Part shown: piece by piece, positions 1 to 64,000 of the stretch | Layout of the letters: each line of letters starts with the position of its first letter | How positions within the stretch are numbered: the stretch's first letter is position 1 | Source of the DNA: Botryllus schlosseri | Lineage: Eukaryota | Length of the DNA: 64,000 nt | Direction of reading: 5' to 3' | NCBI GenBank assembly: GCA_051294905.1 | Contig: CM119383.1 | Coordinates: 8,494,001-8,558,000 of the forward strand | Translations under genes and position numbers: made by a program | The notes under the pieces: model-generated | What the model was told of the DNA's origin: nothing | The model's database searches: none | Seen by the model: only the letters and a program-made list of their open reading frames with translations

Positions 1-781
1 CATTGTGATAAGTTTTATGTCACATTGGAGCTGCTAAGTCACGTCACTCTTGATAACATTTCAACAACAGGCGTCATTGTCGTTACATTATTACACCAAC
101 GTTGCAATGTTGTTATTGTTAACGATATCTGGTTGCATACACGTGTCACTATTCTCACATTACTAAGGCAGTGTGAATGAGCATCAGCAGTTGAGCACAA
201 ACGACATTGAAAGGGTGTACGTCAGCAACGCCAGACTTCTGTCAACAAACATCATCATCGATATGGTCAATATCCGAAACACATAAAATCCAATGTTGAA
301 ATCATGTTAGGATATGGCATTGATCCGCTAAACAATGTCAAAGGGACTGCAATCAGATATACCGATATCCTCTATGTAATATAAATTTGGTAATTGACCC
401 ATGGAAATCAAATTGACACAAAATAACATGCCCAAGTCCTAATCCATATTCACAGTCAGCAAGTCAACATCTTAGCCCTAATATGATTAAATTATCAAAT
501 AAATACTGTTTGTTCAAGTTCAAATCCATGCTATCGATTAACTAAACTGGAGGTATGACAGCAATATTATGATATCGGATATTCAAGGGGCAGTAACTTT
601 GCGAGAATAGGAAAATCTTATCAGTTTCACATCTGTAAATAGAACGCCAAAGCGGTTGAAACGGTGACTATCCTATTTCAATGACGCGACTGCCATCAGA
701 CGCAGGTGACAGAGGCCTCAAGACACTGACTAAGGAATTGTGTACAAATGTTTCACTTCAAAAGATCCATTGTATTCGTAC

Positions 782-3700
782 CAGCCCATTCTTTCCGACA
801 ACCCCTTCCATAAAGAATCGGTCCGGACGTTTCTCTCAATTAGCCTTTTCCAAAGCATTCCTTCTTGAATGACCCGATACCATGTGTGACACACAAGCTC
901 CGCGGCGCATAGCGACTTGGCGTCAAGGTAAGTTAAAATATTTTCGGCCACATGCGGCATGCCCCGGCCTGCAAAGCGATATCGGAAAGATGGTATCGTT
1001 TCGATCTATGTCACACGGGGTACTGACCTGGAAGTGCGGTTATGAAATCTCTCTGTAGCATGGGCTTCAGAAATGAATTGATTTGGCCGTGCTGGTGATG
1101 GCACATACGTGATAATAAATGCGTTACAAAATCAACCTGTCGCAAAACATAAAATCATTCAGCACAATGAAGAGCGTATCAAACAGTAGAGAAAATATCA
1201 ATAATCGATGCTATAGATATTATAATCATATTGACAGACGACAATAGCAGGCTACTAAAAACTAGAACCAAGTGCATTGAAAATGGCATTGCACCATTCA
1301 GTAATGAATTGACTCTCTCATCACCTAATAACTGAAATATAAGTATCAAAATGGACAGATGCGGACCAGGAACGTCGCAATCGGTTCAATTACTTCCGTA
1401 TATCGCTATTATACGTAAATCGCAACAATTCATGATATTCAATTCGAGCGCGGATCAAACGCATTACGAGATCAAGGGCTTTTGACAGAACCTTACCACA
1501 AAACTCTGCGCAAGCGAACAACAGACCACTTTGTAGTACCAAACAAATGCAACAAAATTAACATTGGCGAGAGAAATGAAATGTAATCGCCTCTCTACTG
1601 GATAAGCAACTATATTTGAAATGTACTGCTTTGCGAAATATTTCAGTTGTCTTTTCATACCGATATTCAACTAGAGTTGATCTATCAGTCTTTCCAAGAT
1701 ACGAAAACATTCACAACTTAATTCTACTGCATACTTACAGTATAATTATGATACTATTTAAAATTATTCCCGCATATTTATATTAAACTGGGAATGTTGC
1801 ATTGTGTGTGTAACGTGTATTGGTTTGTGCAGATCTCGTGTTGTATCCAAAATGAACAGTTTTGCGTGCACAGTATTTGTTGTTGGGTTTCTTATTTATT
1901 TTACACTGTGATTTTGTGATATGCAAACACTGTACGAGTGTACGACTGTACGTACTCCTACAGGTGCAGACTGTGTACTAAGGCCTAACGACCCCTCGTC
2001 GCCATCCTGGCCCATACCGGACTTTTACTGGTGGGACAAACAAATGAATCCATCTATCCTTTCTATTGACATATACTTAAACAAAGTGCGAGCAGACAAT
2101 GAATGGATTTAGCAGTTCCTAGAAAGACTGCAACTTTTTGGACCAAACTACATGTAAATGGGGTCAAAGGATACTCCTATGACTTCATACAAAAGTTATT
2201 TGGTAAATAAGCTGAAGTTGCAGTGTTTGAACAATTAACATTATTAGTGCCATATCCTTCAGCTTATCCCTATGCGATAGAACAGCAATCATAAGCCATA
2301 AACCTAAGAGTTATATGTAGATTGTAGGTAGACGCAGCACTTGACTCATTGTGTGCCGAGGAGGTAAAATAAGGAACAGCAGCGCTAAACCAACCTGCTC
2401 GTGTTCCGACCACGTATCGAAATGCTTTGTACAGGCGCTTTTTTCTTCTTTATACGCTTCGCTAAAACTTTTCGTTACCGGGATTGGTTCGTCAACCGAT
2501 ATAATGGAGTCGGTCGAATAGCGAATTTTCGAAGTCGGACTGTACATGGACGTCGTGAATCCGGCGGTTCCGAAATAGGCACTTGTGCTGTGGTTTGTTG
2601 ACATACTCCCAATGTCTTTATTCGTCAAAGTCTCCATCGTAGTGGCTTCAGTCAATCCCGGCTCGAGTGAATCGCTATTCTGTAATGGTGGAAATGATGA
2701 TGCGTAAATCACAAGTGGCGTTTTTAAAAATGCAACTTCAATAGGGGGTCATTATTGAATACATTTTCACTTTTCATTCCATGTTATGGAGATTGATAGG
2801 CTTTGTGAGATACGGATTGATTACGACCATGCTGAATTTGACAACTTGCCATGATTTCATTCCGTAAGCATTACTGGTAGAACTGCAAGTACCTTCAGAT
2901 CTACTGGCACAGAAAAAGACTGCTGAATTCCTACCAGGCTTTGTGCAAAGTCAAAATCAAATCTCCATACCTATTGTCATGGGTTATGAAACACTGCGCT
3001 GTACTATCCGTCAACTTTCCAAATTAGAGAAAAAAATAGATTTGATGCAGCACGAGTCTTTCAAATTATGGGGTGCCCGCTGCCAGCACCATTATTCCTG
3101 CGATGCTTAAAATAGCTGTCTTAAAAAATATTGAAATGAAATCGAAAATAAAATGCAGACACCGAAAATGGACATAAATACAATAATATTTTCCACTCTT
3201 CCTAGCACAAGAGACACTCATGCCAAAGAACAGCACCTTTCGGGGATCAAGTAATCATCAGATTATAACTGCCAAACATCTTTCCTGGTAGCACAAAAGG
3301 TGACAAAACCATAGACCTCTCGGCAATATCCTGCAACCCAGCAACGGCACCAGACAGAGTAGAATCAAGAGACTAATTTTCTAAACTCCATTCTATAAGC
3401 TAGGAGCAAAGCCATCCAATCAATCAACATACAGTGTACCATTTAGGAGTCTTATCGATACAAAAAATCAAACCTCATGGCTCATACCTTATACTTGGAA
3501 TGCGGGGGTTTATTACCATTTGCAAAATGCTATTCTGGAAAGGCAGAGTACAAAATGAACCATAACATTCAGCTTACATCCATGCAATGGCCACCTACTG
3601 TGCAGCCAGAATATTGATATGGATTGATCTAGAGACTGAAAACGATTATCACAGCACAAGAAATGCACCAAGATGAACTATAGTTGAAACTAGCCCACAC

Positions 3701-5273
3701 TTAGGTATCCCCTTGTGCGATGTTAACAGAATTGTTTGGGTGTGTTATTCTTCCTATGCTGTATAAGAAGTTTGATGCGCTAATTCAAAAATTCTTGCGG
3801 GTACATCTGCTAACACAATCAGTCTAAAGCTAAACTATCGTAGTGTCACTGCATATAAATAGTGTTTGCAGCAATTTGGAAATCCTATAGAAAACAATAT
3901 TGTACATCCGACTCAAGCTCGGAATACAAGGAATTGAATATTATATGGCTCGTGATTCAAAAGAAATAGCTACAAGTTTCTGAAAGGCTCACATGATAAT
4001 GGTTTAATATCAGAGTTGTCAGAGGTTTAGTCAACATGGGACAAGGTTTTTAAAAGGGCAAATCTACAATTATTGTACCTATAATGCAGCCGCACCTCCA
4101 AAGAACAATATTGTGTAATTCATGCTTTGCAATCACAATGCAATATCGCTCCCAGACCGGCAACTTATTGCCATGGCAGGATGACAGTGATGCAATAGTA
4201 TTGGTAATGGAGGTAATGAGCATGCCACAATTGGCTGAAACCATACCAAATTCAACAAAATGCAGTGAATTGCAGGAATAGGAAACACATTGCTGAAGAC
4301 CTATACAGAAATCAAATTACAATGGAAATAATATATTTCCCATGCCATTTAACTCAGGGTTCAAAAGTCAGAATGAGGTCACGACATATCACTAAGCAGT
4401 AATTTATAACAATCATATCACATCGGCATACCGTATATCACAACTCACAAGATATATATGTTTGCCTGAATTTGTTAAAATGCCTAACCGGGAACATATG
4501 TGTGAATGTTATTGGACTAGCTATGTCACCATCTCAATTTGCATTTGACACCAATCGGGATGAATAACAAAATTATCATCTGGCCAAAACATGACAATTC
4601 CATTCTCCCAACCTGCATATGTACAACAACCAAAACACAAAATATACGAGACCATCCGTTCCCTGTATGTATTGTACATAACAAGAATTCCACACAAAAT
4701 ATGGCTAGGCTATAATTGCAATATAATCGAATGCACATATGGTCATTACGTATTTTGAATTCAAATAATTAGTTAACATTATTCAGCTTTACAAGTGAAA
4801 TCTTTACCCCCATTTTCTGTTACAGTGCATTATTACAGTACATGATTATCGTGCATATTGAGATAATAAACCAATATTTCATACTCTGGGGGTATGTTGA
4901 CCGTGATGAATTGATGATGTCTCTCAAATTTACATTCTGTTGGAAAATGAAAATGTCTTCAGCAGATCTTTTTCAATTTTTTAAAGCAATTGCCAACGCA
5001 AAGCTGAGAAAATTCTATAGTACACTCCACGACTTGTCGATTTAAGAAATCATTGAATTCGTGGAATCTATGAATGGGGTAATGAACATACTTTCAAGGA
5101 CCCTATTGACATCAGGCTTATTTATTGCATAATACAGAGATTTTAAATTTAGTATCCCCAACCATCACCAATTGTGCAGGATAACTAACGCAAATCATCT
5201 TGACATGACTTACTGTTTCGTGTTGAATAGTTTCGTCTTCTGTATCCATGTCTGCCCGGTCCATTACAAACAT
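782..5273 (-). CDS. BTRC: beta-TrCP (F-box/WD40 protein FBXW1/11-like), 5' coding exons; gene continues beyond the left edge
   Basis: Exons with GT-AG ends and compatible phases: 5273-5214 ([20 protein letters not shown]), 2679-2395 (ends ...[18 protein letters not shown]), 1136-1028 ([36 protein letters not shown]), 968-782 ([62 protein letters not shown]). These match the D dimerisation domain and F-box of beta-TrCP. WD40 exons not seen in the window. The start ATG could be 5273 or 5264. Confidence 0.93.
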
Positions 5274-6746
5274 GTTCCGTTGCGGCGATGTGCTCTGAAA
5301 ATGGAATGAAACCATGACTGATTTTCAATTTAATTATGATTCGTTCAAATTCACCATACACAACACAGTAATTTGGTCTAGAATGATTTGTGAGCCTTAG
5401 ATGCGGTATGTCAACCACCACTGGGTGCTCTGGAGTTGAGGTGGTCAGATATTAAACATGTTCTCAAGTGTTCATCATTAGTATTACTTATAAAATTCGA
5501 CATATTTCTAATTCACTCAATATTTTCTTTTCTGGTCAGAAGTTACATTAGTACTCACATGTCCCCAGTCATAGACAAATATGTAATTGGTGTCCGTACC
5601 ATACAAAATCCTGCAAACTTGGTCAACTATTATCGCACACGGTCTAGTAGTGTTAAGCTGACAAGCTCAGATGCTCATATTCATATTGTCACTCGCATTT
5701 AGCTTGTATTGCTTTATATATAGGAATGATGGGTTGATTTGTATGCCCAATGGAATAGCACCATTCTATCCCACCAAACGTTGCTTAGTTTATATAGTTA
5801 TGCATGTACGATGGGTTGACTTGTATGCCCAATAGAATAGCAACACTAAAGCCCTCCAAACGTTGCGCAGTTGATCTCTTGCGGCAGATTTCACACATTG
5901 AAATACGAACTGCCACGCAGTTCCAGTCTTGTCAAGCAGCAAAATCGGATCCGACACAGGTCAACACAGCCAGTTTGCATGTAACTACTATGTTTGCAAC
6001 GTAGTTGCAGTGTAATCGATTGGCCTATCACTTCCCTGCAGCTTCATCTCGCAATTTTGTACCTACGCCATGCATCTGTATCTCATCCGTTCATGTATTC
6101 CATGTTTGATCTATTTGCAATTCTTAGTTGAAAAACCGGCATACTTTCACATCAATAAATAATAACGTCAGATATGCCATACACTTACCATTCGCGGCAT
6201 ATCAGTTTCGGATTCCGAAAAACAATCATCTCCGTCGCTGTCCATTTTCGGGCGGATATTTTGGAAACTTACAATATAGGACCAAATTGTTTGATGTGTC
6301 ACTGATAACTAATTTTCTATAAAAATAGGAAAATCGTGATTTTGAGCTCTTGGTGATATTGCACGGTAGAACAAAATGTGGGCCATTATTCAAGATTAGC
6401 GGCGAATTGTGACATGAATAGCCGAATACTACAACACTGAGCTATGCAAGCCTGTATCGCTGCCTGTGGTGAACAAATTCATAACATAACATAACACAAT
6501 AATGAAGGTGTTGAGGCAAGGTGTTCAACTGTTCATATAGCCCTTGATCTCTATATTCTCTATATTGGATCAAATAAATTTATCGAATATTCGTTAAAAG
6601 TCGAGTTATCTGGATAGATTTGAGATGTTTATGCATAAACAAAGCACTGTTAACATTTGATCTCTATTAATATAAACAACTATAGTAGAGCAAGTGATGA
6701 TAATGGCAGTTTTCAAATTCTCAATACACACCCAATTGCTCTAAAA

Positions 6747-7027
6747 CAGTGGTTCTCAAACTTTTTTAGACACGCCCCGCTTTATAATAGTGAAAGATTT
6801 CTCGCCCCCTTGTCATATCACAAAACGCAACCAGAATGCTGGCAATCCCAACGGCTAGTATGATGATATGGAAGGTTATTGCAGTTGATCTGATAATTCT
6901 CAAATATGAAATTCGGACTATAGACACAGCAATAACAATGAAATGGAGGTAAATCATGCGGAGCGCGAAAAAATATTCAGTTGATGTCAGCCCCAAGGGG
7001 GCGCGCCAGACAGTTTAAGAACAGCGG
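6747..7027. mobile_element. Non-autonomous hAT-type MITE (CAGTGGTTCTCAA family)
   Basis: Left TIR CAGTGGTTCTCAAAC, degenerate right TIR GTTTAAGAACAGCGG, flanks CTCTAAAA/TTCTAAAC. Its left interior is the reverse complement of the right interior of the element at 29751-30051. Confidence 0.7.
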
Positions 7028-10000
7028 TTCTAAACATTCAAACAAAGTATCATATTATTCGCTTCAAGTACAGCCTACTGGAAAACGGTAGACGGTAGGT
7101 CTTGTGTTATTATATACAGCAAATTGTACTGTAGCATACACGAGGAATTCCTGACCATGCGGAGAAATTGGCATGAAACATGTAAAAACATTGTGATTAT
7201 AGATAATATCATGCAGTCAAACAAGGATGTCCTTGTGATATGGATATGTTACAAAGGAGCAGAATGATGGTGTGAGCATGAATAATTTACCGATATCCAT
7301 GTCCACATAAGGATACTGTGGAGCAGAGTTACAATGCTGTTTCCAAGGTATTTAGTTTCAAAAAATGAAATTACACAGAATAGCCTATCACAGAGGTAGC
7401 CTACATTACAGTCCAATGTATAGCACAATGTTTATGGAATTCAATGCAGCCCTTTCAAATTGCCACGGAGCCTGTGCCATCAGCTCTGACTTTATCTGCT
7501 ACCATACATATTGGATAATGAGCAAATAATTACAGTTAGGTAAAATTTTGACATACCAAAATAGATTAGAAAGAAGCTGTAAGTAGAGTTTTGTCAGTGT
7601 CGGTGAATGATTATTATTAGTGGTACAATCTACTCTCAAATTGATAGATGTTACCATGCTCAGCACAACGAACTATAAAGGCCCAAATATGATACACTGA
7701 TAGTATACAAATATAAAGATTCATGTGATATCCACAGTCACAGAGAAAGCATTATCGTCATTTATGCAATGAGGTATTTTTACATAGTTTACAATAACCA
7801 TCACAATCAAAATCTATACATCAGCATTGAACCCAATCAGCAGACCATACCAGCCCTCTAATATTATTGTGACCTTAGCCGCACTGCAGTACATTGTAGA
7901 TTCTCATACCAATACTGTGAGATGGTGTATTTGGTAGTTAGGGTGGAGTTCATCAGCCCTATACCCATATAAATAGTCCAAGCTCATTCACGTGAGGCAG
8001 ATTTGAAAAGCCCAAGGTCAAGAAACAAAACAATGTATTTGACTATTTGACAACGTTCAAAGCTCATCTAAGGGGTTAATCTAAACCCATCTCAGTATTA
8101 TTTCAGAGAAATTTAGACCTTCTGAATAATCCCTAAATGGCAGAAAAACTGCATAAACACTCCATGTCACGTCTACAACAAACAAAAGAATTGTCATTTC
8201 ACATCAATATGATAGGACGAATTCAATAAAATTAGATTAGACTACAAACTTTCGACTTCTGATTCCATCACTTACTGACCATCTAATTCCAACATGCTAT
8301 CGAAACAGACTCCCATTAAAATCGAAAACCTCTTTCACGTCAGACCGCGCACCTATGAAGGATATATCCAACTGTCTGTGGCGGTTCCGCATCTTTGTTC
8401 CTAATTTACACCTCGCATCTTACTTGAGACGATCTTTCCGGTGTAGAATGATTACACCGCTCATCACAGCACGATACCAAATGGGCGGAATCTACAATTG
8501 AACTGAACTAACAACGTCAAAATGACGATATACCAACGATATCATCAATGATGAATTGATATTATGGAAAATTGGAAAATTGATCGCATAAAGTGGTAAG
8601 CGGCTGAAATACGTGAGTAGACTTGGGGAACACTGAGGAATGGCGTCACCAAATCTAGAAAAAAACCGCCGTTAGTGGCATTCATTTTCGACTTACGCCC
8701 GAATGTCAACTTTTCTGTGCCCGCGAGATGTCGCACCTGTCCGAGCTTTCTTGTTAGGACCGAGTCTTGATTGCCAGAGTCATTCTAATTTGTGATAAGA
8801 TGTAAGCTATATAAACGAGTATAATGGCCATATCCCTAATCCGATGCGATTGACGAAGCAAGACACTAGCAATTTGACGCCCATTACATTCCGAATTCCC
8901 TCAAGTTTCTCAAAACATGGTGGACGATTTTGCGTGTCATCCTCGCGCAGAGCAAATTACTGTCGATCAATATTGCTCAACCAATCAATCAATCAGGTTT
9001 ATTAATATTTTCATGGTTTCAAAACATCACAAGACTGCGATACAATGAGGTGTCGAAACAAATTGGAGTAGCTTGCAAGATCAGACACCCACCTTGGGCT
9101 ATCCCTAGGCGAAGTCTACGATGCGCCTGATTTATGGCCAAAATGCTTATCAAAGCTCATTCAACTCGGCTGTATCTAAAAGCAGTTATATTGCATTATA
9201 TTCGTAGCATCGTAATTCGTAAGAAGGGGACATCTTGAACGATGGTAGGGAGTCGAAAGTCGACCCCCTCCTACCCCAACAATGATAGCTATGCTCTTTG
9301 TGGTTGCTCATTACGGCTGTTAGCATTTGTTTTAATCCGCTTGCCAGCGATAACAAGCGACTTGCTACACAGATAACTAATCCCTTAACCCAGAATTATG
9401 AATAGTAGATTATCAAAGTGCTCTCTTATAAACCCTGGGTCCACAATCAGTGGTATCACCTCCAGCCTAAACATCACTTAAACGGCCTATGGTTGCTAAA
9501 TTGCAAGAGATCGAGGGATTAGAGATAGCCTACACGGTATTGCTGCTTCTCACTTGTTTGATTCTGTGATGTGGTTCATAGTTGTAACTGGTTCCCCCCT
9601 CAATTTCCCATTCTGGCTCTGTCCCACGGTACCAAAGGTAAAAGTTGGCAGATTTAAAAAAAAACTTGCCTTTAAACCGGTATATTCTCCTTTCTACCGC
9701 CGATTGAATTCATTTTCTGCCAGATATCACGACATAATGAATAGATGACAGTAAATCACACAAGCATCGTAGTGATTTATTCCTGTTGATAATTATTACA
9801 GCGTGAAAATATTTACTTCACAATGATCACACGTAAAGCATGCAGCCAGTAATCGGGCACAGTCAAAACATAGTCGCAGAAATATCGAAAAACAATAAAA
9901 ACACGTTCTTGAAAACCACCGCACATTCCAAAAGCATCATTGCACGCGCCAGAAACGGCCCAAAGCACCTTTTTGAAATAATGATTAATTTGAGAGCGAT

Positions 10001-10933
10001 ATGAATTGTACTATCTTAGGGCACTGAGTGAAAGTGATCGTTGGACAATGGAACACAATTAGAGATTTGTCGGTAAATGATTTGATCACAATTATTCAAC
10101 AATGAGAAACTATCGATGGCGTCCTACAAAAATAATGCGTAATATATGACTTCATGGGTGAGGCAATTAAAAAAATAGGGGGGTGAATATTGTCGTGGTC
10201 CCGACGGGTGACGTCGTTACCAACACAATGACATGGCGTGTTAAAATCTAAAAGCCTGCTATGTAACTCAGCTATCAACCTTTAAAAACTCTTTGTGGGG
10301 TGCAAGGTGGGTTAGTTTAAGTGAGCTGTTGACAGAGTCAAAATAAAATCACCCAGAAATTATCCGGAGAAACATAGGTGAGCACTGAGCATGTTACAAA
10401 ACATTTTCGCTCCCGACACATTGAAGAATTTCAGTTACATTCACCAGGATCAGCCTTTCTACAAGGTCACGATATCAATCACGTTACAGTTGAATACCAC
10501 ACTAACACTTCGAAGGTACGTTCAAGACCGAGACTCGATAGTCGGCCGTACTCTACATCGGGAAATGACAGAAGAAATTGAAGACACAGCTGGAGTGGAT
10601 TCGGAAAAAGTAATTAAGTATTGAAGCATCGTGTGACGACAGTTGGATCGAAATCAGAAGCGGCAGACTGTGTGAAACGAAAAAGCGTAAAAACACTAAT
10701 GTCATAAGCATGTCGGAGTGGGCAAAGCAGCTGTACATTCTCCCGACAAAAATATTTGCAGACCAGCGTGACTGGTAACAAAATCTCGGTCGTAACCGAA
10801 ACTAGTGGCAGACTGGGATGATCAACAAAATGATTTTGAGGACGTCGCCATAGAGATACACGTGCGGTAGAGGCTTTGGCAGGTCTGTAATTGGCCGTAT
10901 CTGCGTTCTCGGTACTATTTCGGAAACAAGCCT

Positions 10934-13900
10934 TCATTCCTTGTCCTTTTTGTCTTTCTTTTTGAGGAAGCTGAGCGAACGACGTTTCTGTTTCTTGCTT
11001 TCCTTCGGTTTTCCCTCTTTGTGCTTGCCTTTGGTTTCGGGCTTATGCTCGTCCGGGGTTTTCAGAGGACCCTCGTCTTCGGGCTGTGCTTTCGGGGCTG
11101 GGGTGAGAACCTCGCCGCTGCCTTTGCGCTGCGATTTTTTCTAGACGTAACGAAAGACACCAGAATTAGACATCGAAATGTCATGGGTATCAATGTAAAC
11201 CTACAATCATACATGATCTAATACATGTTAATATCCTCATATGCCGGTGATTGCGTAGACGCAATTATGGTTGGAGTTAACTGTGCGATTTTGGGTGCCC
11301 TAATAATATTTTCTGACCACACCATCGCAATTCATCAGGCCAGAGAAGGGTGGAGATCTCGCATCAATCTGACATCAGGTGAAACATGACTTTTCGCGCA
11401 CTATTAATCGCTGCAAGTGACTTGATCACTAGTGTAAGCATTAAGCAGCCTATAGATTTGTCAATAATGCTGATATACAGTCACTCACAAACACTAACAA
11501 AACTCCAAGCAAGTTGCTACAGAGATGAGAATTGAAGTGTGTGGTGAACACGCACAACAAAACATAAGTGCAACAATCGTGTCGTGATTGTGCTAGCCCG
11601 CAATCAGATATAAGCATGGATTCGGATTTTCAAGAAAGACATGAAATTTCTTTATTGTTTCAATCTTTATCTGACTATTGAACAAATATTAGTCATTACC
11701 GGTTTTAGCCTTGAATGTTCACACGATAAGAAAATATTCTGAACTTGAATTCACTCTAGGATTTGAAAATGTTAAATCCGCTCATAAACGACCCAAAACA
11801 CCGGACATGACAAAGGACAACAGTATTCAACATGTGGCCTAGTGATTGTGATGTAAAAGCTACCTTTGCTTTCTCCTTCGTAGGAGGAGACGGATCCGTC
11901 TGCAATTTGGTTGGTTTCGGCGTCTCTTCCTTGACCTCCACTGGTTTGTCAATGACGACTTGGGGAACAGGCTCGCGCTTCTCAGCCTCCGTCTCCACCG
12001 AAAGCGGCTCCGGAGCGATTTCAATTTGTACTTTATGTTCCACCTTTTCTGTTTCCTCCTGTTTGGAATCTGCGAATACACATATTGGCATGTGCGTAAG
12101 ACAGGGTTCTAACCAAGTCAATTTTACTTTTATAGCTTTGACCTGAATCAAGTCGAGTCATTTTCAATTCACCAAGCGATGTCGAGACTCGGGTCGACTC
12201 AAAGTCATATAATTTATTACTGTTCAGCACAGAGTTGTAACCAAGTCACAAGTCTCCGATTGACAAGTCAATCTCAATTTCCGAGTCCAAGTCAGTAAGT
12301 GGTATAAGGCCCTGCTAAGCTAAAAATCGCTATGGGGGAATTCATATCAGGCCTATTATATATGCACATGCACCTCTGTAAACAGTAAAACATCGGTACA
12401 AACACCATCGTACCCATGAGAGATCATCATCGTCTTTGGTTCATTAGCAATTTTTATCAGTTCAATACACCACAAAAATGCGATACAATGAAAAGACAGG
12501 GAGGTGTCGAAGCGACTTGGATTTGTCTATGGAATCAGACACCCACCTTGGCCTAGGCGATTTAAAGAGGAGGCATGCACACTGAATGAAAGTAAAGAAG
12601 ACAGTATAGAAAAAGAAGGCGACAAGAATAGGGCGGCATGTCATGGGAAGTGAGATCGATAGGTCAGTCGTGGTCCGGTAATCTTGAGGATGGACAGTAT
12701 TTATTTAATAGTAATTGCTTGAGTAATCTATGCAATCAGACACCCACCTTGGCCTCGGCGATGTAAAGAGGAGGCATGCACACTGAATGAATTGTAAAAG
12801 AAGATAGTATAGAAAAAAGCAAGTGACAAAAAATGGGGTGGCATGTCATGGAAGGCGAGATCGATAGGTCAGGTCGTGGTCCCGTAATCTTGAGGATGGA
12901 CTAGTATTTATTTAGTAGTAATAGACGACACGCACCATTAAAATTATCCCACTACACTCAGAGAGTTGACATGAAAATGAGCGCAACTGAAGTACTGCAG
13001 GGCTGGTATAGTTTACAGCGCAGGCGAATGAAACAACTGACGAAAAAGCTTTCTTACCCTCTTTCGGCTGGTCTGGCTCGTTGATTTCACCGACGCCGCT
13101 ATTTTCTTCCTTCAAGAAAACATCTGAAACGCAATCACAATACATATATTAGTATGCTACTTAAGGTCAGGATGAGGCAGATCAGTGCTGTTAGGTACGG
13201 AATATTTTGACAACTTAAGACGAGTGCCACAATTTTCTACTCGGACAGAATGGAAGCCAGCGCTTTCAAAAGCAGATCCAAACAGCCTCAAGTAGAAATG
13301 GAATGCCGAAAGCTATGAAAATGCGGCATCGAAAAGAAATTCGAGACAAGATTGCCAGATACATTTTTTTTCTCATAAGCACACGGTAAATTGCAACACT
13401 ATTCTACAAATAACAAGAACCCGAAGACTGCGCCGACCTTCGGCCTTGTCCGGTTCGGGTCGATCTCTCTGCGTGACTTCCAGCTTGTATTTCTCAATTT
13501 CCACATCGCTCACGCTCGCAAACGGATTTGGCGGACCGGTGACAATCGTCTGGCTGTGGTAGTCTCGCTGGATTATACCTTTGCTGGCGGTAAACACGCT
13601 GTCCTGTAAAGTAGAGGGATTGATTGACTGCAAGTCGAAACACGTGCTTATGCTGGCCACAACAGAACATTGCAGTTCTGGAGACGTCAATACAACAATT
13701 TCACATATAGAAAGTGTTTTAGCTTAAAAGATGATCAGTTAAACTATATAATGTAAACGTGGAATGGCAACGACCGATTTTGCAGCTTCGTTCCGCTTCG
13801 CTTAAGCTTTACTCAGACTTATTTTACGGCAGCTACTGTAGGATTTCTGGCAATCCAAAAGTTGTCTTCCAGAGCTCCGAATTTACTGAATCTGGCCTTG

Positions 13901-16900
13901 ATCGAAAGCTACTGTCGCACCGATTCCAAAAATGTAAATGAAAATATGATCAGGCACTGAACCGCTTAGAATTCGCCCTCCAAGGCTGAATTATCGGCAT
14001 TGTCCGAACAATCGAAGAGCCGCAATGGGTCATTGTTATGGTCATTGTTTTGAGGTCATCCGATTGTTCTGAACAATGCAGATTTTAGATATTGAGGGTG
14101 GTTTTTCATCTAAGTACGGTGCTTCACCATATTTTGATTGATATTTTCGAAATCAGTGCAACAGTAGCTTTCGATCAAGACCGGATTCAGTAAATTCTGA
14201 GCTTTGGAAGACAACTTTTGGATTGCCAGAAATTCTACAGTAGCTGCCGTAAAATAAGTCTGAGTAAAGCTTCAGCGAAGCGGAACGAAGCTGCAAAATC
14301 GGTCGTTGCCATTCCACGTTTACATTCTATAGTTAAGCGAAGGAGAAAATAACAAACGCCAATGACGCACGCAGTGAAATTCTTCGCAACTAGCCATCCC
14401 CGAATTTAACGCTAACCTGTAACTGTCCTCTCTTGTCGGCCGGGAGATAGCTGTCCAGCTTCTGCGACTGCGGCCCGGGACCTCGGTCTTCCTGCTTGCC
14501 CTGCCCTCGAATCTAAACGAATGCGCTCGGTGAGAGAGAAAAACTTCACAGAAAAAAAAAGAAAACAAAATTACCTTCTTCCTTCTCTCGGCGACCTCTC
14601 TCGGATCCGTGTTTTTCGGGACAAACTGATTCGGGTCGGAGATTCTGATCGGCGTGCTTTGTTTTGAGCCGGCGTCCTTGCTCCACTGTAAGCAAACGAA
14701 GTTTAAACCTACGGGTATCTACTTTCAAGAGGCTCTCGGCTGTGCAGAATTTCAATATACAATCAAGTAATATATTCATATTGAAATAAACCCGTATATT
14801 TTCACCTGGTAGTCATCAGGGTAATCAGGTCAGCAACTGCGAAGAACATTACACATCAACAATCATATCACCACATGTGATGTCACAGGTATAAAAATTT
14901 GAACGATAACAGTCAAATAGACAAACAGTACATTGACCTGACATCATCTGTTGAACTTGACCATTTGAATTTTTATGCATGGACATCATATGTGATGATA
15001 CGTTTATTGAAATACAATGTCCTTTTCAATTCAATAGTACATTGACCTGACGTCATCTGTTGAACTTGACCATTTGAATTTTTATGCATGGACATCATAT
15101 TTGATGATACGTTTACTGAAATACAATGTCCTTTTCAATTCTCTACTAGTTGCAGAAGATTACCCCTGATGATTGTCAGTCGAAAATATTCGGGTTTATT
15201 TCAATATTTAATTATATACCGTATCTACTTTCGGATCATATTGTATCATTACCCTCGCTTTGGACTTGGGGCTCGCGTCACCGTTCACGGAAGCCGGTCC
15301 AGACGAGCCTTCTTCGGACACTGCCGACACCCGGGTGTACTGATTGGGCGAGTTGATCCACCTGGACGGTGGCGGGTGGGACTGTAGCCTCGACCTCCCA
15401 TCTGCCAAAGCAAAGTTGAAATCAGGGATGCAACAATCAGAGCTGGTCAGATAGTATGATTACCGATTAGTAGCTGGATGATTCGAATCTGAGAATTGTA
15501 TTGACCTTAAATTCTAATTGACTATTCGAGTAGCGAAGCCTGTTATGATGTCGCGACAGACGACCAGTAACACTTTGACGAAATGATTGGAAGGTCTCGA
15601 TCAAGCTCAGAACAATATGATAGTAACCTGTGATGTAGTCAATATCAGAAATACTTGTCTCTCTAACTCTTTTCTTGGAGTCAGTGTATCAGAAAGCGTT
15701 GGTAGTATTTAACAAACTAATTACGCATCATCATCCTTTTTGGCAGCCAAGAGGTTTCACAAACCTTGAATTTCATCGAGAGGAATTGTGTGTCCGTGTG
15801 AATTGCCAGGAAGTTCCACGTCGCTTCTCGGCTTCGGTTTTCTGGTGTTCACAATCGGGTTTTTGTACTGATATCCAGTCCTATAGCCCTGAACATTTAC
15901 ATTATCTATCAGAATTCTATTACTAACATTCCGAGGCATAAATTGATAAGTGCTACTTTTCATTTATGACTAGTACAAAGTCATCAAATAATCCATAAAT
16001 AGTTCCCAGTATGCCGAATACCAGTATGTAATTGTCCACAGAGATGACTGCTTGAGTTAAGGTACTGCTGTATGCAGTATTATAAAATTAGAAGAACACA
16101 TCATCCGTTGTGGGTAGCTCCAGAAGCATATTGCTAGATTGCAATAAAATATTTCATGTTTGTGAGACTTTGGAGGTCACAACTGGCGATCAGAATCTAT
16201 TGTAAGCTGGTCCACGGCCTGGCTAAATGGGGAAGGTATAAGAAGGAAGGGCATCTGGTGTGACACTGCAGTCGTATTATGATATGGGGTCAATGAAATA
16301 CATATATACAAAACAGTTTGGGTGGAATTTGAATCTCAAGTACTAGATAACTTTCTGGTGAACAATCCTAGTGTGTATTGTCCATTCGGGATATCACACA
16401 CCAAATTATATTTATAACTATCGCAGACGGATTGGGCCTACCAGCAGGATCAGCGTTGATAGTCCATTACATAAGCCAAGGCTCCAATATACAACTCCTT
16501 ACAATGCGACCCGCCATTGACATGATTAACAACAGGACACATAAAACGTGGCTGGAAGCGCAATAAAAACTTCGACCACTCGACAGCCAGTGTTAAATCT
16601 AGTGTTGATCTCAACATCATTATATTTACACAGCAAACACTGAAGGGTTTCGGCAGGAAGCATGGCCGTTCAACCGGAATTAATTCAGTAACATGTAGCA
16701 CCCTCAGTCTCATACAAGCCAAAATGATCTTGTACTGTGATCTACGGTCATTGGCCATGTACAAATGACAAGCCGGCAGTGTAATAAAACAATATGATTT
16801 TCTCAATACCACGTATGAATCATGAAGACACACATAATCTAATGTCTCAGGTCAAGTCGGACTGGAGTGGGTATAAATAGCAACAAAAGATTATTGTTTT

Positions 16901-19900
16901 TACAAGAACACTTCCAAAAGTCAGACAAGAGGCAGCGACATAACATAGGATTCACATTTTCCAAGCATAGGATTCATAGAAAAAAAACAATAATAAGCTG
17001 GCTGCACGGTACATCGATACTGGTATAAAAACATAGGGAGAAGTGACCATCCCACCATTGTCAATGTCAAAATTGGATATAGCAATAGGTGTCGGGGAGG
17101 GGGGTTAAGCATTGTTCTGCGGATTGGATGCAAGAATGTAATAGGCAACATTGAATGGTTTACCAGTATCTGACAGTTTATATTTATTCAATTCATGAAA
17201 TAATGCATAATGATTCAAATCAACTTAAAATTTGATTTTTAACCAAAGAACAAAGCATTCTTGTGACGAGTGAAGTATTGGTTCATTTATTTCAGGATTC
17301 TCCAAATTTACAAAAACAGAAGTTTTGCGAATGTTGTATCTATATATGAAATGTGTATTTGGTGGACTAAATGGGCTATCGCGGTGTATGGGATTCAACA
17401 CAACTGTACACAAAGTCATGGCAAACATACCGATGCCAATGCCTCGTACTGAAAGCTGCATTTCAACTCAAAACTAAGTTATCTTCAAATCTAGTACCAT
17501 AACTTTCTGTGGTATTCGAATTAAAAATTGTTGCGTTTCGTGAAATGTTGCATCGCAACGTCCAACGTATAAAAACTGTCCGGAGCGCCAATAAAGAGGC
17601 CGGTTATGCGGACTTGATGGTACTTGAAACACGGTAGACTTTGCACTGAGAGCCTTGATACAACATTTGAGGCCCGGTGTAGATTTCAAGTAGCCGAAAA
17701 ACCCAACTAATTCTATCCATCAACCCAGTTCCCTCCGTATTTTAAGTGCCACTACTGTAATTCACGGCTAGAGACTACTTTGTCAAGGGCCTCGCGATCC
17801 TAGTTCAAACACCGTCACAAAGTCAGCATTTCGCCAACACCCGCAGACTTTACATACAACCCTACACCGAATAACCGGGATAATTATTAACAAGCAAATC
17901 ATCGATTATACCTCACGGTTTTGTATCATTTTTAACCAATGTAGCTAAGTTTACAGTGGTCAGACAGATAGCTTTAAAAATCAAATGAGAGATGCGTTAC
18001 CATTGAGATATTAATCCATTATCTCATTCTTGGAACTGGTCATATCAAATCGAGATTGGTACAGCCGTCGAACACATTGAACGTGACAGACTGTAACATG
18101 GTTCAATGTCAAACAAAAGACAACGTTTCGCTTTTCAAATCTACTGGGTGCGTAATATATCACAGAATTTTGAAAAAAAAATGATAAGATCGGGCGTGTG
18201 TTATGCTACTGCGTACTGCCTACAATGAAAACCACTTCAATCACTCAGTGTGGTATAGAATTGACATTATCATATTACAGTATATGCCGGGGATAATCTT
18301 TTCCATTGTCTGTTGGTAACTCAAAATATTAGAAGTACTTCAAACTTTAACGGTAAGAACAACTGGCATTCAGCTTCTTTGAGTGCATTTAGAAGCGTGC
18401 TTAGGTGTAAATACTACTGTGGAGCCACAGATATAAAGTTACATTGAGAAATCCCATAACTAGCTCTATTCACAGGGAATTCTCCACGCTTGGATTAGAA
18501 TGGCTTACCATATTGTCTAGCATTCTCATGTATGCTTCAAACATCAATTCACCATATCCCCACTGAATCGGGTCGTCTTTATTCACCATTGTCTCCGCCC
18601 CAGTTCTGACAGTTTCAGCTACCTTGTTCCTCGTCGCTTTATCGAGAACGATTAGTTTCTCCGGTTTAACACAGGACATGACGCGTATCTTCGATAAAAA
18701 TTGTGATATTACAACCGTTGTAAATGTGCTCGAAATAGAATCAAGTGAACTCCACCTGAGTTTTGCAAGCTTCGATGGCGGTGCAAAGTAAATGATAGGC
18801 TTCCTCAACGGTTTCTCCGCAAGCCAGCATGCCGTGGTTTCTCAGTAACATAACCTGGAATACAAAAAATCTGTAGTATTTCCCAGTTATTAGTCGCCAT
18901 TTGACCGTTGATGTAAGCTAACAAATTAGCGTCAACATAATAACAGACTAAAAACGCCATTCCACACGTACATACACATAAAGCACTGAGATTATATGGA
19001 GAGGTCATAATCTTATGAATACAGTTTCCTAAAACATCATCATACACTTTGCAAGTTTACAAAATGTCTCAAATACACAATGAGCAAAATAGCACTTTCA
19101 ATATTAAACACTCGTCACTTCAAATAACAAGATATTCTCAAACCGTAAGTGCCATCCAGCTGTACTTACAACCACAAACACTTATAGACCAGTAATCGGT
19201 GACATGCTATAGCAATCTAAACCAGAAACCATCCATAAATCATCGATCCAGTCATAACAGATTGGAGAGGCATAAAATTATCTAGTCTACACTTCAATGA
19301 ACCCACGCCCGTTTGCATGTATAGTACACATTTACGTTGGCCACCGATCTGTCAGAGTGCATACAAATTATTTTGCCATCTAAGATGATGTATTGTTCCG
19401 TAATGACCAATTTTCCATATCAATTTAGATCGATGAGGTATCTGATATTGCTAAATCACATTTTCTGAAGCGAAATGGTCTGGAAAATATTCGATTTCAA
19501 AATTCACAAACTAGGGAGCTTTGGATAGACATCTGTATATGCAATGCAGAAAATAACTCACATACATGATACATTCCTTACCTGAACACCGCATTAACCT
19601 TGAATTCGACGTGAATTAAGCTACACAAACACGGAATCTTACTTTATTATTTGGTCCGAGATGCTTCAAGAGCGACTTTTTCTCTTTTTGGTCCACCACG
19701 ATCCCATTGTAAGGATGGATCGAAACTTCGCCGAGTATGCAGGCCTCTTGCGATATTGGTAGGATTCCGCCTTCCATCATGGACACCTAAAAGACAACTT
19801 CTATGACAAAAGGACTATACGAAGTGACTAAAAGACAACTTCTATGACAAAAGGACTATACGAAGTGAATACAGGGTAAAACATAACTCATATCTCATAC

Positions 19901-22900
19901 ACAATTTCCATGTATATATTGTAACTACCTTCTGAACAGCAAAGATTTTTTGAAGATAGGTATGGAATTTGTAAGCAGTGTTGTCATGAATTTGCTGTAA
20001 GAATTATGACTTCGACTTGCACAGATATGCACTAAAATAGAACAAAAGGTGCAAAAATTACATGGCTGTGTCACGTTGAGTGTATACCGCAAATACTGGT
20101 TAATCATTCCCTTGTGAAATACGATTTGGATTATTATTTGAACAATTTATGACCGGATTTCGTATCACCCGTAAATTTCGATAATTAGCATCAATTGTGA
20201 GCAAGGTGATATAGAAAAGAAAAGGGTCCCTTAAAAGATAATGGCTTACGCACCGCTATTACTTCAGGAACATGCACATGAATCACACAATTCAAGTCCG
20301 GTCGGCCGGAATGAATGGCAGAATGAATCGTGAAGCCGGCTTTGTTGATTGGAAAATTCGTCGTGCCCTGGTCAATGACGTCGCCTTGCATATTTATCTG
20401 TCAAAAGAAGAATTTGTTCAAGAAAAACACTTCAACAGACACTGGTGCAATATTACCAACACAGGTTACAATACCAACCATTCTACTAACAAGCTACTAG
20501 CTACATATTTTGAAAAATTCCATGTTTGAAACCATGTTGTCCGACTAGGCTGCAAAGCATTGCAGATTACACGACCGTCGCATACGCAGTCAGAACCGTC
20601 ATTATAAATATTTCATTACTGTCAATGCGGCGGATAGCATGGCCAAACTCGGGTGTGTAAAACGATAGACTACATCAAGATATCGCGTCTCTAATCAATG
20701 GTCGGAGATGATCGATAAAAGTTTCCAGGATCAATGTTGCAGTTTGGGATTGCCCTGATAGTATGTTTGATTTCAACTTGCAACTATCAGTATTTTACAA
20801 TAAACAGCTGATAGCAGACGTAAATATGAAGTCAAACCCTGTCAAACAGTATTTTACAGAGCATTACCTATCCAAAATATGGTATTACAATATCTCTATG
20901 TTCTCCCAGAGCATAGATGGATGCCATTTACAAGGAATTGATTAGGAGCAGGTCTGCGAGAATAGCTCTGCATTTGAAAATAAACAGACCTCTCGATAAG
21001 GGACAAGAGCCGTGCTTGTTAAGTGTTTGATCAAGGTATCGGCAAAGTGTGGAGATGAGCGGCTTGTATTAACCTACCATGCCTTTCACTCCGCGCCACA
21101 CCCTTCTAGGTAAATTTCATCGCCATTCATAGAGCCAACTGTAAAAGTACACTTTACCAGTGGAAAAATATGCGAAATAGTGGAGCTTTAATTAAAATTG
21201 AGCATGAAAGTATATTATTTGGCAATATCTGGTCCGATGCAATAATGAATTTAAACAAATATTAACCAAGCTAACATGCAATAGATGCAAAAATCAATTT
21301 TTTTCAAGGTATACAGTATCAATTCCGCCAAGTGTGATTTTGCAGAATAAAAAGATATTATGACAGCAAAATAGTGCAGTACTAGTCATCTGTTGACCAA
21401 CTCTTATCTGGCATCCCACGAACCTTTAGCAGCTTTGAGGCCGACACTTCGTGATACAGAAGACCGAATGGGTTGATAAGAAAGTGTTCTTGCTCTTTCT
21501 CGACACGATACTGCAACAAAAGTCAATATTCAATTATTGCCTCTATAGTCAACGCAATAAATTTGCGGATAGAATTTCAACGTAAAGTCTACTTTTCTCG
21601 AATCACAGAAAATATACGGCACATCACGACACCGATAATACCCTGAAAGTTACAGCAAGATAGTACAAGATTCGAACTTCATGAATTATTCAAACACGGC
21701 AAGGTCTCTGCCGTCTTAGAAAAGCAAGGGTCTTTGAAGTAAGAACCTGAGCAATTCTGTTTGAGTATGACTCTGATGTGTGACTAACTGTATTATAATT
21801 TTTTATTAGATTCAAATCAACTTCATATTACAGACACATTCCAGGAACAAGCAATAAGTATCTCAAAATTACACGCAATCATTTTATCAAAAACCTCCCA
21901 GCAGGCAATCTCTATTAGGCTATACACTACAAATGGAAACCGTGACGCCTTGAAATCTTTGATCTATAGGATTCAACTTTTTTCCCCAGCAGAACGTTTT
22001 AATAAGGCAGATACCGGTATCTATGGTGGGAACAACATTGTCCAGTATACGTCATTCAAAAGTTTAGAGGCGAAAGTTGGTATGGCGATAAAATCATTTA
22101 ATACAGGATATTATTGACGACAATTGGAACATGGTGCTTGAAACGCATGATATTCTTGTGAGGACTGAGACTTAATTCTATTTGCAAGGATAAATCAGAC
22201 ATAATCTATGCTCAGTAAGAATAGAGTTTACTGTGACACGGATCAGACTTTCCAAAATTAGAGGGAAAGACGCACACAAGATTATTGGGCTCCACTTATC
22301 TCGCTTCATTTGAACTTCAGCAATCCCATTCAAATATTCAGATGCTCACAATTTGTTTGTCAAGAAAGATTTTTATTCCAATACCTCACTCCACCTCTCA
22401 GACTTATAGCCTGTACTTCATTCCGATTTGGATGTATGTTGGTATTGATTATGCAAAATTTACCCTGATTCAGCCGTGGTCATAGCAAGGAAGGAAAATT
22501 CTGTACCGAAAAATACCTGAAGCTGGTGATGGGCCATACCGACGGTGGTTAATCAATCTGTTATACCAATAATGGTAATGAATTAGAAATTGCTATTAGA
22601 ACTTAGCAGAAATATTGACATGCAAATTGTGGTATTAACCATCTTTGAATTACAAGACCAGCATTTGATTAATCGAAACTAACTTCTTCAAAAGACCAAT
22701 CCAAATCCTGGAGCTAGGCATATCACTTACACTAATATGATTGTAAATCTGCATCGACCATCCGTTTAAATCAACCAGCCTATAAAGAGCTGCAACTTTG
22801 CATCTTGCCAGCTTTTCCCCTTTAGTATATCGTGAACAATCCGAGCCTGTGATATCGTTAATGGGCGAAACGCATCCGATTCCTAAACGCAAATCATTCA

Positions 22901-25900
22901 TTATGCAAGCAAAATAGCGAATTAAACGAAAGATCGCCGGTGTTTAGCATATATAGCATTAAGGCCATGCTCCATGCAATGCAACATACTCCCAGCTTCC
23001 GCTTGAGATTGAGAAACAACATTATTCACAAGTTACATTTACAATGACCAGACCAAAGCAAATAGGCCTATGCAGTTTATCAAAGTATATCATAAACCAG
23101 TATTTGACTTATTTTATCCCCCATGACCATTTACCACTGCTGATTAGCAGATTGAAGCAGTAACCGCAGTGATTACATGGCCTTATCTAGTTCTTGTGTA
23201 TACCATGTTCAAAAGAGGCAGCAGATCAAGTCATACTGAGGACCTACCTACCCAGAAGACATTAATAGCTGGGTACAATCTTGACAATGACAGTAACAGA
23301 TATGCATTTTCACAAACAATCTTCCATGACTCACAGAAATATGAAAAAAGGAACACAAGTTCTTATGGGTAGCAATGTAATTATATTTGTGAGCATAACA
23401 TATCAAATTTCTAAAAGAAATGACAAACTTGTTGTAGAATGACACATCTAGTCGGTGGTGTTGACTTACAAGTTGGGATGTTAGAAACAGAATTTATTCA
23501 GTCTATTTTTGTGTCACCCAGACAATCATGCCATAATGACCATAAAATAACAGGTACCATGGACATGACTCACTTACAAGAGCGAGCAAACAATCTTATT
23601 TTGATTCTAAATCGTTTCAACACAGGGGTTAAATGGATTCCTCTGAAACATGTGTTGTAAAACAAAAAGTCATGAGCATGCAATATCTGTATCTGTCTCA
23701 ATATATAACGGTGGGACGGGAGTCATTCATAGGCATCACAGGCGCCACAGCCTGCTAAACATCCTACATATCTTACAGCATACAGCAGTACACCTACTGT
23801 CCTTTGCACCATACCTAGAGAGTATGATCCCATTATTTAATTAAATATTTACAAACAGCTACCATTTTCAGCAGCATTTAATAGTGTTGCAAGCGTCAAA
23901 TTTAACCGAGCAAAGAGCATGGAAAATTAACTGGATAAGATTTAGATATAAGCTACTCAACAACAGTTTTGCATTTCCATTATTATTATTACCATATTTA
24001 CCATGCAAGTTTTTGTAGAAGAGATCCTACAGCTAATTACCATTACAGAGTCACATGAATCATTTCCGAATATCTGCCAAATTATCAGGCAAGATTAAGA
24101 TTGGGTAAGTCCACATAATTGGGGCAGGATCAAATTACTAGTTGATAATCACACCCAATTAGTGCTGTGATAATGAATGTGACAAGGCATCATTATTACA
24201 ACATGGCATGGCACCAGTGACAATACAAAGCAATCACCTGTCTTCATGCTGAAGCTGCTGGAACCTGTTTTGGTTGAGGAAACAGCAGAGCATAAGGAGT
24301 TGTGGAGTAAATCAATAAGAAATCGTAAATTACCAAAACCACAGTAGGCCTACCGGTCACAGCTTTTTAAACAAAAGGCCAATGACATTTGGCTCATAAA
24401 TTGAACTATTAAAAGACTGTTATGACATATCTTTACTAAACTACATAGGTCTAATCAGGATGGTGAATGCTATTCAAATTATTCGGCACCCTTTTACTGT
24501 TCACTTTTTAGACTCGCTCTAGTAGTTACTAGTAATGCTACTTATCAATTCCTGAATGTTATTGCAAAGCAATTGTTTCATAGATTGGCTTGTATTGAGC
24601 AATTGGAAAGCAATACTTTTGCTCGTACACCAGCAACCATCATATACCTAACCTTGATAATTTTACCTTGTACAATGTAGATAATTCAACCATTAGCTGC
24701 AGTACCGATAATTCACACAAACACAAGCCGCAGATAAATCATATTGAAATAGCCATAGTTTTTCAAAAAGACAGACAATGAGGAGTGAATGCATAAAAAA
24801 GGGCACATTTCATCAACTACAGACAGTCAAACACGATGTGTCGGAAATATCAAGAAAATCCAAACCCGTAATGTAACAACATAACGCTAACAAGATTGTA
24901 AAGCAAAAATTAAGTGCGGCATCACAAATGTACAGAATTTTCTAGAGAGTACCAACCGGTATTTCACGAATGCAATGAAAACTTACCCATTCTGTGTGGC
25001 GACAGCATGTTCGCTATCTCCTCGGCTATGACATGACCGCCTCCATCGCCAGATCGCAACAAATCAGTAACGACGGTCTCAAGCTCTTCTTTGAACATCT
25101 AATCATAAAGTAATAAGTCAGCAAAGGACAATCCAATTGAGTAATTAATTGACTGACACTTGAAAGGTCAATTGCATTTGACATGGCAGACCAATATAAT
25201 ACCCAGCGGAGAAGCGTAGCTGTAAATTACATTTACAAGCTATAATGCAGCACTCGCTCCGTTATTGCCGCCATGTATCTCATACTTTTGACGTAGACGG
25301 TAGGCCTATGTGAATACAACCTGTAAACGCACATTTGTATATTATCAAGACAGAAAGTAAGCAGATAATATCTAAGGTTAAAAATGCGGCATTACCGGAC
25401 TTCTTAGAACTGATGACACTCTTTTTTTCTGTCCCAGGTCGGTAACGTCCTGGTCAATAACCATCGGTCGGCGTACTGGTTTCACTCCAAATTCCGCTTC
25501 TACATCAGCCCCTGAGCTGCCGTTAGGAGACACTGGCGGGGACTGAAAATAAGTTGATATCAATGTATTTTAACATCAAAATCGGGGATAATAGAATGAC
25601 CTGGTCGAACAATATATCAAACCCAACACAGCCTACAATATTCTATTAAAACTTTTGCACAGTGGTGCCTGAATAGTTTTGTCGGATAGATCACAACCAT
25701 GGTAAGCTAACAGAGCCTATATTGAGACATGGATGCACAACAGTGGTTCCCAACCTTTTGCGACTCATCGCCCCCTTATCAAGCTCCACATATATTTATC
25801 GCCCCCCCCCCCATATTTTTGGATTGGAAGAGATGGAAAATTGCTGATAAATTGACTGAAAAAATAAAAAGGTCAACTTTTTGCGACAATCCCGGTATCT

Positions 25901-27324
25901 GAGGATACGTTGTGGCAAGTTGACCTTTCTTTTTTGACAACTTTTTCGTGTGTATTTTGTGCCAGTATCCGTTTGCTAAGTAGTTGAATATATCTGACTG
26001 AACATTTCAAGATTTTCTCCCCCTATCGCCACCTTCCTACGTTTTCGACCCCTTTGTTATTCCCCCCGACTCGTTTATTAAAATCGCCCGTGTTGGGAGC
26101 CACTGGTTTATAACATCAGAGGTGAGCTTTGACTACTTCTACTTGATATTAGTATGTACATCCAAGAAAAATTATCACAACATGTATATTGCACGCAGTT
26201 CATATTTGATTTATAAGGCTATCAAAGAACAAAACCGGTGTCGACTAGAAGATTTGACGTAATCTCGAATCCATGAAAACATTTTAATTTCAAATTAGAA
26301 CACTTGAACAATATCATGTTACATTCTTTCAAGATATAACTCTTAGGTCACTACAAAAACAAACAGTGAAAAAGAACCATTGATTGGCATAATAACAATT
26401 TGAATAATGCAACGCACTCCTAGTAATGTTATTTCAATCAAAAACTGACCGCCATGAATTCTAATGTCAAAAGTTCAACAATTACACACAAACTTTCAGA
26501 CTAAACGTATTTAACATACCGTACCCAATAGTATTAAAACTAATGCTGTGGTAGACTATTTATGGCATCAAAGTCACCAAGCAGCAGCACATTGTGATTC
26601 AAAAGTAACTTGTTCAATGATAATAAGCTATTTGGGTACAGAACTTCAGAATATAGCAAAATAATAACTTCATATTGCTAATTTATTTGGTAAAAGCTTT
26701 TTGATCGACCATCATCAGTAGCGAACGTCAGAAATAGGGTGAATCAAATTTGAAAAGTGGGAACTGTTTTGCCTGTATGATATAATAATAACAAAAAGCA
26801 AACAACTAGTAGACAGGTCAGATCCATCATATGGCATAGAAAGATTATCTCTTTTATCTGGCGAACCGAGCGCTAAACCAAAAAAATCAAAAGTTGCGGT
26901 TGTACTGATTCTGAAAATATATATTATAATTTGGTCACTGCCACTGGAATTCCCCAAAACCAACTTCAACGCTGGAAATCGAAAAGTTCCTTACTGTCTA
27001 GAAGTATATTATCTGTCAATGAAAGCAATAGCACATTGTATCAAAGCGCTGGATAGGCCTATCTGATTGCCAACATAGGAAAATGGTGTGAAAATCACCC
27101 TCCATGAAACTCCAAATGCATACATTCAACTGACTAACAACCACATATTTCAATATTGATCCCTTTTTCAATTCTTCGGAAGTAATTTGATGATAGTATA
27201 AGACTTGGACTGAATTGAAATAAATAATGCAATAAATAGGTAAATGTACCACATTGATACCACATTCGTTTAAACGTACCTGGTGGCGTCCATTTTCTGC
27301 CATGTTAGGAGTTTTCATCGCCAT
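10934..27324 (-). CDS. ADD: Adducin (hts/ADD family), 18 coding exons, 753 aa
   Basis: Exons: 27324-27280, 25542-25396, 25098-24987, 24264-24238, 22882-22731, 21510-21424, 20397-20254, 19786-19643, 18854-18756, 18688-18509, 15888-15765, 15401-15253, 14685-14575, 14512-14417, 13603-13438, 13123-13058, 12069-11864, 11140-10934. All GT-AG, phases compatible, total 2262 nt. Class II aldolase-like head motifs ([43 protein letters not shown]), neck (GYRTGY, DPNQFVP, GPQSQ) and a basic MARCKS-like tail ([14 protein letters not shown]). The first exon and the 27-nt exon are the least certain. Confidence 0.95.
12536..12900. repeat. Two tandem copies of a ~200 bp dispersed repeat
   Basis: CAGACACCCACCTTGGCCT(A/C)GGCGAT...GAGATCGATAGGTCAG...GTGGTCC near 12536 and 12737; related pieces near 9081, 57649-57770 and inverted near 58131. 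Confidence 0.8.
13745..14331. mobile_element. Fold-back (long inverted repeat) non-autonomous element with 7-bp TSD, P/Galileo-like
   Basis: Arms of roughly 200+ bp are near-perfect reverse complements (TATATAATGTAAACGTGGAATGGC... / ...GCCATTCCACGTTTACATTCTATA); flanks GTTAAAC (13738-13744) and GTTAAGC (14332-14338). Lies in an adducin intron. Confidence 0.85.
14927..15141. repeat. Tandem duplication, 109-bp period, 2 copies (adducin intron)
   Basis: AGTACATTGACCTGAC...TTTTCAATTC starts at 14927 and again at 15036. Confidence 0.9.
19787..19868. repeat. Perfect 41-bp tandem duplication including an adducin splice acceptor
   Basis: CTAAAAGACAACTTCTATGACAAAAGGACTATACGAAGTGA twice, directly abutting the exon starting at 19786 (minus). 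Confidence 0.92.
25741..26105. mobile_element. hAT-type MITE (CAGTGGTTCCCAAC family)
   Basis: TIRs CAGTGGTTCCCAAC / GTTGGGAGCCACTG; a related right end at about 57597-57648. No matching TSD seen. Confidence 0.7.
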
Positions 27325-28122
27325 GAACTTAGATTCCCTTATTTACACTTTTATAAGATCCAATACTTGCAATACAATCCACTGATATCAAATGTTTAAA
27401 AAGCACATTCACTAACGACACAGCTCATGCATAATACGCTGAAAAGAAATTCATGTCATGATAATATATCAATAAATACTTGGTATTTACTATAGGAACC
27501 AAGTTTCTTTCCTCAAATCAAACCTATAACTCGCGATTCATCAATTTTATCAAGTTTCAAAGAGACGTCGAAATAAACAAGACACCAAAAGCGTCGCGTA
27601 TGATTATAATCAAATATCACATTACAAATTCAGGAAAGCATGATCAGTATCATTCTAACGCACACCACACCTGGCTATCTATCTGTCACATTTCTGCGGT
27701 GCATTCTGATCAGACTGCATCTTGATTGACGTTCACGCTACTGTCACCATTACACCTACATGCTACATCGCCGCCATCGTCATACAATGATAACCGAATA
27801 CTACTCAATATGATAAAAGGGCACCGATAAATGTAGTTCGCGTAGCAGGATCACTATAGCGTACGAGTCTATAACAAATTAACCATAAAACGACCAAACA
27901 AAATGCAATACGCGAGAAGCGAAGCTGGCCTATTTGCAAAGCTACTACGACCGCATATTACCAAACTGCAGCTGAAACAAAAATATCAAAATGGTCATGG
28001 CTCGGTGGAGTTTAGATAAACACGATTTTTGTGTACTACTGACACTTGTCGGCGAGGCAAGATTCAAGTATCCCACCGATAGGTGGCGACATCTCAAGAT
28101 ACCAACTACCAAACTATCTAAC

Positions 28123-28738
28123 CATAGTGTCCTATATGGTGTCGACACAGGCAAATCTCACGCCTCAGTGAAATTGTATCACGTCACAATTTCCATTTGG
28201 CTACAGACAATTTGACGGTCATTTTTGACCGGCTTGCCGAGCATTAAATTAGTTAAAACGGGTATCAATCGAAAGCTGACTCTCCACTGATCACGAAAAT
28301 ATAAATTTTATCCCGCTCGTGGCCCTGGAACTCCCACAATCAGCCTCGAATTTTTCATTGTTATGGAGATTGGCATTGGGACGCAACAATGCTGTCTGGC
28401 GAAACGAGAGAGTCGCTCAGGACGTAACAATGCTGTCTGGCGAAACGAGAGAGAAAAAGAGCCAGACACCATTGTTACGTCCCAATACCAATCTCCATAA
28501 CAATGAAAAATTCGAGGCTGATTGTGGAAGTTCCAGGGACACGAGCGGAATAAAATTTATATTTTCGTGATCAGTGGAGAGTCAGCTTTCGATTGATACC
28601 CGTTTTAACTAATTTAATGCTCGGCAAGCCGGTCAAAAGTGACTGTCAAATTGCCTGTAGCCAAATGGAAATTGTGACGTGATACAATTTCACTGAGGCG
28701 TGAGATTTGCCTGTGTCGACACCATATAGGACACTATG
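28123..28738. mobile_element. Fold-back element 1 (CATAG...CTATG), 616 bp, 7-bp TSD ATCTAAC
   Basis: Arms of ~280 bp are near-perfect reverse complements; the centre holds a direct duplication of GACG(C/T)AACAATGCTGTCTGGCGAAACGAGAGAG; ATCTAAC at 28116-28122 and 28739-28745. Confidence 0.92.
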
Positions 28739-28745
28739 ATCTAAC

Positions 28746-29343
28746 TATAGATAACTAACCTACGGATAGATGGGCAGCACGAGAGTCACGGTCGAGTGAT
28801 GCGACAACGGCAGATTTGTTGTCGCTTCATAGCATGAAACGGGAGCGTAATTGCTAATCCCATAGATGACGACCCGAGCGCTCAAATTAAATAAAGTTGA
28901 TCTTATTTGAAAGCTACAGTCGCGCTGATTCTGATAATATACATTAAATTTTCATCAAGGCAATGGAACCACCCCGAAATAGCCTTCAAAATATGAAAAT
29001 CGGCATTGTTCTAAACAATCGCAATCACGCATGGACCGTTGTTATGGCCATTGTGCTGCGCCGTTGCAATTGTTTTAGAACAATGCCGATTTTCATATTT
29101 TGAAGGCTATTTCGGGGTGGTTCCATTGCCTTGATGAAAATTTAATGTATATTATCAGAATCAGCGCCACTGTAGCTTTCAAATAAGATCAACTTTATTT
29201 AATTTGAGCGCTCGGGTCGTCATCTATGGGATTAGCAATTACGCTCCCGTTTCATGCTATGAAGCGACAACAAATCTGCCGTTGTCGCATCACTCGACCG
29301 TGACTCTCGTGCTGCCCATCTATTCGTAGGTTAGTTATCTATA
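28746..29343. mobile_element. Fold-back element 2 (TATAG...CTATA), 598 bp, 7-bp TSD ATCTAAC
   Basis: Arms of ~270 bp are near-perfect reverse complements; ATCTAAC at 28739-28745 (shared with element 1) and 29344-29350. Confidence 0.92.
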
Positions 29344-29570
29344 ATCTAACTAACTAACTAACAACTAACCTACGGATAGATACGCAACACCCGTCGTCAC
29401 GCTCTCTTGCCCGGAGGAAATTACTGGTCAGCAATCTCTACATACCCATGTGAATCCGAGAAATCGCGACCAGAATCCGAAAAATTCGAATTGGATAGGT
29501 TTTCCTGAAGAATGATAATTGTACGTACACTGTACAAGTACAGTACAGCTGATCTGATATGTAGTTAGAG

Positions 29571-30140
29571 CAGTGGTGGGCAAACTACGGCCCGCGGGCC
29601 GCATGCGGCCCGCAACACCGTTCTGTGCGGCCCGCGAGAGTCTAAAGAAACTTTTTTTAAAATATTGATAAAATGCGTACTAAAAATCGTAATAATGAAG
29701 GGACTTGATTAAAGTATTTCTTAGTTTATTTCACCATGATAATTCTAGGACAGTGGTTCTTGAACTGGAGAGCGTGAACGCATCAGAAGTGGGCCGCGAA
29801 GCTGAGCTCACTTGAAAAAATTTTTCGCGCTTCGCGCAATTTACCAACAATTTCATAATTGTTGCTCTGTATTTAGTCTGAATTTCACATTTTAAAATCT
29901 CTCATCTATAGTCGTCACCTTCCATGCCATCAAACTATCCGTTAGGTTTGCTAGCAACCTAGTTGCGTTTTGTGATATGACGTTAAGGGGGCGCGAAATC
30001 TTTCACCATTATAAGTTGGGGGGCGTGTCTTAAAAAGTTCGATAACCACTGTTCCAAGGTATATACTTTCATATATTATTTTTATGTTAAATTTCTGGCG
30101 CGACAGCCCGATCTTAAGGCCCACACAGTTTGGAAGGTTT
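29571..30140. mobile_element. Decayed hAT-type MITE with a nested CAGTGGTTCT-family MITE (29751-30051)
   Basis: Left end CAGTGGTGGGCAAACTACGGCCCGCGGGCC; nested element with TIRs CAGTGGTTCTTGAAC / GTTCGATAACCACTG. The outer right end is degraded and its boundary approximate. Confidence 0.65.
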
Positions 30141-31152
30141 CAACTGCTAAAGATCACAGAAATCCTAAACGATATTGACATAATTCGGATCACGAGTGGG
30201 ATTTCAGATCGGCCACTCCAGTTTCAATTATTTCAGTGATGCGCTTACCAAAACCGATTCGCTAGTGTCTTAAGTAGATTCGTTCTCTGTATGCGTAGAA
30301 TTGGGCATTTATATTTCATCTACACATAGTAAAAGCGTGTTTGAAGCTAACATAGTTATGATTCTGTGAGCATTGTGTATCCTTTGTTCTATCATACATT
30401 AGCTCCGGCTCCAGCTCCGGAGTCGCATTATTACCACTGCTCCGGCTCCGACTATGAAAACTATTGAAGGTGTCTGTCTATATCAGGGGTGCTGGGCAAC
30501 CCGCGACCTGCGGACCATATGTGGCCCGCGAGAAGGTTTCAAGTAGCCCGCGAGCAAATTTCCCATTCTGTTATATTATCGAAATTGAATTGTTCAGATT
30601 GTGAACTTGCTAGGCCAACCAAAAATATATTTAGTATTGCCGCGACACTTGGGATGATGATGACTAAAATATCAGTACCGACGCATTGGCAGATCCAGGG
30701 TCAAGCAGTCACATTTTTAGTAAGGGTGGAGGCCAAAAAGCTGAGTAAAAACATCCTGGATTTTCGCCTAATCTGCGAGTTCCAAGATCTCCCGATTTAG
30801 AAGTAGATGATCCGCACGCCAAAACATTGGATGTTCGTGCGAAGTTAGTAGATCTACAAATCCAGGATGTGGGACGCTATTGCGTCAAAATGACGCAAAA
30901 TGTAGTGATCCGTGAAAGGTTGCTATGTCAACCCACCGACTTCGTAGTAAATATTATGCTTTGGCAATGCTGATTGGAAATGTCGTCGATTTTGGTCATG
31001 TGCTATGAATGCCATCGTTTCCTAGGTAGACTTATGAAATTGATTTGAAGCCACTTTGCAGCTTTAATGCATATTACTCTGTAGTTTATTCACAGGTATA
31101 AGTTCTAAACACGGCATTGCAAACTGGTACTGTTGTTATTGCTGTCTGTAGT

Positions 31153-32194
31153 ATGGATATTTTGGACATCGTAGATGGCAGTTCGGACGAGTGACGACTA
31201 GAATACAATTGTCATGCCCAGGCATTACTTGGCAAACATATCGGACTCATTTGTAAAATACCCAGAAAATGAATTTGTTGACCGCTACAGATTTTACAAG
31301 GGAGCTACGGTAATTCTATTGGACTTGATTAAAGACAGCCCATGGTTGGATGTACGGTGCCAAGCTTTGCACCACATGATGCAATTACTCTGTGCTCTCC
31401 GATTTTTTGCTACGGTCATTTTCAACAGACAGATGCTGACTTGATTGGTGGCAGCCGGACAACTGCACGCCGAATCATCCACTGCATTTCTTGGGCATTA
31501 TCAGAGAATAGAGAAAATTTATCCTACGATTGGATGATTTGTTACAAAAAAAGAGTGATTTCTTTGACATAGGTGGAGTTCCAAATGTCATCGGTTGCAT
31601 TGATGGTACCCATATCCCAATAAAGTCCCCAGGTGACTCTGTACCAGAAAAGCTTATCGTTGCAGGAAAGGATATTTTTCTTCGAACTGTCAAATGGACT
31701 GCAATGCCAAGAGAATACCGGTAGTGACTAATGCTGTTGTGAGATGGCCAGGGAGTACTCATGACTCAAGAACTTTTTCAAATTCCAGATTAAAATACAA
31801 GTTCGGCCAGAAAAAATACAATGGGATTTTGCTGGGAGACAGAGGCTCTATGCTCTAAAAATGTACCTGGTTACTCCATTAACAAATCCACAGGCTGCAC
31901 AAGAAAAAAAAATACAGCTATATGCACTCAAAGACACGCGTGCTGATCGAGCAATGATTTGGCGTTCTTAAACTGCGTTTCCAGATGTTGCTAAATCCTA
32001 TGCGAATGCAAATCGAAAACACCATCCTGGCAATCATTGCAACAATATGTTTGCACAATTTTGCAACAAAAACCAATGAGCCAGTTCCTGATATTGCAGT
32101 TACTCCCGAGGAAGCTACGGATATAACATCTGAAGTTCGATACACTGACGCAATAGCCTATCTTGAAAATAAGATGAACACATATTTCTACTAA
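31153..32194 (+). pseudogene. Harbinger (HARBI1-like) DDE transposase, frameshifted with stop codons
   Basis: Motifs in shifting frames: QLLCALRFFAT, PNVIGCIDGTHIPIKSP, RWPGSTHDSRTF, GILLGDRG, KTRVLIEQ*FGVLKLRF, IIATICLHNF. Confidence 0.9.
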
Positions 32195-32540
32195 TTATGT
32201 TTATTTTAAAATTTTAACGAGCACAGTAAACCGTGCTGGTGTAAAAATAATAAAGAGAATGAAATGTGCATGACTTCGTGGAATGAAAGATTCAACTACA
32301 ATTGCAATGGAGATAATAAACAAAGAGTAGGTGTCCCATTATTTGTATTCAAATTGACAAATATGAATTGAAAAAATGTACCGAAATATTTGCACCGTCG
32401 ACAATACCTATAAAGCGAGGAACACTTGGCAGGCAGGCACAATGAAATATTATAAAGAAATGTTGCTTTTCAGAAAATGCGCATTCGGCTATTTACATAA
32501 CTTGACATAATTGAACAAAGAAATATTGCATTACATATGT

Positions 32541-34400
32541 CACTAATTCCTCAATTGTCCAAGTTCTAATCTATATTTTTCCATTTTTATCGCATGTTCT
32601 TCAATACGCATTTCGAATTCTTGCTCTCTGAAATATCATTCTTCGTCTCTCATGTCTTTTCTTTCTTTGAGCTCCTCAATCTTGGACACCATCAGTTCAA
32701 TTCTCAGCTTATTGTTTTTCTGAATTAAAAGAAGTTCATATTGACTCTGCGATGAGGAAGTAACCTATGATTAAATTAAAACTTGTATTAGGAAGCCAAT
32801 CACAAAGAAATCATTTGGAAATTCTCCTTGCCTTGTTGGCTGATATTTTTTCCTCTAATGCCTGATATCAATATCCGTTTCCAACAGTGGTATCCATTCG
32901 ATATGAGCGGTGAACCAATAATCGGTCAGTCTCTAGTCATTAAAAACTTGTATTCTGCAACCAGCTGATCACAGAGTGCAGAATTGGTAGTTTTCATTGT
33001 ATTGTATTTGTATACTAGAGCCCGACTGATATTGGAGTTTTGGGCCGATACCTATAAAACTAATATCTAACTCCTTCACCGATAACCACTATAGCCTATA
33101 TTCAAATTGTGTGGAATACCTTAAAATGCGCATTTGAAAAACTTCAGGGCTTCTATTTGAACAGCCAATGCTATACTTGGACAGGAAATAAACTAGAAAG
33201 GCTGTATCAGGACACCTGTAGAGTGTAATATATCAATATTCTCAGTCTAGTGGTCAAAGATTATAGTTTATGGACTTCCTATCACCATGCTGTGACCTCA
33301 CGAAAACTGCCCATATATATTCATTTCCAATGGCCGATACCAATAATTCTTTCAAAGAGTGATATCGAGTCTATATTATCCACAAAGCGATATAATCAGT
33401 CAGGCTCCATTGTACACCATCTTATATCAATTGTTACAGGATTGTAACTATGTGCATTGCTCTGGTAATCAGCAATCTTTCGAGCAGTCAAACACCATTT
33501 CCAACTCTATCGTTCGCATATAAAATACAATTTACACTAGAAAACTAAGTAGAAGTGGGAAATTTTTACATAACAATGGTTGGGACAGTGGAGCAAAAGT
33601 TTGCCAAACCCTCCGAAACTGCAAGATTGTATATTTTAAAATGTCAACTCGACTTGAAATCCAAATGAGTATAAGCTACATACCAGGTCTTGTCACGCAT
33701 GTTGACTGCGATTCCATGTAGCTTGTTTCTGAAAAAAATGTGAATGTTTCAGAAGGATTTGAGACTATACGTATGTTTACACATGTACAATGCACAATTG
33801 CACATGCATATTTGCTAGTGATGGTGAAAAATACTGAAACCGATCATTTGACGATGAGCAAAAAATCTCATTATAAAATCGCTAAATGTATGACAAGAAC
33901 GTTTGATATTGTGAATGCGTTCCCTTCAATACACCACCGGGTAAGAAATTGATATAATATACATCTACACTTGTACAATTGATATGTTAGCAAAAAGTAG
34001 TGATGAAAATAACGAGAAGAGTTGCCTCTGACAAGAACCGATCTTCATCATGGGGAATACTTCTCGATGTGGTCAATGTATCGAACAAGTTCTCATTACT
34101 CTCTCGTAAAATAACTTACATGATTGATTTTCTGCAGTAGCTACAGACAATATGGTGGAATCATATTATGGATATAATTAATGTCTACAATCTTACCTTG
34201 CAATAAATAGCACCGTCACCGGGTCAGATACCATTGAATGTTCTGAAGGCCTTCTGTCATTTTCAGTTTTGAGACTTTCTCTTGTTTTGAAGCCACCTTC
34301 AATTGGCACAATTGCTGTTCTGTTTTTTGCCATGTTTGGTGATGTGGCATTTCACGGCTTGGTTGATTGTTTCCAATGCAAGAGAACGGCAGAACTCGTT
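32541..34400 (-). pseudogene. Probable remnant of the Harbinger second ORF (Myb/SANT-like DNA-binding protein with coiled-coil tail)
   Basis: Minus-strand fragments: NATSPNM / KTEQQLCQLK..SKQEKVSK near 34250-34350 resemble SANT helix 3; 32541-32760 reads QYELLLIQKNNKLRIELMVSKIEELKERKDMRDEE*YFREQEFEMRIEEH (coiled coil). Convergent to the transposase, as is usual for PIF/Harbinger. Boundaries approximate. Confidence 0.55.
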
Positions 34401-36268
34401 TATTACATAGTTTGTATGCAATTATCATTAAACATTCTGTAATAACATAATCATCAGTCAATAAGTAAGGAGAAGCACAATTGAGTACCGGTAACAAAAT
34501 ATCGCTAACATGCAATATTCACTATCTTTATAATGAGCCTCATATAAGCAATTTCAATCTACAATGTCATAACTATTACAAACCTCGCCAAATTTATATG
34601 CTTGTGTACCTTAATCTAGACTTTAATCCTGGTGGCGACCAGGATCAAGAAGCAGCAGTCTATACTCAGTCGGTCCTGGCAGAATCTTACTAATCTACCT
34701 TTCTGGTCCGCAGAAAATCCAGCAACGTGCAAAATCCCCCGATCTTTTATTTGATCTATATTTTTGGCCTCCACCCTAAATCGTCGTACATTACAATAAA
34801 CTAAAAAAGTAGTAAAATTTTTCTTCATGCTTCGCATGTTTAATTGTCACCCGATTTCTTTCTCTGTAGCCTAACCCCACCTGAAAATGAAAAAAATGCC
34901 TGACTTAGCCGATTGAGTCTATAACTATATTCGCAATTACGAGAGAAAGTATTTTCGCCTTTACGGTCGCAGAAAGATTGTCGACGATGAAATGTAGGCA
35001 CAAAATGATTGTCGTATATTAGCGGAAATCTTCGATATCGAGATGTCCAGATGCCGAATAGTCCTGTCCTTGCAAACTGATCCCAGCGGGCGGTATACAG
35101 TCAACCCGCAATATACCCAAACAATAATAATATTAACTTGGAAAATTTTACGCGCCTGGTGCGGCTAGTGGGCAACGCACTCGTTCGTCAATTTCATGTG
35201 GCCCTTTAGCCGAAAAGGTTGACCTCCTCTGCTCTATATAGATTACTAATTTACCTGTTGGTTAGTTAGCCTATCTATGGTGATCTAGAGTCTGTCAGTC
35301 GTTAGTATCATCGGATACAGCAACGAAGACATAGGTGCCGCCGTGCCGGCTTGTGACGACATAATGAATACTTGTTAATTGTCCATAACAACATAGTTGC
35401 ACTGGAACGCACTTTACTCTGTGCCATTGCTGTGTACAGCATCAAAATTCTGATGCGGCGTTTTAACACTGGCACTGTACTCGTTAACATTAAGCCATAC
35501 AGCTCAATTCAATCTTTAAATGTGCGATTATTATTCAACTGTAACTGCAGTAAGAGCAATATGGGCGGATATAACGACGTGATCAATAGAAATTCGTTTT
35601 GTACCAAATGGCCAATGGTTTGACGTTCGATATTGGTGCACTCGTTACCAGTCCATCCGGTGTCGAACAAGTTTATCGGAATATAATATTTTCCTAAATC
35701 GAATAATCGAATTAAACACTGCACCATGCACAATGCACATTGCGCCATGCCTATAACGAATTAAACTATGCAGTATGCACATTGCACATTTACAAGTTTA
35801 CGAAACAGATGATTACAAATTGGAAATCGCGTATCAAATCAGTAATTTGTCTCCAACATAAAATACCATGGGTTTTGAGCTACTCCTCTGCCATCCCTAT
35901 TTACGCTCGAAAATCTTTACTGGAGTGAATGACGATAATGCGCAGTATTGAATTCCAAATGGCATGCATAATTGCATACGCAATAACACTGTCCAATTAC
36001 GCAGCCCGATCACGAAAGAACGAATATTTGCTCATCCAATTCAAAGCAACGATGAGATGGAATTTCTCGGCTCGTGCTCGTCATATCGACATGTGGAACG
36101 AAATCACGTTTTTATTAGGGATGGTGTGAACCTCTGAAAGGTTCAGGTTCGTGTGAACGCGAACGTGAACCTCATGACGTCACGTGACGTCATATTGCTA
36201 ATTTCAACCCTATATTTCAATCATGTGATTGCCTTATTAGCCTATATTAATGTACTGTACATGTACAC

Positions 36269-37144
36269 CAGGGGCGGGCAACATACGGCCCGCGGGCCGG
36301 ATCCGGCCCGCGAAGGGATTTTGTCGGGCCCGCGGACAGTTTTCCGTCTTACATGATAATGTGGCCCGCAGCCCCTGTCTGCCGAGATTCCCCACTACTT
36401 GCTTACTATGTCAAATTTTGTGACTGTATGTTATTATATACGTGAATTCGCAGCGTGCGAGAGTAGAGCTTACGCATAAGTTCGTTGAAGCGAGAAGACT
36501 TGCATTATCGGCATTTACGATGTACTCAGCCCTAATGTCGTTTGTGGTAATCATGGTGTTTGTCGATTAAACTGATCATTTACACCGGGCTGATATATCA
36601 TATTTTTGAATCCGTAACCGCCGACTTGCAGCACGGTACACTTCTAGGCTTTCGTAAGACACTGCTTATGTCAGGGGTCGCCAACTCAAAACGGGCCGCG
36701 GGCCACTTTTCAAATTTCGTGGAGGACGGCCCCGCATGAATTCAATATCGAGATTAATTAAGCCACACAGTTGAACAACGGCGCTATCTGGTCACCTACT
36801 CAATCCTAATAAATTAATATCTTGGTAAATTTGGGGTACCGGGCTTATCGAACGCGTTGAAATCTTAATTAGGAATTGCACCGTGTGTTCATTGATCAGC
36901 TGGAAGCAGACATGACGACGCCTGTATGACAATGCTATTCTCAAATCCACATTGTCTTCGTCGTTATCGGCGAGAAATGGTTTTGAAGTGACATTGCTGT
37001 CGTTGAAATACATTCAACAAATACGATTTATTCCTTGTATACGAGGATAAATGGGCGAATAATGCATCGATTCAGCAATCCGGCCCGCCAAGAAATTAAT
37101 TTTCCTAAATCCGGCCCGCCGACTGGAGAAGTTGCCCGCCCCTG
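36269..37144. mobile_element. Nested hAT MITE (CAGGGGCGGGCAAC)
   Basis: TIRs CAGGGGCGGGCAAC / GTTGCCCGCCCCTG; perfect TSD ATGTACAC; a further hAT left-end fragment inside at 36672. Confidence 0.92.
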
Positions 37145-37761
37145 ATGTACACGATACCTAGCGACGACTCGGGCCACATAATGACACAGTGCTGAAGTAG
37201 GCTACATATTCACGTTTTAATCACATTCAATCAATATCTATTCCGTCGCTTTGCCAACAATTTCGACGACGACTTGCCATAGGGAATATAAGCTGACACC
37301 TTAACGGTCTAGGTCTGACCGGACAATGTATTCGGCGTCTGAGTATTGCTACACAGAGTGTAAAACGGGTGTCTATACTTGCTGCCGATATTACCCCATT
37401 AACAAGTTATACAGCAGTAGCCAATACCCCAATCGCACGGATTTGGTTTTTATGATACAGTATACATATGAAGTCAAGATTGACCCCGTACGCCTGCTAT
37501 ATTTTTTCATCAGAAAACGATATCAATCTCATTGATTGGTTGAATAATCATCATTCGGTGACTACCTACATGCAGTATATTTCGCTCTTGATGTTATGTG
37601 ATTGCGGGTCAAGCTCACAGCAAAGAGCCACTAAATATTCACAAACGGCAAGCTGGATATTTCGAGCAAACTTTGGTAACAATGCAAGTATAAAATTTTT
37701 GAGATTGCATAGAGTGGCCCGCAGTTGAAATGCAATAAATTTGAACCAAAGATGTTATAAT

Positions 37762-39352
37762 CAGGGCCGTAACAGCACTTCGTCAGGCCCCCCCCAAAAC
37801 TTTGGTCTTGGGCCCCCCATAGGGTTATAAGCCTAACTTCTGGGGGGCTTCGCCCCCCAGACCCCCCTCCGGCGATTCACTGCTGTTTACACCGATTCAG
37901 CATATTCATTGGGAGTTTGTTTAGTGAACCAGGTGTTGTCGCCTAAGAACGCGCGAAGCGCGGAAAATTTTTAGAATTCATGATTGAATCGGTCAGTATG
38001 ATCGGAAATTACATATATACTGTTATCAATTTTTATCTTCTATCTGCTCACGTAATCAGATTTACCGGTAGAGCTGAGTGAGGTGCGTTTGAAAAGGTAG
38101 GACGACTCAATATTAATTAAACATCTTCTGGCGTATACCCGTTGGCAGGAACGAAACAGTACCTCGTCAGGCCCATAGGGTGTAAAACGACCCCCCATCA
38201 CGTTATTCGCGTTTGTCACGAAATCATCTGTACTGTATTGTGAGGCAGCGCGAAACGCGAAAATTTTCTATAATTTATGATGAAATCGGTTAATCAGATC
38301 GGCGATTGCATAAATATTATGCTATCAATTTATTGTCCTCTCTACTCACGTAATTAGATTTACAGGTAGAGCTGAGTGAAGTGTCTTGAAAAGGTAGGAC
38401 GACTCAATAATAATTAAACATCATCGGGCGTATACCCGTTGGCAGGAACGAAACAGTACCTCGTCAGGCCCATAGGGTGTAAAACGACCCCACATCACGT
38501 TGTTCGCGTTTGTCACGAAATCATCTGTACTGTATTATGAGGCAGCGCGAAACGCGAAAATTTTCGATAATTTATGATAAAATCGGTCAATCAGATCGGC
38601 GATTGCATATATATTATGCTATCAATTTATTGTCCTCTCTACTCACGTAATTAGATTTACAGGTAGAGCTGAGTGAAGTGTCTTGAAAATGGGAGGGCCT
38701 GTAAATAATAATTAAACATCTTCGGGCGGGCGGACCCGTTGATATGACTTCGTTACATGATGTTTGATATGACTTCGTTACGTGATGTTATTTCGTGACT
38801 TCCAGTCTGCTACATCAAAAAATATAGAATCACCCAAATAGGTCTCTAAACTAAGAGACGCACACGATTTCAAATTGGTATATCTTCACTGGCATTAAAT
38901 TTTTTCCAGCGGGATGGTATTTGTCTTGTGAGGTTCAGATTGCAAAGACAGGAACATTCGGCGCCAGTCATTTAGGCGCCTATGGACAATTGAACCTATA
39001 CGTATTTTGTATATATAACGAAGTCTTCGGTCAGCATACGGGTTTACACCTTTTCGGCCAAGGCTTTCTCGGCTGCCGATCGTTCTGGTACACTTCTTGG
39101 AGTCGCATGTTATATTGCCTAAAACTTGATTGTATGTTATGGTGGGTCGTGGCGCGGTAATGGCCCAATACCCGAGTAATAAAGATAAATGACCGCTTGA
39201 ATTCGCGCATAGCGCGAAAAAATTTTAAAAAGTTGCATAAATTTTAAAAAAATACCCTATGATTTATGCTAATTCACGAAATAATTTTGGGCCCCTTTCG
39301 AGCTCGGGCCCCCCCCAATTGGGGGGTTTGGGGTGCGGCAGTTACGGTGCTG
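37762..39352. mobile_element. Nested hAT-type element with an internal 297-bp tandem array
   Basis: TIRs CAGGGCCGTAAC / GTTACGGTGCTG; perfect TSD GTTATAAT; unit starts at 37951, 38248 and 38545. Confidence 0.9.
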
Positions 39353-40319
39353 GTTATAATGAAGTGAAAATTGCAATATATGAAAAGGGTTCACAGTGCA
39401 GAACCTATCCAGGTTCGGTGTGAACGCGAACCTTAAAATTTTCGAGGTTCACACACAGAACTCGAACGCGAACCTCACGCTCACAACATCCCTAGTTTTT
39501 ATCCTCTCTCCCATTTCGCGTAATACATAGTGATCATTATATTTTCGAACCGTATACAATTGGCCAACAAGGTTGTGCTGATGATGAAATTGCGGGTATG
39601 CCGAATACCCACAATATTCACAGGCATCTTTCGCATACCAGGTTTCGGCACTAATGTATGAAAATTGAACATTGAACATGCGACTGCTCTGCTGTTAAAT
39701 CCCCAGGAACGTGGTTAGTCGGAAAAGGTAGCGCGAAAGAGGAAACGATTCTTAATTTCGCGAAGGCCTGCTGTTGAATTATGTGAACTCAGCAGAAATG
39801 GTTGTTGCATATATAATAGCATCTTATGAAATATACGTCGGAGCCGGAGCTACCCCTCAAATAACTGGCTCCAGCTCCGGCTGAATTTTATGTAGAGCTC
39901 CGGCTCCGGCTCCAGCTCCGTTAAAATTGCACGGCTCCGGCTCCAAAGCCCTGGTCTTGGAACTGAACCAAAAGTGAAATCAGTAAATCTATGAACAGAT
40001 CGCTGCTCACAGATTTAAATTTCAATCCTGTTCTAAGAATGGGGACAACCGACTTTCATCTCTGTAGTTTTGACAAATTGGTTATTGAGGTCGACCAGCC
40101 TATGAAATCTCGCCAATATCTTTCGGACGCGTGTACGATATCATCAAAGCAATGTTTGTTTTGTTTTAAGTAAGCAGATATATTATATCCATGTCCTCAC
40201 TATATAATCAAATACCAATATTGCGTTTTGGTGTATGATCCCAATTTTATATAGTGCGGCCCGCGAATGGATTCAGATGTTGGATGCGGCCCACGAGCTC
40301 AAAAGTTTGCCCAACCCTG

Positions 40320-40427
40320 GCCTAGCATGATAGCTGCGGATACCAATTTTCGAGTCTTCGGTGTTACCCGTACGGGGATCGAACTCACGACCTACCGATC
40401 GAGAAGCCGGACGCATATAACCATTAC
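40320..40427 (-). mobile_element. tRNA-derived SINE head, copy 1
   Basis: Minus strand reads GTAATGGTTA...GCGTCCGGCTTCTCG...GAGTTCGATCCC: A-box-like and B-box motifs; near-identical to 51211-51318. Confidence 0.7.
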
Positions 40428-42400
40428 CCTATATCCTCAACAGTTACACTATTTCTCTCTATCTCAAACAAGAGTAACAAATTCAATACCAATCAAACAC
40501 GAATAATTTACTTAAATGACTCAAACCGTCTTTGTAATTATCAGAGAACGATATATTTCGAGTATCACCTGAGGTCGTTCGGATGCTTTAATCTAAGGAT
40601 GTACAATGCGCATTGTGGATGTGCAATGTGCATTGTGCAAACCTGTTCGTGCGGAAGTATTAGGCACTGGCCATGATAATATACCGTCACATGATTTCGT
40701 CGCACATGCTACTTTGCGAAAGAGCATTGACAAAAAGATCGACGGCGACGAAAAAAACTCTAAATGTTTGGGCGAAACCATCCTCGCGGGACCCTAAATT
40801 CCCGGTACCGAGTAGCCTATATAGTCCTGACACTAATCCGGTGACGTACGCGGTGATGTTCATTGTTCATGGCAGGTGAGGCACACTTGCCTCCCCTGAC
40901 CGCTCGTCACATGCGCTAATCCGAGGCATGCGATGCAACTCCGATGTGGAGTGCAAGAGAATATGCTGCCCCGTGTAGAAATGCAAATTTGAAATCGCTC
41001 GCGTCGAACGGACGTAGTTTTCTTGTAGTTAGGTCAGGTATAGGCTATGTGTAGGCGATATCAAGATAGTTTGAGTATAGCGACAACCTTTTCCGAAGTT
41101 TGCGAAATGCTTCAATAAAGCTCACAAGCGAGAAACTCACGAATAGTCTTATTTGTGTGGTAAGAAAAATTGGAAATGGCCTAAAAAAACGAAGTAGCCT
41201 ACATGTACTATGTAGAATTGTAGAAGTAGCCTACATTGTTCAAAGTCCTACATTTGCGAAGTCAATACTATTCATCAGGTCTACCGGTAAGTTTGATCAC
41301 GGGCGCCTAGAGAAGATAAAAAATTAAGAGTAATATATGCAGGTACCAATATCATTGGCTTAAATAATTTTATGACCTCATACAAATTTCACGCTTTGCG
41401 CAGGTAAGACAATACATGCGTGGTAGGTCGATGGAAATAAATAGATAAGCGTAAGCATGTGCGACGCACATTGTGCGTTCGTGACTTATGTAATCCCGGA
41501 CTATATTTGACATGGAAAGAGTGCGGTTGTTCGTGATTCGTGCGTATAAGCTATCAAGGACACGGTGGCCCGCATAAGTTGTCTTGATACCCTATATCAA
41601 GACCATCAGCGTATGATGGTGGCCTGACAAAGTGTTGTCCCGATCATGACTCCCAGAAATTCAACGAAATCTCATTCACGATCTAATAGCGGGGGTACTA
41701 GCAGTAAGAAGGTTGAAAACACTGCTTATATAAATATTATACATCTCCTCGACAGGCGACAGGAATAAATGCTTCAAAATCGAACGAAACATGTCCTACC
41801 TTTATGTATGGTCCGCTAACCACCACCAGATGTAATACGAATACATCTGGTAACCGTGAAACCCGGCCATCAACATAACAGCTTAGCGAAGAATCATATA
41901 TAAACCGGGTGCTTCTGCAAGTCAGCTCGTAGCTGTCGCGTGACGTCTCTGGACGACTTAAAATCAAACTACAAGTCAAATCGAACTTGTACGCCTAACC
42001 AGGATGGAATACTTATATACCTGAATATCTGTTAATTTGCTGTGCCTCTCACTTTTCAACGTGTTTTTGTCAAGTCTTTGGATATATACACACGTAATTA
42101 CACATAAACAGGTCACGATGATGCCAATGTCATTTCATAGTCCTGATGATGTCAAGGTAATTGACAAACTGAACAGTGCGGTACTATGGGGCCATTGCCA
42201 ACTCTTACATTTTGGAAATACTAACGTTGTGATGAAATGCGTCATTGGCGTATTATGGTATCTCAATGTGAAATGTGAAATCCACATTGCTACAATCTTC
42301 CTTGACGGAAAATCGCTTTTTCAACTATGTGAATTTCATTTCGGCGATCCTCAGGTATGGCGATATAACCTTGGGCGCAGCTCGGGTTTAAAGTGTAGGG

Positions 42401-43266
42401 CAGTGGTTCTCAACCGGGGGTCCGCGAAGCATTTTCAGGGGGTCCGCGAAGCCTCTAAATTTGCAAAATGATTGATAACCTATTTTTATTTTATTTTTAA
42501 AATAGAGGAATTACGAGGAAGTGTCGCTTCATTACTGCTACAACTTCATGACTCACTTCAACAGAATGACCGTCTGAGACGAAATATCGTACTGTGCAAA
42601 CTCACTTTAATCGCCAAATTGCCAACAGCCTACTCATACAAACACATTGCTGTTTAGAGATGTTTTGTTCGGGTTTGGTGAAAAAATCAAAAAGTAGGTT
42701 TAGTAAGGTCAATCAGCGTGACTTCAAAGGTTTGCCAAAATCCATTTTTTCCTGTGAACGACTATTCCAGAACAACTTCGAGGTGAGCAGGATAGAAATG
42801 ACTGGGATGGACGTTATATGTTCAATAAAAAATATGTGTCTCAATTTTGACGGCCGACATATATGTTGATATCACAACCAAAGGGGTCGTCGGAAGCGTT
42901 GCCCGTTGTTATACCACCCACAACCACCCATCTTTATGGAAATATATCTTCGGCAGTCGTTCATATCAAATCAAAGACTCGGATTTTCAAGACACGATCA
43001 CGTTTTTCAAGAAATGCAGCTGCAGAGTTCGCTACCGTCTACCCAATTTCCACATAAACAGTGTAATGTCATTTTCGAGAATAGTCATTTTGTTGCTGTT
43101 TCTCACTAGTCACTATAGCCTACAGTTAATTTGACGAATATATTCGTCAAATGCAGATGACGGTTGCGTGATAATTGAGCTAAATTTGAACCAACACTTG
43201 GGGGTCCGCGGGGGTTCTTGACGGTCCAAAAGGGGTCCACGAAGACAAAAACGTTGAGAACAACTG
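42401..43266. mobile_element. hAT-type MITE
   Basis: TIRs CAGTGGTTCTCAAC / GTTGAGAACAACTG; TSD GTGTAGGG/GTTTAGGT (6/8); a related right-end fragment near 48670-48810. Confidence 0.75.
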
Positions 43267-43643
43267 GTTTAGGTCGAGGATCGAGTTTCCGGTTCGGATG
43301 CAGGGTCGATCAGGCATCACTCACCAGTTTCCATAGCTGTCACATGAGAATAACAATTGCAGTAATACGTAAAATCATATGGTCAGTATAAGAAACACAA
43401 ATTTTAAAAAAATCCCCAACTCAGGGTATCATATGGCCTTCTAAAACCTCAAATTTTGATCTGACTTCATATATAGTAGGCCTTGAATACAGCCTATAGT
43501 GCGTAATAATGTTCATATCAAGAGACAGGAGTGCCACCCTCTAACAATACCTTTACGTAATTGGCGAATAAAGAAAAAAAAAGTTCGATGATTGGAACTC
43601 TTTTATTAGAAATGATAAACATACCGCCTCGATTTATCAAATT

Positions 43644-43698
43644 TGCTCAGTCACCGAAGTCTTTTGGTGATATATTTGCGATGAATAGTTACCACGTG
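43644..43698. promoter_or_regulatory. Candidate ARE (CNC-sMaf site) plus E-box upstream of MS4A-like paralogue A
   Basis: TGCTCAGTCAC (reverse complement GTGACTGAGCA) at 43644-43654 and CACGTG at 43693-43698, conserved at the matching position upstream of paralogue B. Confidence 0.45.
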
Positions 43699-43855
43699 AT
43701 GAGACTCTCAGACAATTCTCAAAACGATTGTGACCGATTGTCAAAGGAGAGGTGACTTCTTATATATTTAGATAAGCGATCTCGTGGCAGATAGCACTAA
43801 ACTGGTTGTGATTGTAACATTAATTCATTCGCTATTCGGGAGTCAGCGCATAAAT

Positions 43856-46801
43856 ATGGGAGAGAAGTGGAATTATTTTCAACCGCTGACTGTCTCGAGC
43901 CGTTACAAGAATTCATTGGTAGCATTTTCTGTAAGTCAAAGAAAATCTTATAGACCTACTTCAGTAACCACAGACCAGGTATTCTTTTTGCTGTAGGAAC
44001 CTGACTAATAAGGGAGCCTTTAGCTCGATTCTAATTCGAAATACCATTATTTTGTCACATTTCTACATCATGCAGTCACCCATTGTCTCGTGGCCTCTGA
44101 TCACAGTATATTGAGAGTCGAGTAGGCCTACCATGCCATACTAATTTCGCATAAGTAAGAAAGATTAGTCGTAGGTCTACACTCTACAATCTACATACAT
44201 ATATTCACACCCGTAAATCACAGGTGCTTTTGCATGATGTCGCGAACTGCTGACTCATTGATTAACTTGACTTAATTTCCTGGTATTCTCAGGTTTTCGT
44301 AGTGAAAACAAGAGTGTGCGGTTCGAATTCGAAGATAGCTCATAGCAGCCATATAACAATGACAATATTTAACGTCACATTAATACTATGACGACATGCA
44401 ACGATCACTACGATTTTGTTACTCCAACTTCAGCATTCGCTATTGCCGAACTGTTCGCGTTTATCTCATTTTCTCTTAATCTACATTACTGATGTTTGTT
44501 TTAGGTGATTGAAATCCTGCTCTCGATAAGCAGCATAGGACTCGCGATTCCTACAATATATTTTACACGGCAAACGTACATTGATTGCTACAATTCTCTG
44601 ACATCGGGATCCCTGACAACGTGTAATTTATACTCCAGGCTTTACATTTATTCTCTTACAAGTCAGGGAATATGGGAGGGCGTGTTGGTAAGGATATTCT
44701 AATACATTGTAGGGGTTACAGATATATTTTGATTGAAGTCCGGGAGAAACTTGGCGGATTTAAACTTTAGGAATTTATATTCATATCAGGGATATATAGA
44801 ATTGATATCCTTGATTCGTATAAACAAAGCATCTGTTATATCAGAGAAATAGCAACGACTAAAATTGTTGTCAAGATGTGTCAACGTATTATAGATCATT
44901 TTTTGCCAAAATGAAAATAGGTGAGGTCGATGCCAGATTGAGATACCGCACTTGGTTGGTAGCTTCGGCATTCTGCTATCTGTTCATTACATCGCATATT
45001 GTGTCATATGTCTCGCATTCTACATTGTGAGTTTTGGGCGAAGAACAATATAATGGTAGCGCCGATTGATTGATTGATTGATTGAGATAGGCAGGATAGT
45101 CTCGAAATTATAAAAGCGGAATGAGCTTAAACGTGAAAAACGAACTGAATGAAACTTATACCGCTGTGTAGCCTACCTAATGCTAGCTGCTAGCATATTG
45201 GAGAGTAAATTTTCGAACACATCGCGAGACGCTGGAGCATTGGCTGCGTCTCCAATTCAATGGCCGTTTCGGGTGGCTGGTCAATTTTCTAAATTCAAAT
45301 TAGGAATGGTTCTAATTTGTAACGTTTGACCCACATTGACAACGAGAGTAAAAGTAGAACGGTGTTTGTGCAAAAATAAATTTGAAAGTCGACCGCGGGC
45401 TGTTTTGATTTGGAAATATGGATATAAATCATGCTTGTATGTATAATATATATTAATCGTCGGAACGCAACAATATCGTAGTCAGGAATTCCATTTCACC
45501 AAGTCCTATGAAGAGTACAATTTGGATAAGGTTTCGCAAGGTCGCTGTCCTCGAGTTGGAGACGGTGCTGAAATGGTTTTGTCTGATTTATTTACATAAT
45601 GGCCGAATCCTATGACGTTTTGAAATAACATAATTTAAAATTATGAACGAAGCCTATAGGTAAACTGGTCAGCCTTTGCCGAATCCCACTTTTTAACAAA
45701 TATTATTCCATTTAGACAGTACACCCTAACCCAATGGTTCCCAACCATTTTCCACCCATGTACCATTTCGATGTTTTATGTAGTGCTAGCGTACCACCTA
45801 CATAAGTTACGGGCGCCGAAGGCGGTCGAACATTGTTTCCACCGTGGTAAACTGTTGAAGGCAGCGAAACAGAAAATGAACCGCCCATTTTAAGTCCCAG
45901 TATGATTTCTGTAGTTGATCCATTTGGGATTCTTATGGTCAAACATATTAAAACGGAATTTGGCTAGGTAAGAATCTCAATGCTTTACGACTAGATCTCT
46001 TCCCCGTAGGCCGTCATTGGTGGGATTGCCCTTACGCGTACCGCAGGTTGGGAACCACTGCCCTAGCCTAATACGTATATATTTATATACATATCTCAAA
46101 TCAGTTTTAAATTTATTCGTATCGTTTTCAACATGGGTAAGTCTAAAAATATATTTTGCATAGATACGATTTGTTTAGCAAGACATTTTACGAGCCTCCG
46201 TGGATTTACAGATCTGATAATAATTTCACGTTTTCTATTAAGATGCTAATTTCCGCCGCAGTAGCCATCGATTTCACGAAAATTACTTCCTGGAAAACAG
46301 TAAGTAGGCTACTAAAATGGTATGCAGGGAAGTATAGTATAACTTTTCACAATTTACAGTGGTCCTATATGAATGGATTTTCAATTATTGCAAATATGGT
46401 CACTGGAGCAATGATTGCATTTGAAGCACTTGCGGTATCGGAATACATCGGCGCTGGATACGTAATTCGCAGTTCTTACGACGTGAGGATATTTAAGATT
46501 TAGCAATGTTTTGTAATGTATGTATTAAATTTAACAACATTATCGATCTACTTTGCAGTATATCTTGTGGTGCTTGCATTGTGCGTTGCTGGCGGTTGCT
46601 TGTGCATTTTGGTTGATATCAACAATGAAACGTGTAGTCGTATCGAGAGTTAAGGCTTGGGGAAATGTAGCAGTAAGTATATTAAATATCAAGTGCGCTT
46701 GTTCGTTTTGTGCTGAATGCAATATATTATGAATTTAGGTCGCCAACTTGGATGGAGATCCATACCCGCCACCCCAGGCAGAGTACAACGTTCCGAGATA
46801 A
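43856..46801 (+). CDS. MS4A/CD20-like four-transmembrane protein, paralogue A (204 aa)
   Basis: Exons 43856-43930, 44505-44687, 46243-46299, 46360-46482, 46559-46672, 46739-46801; all GT-AG and all phase 0. Four hydrophobic segments, a Cys pair in the first loop, and QGIWEGVLMLISAAVAI resembling the MS4A TM2 motif GxWxG..ISG. The family assignment is by motif recognition only. Confidence 0.8.
45732..46060. mobile_element. hAT-type MITE in intron 2 of paralogue A
   Basis: TIRs CAATGGTTCCCAACC / GGTTGGGAACCACTG; TSD CCCTAACC/CCCTAGCC (7/8). Confidence 0.8.
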
Positions 46802-48936
46802 ACACGGCTACGACATTACAGAACCTACTTATCTTTGGAAAATATTTCTAATATATATATCAATGGTTTCGCCATAAGTGTAGCTTTTGAGCTGTTTTCT
46901 CTGCCTTACGCTGTTGTACAAGTTATTGTCGTGACGTATTACGACCCATATTTTTTCGGTACCGCGTTAGAACTTTATCGCTCTAAATGCGAACGTTGCT
47001 ACTGGCGTGACGACGCAATGGAAGTTAAGCAATGAAGCTATAAGGCGGCCTCTCTCTATGTGGCCATCAACGGAACGACCCGATGTTAACTATCATTTAA
47101 ATCACGGATAGGAATCCCACCCATGAATTTGGCAATGCGCTGCCTGACATATTACATCTGGACTTCACTATATCTATGTTAAATATACCGTCGATAACCG
47201 AACGGATGGCTTCAGGCAGCAAGCACAACATGTCCGATATGGATAGACGCAGGAATACTGATATATATTACGCTGTTTGCAGCATGTTTGGCCTATTTGA
47301 CTCTGTATTGAACTTTTTGCGTACAGGATGCAGATATAGGATTCGTAGGGACTCCTGCGGATCATCCAGTCAGCTGCAACCCATTTAATACACATCCATA
47401 AGATAAAATTGCATCATGCACCAATTGTAGACGAGCAACGATGGTTGCATTTCTTAGTCATGACGTCAGAAAAATCTTTCATTGACTATTGAAAATGTAG
47501 GGTGAATCTAGCTCCTTTGACGAAAAAGGCTTCCGATCCCTGTCTTAAGCGGACCAAAAGATATCTTTAACCAGTACTGCATAATTATGCAGCATTTTTA
47601 CGATCGGCGGTCATCATCATCAAAACATTCATTCCGTAAGAATGATCTACGTGCTATAACTGCTGTACCAACGACGATTTCGCGGGTACCAAAAACAATT
47701 CCACATCGTATACGTCGACTAAACCGAATGCAAATATTCCGTAGGCTCATACTATATGTTTTTTATTACCAAGCCGGTGTCTTTATAGAGATCAGTTTCA
47801 TTTATAATACATTTAATAACTTTTAAGCTTACTTATATTTTTCAAATTATTTCCATGAAAACTCGTTAAAGCATATTCATATTTTACTTCCGTAGCAGTA
47901 CTTGAACTATATTTCAAGCATGTTTTGGCACGGTTTGCTGCGTTCTTCACTAAAACATTTAGGCCTCTTTTTCTACAAACAGCTTCTTTGAGGTACAGAA
48001 CTTCAATATACAGTTGGATAGTATATTCATATTGAAATGAACCCGAATATTTTCGGCTGACACTCGTCAGGGGTAATCGTCAGCAACTAGTAGAGAATTC
48101 GAAAGAACAGCGTATATCAACAATCGTAACACAAAATATGACGTCACCAGCACGAAATGTCGAATACAAAAGTAAATTTATCGAGTATTTTTGCATTCTC
48201 GAATATGGTAACACCATATTTATGTAGTTGCCGCGTGAACGTGGCTCTCTATTTCTGCCCTAATTTGAGGAAAAAGAGCAGGCTGGTGCTATATACACAA
48301 AGGATAGTCGCTTGTCTGGGGATAGGGGGTGAATGACGAAGTACCTCCACATTTTTGAGTAATCAAGTAGGTTTTTCCTATAGTTGCACTGTAGGCCTAC
48401 TGACCCCAGTCAGCTGTGTTTTTTTTACTCATACTTGAACTTCTACTTGATTGACTACTGAAATAATTTGTCTTGGACTTCTACACTGTTCGTCTATTTA
48501 TTCCTGAAATATATCAATGTTTGATAACGAATTTTCAAGACACGACCACGTATTAAAGAAATGCAGTTTCAGGATTGGTTTTGAAATATTAAATCTCTAC
48601 CTAATTTCTATATAAATAGTGTGATGTTATTTTCACGAAAAATCCTTCCGTTCTGTTTGTTCTAGCCTACAGTTAATATTTGCACAAGACAGGTGACGGT
48701 TACAGGTTAATTGAACTAAATTTGAACTATAAAAGGTGAGGGGGTCCGCGGGGTCCGTGCCGGTCCAAAAGGGGTGCGCAAAGACAAAGAGGTTGAAAAC
48801 TGCGGGTGTATGATGACTTTCGAGGAAACCGCCACAATAGCTCAGACATTTTAAACTATGGTATCCTCGAGCCCTGAGTATGGTATTTTGCAATTCATGT
48901 ACGTTGCAGCCTTAATCATCCTTATTTTGATTAGGC

Positions 48937-50115
48937 CAGGGGTGGCCAACCAGCGGACGTACGGCAGCATGCAGTCATGAAACAATAATTGTGCGGTCGT
49001 CTACACATAATTAAATTGGCGTATGTTGGCGACAGTCAATATGCAATTTGAAATAACGAATTGGTTCACAAATCTTTGAGAGATTTTAATTGAATATAAA
49101 AATTTCTTCACGCTTGGCGCGATTCAGAGTCTCTTGGACTCACCTTTTTGATATAATATTTTCCTTGCAATCTGAGCCCCACCGTAGAAATGCAGAGGAC
49201 AATGAGGCGCCTCATAAAGAAATACCAAGTTGGAATCGTGTGCGTCTCACAAATGAAGGTTTTGCTGTTACGTTTGGCCGATTTATGAAATATTTTCATT
49301 ATACTAGGGTTACCATATTTTGGGAATCTGAAAAGAGGACACTTGTTTCAAAATTTTCATACTTGCAATACTTGAGTAAAATCCTTAAAAAATGGTGCAT
49401 TTCTCCCGAGTTAAATTTACAACTTTCCGGCTCAACTCCTGAAATATTGAAATGCCCATTTCTATCAGGTTTTCCGTTGGTTGACTAAAAATATGTCATT
49501 TTTTCAGTCCAATTTCCACGTGGACATAAGGTAACCCTAGACTACCGACAGTTCTAATTGGGAGCTCAAGATATAACAACATGTAACAAAGTGAATGATA
49601 AAAACCTGGAGATGAATCATCTTAATTTTGTACCCATCAGCTCCACCGGTTAATGTGATTATGGGAGTTGAGAATGGAGAGATATTTTAATGTAGTATGT
49701 GTAACTATCGATATTATCGACGAAATTCATTTACGAGGCTGGGAAAATTTTCGCGAACCGCGCGCGACTAAAAACCAAATCCCAATAATTTTCCTAACAT
49801 TCATACTCGCGATTTTGGTGCAAGCCTGCGGGGACGTTCTGCGTCTACAGTTAGGCATATTTCTCGAAATCAGTCATGGCACAGAATACCGAAAGGGCTA
49901 TCCGCTTTGTGGAGTTCCTGGCAGCCGATTTAACATGAGTATTTGTCGTCTATGGGCCATGGTGACTCTTCGCTGGAATGCGACCGTAAGCAGCAAGGTT
50001 GAACGCCCCTGGATTAGGCTTACTATTGAATCGGTGTATTATCTGGTCAGGGGTGTACGAGTTTTGAGTAAACGCTGAAAGGGTGTACCACGACTAAAAA
50101 GGTTGGTGAGCACTG
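48937..50115. mobile_element. Cluster of hAT-type MITE ends and fragments
   Basis: CAGGGGTGGCCAACC at 48937, TAGGGTTACC...GGTAACCCTA element at 49305-49539, AAGGTTGGTGAGCACTG ending 50115. TSDs do not match, so probably several decayed elements. Confidence 0.5.
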
Positions 50116-50604
50116 TTCTAGAGGACAGGGAAATGTGAGTCTTTTCAGCTACATCTTTTGATTTTATCCCAATCTTGCGCTGGTTGAACTGATGACATAT
50201 TACTAAACAATTGAATGAATTGTTGCTGTCCAGGTTAATAAATCTGTGAATATTTTTAAATTTCGTTTTTAATGTCGAAACCTAATAATCTCAACTTCTT
50301 ACTTTCTCATTGTACATTCCTCGTCGAAGTCATGTGACGGAAATGATTTTCACAGTTTTTTTCTGGACATATTCTAAATTTTGAAAAAAGTCTTTGTCTT
50401 TCTAATATCATATCGACGGTTTGCGTCATTATCGTTCCATCTGTAGAGCGCAAATTGCGCACTTTAACAGAATGTGGTACTGTCATATCTCTCACCACGG
50501 AAGTGTGCCGTCAAATAATTGTTACATTCGCCATGGGATGGGTATTGCTTGTATCAGCAAATTATGTCGTCGCTCTCAATATGGTGAACCTCATATTTTA
50601 CGTA

Positions 50605-51806
50605 GGGGAGATGTGGTACCGATGAATCAAAAATCGCAAAATGATCTCTGACCCTCAAATCTTCAGCCGGGAATAGCAGATCTTTTGCTGTCTCAACACT
50701 TCGATACAAGCTCTACCTATCGCGGACATTTACATGAATATCCGCCTTTTCAAAAAATATTTGTAAACGTTTAAAATTTGTTGCTCGAACGTGTCATCGG
50801 TCCCCACCCGGTGGGTCCAAAGGCACACGACCATGGGACCAATGAGACATACGCTCAAATTTGTTAACTTGTTTTGTTGTGTACTATAAGCTAAGCTACA
50901 GTAAGCCAATGAAGAATGTTTCGTCGCGGCCTTTAAGAATAAAATTGATTATATCAACTCAAATGTTGGCGTAAAATCATGTTTTGATTTACGCCTAAAC
51001 TTACAAAATTAATGCCACATACATATTACCCGCAAATCGACATTTTGACTTTCAAATACCTCGTAATAGCGATAAGAGAGAGAGAGATATGATATTATTT
51101 TTCGCCTGCACCATCGAGATGCTTTGACGACGGAGTTGCAATACGGCCCCATGAGGTCATCTAGTCTGCGCCCCCGGTTTTTTTCTCCATGCTATCCGTG
51201 ATTGCTGAGCGCCTAGCAGGATAGCTGCGGATACCAATTTTCGAGTCTTTGGTATGACCCGGCCGGGGATCGAACCCACGACCTACTGCTCGAGAAGCCG
51301 GACGCATAACCATTACACTATTACACCACATGTAACTATCATTTACAGTCTCTATGTAGGCGAGTTTCTGTTGCTAAGTAATTAGTTGGTCCATCTATTT
51401 TGCTTGATTTGGCTATGGTACCATAGGTCCCCCACCCCCTAAATATTGTAATTGACTTGACAATAGTCCACTCGAGGATGGTATTGATTCAAAAAATATG
51501 TGTCATTAATCATTATATACGCTGATACAAGCCCTATACTTCACATTAAAAATTATGGCGGGTTTGTTAGTCTGAAAGCTGATATAGAAAAATGAAAATG
51601 TCGATCCAAATTTACTTTAGACCCCCTAATACGTAAATCATTCGTCACAGACCCCATAACTCACGGGGTCGAATTTTTTTGCATGTGAGGAAAGATTCTG
51701 TCAGCATGTAATTGTAGACAAATTCCCGGAGTGTAATCAAGGAATTATCATGGAGAATTTTTCAAGTATTTTCGGTCCCAGTGATCCATAGGTACCACAT
51801 CTCCCA
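50605..51806. mobile_element. TA-flanked TIR element (Tc1/mariner-pogo-type, non-autonomous) containing a SINE
   Basis: GGGGAGATGTGGTACCGATGAATCA versus TGATCCATAGGTACCACATCTCCCA, with TA on both sides. Confidence 0.65.
51211..51318 (-). mobile_element. tRNA-derived SINE head, copy 2
   Basis: Canonical B box GGTTCGATCC on the minus strand; near-identical to 40320-40427. Confidence 0.7.
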
Positions 51807-52094
51807 TATAGTGACAATCGTTTACCAGAGTCTTGCATTGGATCATCCACGAATCGTCTTTCTTACAATGCTTCTTATAGGTTGCACTCTAGAAAGGACA
51901 CATTCCGAGTTATAGATTCTCATGGTGTCTCAATCCGCTGGAAAAATAGATCAGAAGCATATTGTATCTAGGGCAGGGTAAGACGGGAGTGTCACGCGCT
52001 GACAATAATACTCACTCCTCACACGTGATTAGTGAACAAAAAAGAGTTTGTAAAAAACAGATAAACATAGTCGCCCCCATATCTCAAATAAATG

Positions 52095-52145
52095 TGCTTA
52101 GTCACGGAATTCTTTTGACTATTTGTTATGAATAGTTACCATGTG
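52095..52145. promoter_or_regulatory. Candidate ARE plus E/M-box upstream of MS4A-like paralogue B
   Basis: TGCTTAGTCAC (reverse complement GTGACTAAGCA) at 52095-52105 and CATGTG at 52140-52145. Confidence 0.45.
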
Positions 52146-52320
52146 AGACCCGCGGCATATTGTCCAAGCGAGTGCGAATGAGTGATGGTCAAAAGAAACG
52201 TGACATCTTCTGTTTACATAAAAGAGCTCGTGCCTTGCTAGGACAGGGGCAACTATAATCGCTGTAATCCAAGAATCGATTCATTCATAATTGTATAAGC
52301 TAGGCAGTCAACTTACGAAT

Positions 52321-54380
52321 ATGGTAGAAGCCTGGGATTCTTTTCAACGCCTGACAGTCTCAAGCCGCTACAGGAAATCATTAGTAGCACTGTCTGTAAG
52401 TGATATCACGTCTGATTGTAGTGACCGCTCATTAGGAGTGCTGTGCAGTAACCACATCAGTGTTTTTGATGGTTATGATTGCAAAGTACCATTCGTAGTG
52501 GTAGCTCTATGGCGCCATGACGTGCCATAGAGCTACCACTACACCATTCAGCAGCTATATGTCTCCTGTAGCCTGTTATCTAAAGTCTGCAAGAAGTACC
52601 ATATGGCGTGCCTTGGTCATGATGCTGGGTAATCATGTCGACACGTTTTCACCAACTATAGTTTGAGTAAAAGGATTGACTATATACATACAATGTTTCA
52701 AATATGGCTAATTCGAATTCTTCATAATTTGTACGGAATGTATTGCTGACACGGAGTTTTCGTAGCAAAACATATAGCTCATGGTCATGTCCTACAAACT
52801 GATAGCAATAATTCATAATGATGTCATGCGCCACGACGACATATTTTAACTTCTGCAATTACTGGAGATTGTCAAACTTTTACCAATTCTTGTGTCCCGT
52901 TTTTTGTTTAATCTGTATCACCCCTGTTACAGGTGATTGAAATTCTGCTGTCGATAAGCAGCATAGGACTCTCAATTCCTACATTATATTTTACGCGTCA
53001 AACGTACATTGATTGCTACAATTCTTTGACGTCTGGATCTGCGACTACGTGTAATTTGTACTCCAGGCTCTACACATATTCTCTCACAAGTCAGGGAATA
53101 TGGGTGGCCAAGCTGGTAAGCCATACTTTTTTGTTACGCAGAACAGCGTTCTCTACAACATATATTTTCTATGGCAATTTTACAAATTGTGCTGTGCACC
53201 TTTGGGCAGTGGGCACGGTGTTTGCGTATCAACAAAACTCTTTAAATAGCTTGAAATTTTCGAATTTTCATCCAAATTAAGTCAAGGATAGACATAGATC
53301 TGATGTAGCAAGTAGGCCTTCAAGGCAGAGGGGTCGACAGTCAAATAGGATTAAACAGAACTGAATGTGTTACCCTATAATCTACCTAAGCTATAGTTAT
53401 AGAGGAATAGTTTTCAAAGACTTGAGCATTATGAGGAAGTCCTTCTGTAACCTTTTTAAAAGTGATAAGATGTATAACATTTCAAATAATGAATTAAAGC
53501 TGTAGGCGCAGTACAGCAACCTCGCCAAGTCCCCATCATCTGGTTTTAGCATGTGTTTTTAATTCACGTACCTGTGTCTCTAGAATAGGGGTTCTTAACC
53601 AGGGGTCAGTGGACCCCTTGAGAGTACGAATATGCACCAAATAAGAAGTAGGAGGTACAGTGTGGAATTAGGCCTATACGCTAAATGGACAAGGGGTAGG
53701 AAAAATAATATTGAAAGCTCACGGGTACGAGATCTAACAAGGTTAAGAAACACTACTCTAAGATGACTTCTCAGTCGAGGGGCTACCGCAACATATGATT
53801 TATAATCTTTACTATTTTTAATTAGACTTGAATAGGCCAATTATGAGAATAATTTTATATTTTAAATTCAGACGTTAATTTCCGCCGCAGTAACAATAGA
53901 TTTCACAAAGGTCACTAGCTGGAAAACTGTAAGTATATAGGCAATGTGATTTGTGGCATAAAATGCAGTCTATAACCATTCATAATATTCAGTGGACCTA
54001 CATGAATGGATTTTCAATTATTGCAAATATGGTCACCGGAGCAATGATTGCGTTTGAAGCGCTTGCTGTTTCGGAATATATCGCCGGTGGATACGCGAAC
54101 CGTAGCTCCTACGACGTGAGACTTCTAGTCAAAATCGGCGACGGTAGATATATTTACTAACGTTCGACAATATTATTTATCTCATCTTTCAGTACGTAAT
54201 ATGGTGTTTGCATTGTGCATTGCTGGCTGTTGCCTGCGCATTTTGGTTAGTATCAACAATAAAACGTACAATCATATCGAAAGTCAAGTCATGGGGGAAA
54301 ATGGAGGTAAGTACATAAATGATGGTACACCGTTACTTTTGCACAAAGCTTATAATTTTATACTTGTTTAGATCGCCTAG
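52321..54380 (+). CDS. MS4A/CD20-like four-transmembrane protein, paralogue B
   Basis: Exons 52321-52395, 52933-53115, 53872-53928, 53993-54115, 54193-54306 and a last exon from 54372 (ATC GCC TAG) or from 54381 if the TAG is used as acceptor. The first five exon lengths are identical to paralogue A and the proteins are highly similar. Confidence 0.8.
53586..53755. mobile_element. Short hAT-type MITE in intron 2 of paralogue B
   Basis: TIRs TAGGGGTTCTTAACC / GGTTAAGAAACACTA; flanks CTCTAGAA/CTCTAAAG. Confidence 0.6.
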
Positions 54381-54544
54381 GAGGAGGATGTTCAACCGAC
54401 AGAATACAACGTTCCAAGACAGCACGATTACGAAACCACGTATAGCACCTATATATGTATAGGCCTATCAGCTATCATATATGAATATGTAAATATTTCG
54501 AATAAATAGCTTGAAAATTGATGAATGAATCTGTGAACCTAATT

Positions 54545-55160
54545 CAGGGGTGGCCAACCCGTGGCCTGCGGGTCACGTATGCTGGGGCGCGAGAAGGTTA
54601 TTTTCAGTGGCCCGCAAGGTAATTATCGAAATGAGTTACAATAAAAACAAATACCCAGGAAATTTATTGAGAACTTGCGAGGGCTGCTTGCAAGGGTTGT
54701 TGATGACTATTCCGACGCATCGGCGTCACCAGGGTCAGCCACATATTCGTAGATTTTCGTATGTGATCATAGTAGAATATTTCGTGGCAGATTTATTTGA
54801 CCTGATCTTTCTCTTGCAATTTATTGTCAGTCGATTCTTGCTTGTAGTATTGGTACTACTTCCTGAAAATTAAAAATACGCCTAATTTACAGATTTGAGT
54901 CTGACTATATTCGCAATGATTGCAACCATTGCAATTATTCGCAACCATTGCACAAAATGATTCACGCATATTCGCCGAAATCTTCGATATTGATATGTCT
55001 GAGCGCCGAATAATCATGTCCTTGCCAAATGAGCCCAGCGGTATACAGAGGCGACCCGCAGTATATGCAAGTGACATTATTATTGACTTTATCATCATTG
55101 TTTTCGAAATTATCGTGGTATGGCGCCCTCTACCCCATATTATAAGGCCCGTAGTTTAGT
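54545..55160. mobile_element. hAT-type MITE, uninterrupted relative of the 30484-35231 host
   Basis: Left end CAGGGGTGGCCAACCC; interior colinear with both halves of the split element. Right end degraded, boundary approximate. Confidence 0.7.
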
Positions 55161-58100
55161 CGAAGAGCAATACGGAGAAGTTGTATCGGACACAGTGTAA
55201 ACACTTTGCGCGATTAGTAAACGTTGATATAAAAATACGGTGGATCGTAAAAATGTCACATTGAGTAGCTTTATTTCCGGAAACTAAAGGCATTACTACA
55301 CTTGCTTTTACACTTCAACATGTATGTTCTCCAGACTAAGGAACTGAAACTAATTAGAACTGAAAGTATGATACTGTCAATTGAAAGAGAAATATATGTA
55401 CTACTTCTAGAAGCAGAACATGTATTTCATGTATTCAGTCCAGAAAGTTTCAGAGATGGCATGATAAAACAGGTATAAAGCTAAAAAAAAAGTCATGGTT
55501 CACTTTTCCAGATTAGGACACGCCATGGACTACTAGATTACGATATGATAAGTAAATGCTAGATTGCGAGACATCAGTTTCAAACATTAAGATGCATATA
55601 CTGCGATGAAATATTTCATATGGGTGACAGGGATATAGCCTATATATAGAAGAGAAGTTCTAGATATCCCTGGGGTGGCAATGCGGTGTGAACGGAGCCA
55701 CACAACCCGCTACCTAAATATATTCACATATACTACCGTAAAATCATATTGGTCACTCCATATCCACTGTGCGCGAACCGCGACGAAAATTCTGGACTTT
55801 ACTCAACTTTTATGAAAGTTAAATGTTGAATCTCCGCGAAAACAGCCCGGAATTCCTCAGGCTATCTTTCTGATTGGATTAAACTACTTCTACTGGACGA
55901 ACTGAAAATAGCGAAAAGTAAGTAAGTAGATCACAAAATATTACGAGGTAGAGCAGGAAATTAGATCTACTTGATTAAGTACCCAAATAGGGGAAAACTA
56001 CTTGATTACTTCAAAAAAGCACTGACCACCTCTGGGTTTAACCAGTCTCCAGCATTACTTCCAGTTATATATTATATTATCGAAATTATTTTCGTTGCTG
56101 TTAAGCCGTAGGTTGTCATGACCGGGGGACAAAGCCTCCATTTATCCTTTCCATTTCCGACTTACATTTGTGACTCGCGATACGTACCAGTACGTTCCGC
56201 GAGAGTCGGATGAAAAGCTGTATATTTTCTACATATCATTCGATAATAAATATGAATATATTTTTGAGATTATGACATAGGCAATATAACTAAACTTTCA
56301 CTAATTTTACAATATTCCATATAGCTCTGTGGCCTACCAGTGGGCAATGGTCCACTGTTTGAGAACTCCTGGTCTATAAGAAGATGCCATGGATATGGAA
56401 GAAATAAATAAAAGTATCAGCAGGACGATTTCCGACAGAATGATGGGTCTAAGACTGAATTCGAAAGCTTATTTTGACATATGTGGCACTCTTTCACGAT
56501 ACGTTAAAGTCCAATAGAATGCCTAGGGGGGTCACGCTTTCATCTTTTCCTCCGATTTCAATAGTGATATTGTTGCGAGAATTACTGGCGAGTAACCAAG
56601 ATCTTTGGCATTGACTCAAAGGTGTTTTGAGCCGCCCACGCATATGTAGGCCTACTCTAGGTAGTTGTTCGCGGGGTATACGGCTTTCAAATTTTCAGAA
56701 TCGGATACGAGTGGGTGATAAGGTAAGCATCGTCTGCAGATGCAGATGAGAAATCAAAGATTATCATACGGGATTTTCAAGCCTATCTCCCAATTGAATA
56801 TCGTAGAAATTTGGTACGACTATTTTCTAGTAATATTCTTTTGTATAATAGGGATGAATAGTCCACCACAGAATCGTGTTTTCTTCAATTGAGGATCCGA
56901 GGCAACGACAACGTCAGTAAATGTACAGAACTTTGTGCAGCCTCATGCAAGAGTCAAAGAAAAAATGCGCATTACCAACTAACTACACTCATACTCGTTT
57001 GGTGTAGTCTATTTGCAGCATTAGGCTACATATTGTATGCCAAGGCCAAGATTGGTTGGCCCGCTGTGTCGTACCACAGGCCTACAATTTACGAATGCCC
57101 AGAGGCTATCACTGCATGGTAATTCTCGGCTTCTCTTATTCGGAGTAGGATATGTCTACTTTGACTACTTACACATGGGTCACGTCTTTCGACTGCTTCC
57201 CCCTAGGATCTATATATTGCGCACGGCGTATTGCGCTACGGTTAACAAAACTTTTCTTGGTAGCCTAATATAAAAATCTCAAAGAAAGTGGGTCTGGGTA
57301 TTTCAGCAGTCGAACCGGAAAGATGACCTTTTTTTAGTCAACCAACTACGAACTCGGAGTAAATTTACCACTTTTTCAGGATTTTACACCGGTATTGTAA
57401 TTATAAAAATTTTGAAAAAGTGTCCTCTCTATTTCCAAAATATGGTAACCGGTTTTCCGAGCACCTACCACCTCGGAAAAATGACCTTTTTCAGTAAATT
57501 CACCATAGTGATAACTGATCAGACTTAGGTGAATAATTTTCCCGATTATGTGTCTTCTTTTTCGGATCCGTAAATATGGGGGGGTTTGAGTCGAGGTGGA
57601 TAAGGGGGTGATTAGTCGAAAAAGGTTGGGAACCACTGGCCTAGGCGATGTAAAGAGGATGCATACACACTGAATGAAAAGTAAAAGAAGACAATAAAAG
57701 GATAGGTGACAAAAAAGGTGACATATGTGTCGGAAGGCGAGATCAATATGTCAGCTCGTGGTCCGGTAAACTAGCAGGCTAATAAAGAAGATATTCGGTG
57801 TCCTAAACATAAAAGATAATGCGGATACGGAAACTAGAAATCGCAAAGTTTATGTATCAGTTCCACTGCGGTCATTGCTCTGAGTATTTCAATGACTTAT
57901 TGACCTCGGGATCAAAAGCGCACAAGTACGAGACACGCGCGTCCACGTCGTCCAAATATCATATGATCGACTGAAAAGATCATCGCTCTATCAGATATAC
58001 CGGACCTGACGCGTGGAACAGTATCCCGCCGGCCATCCGACAGTCGACAGCCGACGAGCATGTCCAGTCTATCATCCAGTCAAAATACAACCAATTTTTA

Positions 58101-58172
58101 CTACATGAATATTAGTCCGCCCTCGAGATTACAGGACCACGACCTGACCTATCGATCTCTGTCAAAAATAAC

Positions 58173-58543
58173 CAGTGTTGGGATGACTCGAGTCATGACT
58201 TGACTCGAGTCAGACTCGAGTCACTTTTTCGTATGACTTGACTTGACTCGAGTCACTTTGCAAAAATGACTTGACTTGACTTGACTCGGCGCTTCAAAAA
58301 TGCGGATTGACTCGTGACTCGGATCAAAATTTACAAGTCAATTTCAAGTCATCAAGTAAACGGTATCAATCAAATCAGTGTATTTTGGACATATGTTCGT
58401 ATTGTTCGCGATACGCCTATGTGCCGCTTGTGAGAGTATCCAGTCATTCACTGAATGTACGTTTGAATGATCCTCAATTATTGCATCACAAATATATTGA
58501 CCACAACGAAATGATCACAGGTTACGTTGTTGTTGTTGTAGTT

Positions 58544-58598
<55 letters not shown>

Positions 58599-59159
58599 AA
58601 GAATAATAATAATACAATAGCAATTAACATCTACGCTTCTTGGACGGCTCACTGCTAACATTGCGCAGTGATCACCTTTACCAACCCTCTTGTATGATTC
58701 AAATCCATATCAATTTGTTTCAACGTCTCGAGGCTTCGTATTCGATCCTAATGGCTGACATAATAACAGACTGTAGCATAGCTATACAGTTAGTCGCGTA
58801 TATTATTTGCGGTTCTACGTCTGCGTGATAGACGCCTTCTTGCATGCATATTCAACTTTATAAAGTATGTGTATGCATACATTAGTTATTTGATGCAAGA
58901 TAAATGGCAAATTATACTGTCTTTCACTCAGCTAGCAAAATGTAATTACTTCGAAAATTCAATTTGACTTGAATTATGACTTGACTCGTGACTCGACTTG
59001 ACTTGACTTGACTTGACTCGAGTCACATTCAAAAAACGAGTGACTTGACTTGACTCGAGTCACTTTCGAAAATCGATTGACTTGACTTGACTCGAGTCAA
59101 AATGTGCAATGACTCGAGATGACTCGTGACTCGAAGGTACTGACTTGATCCCAACACTG
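58173..59159. mobile_element. hAT-type element with GACTT/GACTCGAGTC subterminal arrays
   Basis: TIRs CAGTGTTGGGA / TCCCAACACTG; perfect TSD AAAATAAC (58165-58172, 59160-59167). Confidence 0.92.
58522..58612. repeat. (GTT)n(GTA)n(AAT)n compound microsatellite
   Basis: Directly visible; it produces the poly-Val ORF in the track. Confidence 0.95.
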
Positions 59160-59845
59160 AAAATAACCCATAATTTTGTCGTATTCACGTGATAATTTTG
59201 GACCCCCTGTGTTCTTCCAGGACCCAAGACTCTGCTACGAAGCTAGCACACTACTCGTTGCTCCTGAGCTGAGCCATCGTTTCTCCCTGGCGTGATTATT
59301 CCATTACAGTGCTACATATCCTCGCAATGCAAAATCTGAGGCTGATCTATCTGGGGTACAGGCCTAGAATAGTAGAAAATTCATGTTTTCGTAACCATAG
59401 TAGCTTTGGATTGATACCTGTTTTGTCAAATATCTCGCTCGGGAAGTCAGCAGCCTAAAGATTTCTATTTCTATTGCCTTTGCTCAAATGGAGAAAATGT
59501 TTTTGACCAAGCGCAGTGACTCGTGCGATTTGCTGTTGTCTGCAGTCTGCACCAGATAAAGGAAACAATGATTATAATGGTCCACTTTCCCCGCCGAGCG
59601 CCAAATGCGAGCTCTCCGCCGTCTCTGTGTTTATGTAATGTACCACAGTGATTTAGGTGAGGCGAAGTGCAGCAATTTTGCAATATGAATAAGAAAGCAT
59701 ATACTGGTACGGCGCCTATATTGTATTGTATAATGTATTATATGTATATACAACATATCATGGCAGAACTTCATCCACTTACCGGTATTTTATTATCGCT
59801 TTACAGCTTATTGCTTATAGTGTTTTGACACTGTCGTGTGTCAGG

Positions 59846-62464
59846 ATGGACGATTCTGCACAGAAACCATGCGTGCTGGAAGTAGCGATGGAAGAGTTTT
59901 ATGACGACGTGGAAGTTCAATCAATTATGCACGAAATCGAAGATGAAAATGATCCACCCGAAGAGTTATCCAAAATAGTTCATGTTACTGTTGCAATGGA
60001 AGAAGACGAAATCCTAGAATCTGACATGTTTTATGATTCGGATGGGCAGAATGTGAAGACCAAAAAAAGAGCAAAGCGCAAAAATCTTAAATCTGTACTA
60101 TCAACGCGAAAGCAATCAGACCACCCACCTCTTGCTAAATTTCGGAACAAGGAGAACATACTCGAAATGCTTTTACAGTCGATCTCTAAAACTGAAAAAG
60201 TTGTTGACGGTCTTGCCGGGGACAGAACATTTTTGCTGCAAAACAGTCACCGTAGAAGAGGGAAACGAGCTTTTCGGATTGACGATTACAAGCGTTGGAA
60301 TAACTCGTCGGTTAAAAGACGATATTTTACGCATGTCGACGGGGGATACAGGCCCGTGAAACTCATCCAAGGTGAATATTATAGCTCTGAGGCAAATCCA
60401 GAAACCGACTCCGATGGGAAACTACTCATTCAGCCTGAAGATCACAACGTTATTACTGTCACCATGTATTACGCATCACTGCCGCCGACTTGTCTCAAGC
60501 GCCGTATTTCCCTACTTGAGAAATATCCTGCAGAATTAACACCAGTTCAGGAAGATCTAATTATTGTCGAATACGCGGGATCTATGGATACTCAGCCAGA
60601 GAAGACTCCCAAGTCGGAACCGATCACGGGTAGCCAAGATGAAGACAATGATTCGCTTGACGATTTGGAGACAACAGCAGGCATTGAAAAATTCTATTCC
60701 GATAGCGAAAAATCTTGGATTGATAACAACGGAAATTTTCTGGAAAGAAATGAATTGATCGATCGCCTGCTTCATTCCCGCGCATCATTTGAGGAGATTC
60801 CTCTCGGAAAAAAAGAAAACGCTTGCTATATAGTGAATAATATCGAGAACCACGAAAGGGAGATTCAGGGAAAAGTGAGAAGCTATGTGGATGATTGCGG
60901 AGTGTGGAAACACGTGTCTGTGAAAAAATGTTGGTTCGTAAAAGTCAAAGGGAGATACGAAAATGTGAAGTTTGTAAACGGAAAGTATCAGATTATGAAT
61001 AGTCAAATACGGGCTACTGTTCGTCAACCTAAAGAGCGTGACATACTTGCCATGCTGAACGTATACGGCCGATTAAAACGCGATGAAAATTTCCGCCGAC
61101 GAATCAGTTGGATCGACACCTTCCCGCGTGGCGTAACACCTTTTCAAAAGCATATCGCAATTTTCGAGTATGTTGGAAACTATCCTGGGGCAAATACGAT
61201 ACCACATGGTAACACCAAGAAGTCAGATGCTTGCCCATATGTCCGCACACCGGGCCGTTACATGAAGACTATGAAAGAGCGTTTAGCATTCAAAACAGTG
61301 AAACAAGTCATTGATGAAGACCCATCAATTAGTATGTCTCCGAGAGAACTTAAAAAACTTCAAAATTTGCGGTACCGTAGCGCTTTGCGCATCGGCCCAC
61401 ATTCCGCAAAAAGTAAGGACCACACAAATATGATGCAAGAGCTACTTTCTTTAGTTCAAACTAATCCATTCGTGCAACAAGCCACGTATATCAAAAGGAA
61501 AGCTCCCTTTGTGATAGGATACACAAAAGAGCACACAAGCGCCTGGAGATATATTTGTTCGGAAAAATCGGGCCTTCAAAACGTCATGGGCATTGACTGT
61601 ACCATCAGTGTTGGACCGGTGCACCTTACTGTCATGACGTACCCACATCCCAACTTGCAATGCCGGGCCAACAATAGCAGCGCTATCATGATGGGTCCTG
61701 TTATGGCTCATGTTGATAAATCATGGTACGCGTACACCGCATTCTTCAGCCACATAAAAGAACAGCTTGAATTTCATGGTTCAAGGTCATTTGATGGCAT
61801 AACATTAGCGCTTGGCCCGAAGGAGGATGTGCTTTTGCTTGATGCCCTGAAATCCTGCTTTCCATCATCAAAATTGGGACATTGTATTGAACACATGGAG
61901 ACAGACCTTCGTAAATTTTTAGCTTCCGATATCGGCATGACTGATGGCGCGGTCAATCAGATCACAAAGGAAATATTTGAAGGTCTCATGTCATGCTGTC
62001 ATGAGTATGATTTTGACATGAAGCTCATCAACATGCAAACATCCTATGAAATTGTGAGTCCTAAACTAGGCAAATTCTTTGAAAAACTAGGGGAAGACAT
62101 CAAGACCAATTATTGGTTGCCATCATTGGATGGCATGCCATTGATCAAATGGTCCAACAGTTCATGCCCAGCACTCGAAAGTTTGAAAAACCATCTTGGT
62201 TCTGAATCTGCATCCCTAGTCAACATAATATTGAAAGTACAGCATGTTGCTGATGAACAATTAAACCATGAAATGCAAGCCATTGTTGACAAGGGTCCAT
62301 ACGAGCTAGCACCTCATGCGAAGAGGTTCCTGCACACTGAGGAAGATTGGCTTAAAAAATCGGCAAAAGACAAAAGTAAGACAGTCGATAATTTTCGGAG
62401 AGTAAGAACGGGCATGACTAAGGTGTTGACAGTAGATTCATCTAAAGATGACACTTTGGATTAG
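59846..62464 (+). CDS. Mutator/MULE-like transposase-derived protein (872 aa), candidate domesticated gene
   Basis: Uninterrupted 2619-nt ORF from the ATG at 59846, just after a CAG acceptor. C-terminal half has the motif order PHGN...PYVRT, GIDCT-x-S-x-GP..LTVMTY, MGPVMAH, LALGPKED..L.DAL..CFP, CIEH (CxxH), WSNSSC, KGPYEL, typical of MULE-related transposases. No TIRs or TSD seen around it. Confidence 0.8.
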   Translation: MDDSAQKPCVLEVAMEEFYDDVEVQSIMHEIEDENDPPEELSKIVHVTVAMEEDEILESDMFYDSDGQNVKTKKRAKRKNLKSVLSTRKQSDHPPLAKFRNKENILEMLLQSISKTEKVVDGLAGDRTFLLQNSHRRRGKRAFRIDDYKRWNNSSVKRRYFTHVDGGYRPVKLIQGEYYSSEANPETDSDGKLLIQPEDHNVITVTMYYASLPPTCLKRRISLLEKYPAELTPVQEDLIIVEYAGSMDTQPEKTPKSEPITGSQDEDNDSLDDLETTAGIEKFYSDSEKSWIDNNGNFLERNELIDRLLHSRASFEEIPLGKKENACYIVNNIENHEREIQGKVRSYVDDCGVWKHVSVKKCWFVKVKGRYENVKFVNGKYQIMNSQIRATVRQPKERDILAMLNVYGRLKRDENFRRRISWIDTFPRGVTPFQKHIAIFEYVGNYPGANTIPHGNTKKSDACPYVRTPGRYMKTMKERLAFKTVKQVIDEDPSISMSPRELKKLQNLRYRSALRIGPHSAKSKDHTNMMQELLSLVQTNPFVQQATYIKRKAPFVIGYTKEHTSAWRYICSEKSGLQNVMGIDCTISVGPVHLTVMTYPHPNLQCRANNSSAIMMGPVMAHVDKSWYAYTAFFSHIKEQLEFHGSRSFDGITLALGPKEDVLLLDALKSCFPSSKLGHCIEHMETDLRKFLASDIGMTDGAVNQITKEIFEGLMSCCHEYDFDMKLINMQTSYEIVSPKLGKFFEKLGEDIKTNYWLPSLDGMPLIKWSNSSCPALESLKNHLGSESASLVNIILKVQHVADEQLNHEMQAIVDKGPYELAPHAKRFLHTEEDWLKKSAKDKSKTVDNFRRVRTGMTKVLTVDSSKDDTLD

Positions 62465-62846
62465 TGTGCATGTATTTGTGACTTTGCTCCATTGTGCCGC
62501 AGTTATCGCACGTTCCTTATTAAAATACACTGACATTTAAAATTGCGTACTACTTTTCATGGTACTGACTACTTGATACTTTTTAGCATGAGTGCATATG
62601 GTATCATATTGAGGAAAGGCTTCTGCTGAATATTCACTACAGCTGCACATTGACATGAGACTTTTTATGGTCATCGTATGAATCTCATCAAATGGACATA
62701 GGATCCGCGATCGCTTAATTTGCTGGCAATCATTATAATCGTGTGCCCAGTTTTGCAAGAAATATTGTGTCAATGGAGGTTGTCTTATTGTGCAAAGACG
62801 AGCTCTCTCAGGATAATGAAATGGCTCGATTAAAATTGTGCGAAAC

Positions 62847-63187
62847 CAGGGTTGTAATGGAAGAAGACCAGACTTGGGTCAATATGTGTATTGACTCAAC
62901 TTGTACTCGAGTCAATTCTACAGAACTGGTTTCAAGTCTCGTGGACCCACACTTCAAAAATAGACACAGAAAATATTTGTTTCAATAATCGTGCCAAGAC
63001 TAAGTATATTATGTATGCGAGGCCTTCGACATCATCCAAAAGTTTCACAGAAGTGAGTTGAATCTGACTAGAACTCACTCTACAATGACTTGGACTCGGC
63101 CCAATGCTCCCTGACTTGACTCGGTGGTGAACTGGAAATGACTTGCATCCAAACCATGAAAGTCAAATTGACTTGGTTACAACCCCG
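62847..63187. mobile_element. hAT-type MITE with GACTT/GACTC repeats
   Basis: TIRs CAGGGTTGTAA / TTACAACCCCG; flanks TGCGAAAC/TGTAAAAC; related fragments at about 12100-12300. Confidence 0.65.
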
Positions 63188-63727
63188 TGTAAAACCTTTA
63201 GTCATCCTTGAAGTAAATCTAAATGCTTCTTATTAAAAGCATTCCCAACTTCAGGGTTGCCAAGCAGCGCAAACATACTCTCACTCTGTACTAAATATCT
63301 CAAACTACTCGTATGCTGACTATTGTGGCAGAAACCTTCCAACCAGTTAACTTCAATAAAGTCATATATATCAACATAATGAGCACATTACAGTTTATTA
63401 TCAGGAGTGTAGTGTAGAGGACAGATAGTCGAACGAAAATATAATTCATACAGGAAGTTTAAAATAGACAACATATTATTGCACCACAAAGCAAATTACA
63501 AGAACGACCACCAAGATAATACTACCAGAGATTATCTTGCCATAAACACAAAAATATCACTCAGTTCAATACAGCTGGAACAGAACAATGTAATCTTGGG
63601 TGATGTTTTAGCAGGAGTATAGAGCTATCCTGAAAATCAAAACTGGCGATGTCATGCGCAGAAAACGAATTTAACAATTTCATGAAAAATATGAAATGAT
63701 TATTCTAGCAATTCAGACGTGACAGGC

Positions 63728-64000
63728 TTATTTGAAACCGGAAAAATCTGTGCTGAAGGAATTTGTGATCGTTTTACCGCTAGCGGCTGATTGCCATGGA
63801 TCATTTTCCGGTAGACTTCCACTGAATGACGACATTCCGAATGGATCATTAGTCTGTGTCTTGGACGATCCTTTTTTTAATACTGATGCAGAATTAGCCG
63901 TTTGCGCTAGATTAAACATTCCAAAGGGATCCTCTGACTGTGTTTTGGTTGAGCCATTATTTAATACCGATGTGGGAATTGACGGATGAGCTGGCTTTGG
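63728..64000 (-). CDS. Terminal coding exon (partial) of a protein with DPF/DPW motifs, probably an endocytic accessory protein
   Basis: Open frame from the window edge to TAA at 63730-63728: PKPAHPSIPTSVLNNGSTKTQSEDPFGMFNLAQTANSASVLKKGSSKTQTNDPFGMSSFSGSLPENDPWQSAASGKTITNSFSTDFSGFK*. Low complexity with two DPF and one DPW; AATAAA on the minus strand near 63395. The gene cannot be named from this fragment. Confidence 0.65.
   Translation of the reverse strand, partial: PKPAHPSIPTSVLNNGSTKTQSEDPFGMFNLAQTANSASVLKKGSSKTQTNDPFGMSSFSGSLPENDPWQSAASGKTITNSFSTDFSGFK

What the first reader, a model, noticed from the sequence alone, without database searches (positions are those of the whole stretch)
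28116..29350. Two different giant hairpin transposons stacked on one shared 7-bp target duplication
Seen: ATCTAAC-[616 bp fold-back, CATAG..CTATG]-ATCTAAC-[598 bp fold-back, TATAG..CTATA]-ATCTAAC. The two elements have unrelated arm sequences but use the same target. The empty site is a (CTAA)n-like tract, and a diverged copy of element 2's subterminal sequence (AACTAACCTACGGATAGAT) follows at about 29363. The stack lies about 0.8 kb upstream of the first adducin coding exon. Known: CA..TG ends, 7-bp TSDs and fold-back structure characterise the Galileo and 1360/Hoppel branch of the P superfamily. Inference: a sequence-targeted transposition system that repeatedly reuses one site, with the second insertion duplicating the TSD left by the first; two adjacent cruciform-capable hairpins beside a promoter could also be a rearrangement hot spot.
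Basis: partly seen in the sequence, partly recalled or inferred. Interest (0 to 1): 0.75.

Follow-up and report, generated by a model that had tools for sequence, protein, structure and literature searches.

The report
Two hairpin transposons sharing one target
Two small gene-less hairpin-shaped jumping genes landed one after the other in exactly the same 7-base target upstream of a sea squirt's adducin gene; fruit-fly P elements are already known to do this, so it is a tidy but ordinary case.

Summary
E1 (28123-28738, 616 bp, 278-nt arms, 97% complementary) and E2 (28746-29343, 598 bp, 270-nt arms, 99%) are complete fold-back elements. ATCTAAC lies before, between and after them.

The arms are not unrelated. 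The inner halves of E1, E2 and a third fold-back in an adducin intron (E3, 13745-14331, flanked by GTTAAAC/GTTAAGC) are homologous. Only the outer ~130 nt differ.

Contigs from public runs show both families are highly repeated in this sea-squirt genome. They also show "tips-only" E2 remnants elsewhere (18+16 and 21+19 nt of the two ends). That pattern fits scars of a P-type long staggered cut.

The 7-bp duplications on all three elements and a GT...AC-like target also fit the Galileo/1360 branch of the P superfamily. No transposase partner could be retrieved.

Double insertion into one target duplication, often near promoters, is documented for Drosophila P elements (PMC5932611). A strictly sequence-targeted system is therefore not needed and not supported. 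E3 uses a different target, and flanks of other E1 copies are heterogeneous.

The right flank holds a (CTAA)6 tract and an E2-related end fragment, possibly a third visit to this site.

The earlier scan noted 7-bp-TSD fold-backs and P-type scars elsewhere in this genome. Alleles and assembly correctness could not be tested.

The parts
28116..28122 (.). Target-site duplication, copy 1 (ATCTAAC), left of E1
   Evidence: Unique flank reaches at least about 28108 in run contigs (variant at 28078 at single-copy depth).
28123..28738 (.). E1: 616-bp non-coding fold-back element with CATAG...CTATG ends. Arms are 278 nt with 9 mismatches. The centre carries a 34-nt direct duplication (28379-28412 and 28420-28453).
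   Evidence: Summed contig word depth is about 10^4 times that of the unique flank in three runs. The longest internal ORF (83 aa) is absent by exact look-up and has no homologue; other short ORFs were looked up only for exact identity.
28739..28745 (.). Target-site duplication, copy 2 (ATCTAAC), the only bases between E1 and E2
   Evidence: (D4)
28746..29343 (.). E2: 598-bp non-coding fold-back element with TATAG...CTATA ends. Arms are 270 nt with 2 mismatches; the loop is 58 nt.
   Evidence: Summed contig depth is about 10^3 times unique. Tips-only and internally deleted derivatives occur elsewhere in the genome (tables 5 and 5c).
29344..29350 (.). Target-site duplication, copy 3 (ATCTAAC), right of E2; first unit of the (CTAA)6 tract at 29346-29369
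29351..29437 (+). E2b: left-end fragment of an E2-related subfamily. It lacks the terminal TATAGAT, which is replaced by TAACTAACTAAC. In other genomic copies this stretch runs on into E2-like sequence from about 28844-28850.
   Evidence: (D1, I3). joints 29412/29421/29437 -> 28844-28848 are seen in X1, X5, X6 and X9.
13745..14331 (.). E3: 587-bp fold-back relative in an adducin intron, with TATAT...CTATA ends. Arms are about 218 nt, 91% identical. It is flanked by GTTAAAC / GTTAAGC (7-bp TSD, 6 of 7 matching).
10937..27324 (-). Adducin gene, on the minus strand. The stack lies 5' of it. The ATG exon at 27324 is a candidate only.
   Evidence: PF00596 hits on exons 22653-22943, 21385-21522, 20194-20400 and 18744-18917, in collinear profile order. 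[17 protein letters not shown] tail at 10937-11140.

Best explanation
E1 and E2 are two diverged members of one group of about 600-bp, gene-less, hairpin-shaped miniature transposons (fold-back MITEs). A transposase encoded elsewhere in this sea-squirt genome moves them, most likely a P-type (THAP9/Galileo-like) enzyme that makes 7-bp staggered target cuts.

One element inserted at ATCTAAC and duplicated it. The other later inserted into exactly one of the two copies and duplicated it again. That gives TSD-E1-TSD-E2-TSD.

The site was reused because it is a favoured landing place: the 5' region of a gene, a half match to the GT...AC target motif, and a resident element end that can hold transposase nearby. 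A strict sequence address is not required.

What is shown: the anatomy, the 7-bp duplications, the relatedness of the elements, their high copy number, and tips-only remnants elsewhere.

What is inferred: the P-type enzyme, the order of insertion (E1 probably first, since its arms differ by 9/278 against 2/270 for E2), and the reason for reuse.
For: Anatomy and exact triple ATCTAAC.

E3 carries its own, different 7-bp TSD, so the 7-mer is target and not element.

Homology of the inner arms: E2-E3 79/111 identical, score 47 against shuffles 17.4+/-2.1; E1-E3 32/38, score 36 against 17.1+/-2.2; positions are collinear.

Both families are highly repeated. Contig alignments of other E1 copies break at the E1 edge with heterogeneous flanks: 33 contigs in X6, agreement 0.39.

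E2 tips-only forms occur elsewhere: 28763->29328 (18 nt + AG + 16 nt) and 28766->29325 (21 + 19 nt). These match what a roughly 17-nt staggered P-type cut leaves behind (PMC7776569).

Galileo and 1360 make 7-bp TSDs (PMC3698922). The Galileo TSD consensus is GTANTAC (PMC4168063). E3's GTTAAAC fits GT...AC, and ATCTAAC fits the AC half.

P-element dimers separated by exactly one TSD arise by double insertion, are common in wild flies and lie nearer to transcription starts (PMC5932611).
Against: No autonomous partner or THAP/P transposase with these ends could be retrieved.

The superfamily call therefore rests on TSD length, scar geometry from a truncated table of contigs, and two target sequences.

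E2 ends in TA...TA rather than the CA...TG of classical P elements.

ATCTAAC is only a half match to GT...AC.

No read or contig spanning the E1/E2 joint was seen, because contigs break in the repeats. Independent confirmation of the assembly and of alleles is lacking.

Other follow-up notes in this scan assigned larger 7-bp-TSD fold-backs of this genome to Mutator.
Confidence: 0.7

Rival explanations
1. Same double insertion, but the elements belong to the Mutator/Foldback (MULE-F) superfamily rather than to P.
For: The fold-back shape is classic for Drosophila FB, which is placed with MULEs. Two earlier follow-up notes in this genome called 2.9-3.2-kb fold-backs with 7-bp TSDs Mutator-like (not tested here).
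Against: TSD is 7 bp on 3 of 3 elements, whereas MULE/FB elements typically make 8-11 bp, commonly 9 (background knowledge). The arms have no internal tandem subrepeats. Tips-only remnants of about 16-21 nt per end are the signature of the long P-type stagger.
Confidence: 0.12
2. A truly sequence-addressed system: these elements home to ATCTAAC/(CTAA)n tracts, so stacks are the rule.
For: The same 7-mer was used twice. A (CTAA)6 tract adjoins the site. A third family fragment lies at the same place.
Against: E3 sits in GTTAAAC with no CTAA tract nearby. The flanks of 33 other E1 copies give a weak consensus, agreement 0.39, that is not ATCTA. Two further ATCTAAC sites in the window (33065, 53732) are empty. 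There is only one stack among three elements in 64 kb.
Confidence: 0.08
3. Assembly artefact: two hairpin repeats from different loci or haplotypes were joined at a shared short sequence.
For: One search listed no contig bridging the E1/E2 joint. Both families are very abundant, and the sample is heterozygous in the left flank.
Against: Each element is complete to the base and boxed by a perfect 7-mer. A mis-join would not be expected to produce a TSD-exact structure. The whole stack is 1.2 kb, well inside one modern long read (inference).
Confidence: 0.04
4. One composite event: E1-ATCTAAC-E2 moved here as a unit, or arose by ectopic exchange between two elements that happened to have like flanks.
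For: P-type elements can use ends of neighbouring copies (hybrid-element insertion; background knowledge).
Against: The inner 7-mer would have to equal the new target by chance (about 1 in 16000). No other copy of the E1-TSD-E2 joint was reported among the joints, although that table is truncated.
Confidence: 0.03

Closest known systems
Drosophila P-element tandem dimers made by double insertion (McGurk & Barbash 2018, PMC5932611; head-to-head doubles in Tower et al. 1993, as cited there)
   Same: Two complete elements are separated by exactly one copy of the target duplication that also flanks them. The location is near the 5' end of a gene. The explanation is repeated use of a strong insertion site.
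   Different: The TSD here is 7 bp, not 8. The two partners are different, non-autonomous fold-back families rather than two copies of one element. The host is a tunicate. The structure is seen in a reference assembly, not followed in a population.
Galileo (and 1360/Hoppel), the long-TIR branch of the P superfamily in Drosophila (PMC4168063, PMC3698922, PMC3688188)
   Same: Fold-back-like long inverted repeats, 7-bp TSD, palindromic GT...AC target (GTANTAC), many gene-less two-TIR copies, and ends more conserved than the rest.
   Different: The elements here are much smaller (about 600 bp), almost pure hairpins with a 58-60-nt loop and no tandem subrepeats. The ends are YATAG. No transposase was found here. 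Here it is the inner halves of the arms that are conserved between families.
P-MITEs of Anopheles gambiae (Quesneville et al. 2006, PMC1562414)
   Same: High-copy non-autonomous derivatives presumed to be moved by P-type transposases. They are recognised by their ends and TSD.
   Different: The Anopheles P-MITEs have 27-31-bp TIRs, 8-bp TSDs and demonstrated sequence identity with autonomous P ends. Here the partner is not identified.
Drosophila Foldback (FB) / MULE-F elements and Tm1 of root-knot nematodes (PMC3169594)
   Same: Hairpin architecture.
   Different: Those elements have 9-bp TSDs and tandem subrepeats in their arms (background knowledge). Neither feature is present here.

Membership tests
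P superfamily (Galileo/1360-like) | 7-8-bp target-site duplication | tested here: met
   ATCTAAC x3 around E1 and E2; GTTAAAC/GTTAAGC around E3
P superfamily (Galileo/1360-like) | Palindromic target motif with GT...AC at the TSD edges (GTANTAC in Galileo) | tested here: inconclusive
   E3's GTTAAAC fits. ATCTAAC fits only the AC half. Alignments of many other E1 copies run 1-2 nt (AC) into the flank. Only two independent targets are available.
P superfamily (Galileo/1360-like) | Excision leaves about 17 nt of each end (long staggered donor cut) | tested here: met
   joints in E2-family contigs elsewhere: 18+2+16 nt, 21+19 nt, and 22-23 nt plus filler. The table is truncated and comes from contigs, so this is supportive, not a full distribution.
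P superfamily (Galileo/1360-like) | Autonomous partner with the same ends encoding a THAP + P-type transposase | not testable with these tools
The species genome is not in the protein or contig collections. There is no THAP signature in the window.
MITE (miniature inverted-repeat element) | Small, no coding capacity, inverted ends, TSD, high copy number | tested here: met
   587-616 bp; only short ORFs: the longest E1 ORF found no homologue and none of six element ORFs is in the protein collection by exact look-up; thousands of contig pieces per run
Double-insertion dimer | Two complete elements separated by exactly one TSD identical to the outer TSDs | tested here: met
Foldback / MULE-F | 9-bp (8-11-bp) TSD and tandem subrepeats within the long arms | tested here: not met
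   The TSD is 7 bp. TRF and the repeat finder show no subrepeats in the arms.
Site-specific (sequence-addressed) transposon | Same target sequence at most copies | tested here: not met
   E3's target differs. Flanks of other E1 copies are heterogeneous. The other ATCTAAC sites in the window are empty.

The most novel reading that the evidence does not exclude
The site was visited three times by members of one P-type fold-back group (E2b, then E1 and E2). The cause would be that transposase held on a resident element's end steers incoming elements to the adjoining target duplication. That would be an end-directed 'homing' which builds hairpin stacks genome-wide in a chordate and could seed satellite arrays or fragile sites near promoters.
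Probability: 0.15. Interest if true: 0.55.

Novelty: new member of a known kind. Interest (0 to 1): 0.3.

Why it matters
It extends a behaviour known from fruit-fly P elements, repeated insertion into one target duplication near gene starts, to hairpin MITEs of a chordate relative. It also adds a clean example that the 7-bp, long-inverted-repeat branch of the P superfamily is abundant and recently active outside insects. Two 270-bp-arm hairpins sit 5' of adducin, so this is a convenient locus for asking whether such structures affect promoter activity, small-RNA production or breakage. Nothing here calls for a new mechanism.

Tried and rejected
Collecting genomic copies:
- Exact look-up of ten ORFs from the elements, junctions and adducin exons found none in the collection.
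- A word search with the 83-aa E1 ORF found nothing.
- Exact look-up of the neighbouring 872-aa gene found nothing. Its homologue search gave a single 42%-identical hit from another organism. The genome is therefore not in those collections.
- Metagenome scans with the E1 tip found nothing. The E2 19-mer gave one hit, L001, which has no inverted repeat or fold-back; by my reading of its sequence it is a prokaryotic-looking coding contig (type I restriction-modification-like), a chance match.
- Two viral-collection scans found nothing.

Other searches:
- No further YATA...TATR elements with 7-bp TSDs occur in the window.
- There is no E2b right end, and no ATCTAAC-flanked partner downstream.
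- No THAP-like ORF is present, and there is no Rfam family match.
- The Kimbacher 2009 and Marzo 2008 papers are not held.

Readings rejected:
- The 28066-28093 'third copy' of the E2 subterminal motif (64%) is chance. It lies in single-copy sequence.
- The idea that ATCTAAC is part of an older element's end does not hold: the bases to its left do not read YATAG.

Step left out: I did not build a joined adducin protein model. Exons were searched apart by reference.

Full report
**Anatomy**

ATCTAAC lies at 28116-28122. E1 follows at 28123-28738: 616 bp, CATAGTG...CACTATG, arms of 278 nt that are 97% complementary, 60 nt between them. ATCTAAC recurs at 28739-28745. E2 follows at 28746-29343: 598 bp, TATAGAT...ATCTATA, arms of 270 nt that are 99% complementary, 58 nt between them. 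ATCTAAC recurs again at 29344-29350.

The inverted repeats cannot be extended into the 7-mers, so the 7-mers are flank. As single-stranded DNA the stretch folds into two independent, almost perfect hairpins. The arms have no tandem subrepeats. The only tandem array is (CTAA)6.2 at 29346-29369. There is no Rfam family match and no meaningful ORF: the longest internal ORF finds no homologue, and the other short ORFs are absent by exact look-up.

**The elements are related**

A self-search found a third fold-back, E3, at 13745-14331 (587 bp, arms about 91% identical). It is flanked by GTTAAAC and GTTAAGC.

Alignment of all six arms shows that the outer ~130 nt differ between E1, E2 and E3. The inner halves and the neck of the hairpin are homologous, with blocks such as ATCGAAAGCT..CTGAT..ATATAAAT, GGAAC, AGCCTTCAA and GCATTGTTCT.AACAAT. 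The pairwise scores are:
- E2-E3: 79/111 identical, score 47 against 17.4+/-2.1 for shuffles.
- E1-E3: 32/38 identical, score 36 against 17.1+/-2.2.
- E1-E2 directly: weak, score 25.

In all three pairs the matches lie at collinear positions. All three elements start with YATA and are 587-616 bp long. E1 and E2 both carry GGCA at nt 28-31 from the tip; this is a lead for a shared binding site, and it is not significant on its own.

A scan of the whole window for YATA...TATR inverted ends with a 7-bp duplication returns exactly these three elements. 'Two different transposons with unrelated arms' should therefore read 'two diverged members of one fold-back MITE group'. E3's different flanking 7-mer shows that the 7 bp are a target duplication and not part of the element.

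**Genome-wide evidence**

The organism is a sea squirt according to earlier notes of this scan. Its genome is not in the protein or contig collections available to me. The only genome-wide evidence is therefore one laying of Logan contigs from four runs.

- The left flank is single-copy up to at least about 28108, at depths of about 12-20 in X1 and about 120 in X5.
- From E1 onward everything to 30500 is repeated. Summed word depth is about 10^4 times the flank over E1 and about 10^3 times over E2. This is a rough abundance indicator, not a copy number.
- In X6, 33 contigs from other E1 copies stop aligning 1-2 nt outside the E1 edge. Their flanks agree only 0.39 with one another. The E1 boundary is thus confirmed as a mobile-element edge, and the target is not one fixed sequence.

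**Superfamily**

Four lines point to the 7-bp, long-inverted-repeat branch of the P superfamily.

1. All three elements have 7-bp duplications. Galileo and 1360 make 7 bp and P makes 8 bp (PMC3698922).
2. The Galileo TSD consensus is the palindrome GTANTAC (PMC4168063). E3's GTTAAAC fits GT...AC, ATCTAAC fits the AC half, and other E1 copies often share the AC next to the element.
3. One search shows E2-family contigs elsewhere in the genome in which only the tips remain: 28763 joined to 29328 (18 nt, AG, 16 nt), 28766 to 29325 (21 + 19 nt), and 22-23-nt tips with filler. P transposase is unusual in cutting 17 nt inside each end (PMC7776569). End-joining after excision would then leave about 17 nt of each tip.
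4. Earlier notes of this scan report a P-type two-gene element with TATAGAG ends and 7-bp TSDs, and hundreds of 17+17 scars. I could not check these, so I count them as leads only.

Against this assignment, no transposase partner was retrieved, E2 ends in TA rather than CA, and other notes called larger 7-bp-TSD fold-backs of this genome Mutator-like. Foldback/MULE-F membership fails on TSD length and on the absence of arm subrepeats.

**Why one target was used twice**

The structure TSD-element-TSD-element-TSD is what a second insertion into one copy of the first element's duplication produces. This is documented for Drosophila P elements. Most tandem P dimers in wild strains are separated by exactly 8 nt matching the P target motif. 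They arise by double insertion, are found in over half of the strains surveyed, and lie closer to transcription starts than single insertions. Head-to-head doubles were frequent in a genetic screen (PMC5932611). P elements also prefer promoters and hop locally (PMC7776569).

The stack lies 5' of adducin, which runs on the minus strand. Aldolase_II/adducin exons are at 22.9-18.7 kb, and a lysine-rich tail exon is at 10937-11140. The stack is 0.8 kb from a candidate ATG exon at 27324 that I could not verify, and 2.5 kb from the first recognisable adducin exon.

The ordinary explanation of a favoured site hit twice is therefore sufficient. A strict sequence address is contradicted by three observations: E3's target, the heterogeneous flanks of other E1 copies, and two empty ATCTAAC sites in the window.

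**The right flank**

After the third ATCTAAC comes TAACTAACTAAC and then AACTAACCTACGGATAGAT, identical to E2 nt 8-26. Similarity to E2 is then 25/28 over 28 nt and decays beyond. In all four runs, contigs from other loci join 29412-29437 to E2-like sequence at 28844-28850. So 29351-29437 is the left end of an E2-related subfamily (E2b). It is truncated internally here and lacks the terminal TATAGAT. No right end of E2b exists in the window.

This may be the remnant of a third, older insertion at the same place. That would fit the idea that a resident end attracts newcomers. The missing tip makes it unprovable here, and I leave the origin of the (CTAA)n tract unexplained.

**Order and age**

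E1's arms differ at 9 of 278 positions and E2's at 2 of 270. At 28312 the left arm of E1 carries a private base, while nearly all family contigs and its own right arm carry T. At least some of the mismatches therefore arose after insertion. E1 is probably the older insertion, and E2 would have entered E1's right-hand duplication. This is inference; arm-to-arm conversion could blur it.

**Not tested**

I could not test whether the stack is polymorphic, whether both haplotypes of the source animal carry it, or whether long reads span it. Contigs break in the repeats. I also could not test whether the hairpins are transcribed or fragile. The misassembly rival is unlikely, because each element is complete to the base and exactly boxed by the 7-mer.

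**Verdict**

Its reading as P-type double use of one target is reasonable. The phenomenon is a known behaviour of P-type elements, seen here in a new host and with two different MITE families. It is a new member of a known kind and of modest interest.

Noticed in passing
window 13745-14331: A third fold-back relative (E3, 587 bp, arms about 91% identical) sits in an adducin intron with its own 7-bp duplication, GTTAAAC/GTTAAGC. That duplication fits the GT...AC target palindrome of Galileo.
   Followed up: yes
window 28746-28768 and 29321-29343 (as seen in run contigs): Contigs from other loci, in run X5, keep only the two tips of the E2 family (18+16, 21+19, or 22-23 nt with filler such as a 31-nt TATCCCGTATA repeat). 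They look like excision scars. There are also internally deleted copies (28888->29263).
   Followed up: partly
window 28888-28990 and 29193-29310: A run labelled as a different organism (X9, organism B) has contigs 100% identical to E2 over 103 and 118 nt, and an E1 piece with 5 differences in 175 nt. It has no coverage of the unique flank. Possible causes are a sibling species, carry-over of organism A DNA, or recent transfer.
   Followed up: no
window 27000-28064: Both haplotype contigs of run X5 (same species label, other study) differ from the window by about 7-8% plus indels in the unique flank. The source sample X1 is itself heterozygous here. This indicates very high polymorphism or cryptic lineages.
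   Followed up: no
window 29573-29690; also near 30490-30560, 36269-36298 and 54550: A GC-rich palindromic repeat (GGGCAAACTACGGCCCGCGGGCC...GCGGCCCGC) is as abundant as E1 in the runs (about 10^4 times flank depth). It recurs in the window and is probably another MITE family.
   Followed up: no
window 31214-32194: Frame-shifted remnants of a PIF/Harbinger-type transposase (weak DDE_Tnp_4 hit, E 9.5e-4, below the curated cut-off) lie about 2 kb right of the stack.
   Followed up: partly
window 28379-28453: The centre of E1 carries a 34-nt direct duplication 41 nt apart (97% identical). Either copy can therefore pair with the right arm (alternative loops of 19 or 60 nt).
   Followed up: partly
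L001 155-173: The only metagenome hit to the E2 19-mer has no inverted repeat or fold-back; by my reading of its sequence (no family search was run) it looks like a prokaryotic type I restriction-modification gene contig. It is a chance match and not a transposon copy.
   Followed up: yes

What the first reader, a model, noticed from the sequence alone, without database searches (positions are those of the whole stretch)
59600..62530. Candidate domesticated Mutator/MULE-like transposase gene with a broken catalytic triad
Seen: an intact 872-codon ORF in a region where the other transposon ORFs are decayed; a plausible non-coding first exon and intron (donor CTG|GTACGG at 59706/59707, acceptor CAG at 59842-59844); ATTAAA shortly after the stop; no TIRs or TSD. 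The first catalytic Asp is kept (GIDCT, 61595) and so is CxxH (CIEH), but where this group normally has G-T-D the protein has G-P-K (61814-61822), and where it has N-N-x-E-S it has NSSCPA (Pro at 62168). Known: MULE transposases need D-D-E, and domesticated MULE derivatives such as FHY3/FAR1 act as transcription factors. Inference: a host gene that lost catalysis but kept the fold, with an added acidic N-terminus resembling an activation domain. Motif assignment is from memory of the family, not from an alignment.
Basis: partly seen in the sequence, partly recalled or inferred. Interest (0 to 1): 0.8.

Follow-up and report, generated by a model that had tools for sequence, protein, structure and literature searches.

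The report
Domesticated dead Mutator transposase gene
A sea-squirt gene descended from a Mutator-type jumping-gene enzyme has lost two of its three cutting residues. It has kept, and duplicated, its DNA-binding domain and sits at the same chromosomal spot in at least three species, so it is a host gene, most likely a DNA-binding regulator.

Summary

- **ORF.** The 872-codon ORF (59846-62464, +) is the only ORF of at least 150 aa in the 64-kb window.
- **Family.** Pfam misses it, but it belongs to a family of about 980 animal proteins. Of 56 relatives, 43 hit the MULE domain, and many carry OTU, Ulp1 or PHD domains.
- **Fold.** Its AlphaFold model matches the ISCth4 (IS256) transposase, FAR1/FHY3/FRS, NOF and ZSWIM proteins.
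- **Catalytic residues.** The family consensus is GxD(R/K)TFN ... G(S/T)D(E/D)E ... CxxH ... NNNCES. This protein keeps D584 and CxxH but has K659 and P775.
- **Orthologues.** Three orthologues (Styela clava LOC120339136 and two Logan assemblies, 37-45% identity) share the losses: R/P, R/P and E/K. The four form a 100%-supported clade on a long stem.
- **Synteny and selection.** In the window, in Styela and in one Logan contig, the last exon of synaptojanin lies convergently 0.7-1.3 kb downstream. dN/dS is 0.21 for the one unsaturated pair. There are no TIRs, whereas the nearest DDE-intact relative has perfect TIRs of at least 119 bp.
- **New here.** The duplicated N-terminal module is a CG-1-like (CAMTA-type) DNA-binding domain of the WRKY/GCM1 clan.

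Still unverified: the 5' exon and intron, expression, and the transcription-factor role.

The parts
59846..62464 (+). Intronless CDS of 872 codons plus TAG: a domesticated Mutator-superfamily transposase gene.
   Evidence: establish the ORF. The orthologues P0001, P0006 and P0155 are 37-45% identical, and all have uninterrupted CDSs.
59846..60055 (+). Acidic N-terminus predicted as disordered (residues 1-70; 23 D/E, 2 K/R).
   Evidence: Composition is and pLDDT is below 35. The acidic character is shared by all four orthologues.
60056..60145 (+). Basic patch KTKKRAKRKNLK... (residues 71-100; 12 K/R), NLS-like.
   Evidence: The orthologues have KLKRKHDK, PKRKRKYK and SRKRKL at the same place. 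Nuclear import is inferred, not tested.
60140..60586 (+). Module 1 (residues 99-247), a diverged duplicate of the CG-1-like domain. It keeps DxxxW (D147-W151, codons 60284-60298) and EYxG but has lost PxGxKEN and PHGN.
   Evidence: blastp of module 1 against module 2 gives 27% identity and E 2e-17. The duplicate is present only in the four-member clade; other relatives match only from about residue 292 onwards. pLDDT is 75-87.
60593..60721 (+). Acidic linker between the two modules (residues 250-292; 12 D/E, 4 K/R), predicted as disordered.
60737..61225 (+). [quoted passage not shown]
   Evidence: The domain model has pLDDT 95. The top 12 Swiss-Prot AFDB hits are all CAMTA CG-1 domains. The Atlas CG-1 clusters give TM 0.56/0.51 and rmsd 2.8 A over 113 aa. 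The top PDB hits are Ssr4, GCM, NAC, WOPR and WRKY. All 16 family-conserved positions are kept in all four orthologues.
61226..61465 (+). Helical linker between the DNA-binding domain and the core (residues 461-540).
   Evidence: One search shows helices at 470-539. dN/dS is 0.13-0.15 between L001 and L003.
61466..62425 (+). Catalytically dead RNase H-like Mutator/IS256 core with an all-alpha insertion (residues 541-860).
   Evidence: Foldseek matches ISCth4 transposase at E 1e-5 and FRS/FHY3/FAR1, NOF, alpha3, ZSWIM and IS256 at E 5e-12 to 1e-5. Of 56 relatives, 43 hit PF10551 and 21 hit PF00872.
61595..61597 (+). D584, the retained first catalytic Asp (GIDCT) on strand beta-1.
   Evidence: The family column is D in 116 of 125. 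Strand 580-589 is, and the codon was verified.
61820..61822 (+). K659, in place of the second catalytic Asp (family G-S/T-D-E/D-E; here G-P-K-E-D), just after strand beta-4.
   Evidence: The column is D in 105 of 125, and the orthologues have R, R and E.
61883..61894 (+). Retained CxxH motif (C680-I-E-H683), a Mutator-superfamily signature.
   Evidence: C is 98% and H 94% conserved in the family, and both are kept in all four orthologues.
62168..62170 (+). P775, in place of the catalytic Glu (family NNNCES; here NSSCPA), at the start of helix 775-784.
   Evidence: The column is E in 97% of the transposon relatives, and the orthologues have P, P and K. The neighbouring positions N772, S776 and N778 are changed in all four.
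62519..62524 (+). ATTAAA, 55 nt after the stop codon; a possible polyadenylation signal.
   Evidence: The sequence is present. Its use is untested.
59600..59845 (+). Unverified.
   Evidence: The motifs are present. The four orthologues have no conserved acceptor before the ATG. No RNA evidence was available.
63728..64000 (-). Synteny anchor, not part of the gene: the last coding exon of a convergent synaptojanin-like gene (...NDPF...NDPW...NSFSTDFSGFK*). It runs off the end of the window.
   Evidence: tblastx of the window against the L003 flank gives E 3.8e-11, and L003 against the Styela flank gives E 6.4e-6. The peptides are shown. The Styela neighbour is a 1550-aa product with Syja_N, Exo_endo_phos and DUF1866 domains.

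Best explanation
This is a host gene that arose in an ascidian ancestor by domestication of a Mutator-superfamily (MULE) transposase. The source was the animal lineage whose elements typically encode PHD/OTU or Ulp1 domains, a CG-1-like DNA-binding domain and a DDE core.

Shown:
- The protein keeps the whole transposase fold and the CxxH motif.
- It keeps every conserved residue of the DNA-binding domain.
- It has lost the second catalytic Asp (K659) and the entire NNxES Glu motif (P775).
- It has lost the protease and PHD domains and the terminal inverted repeats.
- It has gained a second, diverged copy of the DNA-binding domain and an acidic N-terminus followed by a basic patch.
- It is fixed next to synaptojanin in at least three species and evolves under purifying selection.

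Inferred:
- It enters the nucleus through the basic patch.
- It binds specific DNA sites through the CG-1-like module or modules, using the DxxxW-stabilised recognition loop.
- The dead RNase H-like core serves as a dimerisation or DNA-clamping scaffold.
- The acidic regions recruit the transcription machinery, as in FHY3/FAR1.

It cannot cut or join DNA by the DDE two-metal mechanism.
For: Family and fold:
- The representative search found 980 relatives.
- Of 56 relatives, 43 hit PF10551 MULE (best E 4.8e-8), 21 hit PF00872, 22 hit OTU and 6 hit PHD.
- The AF2 model has pLDDT above 90 over most of residues 290-860.
- It matches ISCth4 (IS256) transposase, and FRS11/FRS5/FHY3/FAR1, NOF-FB, K. 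lactis alpha3, ZSWIM9/3/1 and IS256 transposases.

Dead active site:
- The triad is D/K/P against the family D/D/E, and the orthologues share the loss as D/R/P, D/R/P and D/E/K.
- Secondary structure places D584 on beta-1, K659 after beta-4 and P775 at the head of the post-insertion helix.

Host gene:
- The four sequences form a 100%-supported clade on a stem of 1.07 substitutions per site, nested among DDE-intact transposases.
- All four CDSs are intronless and intact at 37-68% pairwise identity.
- dN/dS between L001 and L003 is 0.21 overall and 0.14-0.18 in the core and in module 2.
- The terminal exon of synaptojanin lies convergently 0.7-1.3 kb downstream in the window, L003 and Styela.
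- There is a single copy in the window and no TIRs.
- The nearest DDE-intact relative, P0007, sits between perfect TIRs of at least 119 bp.

DNA binding:
- The module 2 model has pLDDT 95.
- It matches CAMTA CG-1 domains, and the Ssr4, GCM, NAC, WOPR and WRKY structures.
- DxxxW is retained, the motif that Holm 2022 reports as stabilising the WOPR recognition loop (PMC9252788).
- All 16 conserved positions of the DNA-binding domain are kept in all four orthologues.
- The acidic N-terminus plus basic patch is conserved in character.
Against: - There is no expression data for this species. The 5' exon/intron is unsupported, and L001 cannot be shown to be an mRNA.
- Only four clade members are known. 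Two come from unidentified sequencing runs, so the age and taxonomic breadth of the gene are uncertain.
- Synteny rests on a single short terminal exon of 30-45 aa, because the window and L003 both end there. The direct window-to-Styela match is weak (E 0.19).
- dS is saturated for every pair except L001 and L003.
- DNA binding, nuclear localisation, activation and dimerisation are all inferred.
- D584, E660 and D661 remain acidic, so residual metal binding is not formally excluded.
- The CG-1 link is mainly structural. Pfam CG-1 hits are sub-threshold (6 of 62 relatives, best E 0.0069, and none for the window's own module).
Confidence: 0.8

Rival explanations
1. It is a domesticated transposase that acts as a transposon tamer rather than a gene regulator. 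Its conserved DNA-binding domain would still recognise the ends of related PHD-OTU MULE elements. The dead protein would occupy those sites or poison transposase multimers, repressing transposition much as KP-type P-element repressors do.
For: - Every conserved position of the transposase DNA-binding domain is retained while catalysis is lost.
- The multimerisation-competent core is retained.
- Per an earlier scan note (s1-236789, not checked here), an intact PHD-OTU Mutator element exists in the same genome.
- DDE-intact relatives with long TIRs exist elsewhere.
Against: - The clade sits on a long stem and is only 25-34% identical to the nearest transposases. Recognition of present-day transposon ends is therefore doubtful.
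- The acidic N-terminus and the duplicated domain look like additions for a new role.
- No binding-site comparison was possible.
Confidence: 0.15
2. It is still a nuclease or recombinase that uses a non-canonical active site (D584 with E660/D661 or other acidic residues), like the K. lactis alpha3 domesticated MULE, which still cuts DNA.
For: - D584, E660 and D661 are acidic and lie in or next to the active-site strands.
- CxxH is retained.
- K. lactis alpha3 appears among the structural matches.
Against: - D2 is replaced by a basic residue in three of the four orthologues, and by Glu in Styela.
- The whole NNxES motif is rewritten: N772, E775, S776 and N778 are changed in all four.
- The only nearby Glu (E778) is not conserved, being Q/Q/G in the orthologues.
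Confidence: 0.03
3. It is a decaying or non-autonomous transposon copy whose ORF is intact by chance or recent origin.
For: The window is transposon-rich, and a MITE-like element ends 440 bp upstream of the proposed gene start. The gene is intronless like its transposon relatives.
Against: - The chance of an open 872-codon frame is about 1e-21.
- The same catalytic losses occur in four intact orthologues at 37-68% identity.
- dN/dS is 0.21.
- The synaptojanin neighbour is conserved.
- There are no TIRs.
Confidence: 0.02

Closest known systems
FHY3 / FAR1 / FRS proteins of plants (domesticated MULE transposases acting as transcription factors)
   Same: Both have an N-terminal DNA-binding domain of the WRKY/GCM1 clan followed by a MULE RNase H-like core. 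Both are immobile single-locus host genes. They are the best structural matches in Swiss-Prot (E 5e-12 to 1e-7).
   Different: This is an independent domestication in ascidians from a different MULE lineage (PHD/OTU/Ulp1-bearing). The DNA-binding domain is the CG-1-like type with no evident set of four metal ligands, not the FAR1 zinc finger, and it is duplicated in tandem. Pfam finds no SWIM finger. The function is untested.
Animal PHD-OTU / Ulp1 MULE transposons (the parent family; for example P0007, P0003/P0004, P0014)
   Same: They share the CG-1-like domain, the helical linker, the core and the CxxH motif at 20-34% identity. They are the nearest branches in the tree.
   Different: These relatives keep D-D-E, and many also carry OTU, Ulp1 or PHD domains. 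P0007 is flanked by perfect TIRs of at least 119 bp. The window gene lacks all of these and has an extra DNA-binding module and an acidic N-terminus. I could not assign the family to a named MULE clade (Phantom, Rehavkus/NOF and so on; PMC6446971), because no reference sequences were available.
CG-1 DNA-binding domain of CAMTA transcription factors (PF03859)
   Same: It is the best structural match for the N-terminal module. All of the top 12 Swiss-Prot hits are CG-1 domains, and the Atlas gives TM 0.56/0.51 with rmsd 2.8 A over 113 aa. Both share the DxxxW motif and an RR-x-(S/Y)-W ... (E/H)-Y pattern. Both belong to the WOPR/NAC/Ssr4 subgroup of the WRKY/GCM1 clan (PMC9252788).
   Different: Sequence similarity is below Pfam thresholds (6 of 62 relatives, best E 0.0069). 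Here the domain is attached to a transposase core rather than to TIG, ankyrin and IQ domains. No link between CG-1 and transposases was found in the searchable literature.
ZSWIM1/3/9 of vertebrates and K. lactis alpha3 (other MULE-derived host genes)
   Same: They are MULE-derived host proteins with the same core fold.
   Different: There is no orthology. ZSWIM proteins carry SWIM fingers. To my knowledge, alpha3 is still catalytically active in mating-type switching.
ISCth4 / IS256 bacterial transposases
   Same: They are the only solved structures that match the core (E 1e-5, probability 1.0). They have the same RNase H fold with an alpha-helical insertion.
   Different: They are bacterial and catalytically active, have a different N-terminal DNA-binding domain, and are 10-13% identical.

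Membership tests
Mutator (MULE / IS256) transposase superfamily: homology of the core | RNase H-like core homologous to PF10551 / PF00872 | tested here: met
   The window protein itself has no Pfam hit. Of 56 clear relatives, 43 hit PF10551 and 21 hit PF00872. The model matches ISCth4, IS256, FRS and NOF.
Mutator (MULE / IS256) transposase superfamily: active transposase | Complete D-D-E catalytic triad | tested here: not met
   The triad is D584 / K659 / P775 against family columns that are 95-97% D, D and E.
Mutator (MULE / IS256) transposase superfamily: active transposase | CxxH motif downstream of the second Asp | tested here: met
   C680-I-E-H683 is conserved in all four orthologues.
Mutator (MULE / IS256) transposase superfamily: mobile element | Terminal inverted repeats and 8-10-bp target-site duplication; multiple copies | tested here: not met
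   The best inverted match between the flanks is 10 nt at E 0.65. There is one copy in the window. Whole-genome copy number could not be tested.
Mutator superfamily | N-terminal DNA-binding domain of the WRKY/GCM1 clan (Babu et al. 2006, PMC1702500) | tested here: met
   The top PDB matches for module 2 are Ssr4, GCM, NAC, WOPR and WRKY, and CAMTA CG-1 heads the AFDB and Atlas lists.
Domesticated transposase (host gene) | Orthologues in other species at a syntenic position | tested here: met
   The terminal exon of synaptojanin is convergent downstream in the window, L003 and Styela L002. This rests on a single short exon.
Domesticated transposase (host gene) | Purifying selection on the coding sequence | tested here: met
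   dN/dS is 0.21 at dS 0.95 for L001 against L003. The other pairs are saturated but all keep intact ORFs.
Domesticated transposase (host gene) | Expression as a cellular mRNA | not testable with these tools
   No RNA-seq access. Styela LOC120339136 is a RefSeq model, but its supporting evidence could not be seen.
FHY3/FAR1/FRS family | FAR1-type zinc-finger DNA-binding domain plus C-terminal SWIM finger; orthology with the plant genes | tested here: not met
   There is no PF03101 or PF04434 hit at E up to 1. The DNA-binding domain is CG-1-like. The clade nests among animal transposases. It works like FHY3 but is not a member of that family.
CG-1 domain (PF03859) | Pfam profile match above the gathering threshold | tested here: not met
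   The window module has no hit. Six of 62 relatives hit only at E 0.0069 or weaker.
CG-1 domain (PF03859) | CG-1 fold with a DxxxW-stabilised recognition loop | tested here: met
   D350-C-G-V-W354 is nearly invariant in the family. The motif is described in PMC9252788.
CG-1 domain (PF03859) | Sequence-specific binding to CGCG-type boxes | not testable with these tools
   This needs SELEX, DAP-seq or EMSA.

The most novel reading that the evidence does not exclude
The CG-1 DNA-binding domain, known so far only from CAMTA calcium-responsive transcription factors, would be the standard DNA-binding domain of a large animal MULE transposon family of about 1000 proteins. CAMTA's domain and this ascidian gene would then be two independent outputs of one transposase/transcription-factor domain lineage. 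The ascidian gene would be a lineage-specific transcription factor with tandem CG-1-like domains and a dead transposase scaffold.
Probability: 0.3. Interest if true: 0.65.

Novelty: new member of a known kind. Interest (0 to 1): 0.55.

Why it matters
Domesticated transposases are a recurrent source of regulators such as FHY3/FAR1, ZBED, THAP and ZSWIM proteins. Well-supported animal MULE domestications with synteny, selection and a defined catalytic loss are fewer, and I found none reported for tunicates.

This case is unusually clean. The DNA-binding positions are all kept, the active site is rewritten and the fold is preserved, so it makes a direct, testable prediction: a DNA-binding protein that does not cut DNA.

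The by-product may interest more people. The N-terminal domain of this whole transposon family is CG-1-like. That links the CAMTA DNA-binding domain to Mutator transposases, extending the WRKY/GCM1 transposon-to-transcription-factor theme of Babu et al. 2006 and Holm 2022.

Tried and rejected
- **Direct searches of the window protein.** Pfam gave nothing relevant, with no MULE hit, and the PDB sequence search gave nothing. Membership had to be shown through relatives and structure.
- **Family profile against PDB sequences.** It found only the OTU domains of relatives.
- **Terminal repeats.** The GACTTGACTCGAGTCA repeats on both sides of the gene were checked as possible foldback arms and rejected. 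The upstream block is a self-contained 985-bp element with its own TIRs (58174-59158), and the downstream matches are isolated degenerate copies. The flanks share no TIR.
- **5' intron.** The upstream sequences of the four orthologues show no shared acceptor. L001 and L003 align only across the CDS, so L001 cannot be used as an mRNA proxy.
- **E778 ('PALES') as an alternative catalytic Glu.** Rejected: it aligns with a family Asn and is not conserved in the orthologues.
- **More orthologues and species identity.** A profile search of the four orthologues added none. A search with the module alone found nothing, probably because of the tool's length filter. The window protein is not on record. 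The SRA run ids appear in no paper.
- **Upstream synteny.** No match between species.
- **Named MULE clade.** Assignment to Phantom, Rehavkus/NOF or another clade was not attempted for lack of reference sequences.
- **Foldseek PDB search of the module.** It gave only noise, because no CG-1 structure has been solved.


Full report
**1. Observation**

The window holds one long ORF, 59726-62464 (+). From the first ATG at 59846 it is 872 codons, ending in TAG at 62462-62464. No other ORF in the 64-kb window reaches 150 aa. With the window's stop-codon frequency of 0.054, an open frame of this length has a chance probability of about 9e-22.

- GIDCT, with the D584 codon at 61595-61597.
- GPK at 61814-61822.
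- NSSCPA, with P775 at 62168-62170.
- CIEH at 61883-61894.
- ATTAAA at 62519-62524.
- The GT at 59707 and the CAG at 59842-59844.

tblastn finds no second copy in the window.

**2. What family it belongs to**

Pfam and the PDB sequence search give nothing for the protein itself. An exhaustive phmmer search of 1.8 billion representatives finds 980 relatives at E up to 1e-3, and 93 at E up to 1e-30.

All but the closest few match only residues of about 292-863. Named examples come from abalone, a nemertean, a mantis shrimp, amphioxus and a mussel.

Of 56 full-length relatives scanned one by one:
- 43 hit PF10551 MULE (best E 4.8e-8).
- 21 hit PF00872 Transposase_mut (best E 3.9e-9).
- 22 carry an OTU protease domain.
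- 6 carry a PHD finger.

Others carry a Ulp1/C48 protease.

An AlphaFold2 model built on a 66-sequence alignment is confident over most of residues 290-860. Foldseek places it as follows:
- Nearest among solved structures is the ISCth4 (IS256-family) transposase, at E 1e-5 and probability 1.0.
- Nearest in Swiss-Prot are FRS11, FRS5, FHY3, FAR1, the Drosophila NOF-FB protein, K. lactis alpha3, ZSWIM9/3/1 and IS256-type transposases, at E 5e-12 to 1e-5.

The language-model search also returned mostly MULE clusters. The protein is therefore a member, by descent, of the Mutator superfamily.

The nearest DDE-intact relative is P0007, with PHD, OTU, a CG-1-like domain and the core. It lies on a contig between perfectly complementary inverted repeats of at least 119 bp. 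So the relatives include real transposons.

**3. The catalytic triad**

I aligned 125 relatives. The family signature is (V/I)LG(V/I)D(R/K)TFNL ... G(S/T)D(E/D)E.A(L) ... C..H ... WTNNN(C)ES.N(H).

| Position | Family | Window |
|---|---|---|
| First Asp | D in 116 of 125 | D584 |
| Second Asp | D in 105 of 125 | K659 |
| Glu | E in 89 of about 100 filled rows | P775 |

The predicted secondary structure puts these residues where an RNase H-like DDE enzyme has them. D584 lies on strand 580-589. K659 comes just after strand 651-654. P775 is at the first turn of helix 775-784, after the all-alpha insertion.

In the relative P0004, the D2 and E positions fall at about profile positions 232 and 340 of PF00872. 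From memory, this corresponds to the IS256 D233/E341 positions.

It is not a shifted catalytic residue.

**4. Host gene, not a transposon copy**

Three sequences stand far above the rest:
- P0006, 883 aa, from Logan run SRR23343704.
- P0001, 904 aa, from Logan run SRR32906212.
- Styela clava LOC120339136 (P0155, 900 aa).

They are 37-45% identical to the window protein over its full length. All four CDSs are uninterrupted.

On a maximum-likelihood tree of the core, the four form a clade with 100% SH-aLRT support. The clade sits on a stem of 1.07 substitutions per site, next to DDE-intact transposases.

The four share the catalytic losses: D/K/P, D/R/P, D/R/P and D/E/K.

An audit of positions at least 85% conserved among the transposon relatives gives three results:
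- All 16 such positions in the DNA-binding module (319-467) are kept in all four orthologues.
- Most fold-defining positions of the core are kept: T586, T595, G617, P618, H622, F672, P673, C680, H683, L692, F711, W769, G817, L821 and W835.
- D659, N772, E775, S776 and N778 are changed in all four.

dN/dS for the one pair that is not saturated (L001 against L003, dS 0.95) is 0.21 overall. It is 0.14-0.18 in the core and 0.15-0.18 in module 2.

*Synteny.* In Styela the gene is followed 1.0 kb downstream by a convergent 1550-aa synaptojanin gene with Syja_N, Exo_endo_phos and DUF1866 domains. The C-terminal exon of that gene is recognisable on the minus strand at three loci:

| Locus | Position of the exon | Distance downstream | C-terminal peptide |
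|---|---|---|---|
| Window | ends with a stop at 63728-63730 | 1.26 kb | ...NDPF...NDPW...TNSFSTDFSGFK* |
| L003 | 4384-4520 | 0.73 kb | ...DPF...NDPW...PGSFSTDFSNLNMK* |
| Styela L002 | from 13712 | 1.0 kb | ...NDPF...NDPW...PNSFSTDFSKMSFNQF* |

The tblastx E-values are 3.8e-11 for window against L003 and 6.4e-6 for L003 against Styela.

The flanks of the window gene share no inverted repeat longer than 10 nt. The GACTTGACTCGAGTCA repeats upstream belong to a separate 985-bp element with its own TIRs.

**5. The N-terminal half**

Residues 1-70 are strongly acidic (23 D/E, 2 K/R) and predicted as disordered. Residues 71-100 are basic (KTKKRAKRK...). All four orthologues share this layout.

Two homologous modules of about 150 aa follow: residues 99-247 and 298-445. 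Only the second module has counterparts in the transposon relatives, so the duplication is specific to the domesticated clade.

Module 2 was modelled alone with 62 sequences, giving pLDDT 95. The structural evidence is:
- Its 12 best Swiss-Prot matches are all CG-1 domains of CAMTA factors from plants, mammals and C. elegans (E 2e-3 to 6e-2).
- The ESM Atlas gives CG-1 clusters first (TM 0.56/0.51, rmsd 2.8 A over 113 residues).

These are the proteins that Holm (2022, PMC9252788) grouped with CG-1 as a subgroup of the WRKY/GCM1 clan. That paper notes a DxxxW motif that stabilises the DNA-recognition loop.

The family has a nearly invariant D-D-C-G-x-W (D350...W354 here). Module 1 keeps D147-Y-K-R-W151.

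Six of 62 relatives also give sub-threshold Pfam CG-1 hits, more members than for any other family in that scan.

Mutator transposases are known to carry WRKY/GCM1-clan DNA-binding domains (Babu et al. 2006, PMC1702500). Neither that paper nor any other I could search connects CG-1 with transposases.

**6. Mechanism**

*Shown:*
- A conserved, syntenic, selected gene.
- A Mutator fold with two of three catalytic residues replaced.
- An intact DNA-binding module plus a diverged duplicate.
- Loss of the protease and PHD domains and of the TIRs.

*Inferred:*
- Nuclear import through the basic patch.
- Sequence-specific DNA binding by the CG-1-like module or modules.
- The dead core acting as a dimerisation or DNA-clamping scaffold.
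- The acidic regions acting as activation surfaces, as in FHY3/FAR1.

The main rival is a transposon-taming role, in which the protein binds the ends of related MULEs. I cannot separate this rival from the best explanation with sequence alone. Residual catalysis and 'decaying copy' are poorly supported.

**7. Limits**

- Only four clade members are known, two of unknown species.
- That this genome is an ascidian comes from an earlier scan note and from the Styela orthologue, not from my own identification.
- Synteny rests on one short exon, because both the window and L003 end there.
- The named MULE clade was not determined.

**8. Verdict**

It is a new member of a known kind (domesticated MULE transposases), with one unusual feature: tandem CG-1-like DNA-binding domains. 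That feature also ties the CAMTA DNA-binding domain to a large animal transposon family.

Noticed in passing
window 58174-59158: A self-contained MITE- or foldback-like element of about 985 bp. It has terminal inverted repeats CAGTGTTGGGAT... / ...ATCCCAACACTG and subterminal arrays of GACTTGACTCGAGTCA (17 motif hits in the window against 0.7 expected). A (GTT/GTA)n microsatellite sits inside it at 58517-58606. It ends about 440 bp upstream of the proposed gene start.
   Followed up: partly
window 63728-64000 (-): Last coding exon of a synaptojanin-like gene, with NDPF / NDPW endocytic-adaptor-type motifs and a conserved C-terminal NSFSTDFS. It converges on the transposase-derived gene and runs off the end of the window.
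   Followed up: partly
window 63466-63505; L003 4257-4296: A 40-nt non-coding block that is 87.5% identical between the window and the L003 species, although synonymous sites are saturated between them. It lies in the shared 3' intergenic region between the two convergent genes and is probably part of the synaptojanin 3' UTR. It was not found in Styela.
   Followed up: partly
L004 1-119 and 6124-6242: The closest DDE-intact relative (P0007, with PHD, OTU, a CG-1-like domain and a MULE core, from an ENA metagenome contig) is flanked by 100% complementary inverted repeats of at least 119 bp. This looks like a very young element. The left arm is cut by the contig end.
   Followed up: partly
window 63085-63188 and 12101-12208: A short dispersed repeat, 69% identical over 114 nt in opposite orientation, lies downstream of the gene.
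   Followed up: no
family-wide (alignments A2, A3): Five of 62 module sequences give weak hits to Pfam DUF7747 (best E 0.0015) and two to DUF6843 (best E 7e-5). These DUFs may be further relatives of the CG-1-like transposase domain.
   Followed up: no
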